This document shows, one piece after another, positions 1 through 24,886 of a DNA stretch of 24,886 nucleotides; the stretch's first letter is position 1, and every line of letters begins with the position of its first letter. The translations under genes were made by a program, and so were the position numbers. This DNA comes from an uncultured archaeon (GTDB lineage: Archaea > Asgardarchaeota > Thorarchaeia > Thorarchaeales > Thorarchaeaceae). The DNA is taken from NCBI GenBank assembly GCA_964458565.1, contig CAYWJO010000014.1, positions 7,360-32,245 of the forward strand, in the 5' to 3' direction. The notes beneath the pieces are model-generated. The model did not search any database, was not told the origin of the DNA, and saw only the letters and a list, made by a program, of their open reading frames with translations.

Positions 1-743
1 CACCAGAAATCAGATTCCTCAGGGATACTCAAACAATTTACCAAGCCTCGACCAGCATCCCGTGCGGTGTTGAGTTCTATACAAGTATCAAGAGGTTGAT
101 GAAACATAATCGGATCCATTAATTCGGTTGCATCAGGTACAGAAATGTAGGTTTGCCTCAAAGAGACCCAATACTTGAGCCCGGAATCTATGACAGCACG
201 CTCCCCACGAATCTTGTGAGTTGCATAAAAATCAAAGATACTAGGTTTCAATGGATCACCAACTCGACCCATATGAATTTCTCGAAGTCTATCGCCAGTC
301 TGTGCTACACTTCCAGTATACACAAATTTGATGTGATTTTCTCCATTCACTTGATAAATTGCTTTCACAATATTTTCAATTGCTGTTGTATTAACTGCTT
401 CAGACATTTTGGGATTGCGATCCGCTGCTGGTGAGATGTATGCCATGGGGCACAGAATCCAATCAACCCCATCAATAACATCCACTAGGTCTTGATAATT
501 CGTCGCATCGCCCCACAATATTTTAAGGCCTTCACCCTCGAAAATGCGTCTACTGGATGATTGTGTTGCAGGGCATTCATCCTGAAAGGGTTTGAACAGT
601 CTTCTATTCTTTTTTAACGGACGCTGCAAAATACTGATATGATACTTAATCTCGTCATTATTCTTCCTTCGAAACCAAAGCTCTTTGAACGCCTCAAAAC
701 CCATGGAACCTGATGCACCAAATAGCAGAACTCTCTCTTGCAA
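1..743 (-). CDS. NAD-dependent epimerase/dehydratase (extended SDR); 3' end runs off the window edge
   Basis: Absent from the ORF track and translated by hand from TTG at 743: MQERVLLFGASGSMGFEAFKELW...LWGDATNYQDL...FVYTGSVAQTGD...FDFYATHKIRGE...WVSLRQT. It has a GxxGxxG Rossmann motif and a YxxxK catalytic motif, and the frame is open to position 1. Confidence 0.9.
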   Translation of the reverse strand, partial: MQERVLLFGASGSMGFEAFKELWFRRKNNDEIKYHISILQRPLKKNRRLFKPFQDECPATQSSSRRIFEGEGLKILWGDATNYQDLVDVIDGVDWILCPMAYISPAADRNPKMSEAVNTTAIENIVKAIYQVNGENHIKFVYTGSVAQTGDRLREIHMGRVGDPLKPSIFDFYATHKIRGERAVIDSGLKYWVSLRQTYISVPDATELMDPIMFHQPLDTCIELNTARDAGRGLVNCLSIPEESDFW

Positions 744-836
744 AAATTATCACAGATACCCCGATTCATCCAGACATATAGACTATTCTTAGTTATCCTA
801 TCTCTATCATGCTTCAGACAAGTACCAAATTCAGAA

Positions 837-2006
837 TCAGAAGATGGAACCCCAAAGCGGAGGAATACATAGTGCAAGTATAATCATTGCCAATATGAAT
901 ACAACGACTCTTGATTTTGAAACAGGCACAGTGTCGTTTAGTGGACCAGGATGTGCGCCTCCTTGTGAGATAAGCAAGATTAGAATTGCCATCATGAAGT
1001 ATCCAGTGATGAACATGATTCCTAATGCAACCCACCCTATTATTTTGTGCTTATCTGAGTCAACAATCGATCTTAAAGCATGTCCACCATCAAGTTGACT
1101 GATTGGAAATAGATTCAATGCAGTGATTAGCATTCCAACCCAAGCCGCAAAGGCAACAGGGTGAAGATATATCGTGCCACCGTCAGGAATACTACCCGCA
1201 AACAGCATTTCCACAAGTACAAAGAGATATGGTACATCAATTGACCCAGTCATATCAGGGTAAGCTACTTCGATAGCTCCTATCTGCTCCGGTGTAACAG
1301 GGACAGATAGAAAGAATCCAATAAATAGTACCACAAGCGTAACTGCAAAACCTGCCATTGGCCCCATAATTCCAAGATCGAATAGTTCTTTCCGACTCTG
1401 TGGAGGACTTTTCTGTTGAATGAATGCACCGAATGTTCCTCCTAACTGAGGTAGTCCAGGTATGAAGTATGGAGGTGTTGCATCAATCCCCCGTTTCTTT
1501 GCAGTTAGGTAGTGACCCATCTCATGTGTAAAAATAATGCCCATTAATGATGCCATGAATGTGATAACAACGAACGCTATATCCCACATAGTCCATCCAT
1601 TAGGATAGAATAATGTGAGGAAAACTGGACTTGTAGCTTGGAGAAATCCAGCTAATGCCATGGTGGCGAGTGTTGCTATGAAGAGCGCATAGTTGATTGT
1701 GACATCAGATTTTGGCGATTCTTGAATTGGGACAAATCTAAGAAAATAGATTCCTTTCGTTTTATCAGTCCATCTAACAAACGCCCAAACTCGGAGGTGT
1801 TCTGCTCGTTCACGCATCAACTTGAAAATCCGGTCTTGTTCACTAGCGTCAGGTACTTGACCTCCAGGCCACTGAAACGTGAAAGTTGGCATTCCAAATT
1901 CCATTGAATACGAAAGAACCTCAAAGTATGAATTCAGTATATCATTTAATTCAGTAAATGTCGGATAGGCAATTACACTTGATTGATATTCATCATCGAA
2001 AGCCAC
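837..2006 (-). CDS. Site-2 protease family (M50) intramembrane zinc metalloprotease, EGY-like subgroup
   Basis: HEMGH zinc motif, PYFIP...GTFGAFI, LFDLGIMGP, LNLFPISQLDGGH (NPDG-type motif), several TM segments and an N-terminal soluble domain of about 100 aa. Confidence 0.93.
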   Translation of the reverse strand: MAFDDEYQSSVIAYPTFTELNDILNSYFEVLSYSMEFGMPTFTFQWPGGQVPDASEQDRIFKLMRERAEHLRVWAFVRWTDKTKGIYFLRFVPIQESPKSDVTINYALFIATLATMALAGFLQATSPVFLTLFYPNGWTMWDIAFVVITFMASLMGIIFTHEMGHYLTAKKRGIDATPPYFIPGLPQLGGTFGAFIQQKSPPQSRKELFDLGIMGPMAGFAVTLVVLFIGFFLSVPVTPEQIGAIEVAYPDMTGSIDVPYLFVLVEMLFAGSIPDGGTIYLHPVAFAAWVGMLITALNLFPISQLDGGHALRSIVDSDKHKIIGWVALGIMFITGYFMMAILILLISQGGAHPGPLNDTVPVSKSRVVVFILAMIILALCIPPLWGSIF

Positions 2007-2106
2007 TATCTATTGCGCTCCAAGTCTCAAACTAAAGCTGCAAAGAAATATTTGCCTATAAGGGCTATGTCTTGGGCACTTCTAGATACAAACTCGATAG
2101 TATCCA

Positions 2107-4023
2107 TTAATCAATTTCAAAATTCGATGCAAAGAGAAAAGCCTCATGTACGGCTTCCAAGAGATTCATAGAAGTCTTGATTGAGCCAATCCTGTGGACA
2201 TTGAAACCCATAGACTGTAGATTCGTGAATAATAGATTATTTACACTTGGTGAAGTCGCTAAAACTACCGTATCAGTAGCATGTAATGCTGTCGAACCAT
2301 CCTCTTCTATAATCAGATAGTCTCGTGTGATGTCACCAACATACGTCTTGAGATGAATTTTGATACCACGCTCTCGCAGGCCTTTCAATATCACCCAACG
2401 CGTTGTTCTCCCAAGACCTCTACCTAATTTATCACCTTTCTCAAAAACATCTACAGAGTCTGTTTTCGTACTGAGATACAGAGCTGTATAGCAACCCAAC
2501 GCAGAACCACCAATAATTGAAACCCGCCCGATTTCCTCTGCATCTAGATTCATGATGTCATATGCTGTCGTAACATGTGGATGTTCCACACCATCAATTG
2601 AGGGGGCGCTTGGTAGTGTTCCTGTAGCACAAATCACCGAGTCATAATTCTCACTCTTTATCATGTCGACTGTCGCACGGGTATTTAATTTCAGAACAAC
2701 TCCTAACCGCTTTACTTCCTGCCACATATAACTAATATACGCGGCAAATTCCCCTCGTCCTGGAACACGTGCTGCAAGTCTTAGCATCCCACCTGGTTGC
2801 TCATGTTTCTCAAATAATGTAACTTGGAATCCCCTTAATCGAAGAACTCTACTCGCTTCAAGACCCATTGCTCCTGCTCCAACGATAGCAATTCTACCAT
2901 CTGATTGTACTCCTATGTTTCGCTCAGTTTCATAACCAGCAAGAGCATTAATGGCACATATTACAGGTTCAAAATCGAATACCTTATCGAGACATCCCAA
3001 ATTACACCCTATGCATGGCCGTATTTCTGAGGTTTTGTTTACTCGAACCTTCTCTAGGAATGCTGGATCTGCAATGAAACCACGAGACATTCCGATTAGT
3101 TGAACTCTTCCACGACTAAGGATACGCTCTGCAATAGAAGGCCCATTGATACGATTGCAGGCAATTACAGGTTGCTTTACCACATCAGCTATTCCTTCAG
3201 CTAAATAGCTGTAATGACCTCTTGGAACGTCCATTGTGATTTGAGGGATTTTAGTCTCATGCCATCCACCGGTCACATTGAAACAATCAACACCCGCTTC
3301 AGACAGCCATTGTACAAGTAGCTTATTATCTCGTAGCTTTAAACCATCTTCAACAAAATCTTCCCCACCGATCCGGTAGATTACTGGACCTTGATTTCCA
3401 AAGAATTTCTTAACTGTCTTTACAATTTTAGTTGGAAACTTAGATCTGGATTCAAGGTTTCCCCCATATTCATCCAATCGTTGGTTCGTACAAGGTGCAA
3501 GAAACTGATTGATGATGTATCCTGCTGAGCCAAGAATTTCGACAGCATCAAATCCCGCTTTTTTAGCTCTCTCAGCTGCGAAACCAAAATTCTCGACTGT
3601 CGATTCAATCTCTTCGATTGAGAGTTCTCTAGGAGTTTCTCTTGTTAAACGGCAAAATATGGGTGAAGCTGAAACAGCCTTTTCACCTAACACAAGCGAG
3701 TGTGCGTATCTACCAGCGTGATATAGTTGAGCGGCAACAGGAACATCATATTCGTGTATGGCATCAACGAGTATAGAGAGACCTGCAATGTAGTCATCTG
3801 AACTAAGTCCAATCATCATAGGACTACTCATACCAAGGTGTTCAGTATAACATCCACCCACAATAATTAGACCTGGTTTCGACGCCTTGGCACGCTCGGA
3901 ATAGAACCTAATTAGCTGTTCTGTAACTTTTCCTTCTTTACAGTATCCAAGGTGTGTTGCTAAAAATACTACTCTATTTGATAATTCTAAAGACCCAATG
4001 GAGGTGGATTCCAATAGTCTCAT
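2107..4023 (-). CDS. fadH: FadH-like 2,4-dienoyl-CoA reductase / NADH:flavin oxidoreductase (OYE barrel + [4Fe-4S] + FAD/NAD(P)H domains)
   Basis: QLYHAGRY, EILGSAGYIINQFL, GGWHE, CIGCNLGCLD-x9-C cluster motif, GAGAMGLE dinucleotide-binding fold and ATG motif. Confidence 0.85.
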   Translation of the reverse strand: MRLLESTSIGSLELSNRVVFLATHLGYCKEGKVTEQLIRFYSERAKASKPGLIIVGGCYTEHLGMSSPMMIGLSSDDYIAGLSILVDAIHEYDVPVAAQLYHAGRYAHSLVLGEKAVSASPIFCRLTRETPRELSIEEIESTVENFGFAAERAKKAGFDAVEILGSAGYIINQFLAPCTNQRLDEYGGNLESRSKFPTKIVKTVKKFFGNQGPVIYRIGGEDFVEDGLKLRDNKLLVQWLSEAGVDCFNVTGGWHETKIPQITMDVPRGHYSYLAEGIADVVKQPVIACNRINGPSIAERILSRGRVQLIGMSRGFIADPAFLEKVRVNKTSEIRPCIGCNLGCLDKVFDFEPVICAINALAGYETERNIGVQSDGRIAIVGAGAMGLEASRVLRLRGFQVTLFEKHEQPGGMLRLAARVPGRGEFAAYISYMWQEVKRLGVVLKLNTRATVDMIKSENYDSVICATGTLPSAPSIDGVEHPHVTTAYDIMNLDAEEIGRVSIIGGSALGCYTALYLSTKTDSVDVFEKGDKLGRGLGRTTRWVILKGLRERGIKIHLKTYVGDITRDYLIIEEDGSTALHATDTVVLATSPSVNNLLFTNLQSMGFNVHRIGSIKTSMNLLEAVHEAFLFASNFEID

Positions 4024-4139
4024 TAAATCACAATGTCCTATCTACCATACTCTCTGATATATCTGTTCAGTGAAAACCTGGCTACCGAATTCTTTATTCC
4101 TCCATGCAGAACGGTACAGTATCTTTCAGAGTGGTTTCA

Positions 4140-4730
4140 ATGACTCAAGAAAACAACAGGGTGATGTATGCAGTACTGGCACTTGTGATTATCACCTCTG
4201 CAAGTTCCCTAATTGTACTGATGACTCTTAATGGTGAGGAGAGTCCGTCAATCATGCTGGTGAATCGTGACGGATTAGTACGGACTGTATACCTTAATCA
4301 ACTCATAGACGACCCGGATGCAGTGATGGGAGAAGCGGGATTTGAAAATCGGTTAAACAATACAAAAGCATTTGGTCTTTACGAAGGTATTAGAATCTCA
4401 GATTTGATTGATTACGCTGGGATCATGCATGAGACTGATGTCTTAGTTGTTGAGGCAGCTGATGGATACAAACAGAACTACACATACTCGAATGTGTATC
4501 CTAATTCGGAATATGGCGCTCTGCAGGGAACCATGATACTTGCATTCTCGTTAAATGAAACTCTGATTCCTGAGTATATTGACGGATTTCGGATTATGTT
4601 CCTAACAGATGATGGAATCTATGAGAATACAGATGCGGAAGCGACTACTCCATCGGAATATTACTTTGGCTCAGCTGGTTCAAGATGTATCAGCAATGTT
4701 ATCAGGATTACAATAGTCGCATCATCATAA
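4140..4730 (+). CDS. Membrane-anchored protein with a molybdopterin-oxidoreductase-like (sulfite oxidase/MsrP-type) fold segment; function unknown
   Basis: N-terminal TM helix (VMYAVLALVIITSASSLIVLMTL) followed by YEGIRISDLIDYAG...VVEAADGY...MILAFSLNE, resembling the Oxidored_molyb domain core. Start placed at ATG 4140; the ORF track gives 4104. Confidence 0.55.
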   Translation: MTQENNRVMYAVLALVIITSASSLIVLMTLNGEESPSIMLVNRDGLVRTVYLNQLIDDPDAVMGEAGFENRLNNTKAFGLYEGIRISDLIDYAGIMHETDVLVVEAADGYKQNYTYSNVYPNSEYGALQGTMILAFSLNETLIPEYIDGFRIMFLTDDGIYENTDAEATTPSEYYFGSAGSRCISNVIRITIVASS

Positions 4731-4832
4731 AATAAAATATTCTCCTTCTTGGACACATTTATATTCCACCACTTTCGCCGATGGGTTTAGTTTACAACAC
4801 TATGAACCTCACGTTGAGGAGAGGTGTAATCA

Positions 4833-5780
4833 ATGTCCATTCGTGAAGAGTTTAAAACTAGCTTCGAACACTGGCAAAACAACAAGATGGGTTTCATCTT
4901 CGAGATGATTCGTGCGATCATCGTCTTTATGCTACTCTATGCATTGATCTCATTTGCATATATGGCAATTTTTACAGCTGCACAAGAACACCTCAGACCT
5001 AAAGCTGTAGATTTTTGGACTGATTTGTTTCCAGACTTCTTTGCGGCATTTAGCACGGCATTTTCAATCCTTGGAGGTACTCCACAGGCTACCTTTGGAC
5101 TTATCCCACAGGAACTAATTCCATTAGTGAAGGACCCACATCTAACCACTGAATTCACCATGCTCTTCTTCTTTCTAGCGTTCCTAATAACAGCAGGCTT
5201 GTTTGGAATGGGGAAAGAAATAACAGAAACTGCAGGTACTTATGCAGATGGAGTCATCACATGGATCAGAAAGAAATTCTTTCCATTCCTTATTGGTGCA
5301 TGCTTGTATGTTCTCCTAGGTCTTCTACCAGCAGTAGGTCTTGGATTAGCTGTTTCAACAACATACGAATACACTATTCCTGCACCAATGAATGTGATCA
5401 CGCTCATACTGATGATAATGATAATGTTTTTTGCATGGGGAATGCTTTCGATGTACTTCCCAGCGGTAGCGAATGGTGAAGGTATGATTCCAAGCATTAA
5501 ACAAACATTCTCACTTACTCTTGATAATTTCATCAAGATATTTCGCGTATGGACAATATATTTCATCCTCATCATAATCTGGTTTATACCAATGGCAGTC
5601 TGGCAGAATCTCGAGGTTTCAATGACTACGACAGAACTTAGAGATATTGGTGGAATCTACACATTCTGCCTTGGCTGGAACTTCATCTATGGAGTTATAG
5701 TACTCTTCATCCTCGTCCCCATGATGACAACACACCTTTCAAGAGTTTACGCACAAATTACTGGGAAAGATGTGTACTAG
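4833..5780 (+). CDS. Hypothetical multi-pass membrane protein (about 6 TM)
   Basis: 315-aa ORF with repeated hydrophobic helices, and a GAGAGGTG RBS just before the ATG. Confidence 0.8.
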   Translation: MSIREEFKTSFEHWQNNKMGFIFEMIRAIIVFMLLYALISFAYMAIFTAAQEHLRPKAVDFWTDLFPDFFAAFSTAFSILGGTPQATFGLIPQELIPLVKDPHLTTEFTMLFFFLAFLITAGLFGMGKEITETAGTYADGVITWIRKKFFPFLIGACLYVLLGLLPAVGLGLAVSTTYEYTIPAPMNVITLILMIMIMFFAWGMLSMYFPAVANGEGMIPSIKQTFSLTLDNFIKIFRVWTIYFILIIIWFIPMAVWQNLEVSMTTTELRDIGGIYTFCLGWNFIYGVIVLFILVPMMTTHLSRVYAQITGKDVY

Positions 5781-5829
5781 AATCATCCTCAACCCCTTCA
5801 TAATTTCGTGAAGGGGAATGATTCTTTTT
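5779..5829. terminator. Hairpin between convergent genes; probable bidirectional terminator
   Basis: Inner stem CCCCTTCA (5793-5800) / TGAAGGGG (5809-5816), outer arms AGAATCAT (5779-5786) / ATGATTCT (5818-5825), followed by a T run. Confidence 0.6.
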
Positions 5830-5844
5830 CGACATACTATTTCC

Positions 5845-7521
5845 TTAAATTAGAATCAGCGGGATGAAAGCATATGCCCACAGAAATGTCAATATCGCAA
5901 CAAACAGAGTAATCAAAATTGCAATTACTGCACCATACCTCAGGACCTCTCCTTCTATTCCAATCTCGTCAATGACAGCTGCCGCATTCTGTATTTTTGC
6001 TGGACTAAGAACACTTGCAAGTCCTCCTCCGATTCCATTTGATGCTGAGACAACAATTGGATTTGCACCGATAATTACACTCGTCTGATAGTTGTAACCT
6101 GTAAACATAGCAATTGTTGAAGTTTCCGAGCCGGATACAAATCCACCTAGGAGTCCTACGAATGCAGCAATCAAGGGGTAAAGCTGTCCTAGCGTTTGAG
6201 ATGTGACTGAAGCAAGTAAGAAAATCATATTATTCGTCGGATCATAGGGAAACGCCCAATTTCCTAATGGGTCAATATAGTATCCACTGCGTGTCATTAC
6301 TTCAGCCATTGCAAAAAATATTGCTGCAGCAAGAACTGGTCTAGGTGCTCTTGACTTGAATTTTCGAAAAGTGTTCTTCAGAGTTACTCGATCATGACGC
6401 AGAAATGGGATTGAAACAAGAGTTGCAATTAACATGAGTGTATAGGCTTGCCACATGAAATGAGTGTGGATGCCATTAATCCCCAAAGTAGAATCATAAT
6501 ATGGAGTTTTTATTGCATTGTCAGGCCAAACAGGGATTACAAAATCAAGAGTATCAAAAAGAAAAACACGAATGAATTCAACAAGTGTAGCAGCAAGACA
6601 AAGAACAACTAGTATAATCCATGGAATGCTTGCTTTTTTCAGACCCATTTGACCTTCAATTCGCTTATCATATTCAGTTAGTTTTTCACGATTTATCAAT
6701 GGTCTTCCTTTCGCTTTTGTGTATCCGATTAGGACCAGAATCACAGCAGCACCTGCAAATACATTTGTCAACACAGTAGCTGTTGGAAACAGAGAAGCAA
6801 CCACGGAGGAATTCGTGATAATAGCAACCACTCCTGCAGTAATCCCACTCAATGCAGCAAGTCCAAGACCTTCTCTACTAAAGAGTAGTTCTCGACCTCC
6901 AGCAATCCATAGCATACCAATCGCGATGAGTGATGTTATAATTGGCATATACATTGAAAATATTCCACCTGCATACCAAAGTTCCAGAGGAGAACCCGAA
7001 ACTCCAGAATACACATCTGTGAAGACTTGTACAGGCACTCCAAGTAATGCGAATGTAGTTAAAGGGTCATAACCAATAGCGGGAAGTGCCACTGCTACTA
7101 AAGGTGAAAAACCTAAAGCGAGCATGACAGGAGGAAGCATTGAAACTGGAGTTGCTCCTATACCAACAAGGAATGTTCCTAGTCCAAGACTAATCAGCAT
7201 TATCTGTAGAGGTTTACTCCCACCTCCGAGTGTTTTAAAGAATACAATCATTCGACCAAGTGCACCTGACTCCTGCATGTATGTCATCATGAGGATAGAT
7301 GTTGCAACCATCAATGAGATAGGAAATGACTTGATAATGCCTACCACACTAGCAACAAGCGAAATCATGATATCCGTTTGAAAGGCGAAAATGGCAAAAA
7401 CAAGAGTCAGCAACCAAACAACAATACCAGTTGTATCTGCTGCTTTCTTCAGCACAGCAAGCATCACAAACGCAACTGCAATAGGTGCGATAATTAGAAT
7501 AAGTCCAATTGTTGGATCCAC
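5845..7521 (-). CDS. lctP: L-lactate permease family (LctP) transporter
   Basis: 558 aa and highly hydrophobic. Motifs: YMQESGAL, LGFSPLVAV, YPLIAAFVGLLGGFVSGSETS, GGGLASVLSPAKIQNAAAV..IGIEGEVLR. GTG start. Confidence 0.82.
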   Translation of the reverse strand: MDPTIGLILIIAPIAVAFVMLAVLKKAADTTGIVVWLLTLVFAIFAFQTDIMISLVASVVGIIKSFPISLMVATSILMMTYMQESGALGRMIVFFKTLGGGSKPLQIMLISLGLGTFLVGIGATPVSMLPPVMLALGFSPLVAVALPAIGYDPLTTFALLGVPVQVFTDVYSGVSGSPLELWYAGGIFSMYMPIITSLIAIGMLWIAGGRELLFSREGLGLAALSGITAGVVAIITNSSVVASLFPTATVLTNVFAGAAVILVLIGYTKAKGRPLINREKLTEYDKRIEGQMGLKKASIPWIILVVLCLAATLVEFIRVFLFDTLDFVIPVWPDNAIKTPYYDSTLGINGIHTHFMWQAYTLMLIATLVSIPFLRHDRVTLKNTFRKFKSRAPRPVLAAAIFFAMAEVMTRSGYYIDPLGNWAFPYDPTNNMIFLLASVTSQTLGQLYPLIAAFVGLLGGFVSGSETSTIAMFTGYNYQTSVIIGANPIVVSASNGIGGGLASVLSPAKIQNAAAVIDEIGIEGEVLRYGAVIAILITLFVAILTFLWAYAFIPLILI

Positions 7522-7525
7522 TTCT

Positions 7526-8521
7526 TCATGACCTCCTTTTCAAATATCCTTGAGTATAAGCCCATTCGATAGCTCGTCCTAGACCTTCTCTCATTGTTAT
7601 TTTTGGTATCCACTTCAAGATTTCTTTGGCTTTCTTATTTGAATACCATCTCTCTTCTACTAACACTTGAATTGTTTGCATATGCCAAAGAAATGTGTTT
7701 CTCTTCCGATTCTTGTATAGACTCATCAGTCCTACACCAACCTTCGCTAGTATAGTTGGTACTCGGAATTTGGGTCCCTTGACTCCAAGACGATGAATAA
7801 GGAAATCAAGAAGTTCATTGTAACTCATAGGTTCGTCAGGACAAAGAATAATTGTATCGTTCAACGCTAGATCAGAATCAACTGCTTTGGAGAATCCATC
7901 TACAATATCATCAATATGAGCATACATGATATGTTTATCTCCAACTCGTGGGAAAGCAATGACCTCATCGTTATTCAATGCTTTTATCAATTCAAATGCA
8001 CTGTATAAATCACCCTCACCCATTACGCCAGTTGGTCTAAGAATTACATGAGGTAAACCTGATTCAGCTGAAATCTCACGGATCCTATCCTCTGCTATAA
8101 CTTTGCTCTTGCTATAATCAAACGCTGGATTAAGTTCTGTATTTTCATCACCCGGGGGATATTTGACCGAACCTATCGTTTCAGTCGTTGAACAATATAT
8201 GAAGCGCGTTACATTAGTACCAACACAGGCTTTCATCAAATTCGTAGTGCCTTCGATATTTACCGCGTACAATAGATCCTTGTCCGAGGGATAGAAATCA
8301 AAATAAGCTGCAAGATGGATTACCGCTTCAGCTTCATTCACACAGCTTCCAAGACTTTCTGAATCTAAGAGATTAGCAGTTACGCATTCTATACCTTCTG
8401 GGAGAACACTCGTGTTGGTTGATTCCCGAACCAGAGCTGCAACTTCATGCCCATCATCAATCAATCTTTGAACTAGCTTAAGTCCAATGAAACCTGTTGC
8501 TCCGGTCATAAGAATTCTCAT
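7526..8521 (-). CDS. NAD-dependent epimerase/dehydratase (extended SDR, 3-beta-HSD-like)
   Basis: MRILMTGATGFIG, VIHLAA, YCST, YSKSK (YxxxK), ILRPTGVMG. Start placed at ATG 8521; the ORF track gives 8557. Confidence 0.92.
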   Translation of the reverse strand: MRILMTGATGFIGLKLVQRLIDDGHEVAALVRESTNTSVLPEGIECVTANLLDSESLGSCVNEAEAVIHLAAYFDFYPSDKDLLYAVNIEGTTNLMKACVGTNVTRFIYCSTTETIGSVKYPPGDENTELNPAFDYSKSKVIAEDRIREISAESGLPHVILRPTGVMGEGDLYSAFELIKALNNDEVIAFPRVGDKHIMYAHIDDIVDGFSKAVDSDLALNDTIILCPDEPMSYNELLDFLIHRLGVKGPKFRVPTILAKVGVGLMSLYKNRKRNTFLWHMQTIQVLVEERWYSNKKAKEILKWIPKITMREGLGRAIEWAYTQGYLKRRS

Positions 8522-8580
8522 GCATCCATTCCTGATGATTTGATTTTTTCCCACCATTTATTTCTTATTACCAAATCTGA

Positions 8581-9318
8581 CTACTTGGGTAAAGCCTCAT
8601 CAATCTGAGTTAAAATCGCGCCAGCTCGTCCACTTAGATGATAATCCACGTATTCAGTAAGAAGTGTACTCTCAATATTGATTTCAATAAGAATTCCATC
8701 ATTATTTTTCACAACATATGGGAATGATGCTGCAGGCTGCACGAGACCGGAAGTGCCAATGATTAGACAGGTGTCTGCAACAGCTAGTTCAGAATACACT
8801 TGATTTATGATAATGTTATCCAAACTCTCTCCGAACCATACAACATCGGGTCTAAGATTATGATTGCAGTTTGGACAATGAAGGATTCCATTCGCAGGTT
8901 CTGAAAGACGAGATCTGTATTCACATTGTGTACACTTCACAGTCCATATATCTCCATGAACCTCAAGGATTTTTTCAGACCCAGCTCTGTGGTGTAGACC
9001 ATCAACGTTCTGAGTTATGATTCTCTTAAGGCGACCATCATTCTCCCACTTACTCAATATTAGGTGTGCAGAATTAGGTTCACATTTAGATATCAAATCC
9101 TGTCTCCAGGCATACCACTCCCATACCAACTTTGGATTTCTTGCAAAAGCAGATGGTGTCGCTAATTCCATAACATCATAATTTTTCCAGAGACCATCTT
9201 TTCCTCTGAATGTTGGTACATTTGATTCCTTTGATATTCCAGCTCCTGTGAGTGCAATCAGGTGTTTTGATGATGTAATTCGCTCTGCAACTAGTTCAAT
9301 TGTTTTCATCGTGTTCAT
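8581..9318 (-). CDS. cobB: NAD-dependent protein deacylase, sirtuin class III (CobB/NpdA-like)
   Basis: TGAGISKES, PTFRGKDGLW, WYAWR (YxxR), TQNVDGLH, HG, CTQC...CPNC zinc ribbon, LRPDVVWFGE, GTSGLVQPAA. Confidence 0.93.
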   Translation of the reverse strand: MNTMKTIELVAERITSSKHLIALTGAGISKESNVPTFRGKDGLWKNYDVMELATPSAFARNPKLVWEWYAWRQDLISKCEPNSAHLILSKWENDGRLKRIITQNVDGLHHRAGSEKILEVHGDIWTVKCTQCEYRSRLSEPANGILHCPNCNHNLRPDVVWFGESLDNIIINQVYSELAVADTCLIIGTSGLVQPAASFPYVVKNNDGILIEINIESTLLTEYVDYHLSGRAGAILTQIDEALPK

Positions 9319-9388
9319 ATTGCATCACATATTATGCCATTGTAGCTATGCTTATTAGTAGTCCACTGTTTAACAATTGTGATTTCAC

Positions 9389-9410
9389 TATAGTTTGTTA
9401 ACTATAAATA
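9389..9410 (+). promoter_or_regulatory. Inverted repeat TATAGTT-N4-AACTATA overlapping a TATA-like box (TATAAATA, 9403-9410) upstream of the HTH regulator
   Basis: Arms at 9389-9395 and 9400-9406. The TATA-like box begins 25 nt before ATG 9428, consistent with a short or leaderless archaeal transcript. It lies in the divergent cobB/regulator intergenic region. Confidence 0.5.
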
Positions 9411-9427
9411 TCTGAGGATGTTCAGTA

Positions 9428-9874
9428 ATGGCAAGTAGTACGAAACAGAAGAAGCGAAGAACTTGGTTAATGCCACAGGAAGTTGAAGTTTGGTACATTC
9501 TACCGAGCATACGAAGAGAACTCACTCGCATTCTTATCGCTAAGGATATTCCTCAGAAGACAATAGCAAAAATGCTAGGTGTGACTGAACCTGCTGTGAC
9601 ACAGTATAAATTAGAGAAGTCAACTGGTAGGTCTCGTGGAGACCAAGTTCAGATTCCAAAGAAACTTCTACCCGAAGTCGAGAAATCCGTAGAAATTATC
9701 ATCAAGAAATGGGAAAGCAAAGGTCCCGAAGAGAACGTGTATGAAGCAATGACGCGTGAAGTTAATAGACTCATCAGAGTACTTAGAGATGAAGGCATTT
9801 TATGTGATGTGCATCGAGAATATTGTGAAGGTGTTCATGAAGATTGTTCGGCATGCAAAGATGGAAGACGCTGA
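9428..9874 (+). CDS. Archaeal HTH transcriptional regulator (COG2522-like) with a C-terminal Cys/His metal-binding tail
   Basis: MPQEVEVWYILPSIRRELTRIL, HTH segment PQKTIAKMLGVTEPAVTQY, and C-terminal C126-x2-H-x3-C-x3-H-x2-C-x2-C143. Confidence 0.85.
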   Translation: MASSTKQKKRRTWLMPQEVEVWYILPSIRRELTRILIAKDIPQKTIAKMLGVTEPAVTQYKLEKSTGRSRGDQVQIPKKLLPEVEKSVEIIIKKWESKGPEENVYEAMTREVNRLIRVLRDEGILCDVHREYCEGVHEDCSACKDGRR

Positions 9875-9924
9875 ACGAAAATCCATAATACAATAATCTC
9901 ATAAGTTCATTATCTTAAGCTGTA

Positions 9925-9938
9925 TCCTCAAGTGAGGC
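9925..9938 (+). promoter_or_regulatory. Palindrome TCCTCA-AG-TGAGGC covering the RBS of the iscS-like gene
   Basis: CCTCA/TGAGG arms at 9926-9937, 8 nt before ATG 9946. The same motif occurs before iscU. Confidence 0.5.
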
Positions 9939-9945
9939 TACCCCC

Positions 9946-11157
9946 ATGGCTTATTTGGATAATGCTAATTCCACAAGAGTTGATGAAAGGGTAATTGAAG
10001 CAATGCTCCCTTATTTCCGAGAACATTATGGAACGGCAGGTCTGGAACTTAGTCATTCTCAAGATGTTTCAGCATTAACGGGTTTGGAGAATGCTAGACT
10101 AAGTATTGCGAAAACACTCAATGCGGATCCGAGAGAAATTATTTTCACTTCAGGTTCAACAGAATCAAACAATATCGCCATCAGAGGTACAGCACGAGCT
10201 AACAGAGATGATGGAAAACATATAATCACAAGCCCAATTGAAACTCAATCAGTTCTAAAATCATGTGAGAGGCTCGAAGAGGCAGGATATGAAATATCGG
10301 TCTTGGATGTTGACGAGTATGGCCTAGTTGATTTAAATCAACTAGAGCGAATCATTCGAAAAGATACTACTCTTGTTACGATTCAGCATGTTAATAGTGA
10401 GATAGGTACAGCTCAACCAATCGAGGATATTTCTAAGATAACGTCAGAAAGAGGGATTGTTTATCATACAGATGCCACACATTCATTTCTCAGAATGCCG
10501 ATTGATGTAGCAAAAATTGGAGTAAACCTGATTTCATTTGATGCACATCATATTCATGGACCCAAAGGCATTGGCGCTCTCTACATCAGGCGAAAAACCA
10601 GAGTACATCGTCTTCATGAGGGAGGCGATGAAGAAAGAAGATTACGACCTGGAATCGAAAATATTCCTGCTGCGGTAGGCTTTGGAAAAGCTATCGAGAT
10701 TTGGGGCGCTGATGAGAACAGCTATCTTCTATCACTTAGAAAATATATCGAGAGAAAAATGAAGGATAGGCTTACAGACTTCTCAATTACTGGTCACCCA
10801 GATAGGAGAGCTCCTCACATATATAGTATCATTGTGAGCTTTATTGAAGGAGAGTCTATGTTGGTTCAATTGGATATGGATGGATTCTCTGTTTCAACAG
10901 GTTCTGCGTGTTCATCCAAAACACTTCAAGGAAGTCACATTCTCAAGGCAATTGGTCTACCACCTGAACGGGCTCATGGTTCGATTCGTGTTTCGTTTTC
11001 GAGATACAATACAAAAGAAGAGATTGATGCCTTCATTGACGCATTCGTCCCCGCAGTTGAGAGACTTAGAGAATTCAGTCCATTAAGGGATGGTATGTAT
11101 TTTGCTAGTACAGATGATGACGATCATCATCACGATATTTCAGAGGATGAATGGTGA
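9946..11157 (+). CDS. iscS: IscS/NifS (MisS)-like cysteine desulfurase homologue lacking the PLP lysine; probable pseudo-desulfurase
   Basis: YLDNA, IIFTSGSTESNN, GPKGIGALY, STGSACSS (Cys322), SHILKAIG and GSIRVS place it in group I desulfurases. DAHHIHG replaces SxHKxxG. Confidence 0.9.
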   Translation: MAYLDNANSTRVDERVIEAMLPYFREHYGTAGLELSHSQDVSALTGLENARLSIAKTLNADPREIIFTSGSTESNNIAIRGTARANRDDGKHIITSPIETQSVLKSCERLEEAGYEISVLDVDEYGLVDLNQLERIIRKDTTLVTIQHVNSEIGTAQPIEDISKITSERGIVYHTDATHSFLRMPIDVAKIGVNLISFDAHHIHGPKGIGALYIRRKTRVHRLHEGGDEERRLRPGIENIPAAVGFGKAIEIWGADENSYLLSLRKYIERKMKDRLTDFSITGHPDRRAPHIYSIIVSFIEGESMLVQLDMDGFSVSTGSACSSKTLQGSHILKAIGLPPERAHGSIRVSFSRYNTKEEIDAFIDAFVPAVERLREFSPLRDGMYFASTDDDDHHHDISEDEW

Positions 11158-11232
11158 GTTAACAGCAATCAATCAAAAATTGAGATTCGCAAATGTGTAC
11201 TAAATGAAAACAACTAAATTACAACTCACGCG

Positions 11233-11246
11233 TCCTCACTTGAGGC
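11233..11246 (+). promoter_or_regulatory. Palindrome TCCTCA-CT-TGAGGC covering the RBS of iscU
   Basis: The core at 11234-11245 is the exact reverse complement of the 12-mer before iscS, and lies 9 nt before TTG 11255. Confidence 0.5.
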
Positions 11247-11254
11247 AATTCATA

Positions 11255-11632
11255 TTGTATAGTGAGAAAGTCAAGGAGAATTTCAAGAATCCTCAAAATA
11301 TGGGAAAAATCGAAGACCCAGATGGTGTTGGCACAGTTGGAAATCCTGTCTGTGGCGATATGATGACACTATACCTCAAAATTGATGATGGCATAATTGT
11401 AGACGCCAAAGTCGAAACCTTTGGTTGTGTCGCAGCAATTGCTACATCTTCGATGACGACGCAAATGGCGATTGGAAAAACAATAGAGGAAGCAAAGAAG
11501 ATATCAAGACAACAAGTTGCAGAAGCTCTTAATGGCCTTCCACCTCAAAAGATGCACTGTAGCAATCTTGCAGCGGATGCCTTATTGTTGGCAATTGAGG
11601 ACTATGAAAATAAAATGAAGGAACAAAAATAG
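11255..11632 (+). CDS. iscU: Fe-S cluster scaffold IscU/NifU-N (MisU)
   Basis: Probable TTG start giving MYSEKVKENFKNPQNMG. GNPVCGD, FGCVAAIATSS and LPPQKMHCSNLA retain all three Cys, the Asp and the His. The ORF track start at 11204 is probably too far upstream. Confidence 0.95.
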   Translation: MYSEKVKENFKNPQNMGKIEDPDGVGTVGNPVCGDMMTLYLKIDDGIIVDAKVETFGCVAAIATSSMTTQMAIGKTIEEAKKISRQQVAEALNGLPPQKMHCSNLAADALLLAIEDYENKMKEQK

Positions 11633-11725
11633 CACCAATTTCCGTTTTTTCATGCTATACAGTTATTTTGTACTTCTTGCCATAGAGCAAGAGAAAATTT
11701 ACATTTTGAGTTCTTCTTGATTCCA

Positions 11726-12478
11726 CTATGGAAATAGTTCTATTGCCAAAGGGATGCCTGCTAGCACAAGGATCACAATTGTGAGGCTAAGTTCTAACCA
11801 CTTCGGTTTTGTATTGATAGAGAAGGAGCTTCCAATCCGAGAACCTAATCCTGAACCAATCAGTACAGCGAAACCTTCTATTAGTAAGAGATGTTCATGA
11901 AACCAATAGAAACATACTCCTACGATTGATGTGAAAATAGCTGCGAATAGAGCTGTTGCAATCGCTTTATGCATATCGACATTCAGAATTCTCAAAAGAG
12001 GCACAAATAAGGATCCCTCGCTTCCTCCCCTCAAGCCAGTTAGTGTATTTGATACAAATGTACTAAGACACAACGCCGCAAAGGAGGGTTTCAAATGTTC
12101 TGAAAATGAAGGAGCCAAATGATTCATGTTCAAACCGATTACAGATAATATTGAAACCAAGACAAAAACAATAGGCAAAACTAGTGCTGTAGTTGCTAAT
12201 GAGAATGCAATCAATGTGCCCAGAACCGTACCAGTAGACCCTCCGAGAATCATATATGCTCCGTATCTAAGATCTATGTTCTTTTTCTGTGATGCTGCAC
12301 CGATTATGCTAGAAACTGGAAGGGCTAGCAAATTCATTCCAAATGCCGATATTAAAGTAAATCCTATCAAGTTTAGGAGTGGAATTCTTATCGAACCGCC
12401 ACCTATTCCTAAGAAACCACTAGCTAGTCCGGCTATGAAGCCAATGATGCCTAAGAGAAATAACAGTAGAAAGTCCAT
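11726..12478 (-). CDS. TSUP family (sulfite exporter TauE/SafE) transporter
   Basis: Two repeats: AGLASGFLGIGGGSIRIPLL and LTGLRGGSEGSLFVPLLRILNVDMHKAIATAL, about 8 TM. Start placed at ATG 12478; the ORF track gives 12514. Confidence 0.88.
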   Translation of the reverse strand: MDFLLLFLLGIIGFIAGLASGFLGIGGGSIRIPLLNLIGFTLISAFGMNLLALPVSSIIGAASQKKNIDLRYGAYMILGGSTGTVLGTLIAFSLATTALVLPIVFVLVSILSVIGLNMNHLAPSFSEHLKPSFAALCLSTFVSNTLTGLRGGSEGSLFVPLLRILNVDMHKAIATALFAAIFTSIVGVCFYWFHEHLLLIEGFAVLIGSGLGSRIGSSFSINTKPKWLELSLTIVILVLAGIPLAIELFP

Positions 12479-12779
12479 GCTCTTCATCTGTCTGAATCCT
12501 GTCAGAGTAATCAAGTGATAACTCTGGAAGGATTGAAGTGTGAGGTTGTTTAAGCATTGCTATATGACGCGTGTCAATTTTCAATGAGTAGAGAAAAATT
12601 GAGCTATATATCAGCAACAAAGATCACTAAATGTGCTTTAGATTCCAAAGGACGAAGAGAAATGGATGACAGGGGGTAGGAATCAATTCTTTTCATTATC
12701 TATTATGACAAAACGAATCGGGTATATTGGGCAAAGAGATAGCATTCAAATATCGTTCATATAGCTCTATAAATATCGA

Positions 12780-13484
12780 CTATGTCTTCAGATGTTGAAG
12801 CTCCTCCGGATTTGCTATGTGTCGCTTCATGGCCTTTTTGTCAAAGAAAGGGGTAAGTCGATTTAAACAAGCAACAACAATACACCTAGAGCAGAGAAAT
12901 CTTGCAAATCCCTCAAGAATCGTGTTTCTTTTGAGCTTGGTAACAAAATCATTCTCTGACACGGAGAAGAAAGTTCTCTTCTTTATCGTGATGAGACTTA
13001 CAACTTTATCGTAGATTCTCTTCGCTAGATCATTCTGAGGAAATTCGAGAGCAAATCTATGAGCCAGCCGAAGACTCAAACTAAACTCACAAGAAGGTTC
13101 AAAGTGACTTTTCTCCCATCGCTTTTCAATTCCGTCCTCAACAATCCCGATTTCCCAGAACTGATAGAATTCGTAGCCCTCGAGTTTTTGGTGATCACCA
13201 ACACGTTCGATTATTTTACCATTCATTCTATTCTCACCAAACCAATAGGACATACCTCGAGGTATATGTCCAGAACGTCCGCAGAAGCAATACCATCCAT
13301 TTATTGAGGTGTTCTCGATTATTCTCTTTATTTCCTTCGCGGTATCTAGATGACTGTGATCAACTACATGGGAAGGAACCCAGATGAGATGATTTTCACA
13401 ACGTAATTGTTTGCATAGCGCGCTTTCATATAGTATCTTATTTTTCCCTTTTATTTCTCCACATTCAGCACAGAAATCCATCAC
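12780..13484 (-). CDS. Hypothetical Cys/His-rich protein, possible zinc-finger protein
   Basis: 234-aa ORF with CAEC-x15-CKQLRCENH, YCFCGRSGH and LCSRC. No family recognised with confidence. Confidence 0.7.
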   Translation of the reverse strand: MMDFCAECGEIKGKNKILYESALCKQLRCENHLIWVPSHVVDHSHLDTAKEIKRIIENTSINGWYCFCGRSGHIPRGMSYWFGENRMNGKIIERVGDHQKLEGYEFYQFWEIGIVEDGIEKRWEKSHFEPSCEFSLSLRLAHRFALEFPQNDLAKRIYDKVVSLITIKKRTFFSVSENDFVTKLKRNTILEGFARFLCSRCIVVACLNRLTPFFDKKAMKRHIANPEELQHLKT

Positions 13485-13599
13485 TGCGTCCTCAATAGGA
13501 CAGAAACCACTAGCACGAATAAATGCTCCTGTTTTCTTCTTGATTCGAAAGCCTTTTTTTCAGAGTTCAAACTCTCTTTGCGAAGGAACGTGTGAAGTT

Positions 13600-14337
13600 T
13601 TGAACGGTCAGATTATTGTTGAGATAGACAAGCCACTAGCAACCGTAACGATTTCGAGACCTGATAAATTGAATTCAGTGACATGGGAGATGTTAAGGGC
13701 GTTCGATAAAGAAATCCAACAACTTCTTGAAAATCCCAATATATTGGGAATTGTATTCACAGGAGAAGGGGATAAAGCATTCACAGCTGGATTTGATCTT
13801 AATACTATAAAGGGTTTAAGGGGAGTTGATCATTACAACTTTTTCAAGTTATTAGATACTTCAATAGCGAGATTGAGAGAGAATGCGAGTTGTATAACTC
13901 TCGCATCATGCAATGGATATACAATAGGATTTGGAGCAATCCTTGCACTTGCCTGTGATTTTAGATTCTTTTCTGACAATGCATTGTTTCGATTACCTGA
14001 GATTGACCTTGATGTCTTCCCAGGAGCTGGAGCAGCCTCAGGACTCGTTCATCTTGTGGGACCAGCAAAGGCAAAAGATATTCTGATAACAGGGAGGAAG
14101 GTTCAGGCTAAAGAGGCATACTCACTTGGAATTGCAGATAGAATAGTGAAACAAGACCAGCTTTTCCAAGAGTCGAAGGTCTACTTGCGAGAGATTACTA
14201 CAAAGAATCGAAGTATCCTTCTCAACACAAAAAAGGCTATTGATGAAATGGTTGAAGGAGGAGTGAATCAGGATTCCAAGATTGAGACAGATTATTTTGA
14301 CCGTTGGTTGCAGGATAGACAAAAAGACACACCATAA
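13600..14337 (+). CDS. Enoyl-CoA hydratase/isomerase (crotonase superfamily)
   Basis: ATVTISRPDKLNSV, FTGEGDKAFTAGFDL, NGYTIGFGAILALACDFR, FRLPEIDL, LVGPAKAKDILITG. Probable TTG start at 13600; the ORF track start at 13411 overlaps the divergent gene. Confidence 0.9.
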   Translation: MNGQIIVEIDKPLATVTISRPDKLNSVTWEMLRAFDKEIQQLLENPNILGIVFTGEGDKAFTAGFDLNTIKGLRGVDHYNFFKLLDTSIARLRENASCITLASCNGYTIGFGAILALACDFRFFSDNALFRLPEIDLDVFPGAGAASGLVHLVGPAKAKDILITGRKVQAKEAYSLGIADRIVKQDQLFQESKVYLREITTKNRSILLNTKKAIDEMVEGGVNQDSKIETDYFDRWLQDRQKDTP

Positions 14338-14339
14338 GA

Positions 14340-14630
14340 GTAATCTACGAAACTCTACAATGAACATAGCTCCCTGATTACCATGTCCGTCAAATCGATT
14401 TTTATCTGAAATGTTACGGATATATTTATCGAGCATTTCATTTATCTGTTGAAAACTAACATCACCAAACTTACTCTTGACATCGAAGAACTCTCTCTCA
14501 AAGTACTCGAATCTAATTTCATCTTTTGCGATGCTGACTCGCTATGATTTGTCTTTTTAAAGAACTAGAATCCAGATTTGTCCTACATTTCTGGGATTAT
14601 ATTCAATTACATTTTCATAAGGTTCAACCA
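14340..14630 (-). pseudogene. Decayed HATPase_c (histidine kinase C-terminus) remnant, paralogous to 17108..18565
   Basis: Hand translation: WLNLM/(frameshift)ENVIEYNPRNVGQIWILVL*KDKS*RVSIAKD...FFDVKSKFGDVSFQQINEMLDKYIRNISDKNRFDGHGNQGAMFIVEF. It aligns with WLNLMENSVEHNPHDKIQIWV...VTIADD...LFDVNRRFGGVSLHQTKEIVDKYGGTISVHDRVPDTPNQGAKFVIQF. Stops are at 14557-14559 and 14542-14544. Confidence 0.8.
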
Positions 14631-14702
14631 AGTCATGATGTGTGATTAGTACACAAGCAAATTTAAGTGAAAAGAGATGTTTAAGAAAATCTGGGATGTT
14701 CG

Positions 14703-17054
14703 ATGGTTGGGACATTGTCCTCTAAGGAACCCACCAAGTTGCAAATAGCAGCCTTCGGGATAATTATTATAATTGCAGCAGCTGGAATGTTTTCAGTTTC
14801 ACTGTTATTTAACACACCAATTGCCACCACTACAATAACAACAACAACTACCTCACCAACAATCACCACGCCTACTACTAGTACCTTACCAACACCTTCT
14901 ACGACAACCGCTACACAAACAACTCCTGCACCCACATACTCTCCACCTAGTGTGTTTACTCTAACCCAGTTCGTCCCTCATGAGTTTGCGGATTTCAATC
15001 CCAGAGATGAGAGCTTCATTGCGGGATTTCCTTCATACTCAATATCACCAGGTCTGTCAAATGTCATAAATCGAGATGACTTCGTATTCTCAGAGAGTGA
15101 CCTTGCTCTATTAGAGGAAAATGGCTTCATAGTGAAGTCCACAGGATTTCAGCAGATATATGATATATATCTCCATAACAAACAGGATGGAATTCTATCC
15201 TTCATCTCATCTGACACTGTGCTCCATGCTTTTCATGTGCTGTATGACATGATTCTTAGGGAGGTGGAGTCCTACGACTTCATGGATATACTTGATATTC
15301 TCTCGAAGACCCTTGTCAATATTTCCTACTCACAATATGAAGGTGCACCAGAGGGGATTGTGAAGACTGCAGCGTTGCAGAATACCAAGTACTTCGGAGT
15401 AGCAGCTTGTTTGTTAGATAATACATCATACGTACCCCCTGAAACAGAAGAAGCCATCAATGATGCTATAGACCTCATCATAGCACATGATGGGCTAAGT
15501 GATGATTGGTTTATGGGGATTCAGCATGACTTCTCTCAGTATGTGCCTCGGGGCCACTATACAAGGTCAGAGGCACTCGAGATGTTCTTTAGAACAATGA
15601 TGTGGTATGGTACTGTTCCGTTTTATCTAACATCCAATTCCACAATGCAGGGAATCCTAATGAGTTTGGCACTACAGGAGAATGTATTGGATGAGCTGAC
15701 AGGGTATGACCTTTGGAACTCGATATATTATCCAACTGCTTTTTTTGTAGGTGAATCAGACGACATCCTTCCTCATGAGTATCTTGACTTGGCTAACGAT
15801 GTGTTTGGAGAAGATCCAGAACTGGAAGTATTGGATAATTCCACACTGCTTGATGAGTACATGACTTTTGCTAAGGATCTGCAACCTCCTTTAATATACG
15901 GAAATAGCAGTACGCCAAGACTGAAGTTCATGGGACAGCGATTCATCATTGACAGCTATATTTTCAGCCAACTGGTCGATCCCCGTGTTCAAGGTAGATA
16001 CTTCCCCATGGGTCTTGATGTGTTAGCGGCTTTTGGCTCGGAGAGAGCTTGGACTCAATTGGATGCTGAAAAGGAATATACTAACTACACACCTCAGATG
16101 GAGAAACTGTGGAACTATGTTGCTAATCAGAGTGATTCTGAATGGGCAAAGAACCTTTACAGCTTGTGGTTATACTCTCTGCTACCTCTACTTATTGACC
16201 CAAATGAGGGATATCCAATGTTCATGCAGAGTGATGCGTGGCTCGATAAACAGCTACTCACTGCATTAGGCTCATGGGCTGAATTACGGCATGACACCAT
16301 TCTATACACCAAACAATCATCAGGTACAGCGACATCCACTCATACATCAACACCTGAACCTGAATATCATGGTTTTGTGGAACCTGTTCCTAGAGTCTAC
16401 TCAAGATTGAATTCTCTCTGTCAAACAATGTATTATGGATTGAGTTCCAGATTCAACATAGCGTTTGATAACAAACTATTAGCTTTGAGTAATATCCTTG
16501 AAGTCTTGGAAACCATCTCGATCAAGGAGCTTAGCAATGTTGCCCTGAGTAGCAGTGAGCGAAGTTTTATAGAGAACTACGGGGATAGTCTTGAGGGACT
16601 GCTCACCTTTTATTCTTCGCCTCTTTGGCTTCAAGAAACGGATGATAGAATTGCAGTGGTAGCTGACATCCATACCACGACTGGTGTAATTAATGAAGTA
16701 CTTGAGGTTGCTGTAGGAAATCCTATGAATATCTATGTGGTGGTAAAGGTCGGAAACACTCTGGTCATGACAAGAGGAGCAAGCTTTTCGTACTATGAAT
16801 TTCGACAACCCATAAACGAACGACTAACAGATGAGACTTGGCAGTATATGATAGACCATGGACTAGCACCACCATTGCCTTCTTGGACCTCCAGTTTCAT
16901 ACAACAATCAGCACTATTATTGAGTGCAGCTAATGTACTGAGTCCTAGTGATATGAAGATGGAGAATTACCGTGAGAATGCAGTTCTAATCGTCTTCACA
17001 GGGTTTCATTCAGAGTACCTTTGCAAAAGGAATGGCGGAATCAGCAGGAATTGA
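14703..17054 (+). CDS. DUF3160-domain surface protein with N-terminal TM anchor and Thr/Pro/Ser-rich linker
   Basis: FISSDTVLHAFHVLYD, DFSQYVPRGHYTRSEALEMFFRTMMWYG, FMGQRFIIDS, LGSWAELRHDTILYTKQS, GFVEPVP and SYYEF...RLTDETWQ match my recollection of DUF3160. Confidence 0.82.
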   Translation: MVGTLSSKEPTKLQIAAFGIIIIIAAAGMFSVSLLFNTPIATTTITTTTTSPTITTPTTSTLPTPSTTTATQTTPAPTYSPPSVFTLTQFVPHEFADFNPRDESFIAGFPSYSISPGLSNVINRDDFVFSESDLALLEENGFIVKSTGFQQIYDIYLHNKQDGILSFISSDTVLHAFHVLYDMILREVESYDFMDILDILSKTLVNISYSQYEGAPEGIVKTAALQNTKYFGVAACLLDNTSYVPPETEEAINDAIDLIIAHDGLSDDWFMGIQHDFSQYVPRGHYTRSEALEMFFRTMMWYGTVPFYLTSNSTMQGILMSLALQENVLDELTGYDLWNSIYYPTAFFVGESDDILPHEYLDLANDVFGEDPELEVLDNSTLLDEYMTFAKDLQPPLIYGNSSTPRLKFMGQRFIIDSYIFSQLVDPRVQGRYFPMGLDVLAAFGSERAWTQLDAEKEYTNYTPQMEKLWNYVANQSDSEWAKNLYSLWLYSLLPLLIDPNEGYPMFMQSDAWLDKQLLTALGSWAELRHDTILYTKQSSGTATSTHTSTPEPEYHGFVEPVPRVYSRLNSLCQTMYYGLSSRFNIAFDNKLLALSNILEVLETISIKELSNVALSSSERSFIENYGDSLEGLLTFYSSPLWLQETDDRIAVVADIHTTTGVINEVLEVAVGNPMNIYVVVKVGNTLVMTRGASFSYYEFRQPINERLTDETWQYMIDHGLAPPLPSWTSSFIQQSALLLSAANVLSPSDMKMENYRENAVLIVFTGFHSEYLCKRNGGISRN
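14814..14950 (+). repeat. Low-complexity Thr/Pro/Ser-rich coding stretch (linker or stalk)
   Basis: Encodes TPIATTTITTTTTSPTITTPTTSTLPTPSTTTATQTTPAPTYSPPS through imperfect ACN codon runs. Confidence 0.8.
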
Positions 17055-17107
17055 TCTTAATACTGTAAAGGGGTTGGGGGGGCTCAAACTAAAAAAGAAT
17101 GATTAAA

Positions 17108-18565
17108 TCATTTTACTAACTTTGGAAATTGTATAACAAACTTGGCTCCTTGATTAGGAGTGTCAGGAACTCTGTCATGTACAGAAATCGTTCCGCCATA
17201 CTTGTCCACAATTTCCTTAGTTTGATGTAAACTAACACCACCAAATCTTCTATTTACATCAAAAAGACCTTCTTTCACCATATCCGGTATTCCCTTTCCG
17301 TCGTCAGCTATGGTCACCTGAAATGAATTTTCTGTTTCATCTAATTCAACCCAAATCTGTATTTTATCATGAGGATTATGTTCAACTGAATTCTCCATTA
17401 AATTTAACCAAATCTCTTCAAGAAAAATATCTGCTAGTACCATTGCTTTTTTGAGGACAATTTTCTGTGACATTTTTGCAGATGGATAGACTCTTGAGAA
17501 TTTCATAACTGCCTTTGATAATGTTTCACTCAAGTCAGTTTCTAGAAGCGGATAGGCCATCAAGCTCTCTGTCAGTTTGACTTTAGAGATAATTCGTTCA
17601 CATTTTGTCGCTGCGTCAGATACACCTTTCATAATTCGAAGGAGATTCCCATCAGTGATTAATTCCTGAGCTATCTCTGTTCCTCCTAGAATTGCCTGAA
17701 GCTGATTTCTAATATCATGACCTAGAAGATCGAGATAGAGGATAGCTCTATCCTTCGCTGAACGTAGTTCACGTTCTGATAGCTTTAAGGCATTAAGAGC
17801 ATCTCGGACTTCAGTAACATCCGTTGATATAGTCAATACTAAATTATCAGCTGGTTTCGTGAAATTCCAGATAGACCATCTTTTAGATCCAGGGTGTTGC
17901 GAGAATTCCCGCTCAAAACGAATGGGTTGATTTGAGTTCATAACCTTGCGAATTGTATCAGGTATCCATGGAACATTGGGAAAAATATCGAGGACGTTCA
18001 TTCCTAGAAAATCTTCTATTGCATTTCGAGTTGTATTGCGAACAGTTTGGTTCACTGATGCTAGAATTATATTTCCATCATCGAGAAGTTGCCAGAGGTA
18101 TGCATTGTCAGGAATCGAATCAAATGTACGTCGATAACGTTCTTCAGATTCTGACAGTTGTTTTTCAGCAAGTCGTCTCCTACTTCTTTGATCAGCTTCA
18201 TAGATTTCGCGTTTAATGGCTGGCAGTAATCGACTCAGATTATTCTTTGTCACGTAATCGTGTACGCCTTTTCTCATCAATTCTACTGCAAGTTCATCAG
18301 GAATCGCTCCTGATACGATTATGAAAGGTATGTCTTGATTATATTGAGATAATGCTTCCAAGGCTTCTTCAATGCTGAATTCAGGCATCATGTAATCACA
18401 AAGAATTACATCCCATTCTTGGTCTGCTATTGCAGAATTCAATTCCATTGCGTTAGCCACTCGATATAGCTCACAGGCTTCCCCATCTCTCCGTATGGCT
18501 CGTTCAATCAGAATTGCATCATCCTCTGAGTCATCAATGAGGAGAATTTTCAGAGCACGAGTCAT
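17108..18565 (-). CDS. Hybrid sensor kinase: REC-PAS-HisKA-HATPase
   Basis: REC domain (LLIDDSEDD, ILCDYMMP, IIVSG, DYVTK), a PAS domain, H-box LLGHDIRNQLQ, N-box NLMENSVEHN, G1 DDGKGI, and an atypical G2 (FGGVSL). Confidence 0.92.
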   Translation of the reverse strand: MTRALKILLIDDSEDDAILIERAIRRDGEACELYRVANAMELNSAIADQEWDVILCDYMMPEFSIEEALEALSQYNQDIPFIIVSGAIPDELAVELMRKGVHDYVTKNNLSRLLPAIKREIYEADQRSRRRLAEKQLSESEERYRRTFDSIPDNAYLWQLLDDGNIILASVNQTVRNTTRNAIEDFLGMNVLDIFPNVPWIPDTIRKVMNSNQPIRFEREFSQHPGSKRWSIWNFTKPADNLVLTISTDVTEVRDALNALKLSERELRSAKDRAILYLDLLGHDIRNQLQAILGGTEIAQELITDGNLLRIMKGVSDAATKCERIISKVKLTESLMAYPLLETDLSETLSKAVMKFSRVYPSAKMSQKIVLKKAMVLADIFLEEIWLNLMENSVEHNPHDKIQIWVELDETENSFQVTIADDGKGIPDMVKEGLFDVNRRFGGVSLHQTKEIVDKYGGTISVHDRVPDTPNQGAKFVIQFPKLVK

Positions 18566-18569
18566 AATC

Positions 18570-19010
18570 CTACACCCCGCTATACGAAGTAAGATTGAGG
18601 TTTAACCAGTAAGTGCTAAGAGTTTGCACAGTTGAAACGAATTGTTCAAAATCCACAGGTTTCTGAATGTAGCTGTTTGCACCTAAAAGATAACTCTCTT
18701 CAATATCCATGGTTTCTCCAGATGATGATAAAATTACTATAGGTATAAGTCGAAAACGACTTTCATTTCGTACTTCTTTTAGAAATTCATGACCAGACAT
18801 TTTAGGCAAATTCAAATCAAGGAGAACCAGATCAGGGAGCCCATTTTTCTTTTGATTATTTTTCAATTCATTCTGAAGATAATTCAATGCCTCAAGACCA
18901 TTCTTAGCGACGATTACATCACTCTCTATTCTTGCTTGGTTCAATGCTCTTTTTGTGAGAAGAATGTCATCAGGATTATCTTCACCCAAGAGTATCTTGC
19001 TACCATTCAT
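18570..19010 (-). CDS. Single-domain response regulator, Rcp1-like
   Basis: ILLGEDNPDD, PDLVLLDLNLPKMSG, IPIVILSSS, SYLLGANSYIQKPVDF...YWL. A GAGGTG RBS favours ATG 19010; the alternative ATG 19025 overlaps the kinase stop (ATGA). Confidence 0.93.
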   Translation of the reverse strand: MNGSKILLGEDNPDDILLTKRALNQARIESDVIVAKNGLEALNYLQNELKNNQKKNGLPDLVLLDLNLPKMSGHEFLKEVRNESRFRLIPIVILSSSGETMDIEESYLLGANSYIQKPVDFEQFVSTVQTLSTYWLNLNLTSYSGV

Positions 19011-19021
19011 TAGAACACACC

Positions 19022-22000
19022 TCATCGGGGTAACGTGAAGTAGAATGTAGACCCCATTCCAAGCTCACTTTCCGCCCAGATTTTTCCCCCATGTCTATCG
19101 ATAATTCGTTTTACCGTCGCTAGTCCGATACCTGAACCTTCGTATTCATCACTCTTATGTAATCTTTGAAACGGACTAAACAATTTCGCACTCTGAGTCC
19201 TATCGAAACCAGCTCCATTATCACGAACGAAAAATACCTCGGTTCCATCAATCTGGGTGCTACCGAATTCAATACTTGGACGCTCCACATTTCGTGTGAA
19301 TTTCCATGCATTTTCTAACAGGTTTTGAAGTACAATTCGCATCATCCTACGGTCACTTCTGGCCCTGATTTCAGAACTGATGGAGAAATGCATTTCACGA
19401 TCAGGTTCCATTGCCGTTAAATCTACAACAACTTCTTCAACCAGGTGAGACAGGTTCACTGAACCTCTATCGAGTTCACCTCGTGTTACTCGTGATAATC
19501 CTAATAGTGCTTCAATTAAATTAGCCATACGATTAGCTGCAGTCCGTAAACGGGAAAGATAATCTTTTGCAGATTCATCCAAAGAATCAGAATAATCTTC
19601 CAGTAGAGCTAAACTGAATCCGTCAATACTTCTAAGTGGTGCCCGGAGATCATGAGAAACGGAATAAGCAAATGCTTCAAGCTCTTGATTTGCGGCTTGT
19701 AGTTCTGCAGTTCTTTCGTCAACAAGTCTTGAGAGTTGTTCATTCAATCTTCTAATTTCCTCATCAGCTCGAACCTGTTCCGTGATATCTGTAATAAGCG
19801 CGACTGTCCCGTCAACCTCACCACTATCGTTTCTAGAAGGGACTGCTGAAACGCGAATAGTGCGTTCTTCCCCGCTTTTCGTTAACATATCAAGATGATA
19901 AGTAGAGGTCTGTTCATTTTTCCGGAGTTGAGTTTCTGCAACCAGTTTATCCACCATATCAGGAGTGACTAATTCTCTCGAGTCAATACCAATTATTTCT
20001 TCTTGAGCATAACCAAGGATGTCAGCAAATACCCTATTGCAAAAAACCATTCTTTCATCAAGATCGGTGATTCCAATTCCAGCAGGCATATCTTCAATTA
20101 ATTCTCGATATCTGCGATTAGACATTCGCAATGCGTCTTCGATTTTTCGTCTCTTTAATACAACGGAGAACATTTCAGCTACAGCTTCAAAGAAATCTTG
20201 CATTTCTATTAAATTTCTAGTAGTTTTCTCTGACGCTAAACTGACCACACCAAGTAACTCATGCTCATCATCCAAAATTGGCCAAGCAATAACACTAGAG
20301 ATATTCAACTCTCTGAATCGTTCGTGGAATATTTCTAGGTCAGGGGATTCAAAGATATTATCTACCACAATTGGTTTTTTTGTTCTAGCAACATATGCAA
20401 CCAAACGCTTACGCTCATTTTCCTCTGTGCATTCAATCATGGTTGCTAATCGATTAGGTGATATACCAACTATTGCTGTAGGTTTGAGTATATTCTCAAA
20501 TTCATCGTAGAGACGGACCGTTCCTAAATCAAATCCAAATGTTTCAACTAATCCAGTAATTATCTGTAGACTCATGTCGGATGTATCGATTGCGTGAACT
20601 GCAGCTTCCGCAATGGTTCTAAATGCTTGTCGTTCGCGTTCTAATGATTGTTTGGCCGCTACTCTTTCTGAAATATCCCGGATTACAGCAAGTACACTTT
20701 CACCATCTTCATGCAAGCTAAGTCCAGCTGAAAACCACCTTTCCTCAGCATCAATTATCAATGAATAATCGTAATTTATACTATGTCCGGTTTCCCTCAC
20801 AATTTGCATTCGGTTTTGAAATTCAGTAGCCATATCCTCAGGCAAAACTTGTGAAATATGTTTACCCATAAATCCTTGAGGGGGGGCATACAAGAGTTTT
20901 GGATCTGGAGCATAAAATTGAGCATGATGATTATCCTTATCATATACAAAAACAAGATCATTCATTGATTGTACGAGAGTACGAAACTTAATTTCACTCT
21001 GCTTCAATTCTTCCTGAGCGATTCTTTGATCAGTGAAATCTTCTCCTGAACTAATAATACCCAAAACGTTTCCATTAATGTCCTTCAGAGTTCGAGTATT
21101 CCATCCAATTATGCGTCGTTCACCCTTTGAGTTGACTACTGAACGTTCAATATAGTCGAAATGGTCAACTTCACCTTCAATCAATCTCTTGAAGTTCTTT
21201 TGATTAAGTTCCCGTTCATTTTCTGGCACAAAATTAAACCACGGTACCCCAATAACGTCATGAGTTTGGACTCCTAATACATCACAACCTCTCCTATTAA
21301 TTAGGTTAATAGTTCCATCTCTATCCAGAACAATGATGATCGTACCTGCAATATCTAGGTATAATTGTGCGCGATCACGTTCAGCAATCAAAGCAGTGTG
21401 AGCTTCATAGCGTTCAGTAATATCGATAATTGCTCTTTGAAGAGCGGGAGATCCATCGAACTCAATGACTGCAGCGGCTCCTTCAACCCATCTTAGACTA
21501 CCATCTTTCCGAAGAAGTTTATACTCAACCTTGGGCAACAAATCCCCGATCCGCTCATAATGACTATATCGCTCCATCAATAACTCCTTGTCATCTGGAT
21601 GCACCAAACTCATTATCTGTTGAGGATTCATAGACAATATCTCTTCTTCAGTGTATCCTGTAATTTCGAGATATGCAGGATTCACATAGCTAACCTTCTC
21701 ACCCTGATATACAATCAAACCTTGAATAGAATGATCAGCGAGAGTACGATATTTCAGCTCACTTAACCGAAGTGCTTCTTGAACAGCGAATTTAGTTGTT
21801 ACATCAGTGAAAGAAACTTGTAGTGCGTCTCTATCTCCATAAACTATCTTACGACCATATACCTCAACCACTACAAAAGCACCGTCTGATCGAACTAGGT
21901 GAACTAAACGTGGTTCATCAATCTTCTCTGGAGCTCCTGCAAAGAGATCAAAAAGCCTACTTAAGATTTCATCAACTTGATCGGGATGGATTATACTCTG

Positions 22001-23326
22001 AATGTCTTCTAATCTGAACTGCAGTATCTCCTCATTAGATATTCCTATTAATTGAGAGAAAGAAGGATTTGAATAGAGAATCCTAACAGATGGTTGACCC
22101 TGTATTATGATAATTCCTTGGTCAAGCTGCTCTACCAAGGTTCTGTATCTCATTTCAGATTGTCGAAGTTCAGAATCCGCAGATTTTCTCTCATTAACAT
22201 CTCTAACAATTGCCTGAAGAGTAGGTGTGCCACCAATTTGGATTACATTCAGACTTACCTCAGCATCAAAAGGAGTACCATCATATTTGATGTGTTTCCA
22301 TTCAAAGAATTGAGGACATCCATCAAACGCGGCTGAGATTTTCTCAAGAGCTTTCTCTTTAGACTCACGACCATCTGGTTGATTGGGAGGAGAGAAGCGA
22401 TACGGTGTTTCACCAACGATTTGGTTTCTTGTACATCCATACATCTCTAACGTGCGTCGATTGCATTCTATGAAAATATCATCACGCATCAAAAAGATAG
22501 CATCATTTGCGGATTCGAAAAGGGATCTATATTTTTCTTCACTTTCTCTCAGTATATCCTCAGCATGTCTTCTCTCACTTATGTCTCGAACTATACTCTG
22601 AATGTGTAATGGTGTATTTCTGTCATCAGAAATCAAAACATTGTTTATCTCAACAAATACTTTCGATCCATCTTTTCTTCTTAGAATTCTTTCATAAATT
22701 GGAACTGATTCACCTCGAATTAGGGATGCGAATCTTTGATCACCCTGCTCGAGTTCATCCTCGACAACCGTATCTCTAAAATGGAGCCCTACAATCTCAT
22801 CTGGTGCATATCCCAGCAAATCAGATGCTCTTTGATTCGCTTCGATGAATTTTCCATCAAGCCCAATGAATAAGACTGCATCGTTGGTCTGTTCATAGAG
22901 AGATCGAAATTTCTGCTCATTCTCTTTCAGCCGTTGTTCCTGATGTTTGCGTCCACGTATATCACGTGCAAATCCTACATAACATTGAAGCGCTCCATCA
23001 TCATCTAAGACAGCAAAGGAAGATAATTCAACATCTATGTACTCACCATTCTTTGCTCTTGATAATATTTCACAGCGATAGAATCCTACATCTTGGAGAT
23101 TCTTTCTTTGTATTTCTAAATCTTCTTCACTTAGATGATAAGGCGCACCCATAGACCTTAGTTCATCATCAGAGTAACCTAATAGTTGTCTATGAGACTC
23201 GTTCTGTTCAATGAATTGACCATCGATGCTAAAAATAGAAATGGCGTCAGCAGATTTTTCAATAATCGCTCTGTAGAGCATCATTTGGTCAGTTGCGGAC
23301 TTATGTTCTTTTGGATCCCTAATCAT
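19022..23326 (-). CDS. Large soluble multi-sensor histidine kinase: 7xPAS-GAF-PAS-HisKA-HATPase (Cph1-like kinase core)
   Basis: Repeated 'SExKYRxL...DIxERK'-type PAS/PAC units, a GAF domain, H-box [60 protein letters not shown]. No TM seen. The start is ATG 23326 (AGGTGG RBS) or GTG 23338. Confidence 0.93.
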
Positions 23327-23503
23327 TCGTGATCCCACCTGCGCATCTGATTGAAGATTTTTTCCGGAGTTGGAAGTACTGATATCATAAAATAATAATT
23401 GAAATACCTATTGGAGATATCCTTTTTATGGCATTACAAAAAAACCATTCAGTTTAAGTAGGATTTGAAATCTAGTACAAAACCTCTAAGGAGAATTGAA
23501 ATT

Positions 23504-24487
23504 ATGGCGATACCCAGAGTAAAAACAGCAGTAGTAGCTATTGGTGGTAATTCATTAATCAAGGATAAAGACCACAAAACAGTACCAGATCAATATGCTG
23601 CAACCGCTGAAACATGCAAGCATATCGCAGATATGATCATCGAGGGATACAATGTAGTGATAACATCTGGTAATGGACCCCAAGTTGGTTTTATACTCAG
23701 ACGTTCAGAGCTTGCACGTCATGAACTTCACGAGGTACCATTAGATTATTGCGGAGCAGATACACAAGGAGCGATTGGATATATGATTCAAAGAGCTCTC
23801 TATAATGAGTTTAATAGAAGAAACATAGACAAACATGTCGCTAGTGTCGTAACTCAAGTATTGGTATCAAAAGCAGATCCGGCTTTTCAGAATCCTGCTA
23901 AACCAATTGGTTCGTTCATGGATGAAAAAGAAGCGAAGCAACGAGCTGATAAGGAGGGTTGGAAAATCAAGGAAGATTCCGGACGTGGTTGGAGAAGAGT
24001 TGTAGCATCACCAATTCCTGAACAGATAATCGAATTGCCTGCAATACAAGCACTCATAGCAAACGGAATTATTGTGTACGCAGTTGGTGGAGGTGGAATC
24101 CCAGTTATTCAAAATGATGATGGAGATCTTGAAGGTATCGCGGCAGTAATTGACAAAGACAGAGCATCAGCTCTCTTGGCGAACGGATTGAATGCAGAAG
24201 TGCTATTGATTTCTACTGCAGTGGAGAAGGTCTATCTCAATTATGGTGAGAAGAATCAAGAAGCACTTGATAAGATTGACCACATCAAAGCGCAGCAGTA
24301 TCTTGAAGAGGGACACTTCGCGCCAGGTAGTATGAAACCAAAGATTGAAGCCTGCATCGATTTCATAAAGAAAGGAGGACAGATGGCAATTATTACAGAT
24401 CCACCAAATATAACTCGAGCACTGAATGGTGAAACTGGAACCCGAATAGTTAAAGGGTATCATATTCCTCCACCCCCACCAGGATGA
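23504..24487 (+). CDS. arcC: Carbamate kinase
   Basis: [66 protein letters not shown]. An AGGAG RBS precedes ATG 23504. Confidence 0.95.
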
Positions 24488-24507
24488 TTGAGCGAGGTGG
24501 AATTTTT

Positions 24508-24886
24508 ATGGATAAAGAAATAATCAGAACTGAAAAGGCACCTGGAGCAATAGGGCCTTATTCGCAGGGAGTCAAGGCAGGTAGATTTGTATTTTGTTCT
24601 GGACAGATTCCTTTCAATCCTGAATCAGGTGAACTTCTGACAGGTTCTATTTCTGACCAAACACATCAGGTACTGAAAAATGTCAGGGCAGTCCTCGAAG
24701 CTGCAGGAAGCGATATGACTAATGTTGTGAAAGTTACTGTTTTCTTGAGAGATATGAACGACTTTACAGAGATGAACGAAGAGTACGCTAAGTGGTTTCC
24801 CGAAAATCCACCAGCAAGAGCTGCAGTTCAAGTTGCCAGACTACCAAGAGATGTTGGAGTAGAAATAGAAGCTATTGCGATTGTAT
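24508..24886 (+). CDS. ridA: RidA/YjgF/UK114 enamine/imine deaminase; stop codon lies beyond the window edge
   Basis: Absent from the ORF track and translated by hand: [21 protein letters not shown]...FCSGQIP...[14 protein letters not shown]...[24 protein letters not shown], with the catalytic Arg in PAR. A GAGGTGG RBS precedes the ATG. Confidence 0.95.

What the first reader, a model, noticed from the sequence alone, without database searches (positions are those of the whole stretch)
9428..12478. Candidate desulfurase-independent Fe-S assembly module: metal-binding regulator + pseudo-IscS + IscU, next to a TSUP transporter
Seen: three co-oriented genes (HTH, iscS-like, intact iscU) with no hscAB, fdx or iscA in the window, followed convergently by a TauE/SafE-family transporter. 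Established: two-gene S+U cassettes are the minimal (MIS) Fe-S machinery, and TSUP proteins are linked to transport of sulfur-containing anions. Inference: if the S subunit cannot mobilise sulfur from cysteine, clusters would be built from inorganic sulfur. The neighbouring TSUP could supply or export that sulfur, which would suit a sulfidic anaerobic habitat. The TSUP link is weak because the gene is on the opposite strand.
Basis: partly seen in the sequence, partly recalled or inferred. Interest (0 to 1): 0.75.

Follow-up and report, generated by a model that had tools for sequence, protein, structure and literature searches.

The report
Lysine-less IscS–IscU pair behind a regulator
An Asgard (Thorarchaeota) archaeon carries an iron-sulfur scaffold gene (IscU) paired with a "cysteine desulfurase" look-alike that has lost its cofactor lysine, a further lineage of an oddity already known from Archaeoglobus and Methanosarcina; the upstream regulator link is real, but the neighbouring sulfur-anion transporter is a chance neighbour.

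Summary
The four genes are there as described. The IscS-like protein has His where the PLP lysine should be. All 25 orthologues sampled in related genomes lack that lysine too (H/R/L/V), and all keep the loop cysteine. This clade is sister to a second lysine-less clade that carries the loop motif of Methanosarcina IscS1. It is distinct from the Archaeoglobus IscS2 type, which this genome also has. So "pseudo-IscS + IscU" holds, but the concept is published, and this scan met the same clade in other genomes.

The TSUP link fails. No relative has that transporter near IscS or IscU, and its orthologues lie elsewhere.

The regulator link holds in one direction only. The regulator sits 1-14 nt upstream of the IscS gene in nearly all relatives, yet it is class-wide and keeps the same place where the cassette is missing. 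Its promoter carries a conserved palindrome that also precedes iron-permease and metal-ATPase genes, which suggests a metal regulon.

"Desulfurase-independent" is shown for the module, not for the cell. A stand-alone SufS-type enzyme with intact Lys and Cys occurs in 79 of 81 genomes. No SufB/SMS scaffold was found in this genome.

Verdict: a new variant of a known kind, of moderate interest.

The parts
9350..9357 (+). TATA-like box GCTTATTA of the regulator promoter
   Evidence: The same gcttatat/gcttatta box sits at the equivalent place in the SIR2-REG intergenic DNA of relatives from several genera.
9370..9401 (+). Candidate operator: TTAACAATTGTGAT (9370-9383) with the inverted-repeat arm TTGTTAA (9395-9401)
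   Evidence: Inverted repeat found. The motif TT[CA]AC[AT]AT[AT]GT[GT]A[AT] occurs in 15 of 18 orthologous REG promoters (10 exact), against 1.5% / 0.47% of 2787 upstream regions.
9428..9874 (+). HTH regulator (REG), 148 aa: Cro/XRE-like helix-turn-helix plus a C-terminal Cys/His motif
   Evidence: It is single-copy in 71 of 81 class genomes.
9803..9856 (+). Codons of the metal-ligand motif C126-x2-H129-x3-C133-x3-H137-x2-C140-x2-C143
   Evidence: C126, H129, C140 and C143 are invariant in 28 relatives, while C133 varies. CxxH...CxxC is kept in 124 of 149 distant family representatives.
9946..11157 (+). Lysine-less IscS/MisS-like pseudo-desulfurase (paralogue A), 403 aa
10549..10551 (+). His202 codon (CAT) at the place of the PLP Schiff-base lysine (E. 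coli K206)
   Evidence: Orthologues have H, R, L or V here.
10909..10911 (+). Cys322 codon, the retained mobile-loop cysteine (E. coli C328)
   Evidence: Loop motif STGSACSS found in 59 of 61 clade A proteins; Cys at the C328 column in every aligned clade A protein; position.
11107..11154 (+). Acidic, His-rich C-terminal tail STDDDDHHHDISEDEW
   Evidence: The tail ...DHHHD(I/L)PEDDW is conserved in clade A. It is absent from paralogue B and from the sister clade.
11255..11632 (+). IscU scaffold (ORF opens at 11204; probable start TTG 11255)
   Evidence: The best solved relative is A. fulgidus NifU-1/IscU, 4eb5_C, at 178.7 bits.
9926..9937 (+). Palindrome CCTCAAGTGAGG over the iscS ribosome-binding site; private to this genome
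   Evidence: Exact match. It is not conserved in 25 orthologous loci and forms only a weak hairpin (z -0.55).
11234..11245 (+). Palindrome CCTCACTTGAGG 9 nt before the probable iscU start; only its 3' half (Shine-Dalgarno GTGAGG) is conserved
11726..12514 (-). TSUP/TauE-family membrane protein; a convergent neighbour judged unrelated to the cassette
   Evidence: Pfam TauE, 108 bits. The adjacency was found in no relative.

Best explanation
This is an accessory, regulated MIS-type Fe-S scaffold cassette of a Thorarchaeial (Asgard) archaeon.

Shown: the IscS-like subunit cannot do PLP chemistry. The Schiff-base lysine is gone and its position drifts among H, R, L and V. The phosphate-binding Ser is a fixed Asp, and the stacking His and Asn155 are lost. 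The protein is nevertheless conserved at full length, with an invariant loop cysteine, the substrate Arg and a clade-specific acidic His-rich tail.

Inferred from the A. fulgidus IscS2-IscU structures: it forms an (IscS-IscU)2 complex in which the loop Cys acts as fourth ligand, or as a persulfide hand-over point, for the cluster growing on IscU. Sulfur then comes from outside the pair. The source could be free sulfide, or it could act in trans: the class-wide SufS-type desulfurase and/or the TusA/DsrE carriers that are encoded beside the second lysine-less pair (paralogue B).

Shown: the cassette is inserted between a class-wide Cys/His-motif HTH regulator and an enoyl-CoA hydratase gene, and it starts 1-14 nt after the regulator's stop codon in relatives.

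Inferred: it is co-transcribed with the regulator. The regulator binds the conserved palindrome in its own promoter, which also precedes FTR1 iron-permease and P1B metal-ATPase genes. This would tie cassette expression to metal status.

The TSUP gene is a chance neighbour.
For: Lysine loss and other pocket changes; 25 of 25 orthologues and 61 clade proteins are lysine-less. Scores fall below the equivalog cut-offs. Cys loop, Arg and tail are conserved.

Phylogeny: clade A is sister to a 54-member lysine-less clade (K>T/I/N/V) with the loop STGSACFS, the motif of M. acetivorans IscS1 (PMC7585200). In that clade the gene follows tusA and dsrE.

Precedent: A. fulgidus IscS has Asp at the lysine, has no activity and gives a Cys ligand to the IscU cluster (PMC7585200; PMC13066941).

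Paralogue B in this genome and in 24 of 24 copies checked has the A. fulgidus SSND motif. Its best solved match is 4eb5_A at 485 bits. In the two loci with upstream DNA (L038, L039) tusA lies upstream, with dsrE as well in L038.

Genome inventory: two IscU genes only, no SufB/D, no IscA, one ApbC/Nbp35-like carrier. A single-contig relative (G056) also lacks SufB.

Linkage: the regulator is upstream in 25 of 25 (one truncated), with gaps of 1-14 nt in 22. IscU lies downstream in 17, is undetermined in 4 at contig ends, and is absent within 9 kb in 4.

Operator. The same motif lies upstream of FTR1 and the HMA-ATPase here and of their orthologues in other genera (3 of 8 exact, 5 of 8 with at most 1 mismatch; P about 6e-6 and 4e-8 against background).
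Against: There is no biochemistry for this clade. PLP-free status, complex formation and the ligand role are inferred by homology. Paralogue A occurs in only 26 of 81 sampled genomes, so it is dispensable in the class. Four relatives have IscS-A with no IscU within 9 kb, so the S subunit may have a role apart from IscU. That REG binds the palindrome is inferred only from its position in REG's own promoter; another factor could bind it. The motif is AT-rich, and the orthologous promoters compared are not fully independent. The regulator keeps its place where the cassette is absent, so its main targets may be other genes. The C-H-C-C motif could be a structural zinc site rather than a sensor. 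No expression data could be obtained.
Confidence: 0.65

Rival explanations
1. One reading: the S-U pair builds clusters from inorganic sulfur that the neighbouring TSUP transporter supplies or exports.
For: The TSUP gene lies 93 nt beyond iscU, in convergent orientation. It belongs to the TauE/SafE family. No SufB/D scaffold was found in the genome.
Against: No TSUP was found in the flanks (about 2 to 9 kb downstream) of 14 relatives. The 24 TSUP orthologues are never within 1.5 kb of IscS, IscU or the 234-aa neighbour gene, and they occur mostly in a genus without paralogue A. In five genomes that have both genes they lie on different contigs. In several relatives IscU is followed directly by the enoyl-CoA hydratase gene.
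Confidence: 0.04
2. Cysteine is still the sulfur source. The class-wide stand-alone SufS-type desulfurase makes the persulfide and passes it, directly or through TusA/DsrE, to Cys322 of IscS-A or to IscU. The module would then be served by a desulfurase in trans, not be desulfurase-independent. This is a variant of the best explanation, not exclusive with it.
For: The SufS-family protein at C25:37419-38660 scores 427.8 bits and carries HK and RxGxHC. Orthologues occur in 79 of 81 genomes at 61-82% identity, and both motifs are kept in 30 of 30. It has no sufE, sufU or sufBCD next to it, so it needs an acceptor encoded elsewhere. TusA, DsrE and DsrH genes are present.
Against: There is no gene linkage between SufS and either IscS/IscU pair. 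SufS-type enzymes also serve tRNA thiolation and cofactor synthesis, which alone would explain their conservation. The REG operator motif is absent from 30 SufS loci.
Confidence: 0.35
3. IscS-A is still a catalytic desulfurase that uses another residue or a non-covalently bound cofactor.
For: Asp176, His201, Thr72, Arg348 and the Cys loop are retained.
Against: The lysine position drifts among H, R, L and V within the clade, so no single replacement nucleophile is conserved. Ser203 is a fixed Asp, which would repel the PLP phosphate. His104 and Asn155 are lost. The characterised lysine-less relative is inactive (PMC7585200).
Confidence: 0.03
4. The regulator's position is only inherited synteny. 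It controls other genes, such as the downstream enoyl-CoA hydratase, the divergent SIR2 deacylase or metal transporters. Its Cys/His motif would be a structural zinc site, and the cassette merely landed in its operon.
For: REG is present in 71 of 81 genomes, against 26 for the cassette. The SIR2|REG>ECH arrangement occurs without the cassette in L009 and L010. The wider family (975 representatives) is common in archaea, and one informative distant locus has no Fe-S neighbours. REG is never next to paralogue B.
Against: The insertion point is the same in all 25 relatives, with gaps of 1-14 nt in 22 of the 25 relatives, so the cassette is in practice under REG's promoter whatever REG senses. The shared promoter motif links REG to iron-permease and metal-ATPase genes.
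Confidence: 0.3

Closest known systems
Archaeoglobus fulgidus IscS2-IscU (PDB 4EB5, 4EB7, 4HVK; D199K variant 4R5F)
   Same: An IscS-fold protein without the PLP lysine, with the loop cysteine kept, encoded next to an intact IscU and without chaperones or ferredoxin. The window's IscU has this complex's IscU as its best solved match (178.7 bits). The reported function is no desulfurase activity, with the Cys serving as a cluster ligand.
   Different: That type has a fixed Asp (SSND), keeps His104 and Asn155, and has lost Arg354. It corresponds to this genome's other paralogue, B (485 bits against 330 bits for the window protein). The window protein has a drifting residue (H/R/L/V), the changes S203D, H104T and N155S, keeps Arg354, and adds an acidic His-rich tail.
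Methanosarcina acetivorans IscS1/IscU1 (MA0808/MA0807, isc1 cluster) and its clade
   Same: It is stated to lack the catalytic lysine and PLP residues (PMC7585200). The clade carrying its loop motif STGSACFS is the sister group of the window's clade, with joint support 1.0, and shares Q183H.
   Different: Identity is 48-51%. The sister clade has K>T, H104D and N155Q, and has no C-terminal tail. Its gene follows tusA and dsrE, and its IscU is fused to an FeS_assembly_P domain. The assignment of MA0808 to that clade rests on the motif and the taxa, not on its sequence, which was not on hand.
MIS, the minimal iron-sulfur system (MisS/MisU; Garcia et al., as summarised in PMC13066941)
   Same: A two-gene S+U cassette with no carrier or chaperone. 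It is archaeal, and the review states that such minimal systems can use sulfide.
   Different: MisS is defined as a cysteine desulfurase, whereas here the S subunit lacks the catalytic residues. Here the cassette also sits in an operon behind a regulator.
IscR (Rrf2-family [2Fe-2S] regulator leading the bacterial isc operon)
   Same: It is the first gene of the operon encoding IscS and IscU, and it has three Cys plus one His as invariant candidate ligands (the IscR ligand set is from general knowledge). A palindromic site lies in its own promoter.
   Different: There is no Rrf2 match. The HTH is Cro/XRE-like and the fold has no solved relative. No cluster binding is shown. The regulator also occurs without the cassette.

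Membership tests
IscS/NifS group I cysteine desulfurase (functional enzyme) | Class V aminotransferase fold | tested here: met
   PF00266, 245.9 bits, over residues 3-363.
IscS/NifS group I cysteine desulfurase (functional enzyme) | PLP Schiff-base lysine in the SxHK motif (E. coli K206) | tested here: not met
   The residue is His202 (DAHH). All 25 orthologues and 61 clade proteins have H, R, L or V.
IscS/NifS group I cysteine desulfurase (functional enzyme) | Other PLP-pocket residues (H104, N155, Q183, S203) | tested here: not met
   These are Thr100, Ser151, His179 and Asp199. Only T76, D180 and H205 are kept.
IscS/NifS group I cysteine desulfurase (functional enzyme) | Mobile-loop persulfide cysteine (SSGSAC) | tested here: met
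   Cys322 lies in STGSACSS, a motif found in 59 of 61 clade A proteins; the Cys column is filled in all.
IscS/NifS group I cysteine desulfurase (functional enzyme) | Score above the curated equivalog cut-off | tested here: not met
   NifS 404.9 against 530.75; IscS 366.9 against 643.2.
Lysine-less IscS of the A. fulgidus IscS2 type | Asp at the lysine position (SSND), with His104 and Asn155 kept and Arg354 lost | tested here: not met
   The window protein differs at each of these positions. The pattern fits paralogue B instead.
Lysine-less IscS of the A. fulgidus IscS2 type | Forms an (IscS-IscU)2 complex in which the loop Cys ligates the [2Fe-2S] cluster; no desulfurase activity | not testable with these tools
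   Only the conserved Cys and the gene adjacency to IscU are seen.
M. acetivorans IscS1-type lysine-less clade | Loop STGSACFS, K206T, tusA-dsrE upstream, IscU fused to FeS_assembly_P | tested here: not met
   The window protein has STGSACSS and His at the lysine position, REG upstream and a single-domain IscU. The relationship is sister clade, not membership.
MIS (minimal S+U Fe-S system) | Adjacent IscS-like and IscU-like genes with no hscAB, fdx or A-type carrier | tested here: met
   Window ORFs. No Fe-S_biosyn (IscA) hit in the genome. hscAB and fdx were not searched genome-wide.
IscU scaffold | Three cluster cysteines plus Asp39 and His105 equivalents, and an LPPVK-like motif | tested here: met
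   The motifs are GNPVCGD, FGCVAA and LPPQKMHCS. NifU_N scores 156.9 bits, and NifU_clost 184.8 against a cut-off of 187.9.
IscR / Rrf2 cluster-sensing regulators | Rrf2 winged-helix domain | tested here: not met
   No Rrf2 hit appeared among the Pfam matches of 28 family members, only Cro/XRE-type HTH families.
IscR / Rrf2 cluster-sensing regulators | Binds an Fe-S cluster through conserved Cys/His | not testable with these tools
   C126, H129, C140 and C143 are invariant. The identity of any bound metal is unknown.
TSUP / TauE-SafE transporters (as a functional partner of the cassette) | Conserved linkage to the IscS/IscU genes | tested here: not met
   It is a family member by Pfam, but no relative shows the adjacency.

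The most novel reading that the evidence does not exclude
Many Thorarchaeia, including this genome and a single-contig relative, lack any SufB/SMS scaffold. They would build all their Fe-S clusters on two MIS pairs whose S subunits are both pseudo-desulfurases. One pair is a near-universal housekeeping pair fed by a cis-encoded TusA/DsrE relay. The other is this accessory pair, switched on by a new Cys/His-motif HTH metalloregulator that also controls iron uptake (FTR1) and a P1B metal ATPase. That arrangement would be an Asgard counterpart of the bacterial housekeeping/stress split between ISC and SUF with IscR/Fur control. The acidic His-rich tail of IscS-A would serve as the iron-delivery arm.
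Probability: 0.2. Interest if true: 0.65.

Novelty: new variant of a known kind. Interest (0 to 1): 0.42.

Why it matters
Fe-S cluster assembly in the archaeal relatives of eukaryotes is poorly described, and MIS is the least studied assembly system. In Thorarchaeia both IscS-type paralogues are dead enzymes, and SufB is often not found. This sharpens the open question of where MIS scaffolds get their sulfur, and it names three concrete candidates: sulfide, a trans-acting SufS, or a TusA/DsrE relay. It also flags a systematic annotation error, because public records call these proteins "cysteine desulfurase". Finally, it gives a testable candidate for an archaeal metal-responsive regulator, with a defined operator and a first regulon sketch.

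Tried and rejected
TSUP as a partner: rejected by the neighbourhood surveys.

The CCTCAnnTGAGG palindromes at both ribosome-binding sites: they are real in this genome but not conserved in 25 orthologous loci. Only the Shine-Dalgarno half is conserved, and the hairpins are weak (z -0.55 and -1.53). They are left unexplained.

Fold of the regulator: Foldseek against PDB gave nothing at E <= 0.001. VIA-align wide gave a best Z of 5.8 to unrelated helical proteins. A profile search of PDB sequences hit only designed helical repeats.

Distant members of the regulator family: three context look-ups gave one informative locus, which has no Fe-S genes.

Operator motif near paralogue B, SufS or SufB loci: no consistent hits.

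Rfam on 8500-14500: no match. The bacterial promoter and terminator scans were uninformative for an archaeon.

DrsE_2 (PF13686) search of the genome was negative, but a DsrE/DsrH pair was then found by Pfam on C23.

Complex prediction was not used. An IscS-IscU pair would pass merely by likeness to solved structures.


Full report
WHAT IS THERE. The window holds, on the + strand, a 148-aa ORF (9428-9874), a 403-aa ORF (9946-11157) and a 142-aa ORF (11204-11632). A convergent 262-aa ORF follows at 11726-12514. Pfam assigns Aminotran_5, NifU_N and TauE to the last three and nothing to the first. Relatives of the first ORF give weak Cro/XRE-type HTH matches. The other window ORFs of 110 aa or more that were scanned encode a protease, flavin oxidoreductase, lactate permease, epimerase, SIR2, enoyl-CoA hydratase (ECH), DUF3160, two-component proteins and an amino-acid kinase. 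None is hscA, hscB, fdx or iscA. Names given to homologues place the organism in Thorarchaeota, an Asgard group.

THE S SUBUNIT IS A PSEUDO-DESULFURASE. I aligned the protein without gaps to solved IscS proteins and to E. coli IscS (taken from NC_000913.3).
- His202 stands where the PLP lysine (K206) should be.
- Thr100 replaces His104, Ser151 replaces Asn155, His179 replaces Gln183 and Asp199 replaces Ser203.
- Thr72, Asp176, His201, Cys322 (C328) and Arg348 (R354) are kept.
- The protein scores below every NCBIfam equivalog cut-off.

In a sample of 81 genomes of the class, 25 others have an orthologue at 62-71% identity. Every one lacks the lysine, with H, R, L or V in its place. Asp is fixed at position 203, positions 104 and 155 vary, and the Cys and Arg are invariant. 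The same holds for 61 clade members in the protein collection. Drift at the lysine position argues against any substitute catalytic residue. Full-length conservation, the invariant Cys loop and a clade-specific tail (...DHHHD(I/L)PEDDW) argue for a retained non-catalytic function.

PLACE AMONG KNOWN LYSINE-LESS IscS PROTEINS. Published work says that A. fulgidus IscS has Asp at the lysine, has no desulfurase activity and provides a Cys ligand to the [2Fe-2S] cluster on IscU. It also says that M. acetivorans IscS1 lacks the lysine (PMC7585200; PMC13066941).

This genome has that A. fulgidus type as a second paralogue, B, at C2:237527-238321, cut off by the contig end. It has the motif SSND, and a full-length relative matches 4eb5_A at 485 bits. 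All 24 copies of B that I checked have SSND.

The window's paralogue A is a different lineage. Its nearest non-orthologues (48-51% identity) form a 54-member clade with K>T/I/N/V, H104D and N155Q. That clade carries the loop STGSACFS, which is the motif tabulated for M. acetivorans IscS1, and it includes Methanolobus and Methanomethylovorans proteins. A FastTree LG+gamma tree of 122 sequences puts clade A and this clade together with support 1.0, apart from lysine-bearing proteins and from B. Lysine loss therefore probably predates their split. In the sister clade the gene follows tusA and a dsrE-like gene, and its IscU is fused to an FeS_assembly_P domain.

LINKAGE.
- Regulator (REG): it lies directly upstream of IscS-A in all 25 relatives (one copy is truncated). 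The stop-to-start gap is 1-14 nt in 22 of them and 71 nt here. SIR2 is divergent on the other side.
- IscU: it lies downstream in 17 relatives, usually 53-97 nt away, and in four cases after a larger gap, in several an unrelated inserted gene. In 4 it is undetermined because the contig ends, and in 4 it is absent within 9 kb.
- TSUP: none of 14 relatives with long flanks has a TSUP there. IscU is often followed directly by ECH. TSUP orthologues exist in 24 genomes, mostly in a genus that lacks IscS-A. They are never within 1.5 kb of IscS, IscU or the 234-aa neighbour, and they lie on other contigs where both genes occur. The TSUP link is refuted as a conserved feature.

THE REGULATOR. REG is single-copy in 71 of 81 genomes, in 24 of 24 high-quality genomes and in all 17 genera. 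It therefore also occurs in about 45 genomes without IscS-A. There it sits as SIR2|REG>ECH. It is never next to paralogue B. So the IscS-A/IscU-A cassette occupies one fixed slot between REG and ECH, and REG is not a dedicated cassette part.

REG has an N-terminal helix-turn-helix and invariant C126, H129, C140 and C143. C133 varies. The AlphaFold model is all-helical (pLDDT 84.5) and has no solved relative. A profile search finds 975 cluster representatives, mostly about 120 aa long. Of the best 149, 124 keep CxxH...CxxC. This is a wide archaeal family with three Cys and one His as candidate metal ligands. The identity of the metal is unknown.

A CONSERVED OPERATOR AND A REGULON SKETCH. Downstream of a TATA-like box, REG promoters from many genera carry one or two copies of the palindrome TT[CA]AC[AT]AT[AT]GT[GT]A[AT], for example TTCACTATTGTGAA. 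The copy in this window is at 9370-9383. It occurs in 15 of 18 REG promoters, exactly in 10. By comparison, 1.5% of 2787 upstream regions of this genome have it with at most one mismatch, and 0.47% have it exactly.

In this genome the exact motif also lies 13-40 nt upstream of genes for an FTR1 iron permease, an HMA-domain P-type ATPase, a DUF255 thioredoxin-like protein and an aldo/keto reductase. It also lies 17 nt upstream of an HtrA-like protease gene. Upstream of the FTR1 and ATPase orthologues in other genera it recurs in 5 of 8 promoters, exactly in 3. Binomial P values are about 4e-8 and 6e-6, although these promoters are not fully independent. The motif was not found consistently near paralogue B, SufS or SufB. 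That REG binds this site is an inference from its place in REG's own promoter. If it does, the cassette is expressed as part of a metal-homeostasis regulon.

IS THE CELL DESULFURASE-FREE? No.
- The genome (3.73 Mb, 93% complete) has two IscU genes, both paired with lysine-less IscS proteins.
- It has no SufB/D hit and no A-type carrier, and it has one ApbC/Nbp35-like carrier.
- SufB is found in 34 of 81 class genomes, but intact in only 5, plus one fragment, of the 25 relatives that carry IscS-A. It is missing from a single-contig relative, G056. This is a trend only, because related genomes are not independent.
- A stand-alone SufS-family protein (C25:37419-38660, 427.8 bits) has HK and RxGxHC. 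Orthologues occur in 79 of 81 genomes at 61-82% identity, and both motifs are kept in 30 of 30.
- TusA (two copies), DsrE and DsrH genes exist. In relatives, tusA and dsrE directly precede paralogue B. The tusA at the start of contig C91 is 75% identical to such a copy, so the same operon is probably split here by an assembly gap.

The module lacks its own desulfurase. Whether its sulfur comes from sulfide or from cysteine through SufS and carriers remains open.

MECHANISM.
Shown: the loss of the PLP residues, the retained Cys and Arg, the fixed operon slot, the shared promoter motif and the genome inventory.
Inferred: an A. fulgidus-like (IscS-IscU)2 complex with Cys322 as ligand or persulfide relay, external sulfur, and control by REG.
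Speculative: the His-rich acidic tail binds iron, and REG senses a cluster or a metal through its C-H-C-C site.

NOVELTY. The concept of a lysine-less IscS acting as a scaffold partner is published. This scan has already reported the same Thorarchaeial clade and the tusA-dsrE-linked cassettes on other genomes. This report adds the following:
- the refutation of the TSUP link;
- the class-wide counts;
- the sister relation to the IscS1-type clade;
- the finding that the regulator is class-wide, with a conserved operator shared with metal-transport genes;
- the universal SufS-type enzyme, which limits the "desulfurase-independent" claim.

My verdict is a new variant of a known kind, of moderate interest.

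Noticed in passing
L048:4748-5527 (own genome C2:236747-237526, minus strand): The IscU of the second pair (paralogue B) is 259 aa long. It is a NifU_N domain fused to a thioredoxin-reductase-like pyridine-nucleotide domain covering residues 146-257. This could be a built-in electron source for cluster assembly.
   Followed up: partly
L038:1090-3277 (G006) and L065:113-361 (own contig C91): In one relative (G006, L038) tusA and a dsrE-like gene directly precede the Asp-type lysine-less IscS-B and IscU-B; in another (L039) only tusA was found upstream. The own genome's IscS-B is cut by the end of contig C2. The tusA at the start of contig C91 is 75% identical to the relative's copy, so the operon is probably split by an assembly gap.
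   Followed up: partly
L047:1635-2849 (own genome C5:56634-57848): A second SufS-family protein (247 bits to the sufS model) appears to lack the PLP lysine (ISANTG..FMAPPG) while keeping a Cys in RSGFLCA. It may be a third pseudo-desulfurase in one genome.
   Followed up: no
G003:C7:34950-36074 and eight similar places listed: Several relatives, but not this genome, have IscS-like domains inside open frames of 743-782 aa, which suggests fusion proteins. The partner domain and the state of the lysine were not examined.
   Followed up: no
L051:10314-10484 and G056:C1:1727808-1727936: In the single-contig relative G056 only the C-terminal 57 residues of the regulator lie next to IscS-A. An N-terminal piece matches 1.38 Mb away. 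This is either a rearrangement or an assembly artefact.
   Followed up: no
window 12780-13484 (-): A 234-aa ORF with a Cys-rich N-terminus (CxxC...C...C) has no Pfam family. It is co-oriented with the TSUP gene, overlaps the longest reading of the ECH start, and is absent next to TSUP orthologues in relatives.
   Followed up: partly
own genome C49:8524-9408, C21:26562-29051, C14:62148-64256, C6:63740-64738, C21:6718-7647 (L067-L073): Exact copies of the REG-promoter palindrome sit just upstream of genes for an FTR1 iron permease, an HMA P-type ATPase, a DUF255 thioredoxin-like protein, an aldo/keto reductase and an HtrA-like protease. Orthologous FTR1 and ATPase promoters in other genera share it.
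   Followed up: partly
L063:5298-7842 and L064:5285-7817: In Methanolobus and in a metagenome contig, the sister lysine-less IscS (K>T) lies in the gene order tusA, dsrE-like, iscS, then iscU fused to FeS_assembly_P.
   Followed up: partly
G045:C62:15948-16157: The only SufB-like match in this IscS-A-bearing relative is a 103-aa open frame (59 bits). It may be a remnant of a lost SMS/SUF scaffold.
   Followed up: no

Follow-up and report, generated by a model that had tools for sequence, protein, structure and literature searches.

The window, by which we mean the whole stretch of DNA analysed here, comprises 24,886 nucleotides from an uncultured archaeon of the Thorarchaeaceae (Asgardarchaeota). 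Within it, a gene for an IscS/NifS-type protein lies between the gene of a small HTH protein and that of the scaffold IscU, all of them on the forward strand. The features to which the argument refers are the following, with residues of the IscS-like protein set against their E. coli IscS equivalents:

9428 to 9874, forward strand: HTH protein of 148 aa with invariant C126, H129, C133, C140 and C143, also directly upstream in relatives
9925 to 9938, forward strand: palindrome TCCTCAAGTGAGGC, over the ribosome-binding site of the gene for the IscS-like protein
9946 to 11157, forward strand: IscS/NifS-type protein (type I, class-V aminotransferase fold) without the Schiff-base Lys, an open reading frame of 403 aa
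10243 to 10245, forward strand: Thr100 (ACT) at the position of the PLP-stacking His104, by alignment and codon read-out
10540 to 10551, forward strand: D199-A-H201-H202 replacing S203-G-H205-K206, by alignment and codon read-out
10654 to 10656, forward strand: Ile237 (ATC) at the position of the phosphate-binding Thr243, by alignment, codon read-out and clade alignment
10909 to 10911, forward strand: Cys322 (TGT) of the mobile loop, equivalent to E. coli Cys328, in the invariant motif STGSACSSKT, by alignments and codon read-out
11092 to 11154, forward strand: C-terminal tail G-x-Y-F-A...(D/E)n-H-H-H-D-[LIV]-P-x-D-[DE]-W-COOH, conserved in the clade and predicted to be disordered
11233 to 11246, forward strand: second copy of the palindrome, TCCTCACTTGAGGC, just before the TTG start of IscU
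11255 to 11632, forward strand: IscU scaffold with the canonical Cys, Asp, Cys and His-Cys ligands and LPPQK, by profile matches and invariant ligand columns

In a Pfam search the IscS-like protein matched Aminotran_5 (PF00266) over its whole length with 246 bits, and its top NCBIfam matches were NifS, IscS and DndA, all of them under the curated equivalog cut-offs (405 bits against 531 for NifS and 367 against 643 for IscS, and also 368 against 548). Residue numbering was fixed by BLASTP against E. coli K-12 IscS, with which the protein shares 43% identity, its residue numbers being shifted by -4 throughout the region of the active site. By this alignment and the codon read-out, six PLP contacts are replaced (H104T, N155S, Q183H, S203D, K206H and T243I in E. 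coli numbering), N155 being read as S151 (AGT) and Q183 as H179 (CAT), with Asp199 (GAT) at the S203 position in the phosphate pocket and His202 (CAT, 10549-10551) at the position of the Schiff-base K206. T76 (T72 in the present protein), N154, D180 (D176), H205 (H201), C328 (C322) and R354 (R348) are kept, and residues 215-222 preserve the basic RRKxRVxR stretch to which acidic partners of IscS bind. A preliminary description of this DNA had claimed the substitutions at His104, Asn155, Gln183, Ser203, Lys206 and the phosphate-binding Thr, as well as an intact frame and loop Cys322; every one of these substitutions was found at the codon assigned to it, the frame is open over 403 aa, and TGT stands at 10909-10911. 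Lys207, through which it had allowed that a refuting activity might run, belongs to the GPKG motif found in every IscS (E. coli K211) and does not take the place of the Schiff-base lysine.

About 59 relatives (protein clusters) with 62-77% identity were found in Thor-, Hermod-, Loki- and 'Promethearchaeota' MAGs, and below them there is a gap, the next relatives reaching only about 50%. Across the 60 members of this clade, the query included, the K206 column holds His in 38, Leu in 12, Arg in 8 and Val in 2, Lys being absent from all, while Asp occupies the S203 column in 58 members and the loop cysteine within STGSACSSK is kept in all 60. T76, N154, D180, H205, R354 and C328 are invariant or nearly so, and 50 columns stay invariant even when IscS1-type relatives are added to the clade alignment. 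The H104 column contains Thr (27 members), Val (25), His (6), Arg (1) and Ser (1), and the Q183 column (H179 in the query) has Gln in 22 of the 60. The columns of H104, N155, Q183, K206 and T243 are relatively variable, with entropies at the 65th-78th percentile among the 60 members, which is the pattern expected if the constraint of cofactor binding had been released and no new site fixed.

Synonymous sites are unsaturated in a single pair of sequences, P0007/P0008, for which dN/dS is about 0.05 at a dS of about 0.5; comparisons of the window's gene with all the available relatives (at most 77% identity) have a saturated dS and a dN of 0.15-0.29. The homologues, some 60 from independent assemblies, are intact. 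Low dN/dS in that pair, intact reading frames in about 60 clusters, synteny with IscU and an intact predicted fold together indicate that the loss of residues is selective and maintained by selection, in agreement with the earlier view of a targeted loss rather than general decay. The alignment and dN/dS comparison that the preliminary description had proposed show that the substitutions define a conserved monophyletic clade, with a dN/dS of 0.05 for the one unsaturated pair, and the canonical Lys, for which the relatives were also to be searched, occurs in none of the 60; sequencing error or recent decay is ruled out by this clade-wide conservation and the dN/dS value.

Phylogenetic relationships were estimated with a quick maximum-likelihood tree (LG+G4, SH-aLRT only) of 88 type I sequences, a sample deliberately enriched for lysine-less rows. 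The clade is monophyletic (SH-aLRT 100) on a long stem (0.49) and nested in a 28-row group (SH-aLRT 96) that includes the Methanosarcina IscS1 type and in which Lys is absent from every row; the sister of this group is a lysine-bearing pair, with a support of only 84. The Archaeoglobus fulgidus type (SSND: K->D, H205->N, Q183->A, R354->Q) forms a separate 14-row clade (98), so that the two lysine losses are independent, and descent of the present clade from the same loss event as A. fulgidus IscS (AfIscS) is not what the tree displays. With at least 7 changes between presence and absence of the lysine on the 88-sequence tree, its loss is recurrent; of the 149 closest 50%-identity representatives, 16 have no Lys and show several distinct residue patterns. 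The present clade is one branch of an old lysine-less lineage and no orthologue of AfIscS, and we infer, from precedent and not from common descent, that it works like AfIscS.

AfIscS, in which the lysine is replaced by Asp, has no activity and contributes a Cys ligand to the [2Fe-2S] cluster on IscU (PMC7585200, PMC8918507, PMC13066941), and the preliminary description had reported it as the first two of these papers state it. AfIscS holds PMP/PLP non-covalently, and its D199K variant also carries PMP and is inactive (PMC8918507). A. fulgidus IscS2 (PDB 4eb5, 4eb7 and 4hvk; D199K, 4r5f) and the present clade have in common the type I fold, the missing Schiff-base Lys, the conserved loop Cys and a gene paired with IscU, and the Foldseek match to A. 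fulgidus IscS has TM values of 0.90/0.95 and an rmsd of 1.5 Å. The two proteins were, however, depleted in opposite directions: AfIscS has lost Q183, H205 and R354 (Af-type pattern THNDASND-CQ), whereas the present clade keeps H205 and R354 and has lost the cofactor contacts. That the present protein had 'gone further' than that of A. fulgidus was a fair statement, since AfIscS keeps H104, N155, S203 and T243 and the clade has changed all four. In addition, AfIscS has no acidic, His-rich, Trp-ended tail.

The nearest relatives outside the clade are of the type of Methanosarcina acetivorans IscS1 (MA0808), with 48-51% identity. Both share the loss of lysine, the Q183H change and a hydrophobic residue at T243. 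The IscS1 type has K->T, H104->D, N155->Q, an unchanged S203, STGSACFS and no tail; the present clade does not carry this signature and has T/V, G/S, D, H/L/R/V and STGSACSS instead. PLP-binding residues are reported to be missing from M. acetivorans IscS1, which might act in the manner of AfIscS; it formed inclusion bodies and was never characterised (PMC7585200). With the canonical IscS, NifS and NFS1 proteins, the IscS-like protein shares the fold, the dimer-type architecture, the loop Cys, Arg354 and an iscU partner gene, and it differs from them in having neither the Schiff-base Lys, nor the stacking His, nor the phosphate-binding Ser and Thr. The MIS (minimal iron-sulfur) system MisS-MisU is likewise a two-gene system, whose MisS is described as a cysteine desulfurase (PMC13066941); the likeness lies in a two-gene unit of an IscS-like and an IscU-like protein in an archaeon with chaperones and carriers absent, and the difference in that the IscS-like protein is almost certainly no desulfurase. 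Our limited literature search found no paper on lysine-less IscS in Asgard archaea or on this clade.

An AlphaFold2 model of the IscS-like protein, built from a 76-row alignment, has a confident IscS fold (pLDDT 87.7), with only three stretches of low confidence: residues 34-36, the Cys loop at 322-327 and the last 17 residues. The top PDB folds in Foldseek were NFS1, A. fulgidus IscS and E. coli IscS, with TM values of about 0.9 (0.89-0.92 for NFS1/IscS). The closest PDB sequence matches were lysine-bearing cysteine desulfurases (the 9wep series, for which and for related entries the literature search found no paper), A. fulgidus IscS2 (4eb5/4hvk), human NFS1 and E. coli IscS. When the protein was modelled together with the adjacent IscU, the complex scored 0.45, against 0.00 for the best of 3 controls, a weak indication of binding that may reflect likeness only, since IscS-IscU complexes have already been solved. 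Of 80 solved complexes 58 attained this mark, as did 2 of 110 mismatched pairs, and the scores that pass at 0.60 or under belong to 7 of the 80 solved complexes and to both of the passing mismatches. The runs had 81% or more of their contacts in common, with a partner pLDDT of 87 or higher.

The likely start of IscU is TTG 11255 (125 aa) and not ATG 11204, judging by public gene calls of 125 aa and by the relatives, which places it 98 nt downstream of the IscS-like gene. Relatives again have the HTH gene, the IscS-like gene and iscU in this succession; in them the HTH gene often abuts the start codon of the IscS-like gene and IscU lies beside or near it, one or two unrelated genes intervening in some; Sir2 is divergent upstream in three relatives, as it is in the window. 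The Pfam search showed hscBA, fdx and iscA to be absent from the neighbourhood. The AlphaFold2 model of the 148-aa HTH protein has a pLDDT of 77, and searches with this protein gave no Pfam match, no PDB sequence match and no PDB fold match with E < 1. It is a candidate metal- or cluster-sensing regulator of the operon; in other Asgard families it is also found ahead of some iscSU pairs that bear the lysine, which fits an operon regulator. The palindrome occurs twice in the window and three times in the genome, the third copy inside an ORF; as a conserved operator it was rejected, for it is not conserved in relatives.

The rest of the genome holds a second lysine-less IscS, of the A. fulgidus type and cut by a contig end, so that both lysine-less types, this one and that of the present clade, are found together; the second copy adjoins a 259-aa IscU fused to a thioredoxin-reductase-like piece. 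A lysine-bearing type I IscS was not detected in the genome at E < 1e-30, and a SufS-like paralogue on contig 5 is also without the lysine. The SUFBD core was not found in this assembly, which is 93% complete; it is present in 12 of the 21 genomes of the same family. A census of Asgard archaea covered 84 IscS-like genes: the Af-type was the commonest and usually adjoined IscU, lysine-bearing forms also exist, most of the IscU-linked copies were lysine-less, and the present clade was represented in 4 genomes of one family.

Taken as a whole, we think it probable that the IscS-like protein is a non-catalytic partner of IscU, probably cofactor-free, that gives a Cys ligand in sulfide-fed cluster assembly. 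A protein more stripped than that of Archaeoglobus and probably devoid of cofactor can fairly be inferred from the sequence: H104, N155, S203 and T243 are all changed and a carboxylate sits in the phosphate site, unlike the situation in AfIscS, which holds PMP. For the ligand role and the use of sulfide, we lean on the A. fulgidus precedent and on the observation that E. coli without IscS is able to use H2S for building clusters on IscU (PMC13015791). The ancestor of the protein would have been a type I cysteine desulfurase, and its descendant a structural partner of the adjacent IscU. Its dimer would bind IscU at the tips, as IscS does, and Cys322 of the mobile loop would reach the assembly site of IscU as the fourth thiolate ligand of the nascent [2Fe-2S] cluster. 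Sulfur would come from the free sulfide of the anoxic habitat and not from PLP-dependent desulfuration of cysteine. Asp199 probably stands in for the negative charge of the lost PLP phosphate, which would keep the empty pocket folded, and the tail, which would emerge beside the C-terminal helix that binds IscU, may serve either in Fe(II) capture or as a docking site for a partner.

A first alternative, which we regard as rather unlikely, is that Cys322 takes sulfane sulfur from another enzyme and hands it to IscU, so that cysteine stays the source of sulfur. The likely donor in such a relay is a SufS-like type II protein on contig 25, with an intact SVHK lysine and GAHC cysteine loop and 428 bits to TIGR01979, which is conserved at 73-77% identity in all three of the other sampled genomes that carry the present clade. 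The invariant loop cysteine of the clade agrees with this, as does the solitary position of the SufS-like gene, which has no SufE, SufU or SufBCD beside it in a 93%-complete genome where the SUFBD core went unfound. However, the SufS-like and IscS-like genes are not linked in the genome, we know of no trans-persulfuration of this kind between type I and type II proteins, and SufB is present in two of the three other genomes with the clade, where SufS may therefore serve its usual partner.

The old PLP site might, as a second alternative, have been neo-functionalised, binding some other small ligand or a metal and sensing iron, sulfide or cysteine or delivering it to IscU. D199, H201, H202, H179 and R348, for example, could act as ligands in a pocket of this sort. 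In its favour, D199, H201, R348, D176 and T72 are invariant or nearly so, and three His and one Asp surround the former cofactor site in the query. H202, on the other hand, is Leu, Arg or Val in 22 of the 60 members and H179 is Gln in 22, with no visible co-variation between them; a fixed His-rich metal site is therefore not conserved, and a conserved new metal site in the old pocket was rejected on this account. All considered, we find the neo-functionalised pocket improbable.

Very unlikely is a residual cysteine desulfurase working through non-covalent PLP or another catalytic base: R354, D180, H205 and the nucleophilic Cys are indeed kept, but the protein has lost the Schiff-base Lys and the stacking His together with N155 and two phosphate ligands, and it presents an Asp to the phosphate site; A. 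fulgidus IscS, which keeps most of the contacts and binds PMP, is nevertheless inactive, as is its D199K variant (PMC8918507). A decaying, functionless relic or an assembly error, for which nothing speaks beyond the missing catalytic residues, is likewise very unlikely and indeed scarcely credible given a dN/dS of 0.05, some 60 intact homologues from independent assemblies, conserved synteny and 50 columns invariant with the IscS1 type added.

The reading as a non-catalytic IscU partner that we prefer leaves some points to be accommodated. An empty pocket would not readily explain why R354, D180, T76 and H205 are invariant, so some ligand may still be bound there. Since the genome also contains an Af-type lysine-less iscSU pair, the two 'passive' IscS partners need different jobs, and this division of labour is left unexplained.

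The tail, which like the second iscSU pair of the genome had escaped the preliminary description, deserves separate consideration. In IscS-IscU structures the C-terminus of IscS lies beside the IscU site, and acidic partners of the frataxin/IscX type dock on a basic patch of IscS. In the present protein the tail follows the conserved ...LREFSPL helix, has a pLDDT of 40-46 in the AlphaFold2 model and ends in Trp in 49 of the 60 clade members. It is missing from the IscS1 type and from most canonical relatives. Some Af-type IscS proteins of Asgard archaea, and some that bear the lysine, also have acidic His-rich tails, which lack the Trp end, so that the tail is not simply a consequence of lysine loss, of which it was rejected as a marker, and only the Trp end is specific to the clade. 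That the tail may capture Fe(II) or dock on the protein's own basic patch is a reasonable guess; that it does so as a built-in module of a cysteine-independent Fe-S machine is a speculative proposal with a low likelihood. In a weaker version of it, the acidic Trp-COOH end would be a docking signal akin to the tripeptide of the eukaryotic CIA system, which reads a C-terminal [LIM]-[DES]-[WF] signal (bioRxiv 10.1101/2023.05.19.541488). A scan of the genome's ORFs gave no sign of wider use: [LIM][DES][WF] ends number 7 against 6.7 expected, so that a proteome-wide eukaryote-like C-terminal signal was rejected; C-terminal Trp is not enriched, and a [DE][DE]W end is found on just 2 ORFs (0.66 expected), the other one being TBP.

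Textbook accounts of Fe-S cluster assembly usually begin with a cysteine desulfurase that depends on PLP. In the present case, one Asgard genome contains two iscSU-type pairs, and the catalytic lysine is missing from both of the IscS-like proteins. That both are lysine-less, that no SufB-type scaffold was found in the 93%-complete assembly and that the IscU-linked copies among the 84 sampled Asgard genes are mostly lysine-less suggests that desulfurase-independent, sulfide-fed assembly on IscU is common in Asgard archaea and not peculiar to Archaeoglobus. Lysine-less IscS is of a kind already known from Archaeoglobus and Methanosarcina, of which the present clade is a more stripped lineage; as far as its sequences indicate, it is the most reduced version, probably without any cofactor. 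The tail conserved in the clade and the upstream four-Cys HTH protein are putative parts of the same module and, if the proposed role of the tail is true, the pseudo-desulfurase and IscU would form a self-contained, cysteine-independent Fe-S machine in close archaeal relatives of eukaryotes. The clade thus provides a clean experiment of nature on what IscS does for IscU beyond giving it sulfur and, since NFS1 was recently reported to be Asgard-associated (PMC12872458), it also bears on the origin of the eukaryotic NFS1-ISCU core.

The IscS-like gene lies among the following features of the window:

8581-9318, minus strand: Sir2-type deacylase gene, divergent and upstream
9428-9874, plus strand: gene for a 148-aa helix-turn-helix (HTH) protein, directly 5' of the IscS-like gene
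9925-9938: palindrome TCCTCAnnTGAGGC, overlapping the GAGG ribosome-binding site of the IscS-like gene
11204-11632: IscU open reading frame, open from ATG 11204 (142 aa)
11233-11246: second copy of the palindrome, overlapping the GAGG ribosome-binding site of IscU
11726-12514, minus strand: TauE/SafE-family (TSUP) permease gene, convergent and downstream

The Sir2-type gene is syntenic in three relatives, and no synteny was found for the permease gene in the relatives examined. In relatives the HTH gene often abuts the start of the IscS-like gene, and in other Asgard families it is found 5' of some lysine-bearing iscSU pairs as well. Its product, in which the pattern C126-x2-H-x3-C-x6-C-x2-C is invariant, had no match in Pfam, among PDB sequences or in a Foldseek search with an AF2 model (pLDDT 77), and is a candidate regulator of the iscSU operon that would sense a cluster or metal.

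The palindrome occurs twice in the window, where 0.05 copies are expected, and three times in the 3.7-Mb genome; it was not conserved 5' of the orthologues examined. Homology, public gene calls and the relatives point to TTG 11255 as the start of IscU, giving a predicted protein of 125 aa, and the palindrome falls within the 17 extra codons that begin at ATG 11204. Not all relatives have the IscS-like gene next to iscU: one or two unrelated genes intervene in some of them (loci L096/L097, 3774-5487; L099, 2774-3514), these being either genes for a Zn-ribbon protein and an unknown 347-aa protein or an opposite-strand acetyltransferase/OB-fold gene.

Acidic, His-rich C-terminal tails are also carried by IscS proteins at other Asgard loci (L029, L034, L064, L067, L072-L075 and L077), with ends such as NHHH, EEHEHHH and HDHEHSHEHD. 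Because they recur in other families, on both lysine-bearing IscS and the lysine-less Archaeoglobus fulgidus type, the sequences suggest that IscS tails in this phylum may share a metal-related role. Other genomes of the family encode lysine-bearing IscS/NifS-like proteins of ~740 aa (L038, L045, L052 and L040), whose C-terminal extension contains GLGCACKL and which look like NifS-SelD-type (selenophosphate synthetase) fusions.

Two further loci of G000, the genome holding the window, encode lysine-less proteins:

Contig 2, 235655-238327 (L009): second iscSU pair, at the contig end
Contig 5, L003:1438-2652: SufS-like type II paralogue, Schiff-base lysine missing

The L009 IscS belongs to the A. 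fulgidus type: it reads SSND, with K replaced by D, and its top PDB match is 4eb5. The 259-aa IscU of this pair carries, as a fusion, a C-terminal piece that resembles thioredoxin reductase. The SufS-like paralogue has ISANTG where SVHK is expected and keeps the Cys loop RSGFLCAHP. SufS-like homologues are present in the three other genomes with the IscS-like clade, at 26-28% identity to the lysine-bearing SufS-like protein of G000 contig 25. A SUFBD-core gene (SufB/SufD, SmsB) is present in 12 of the 21 genomes of the family, and none was found in the 93%-complete assembly of G000. Should this absence be genuine, G000 would have no scaffolds other than its two lysine-less iscSU pairs.
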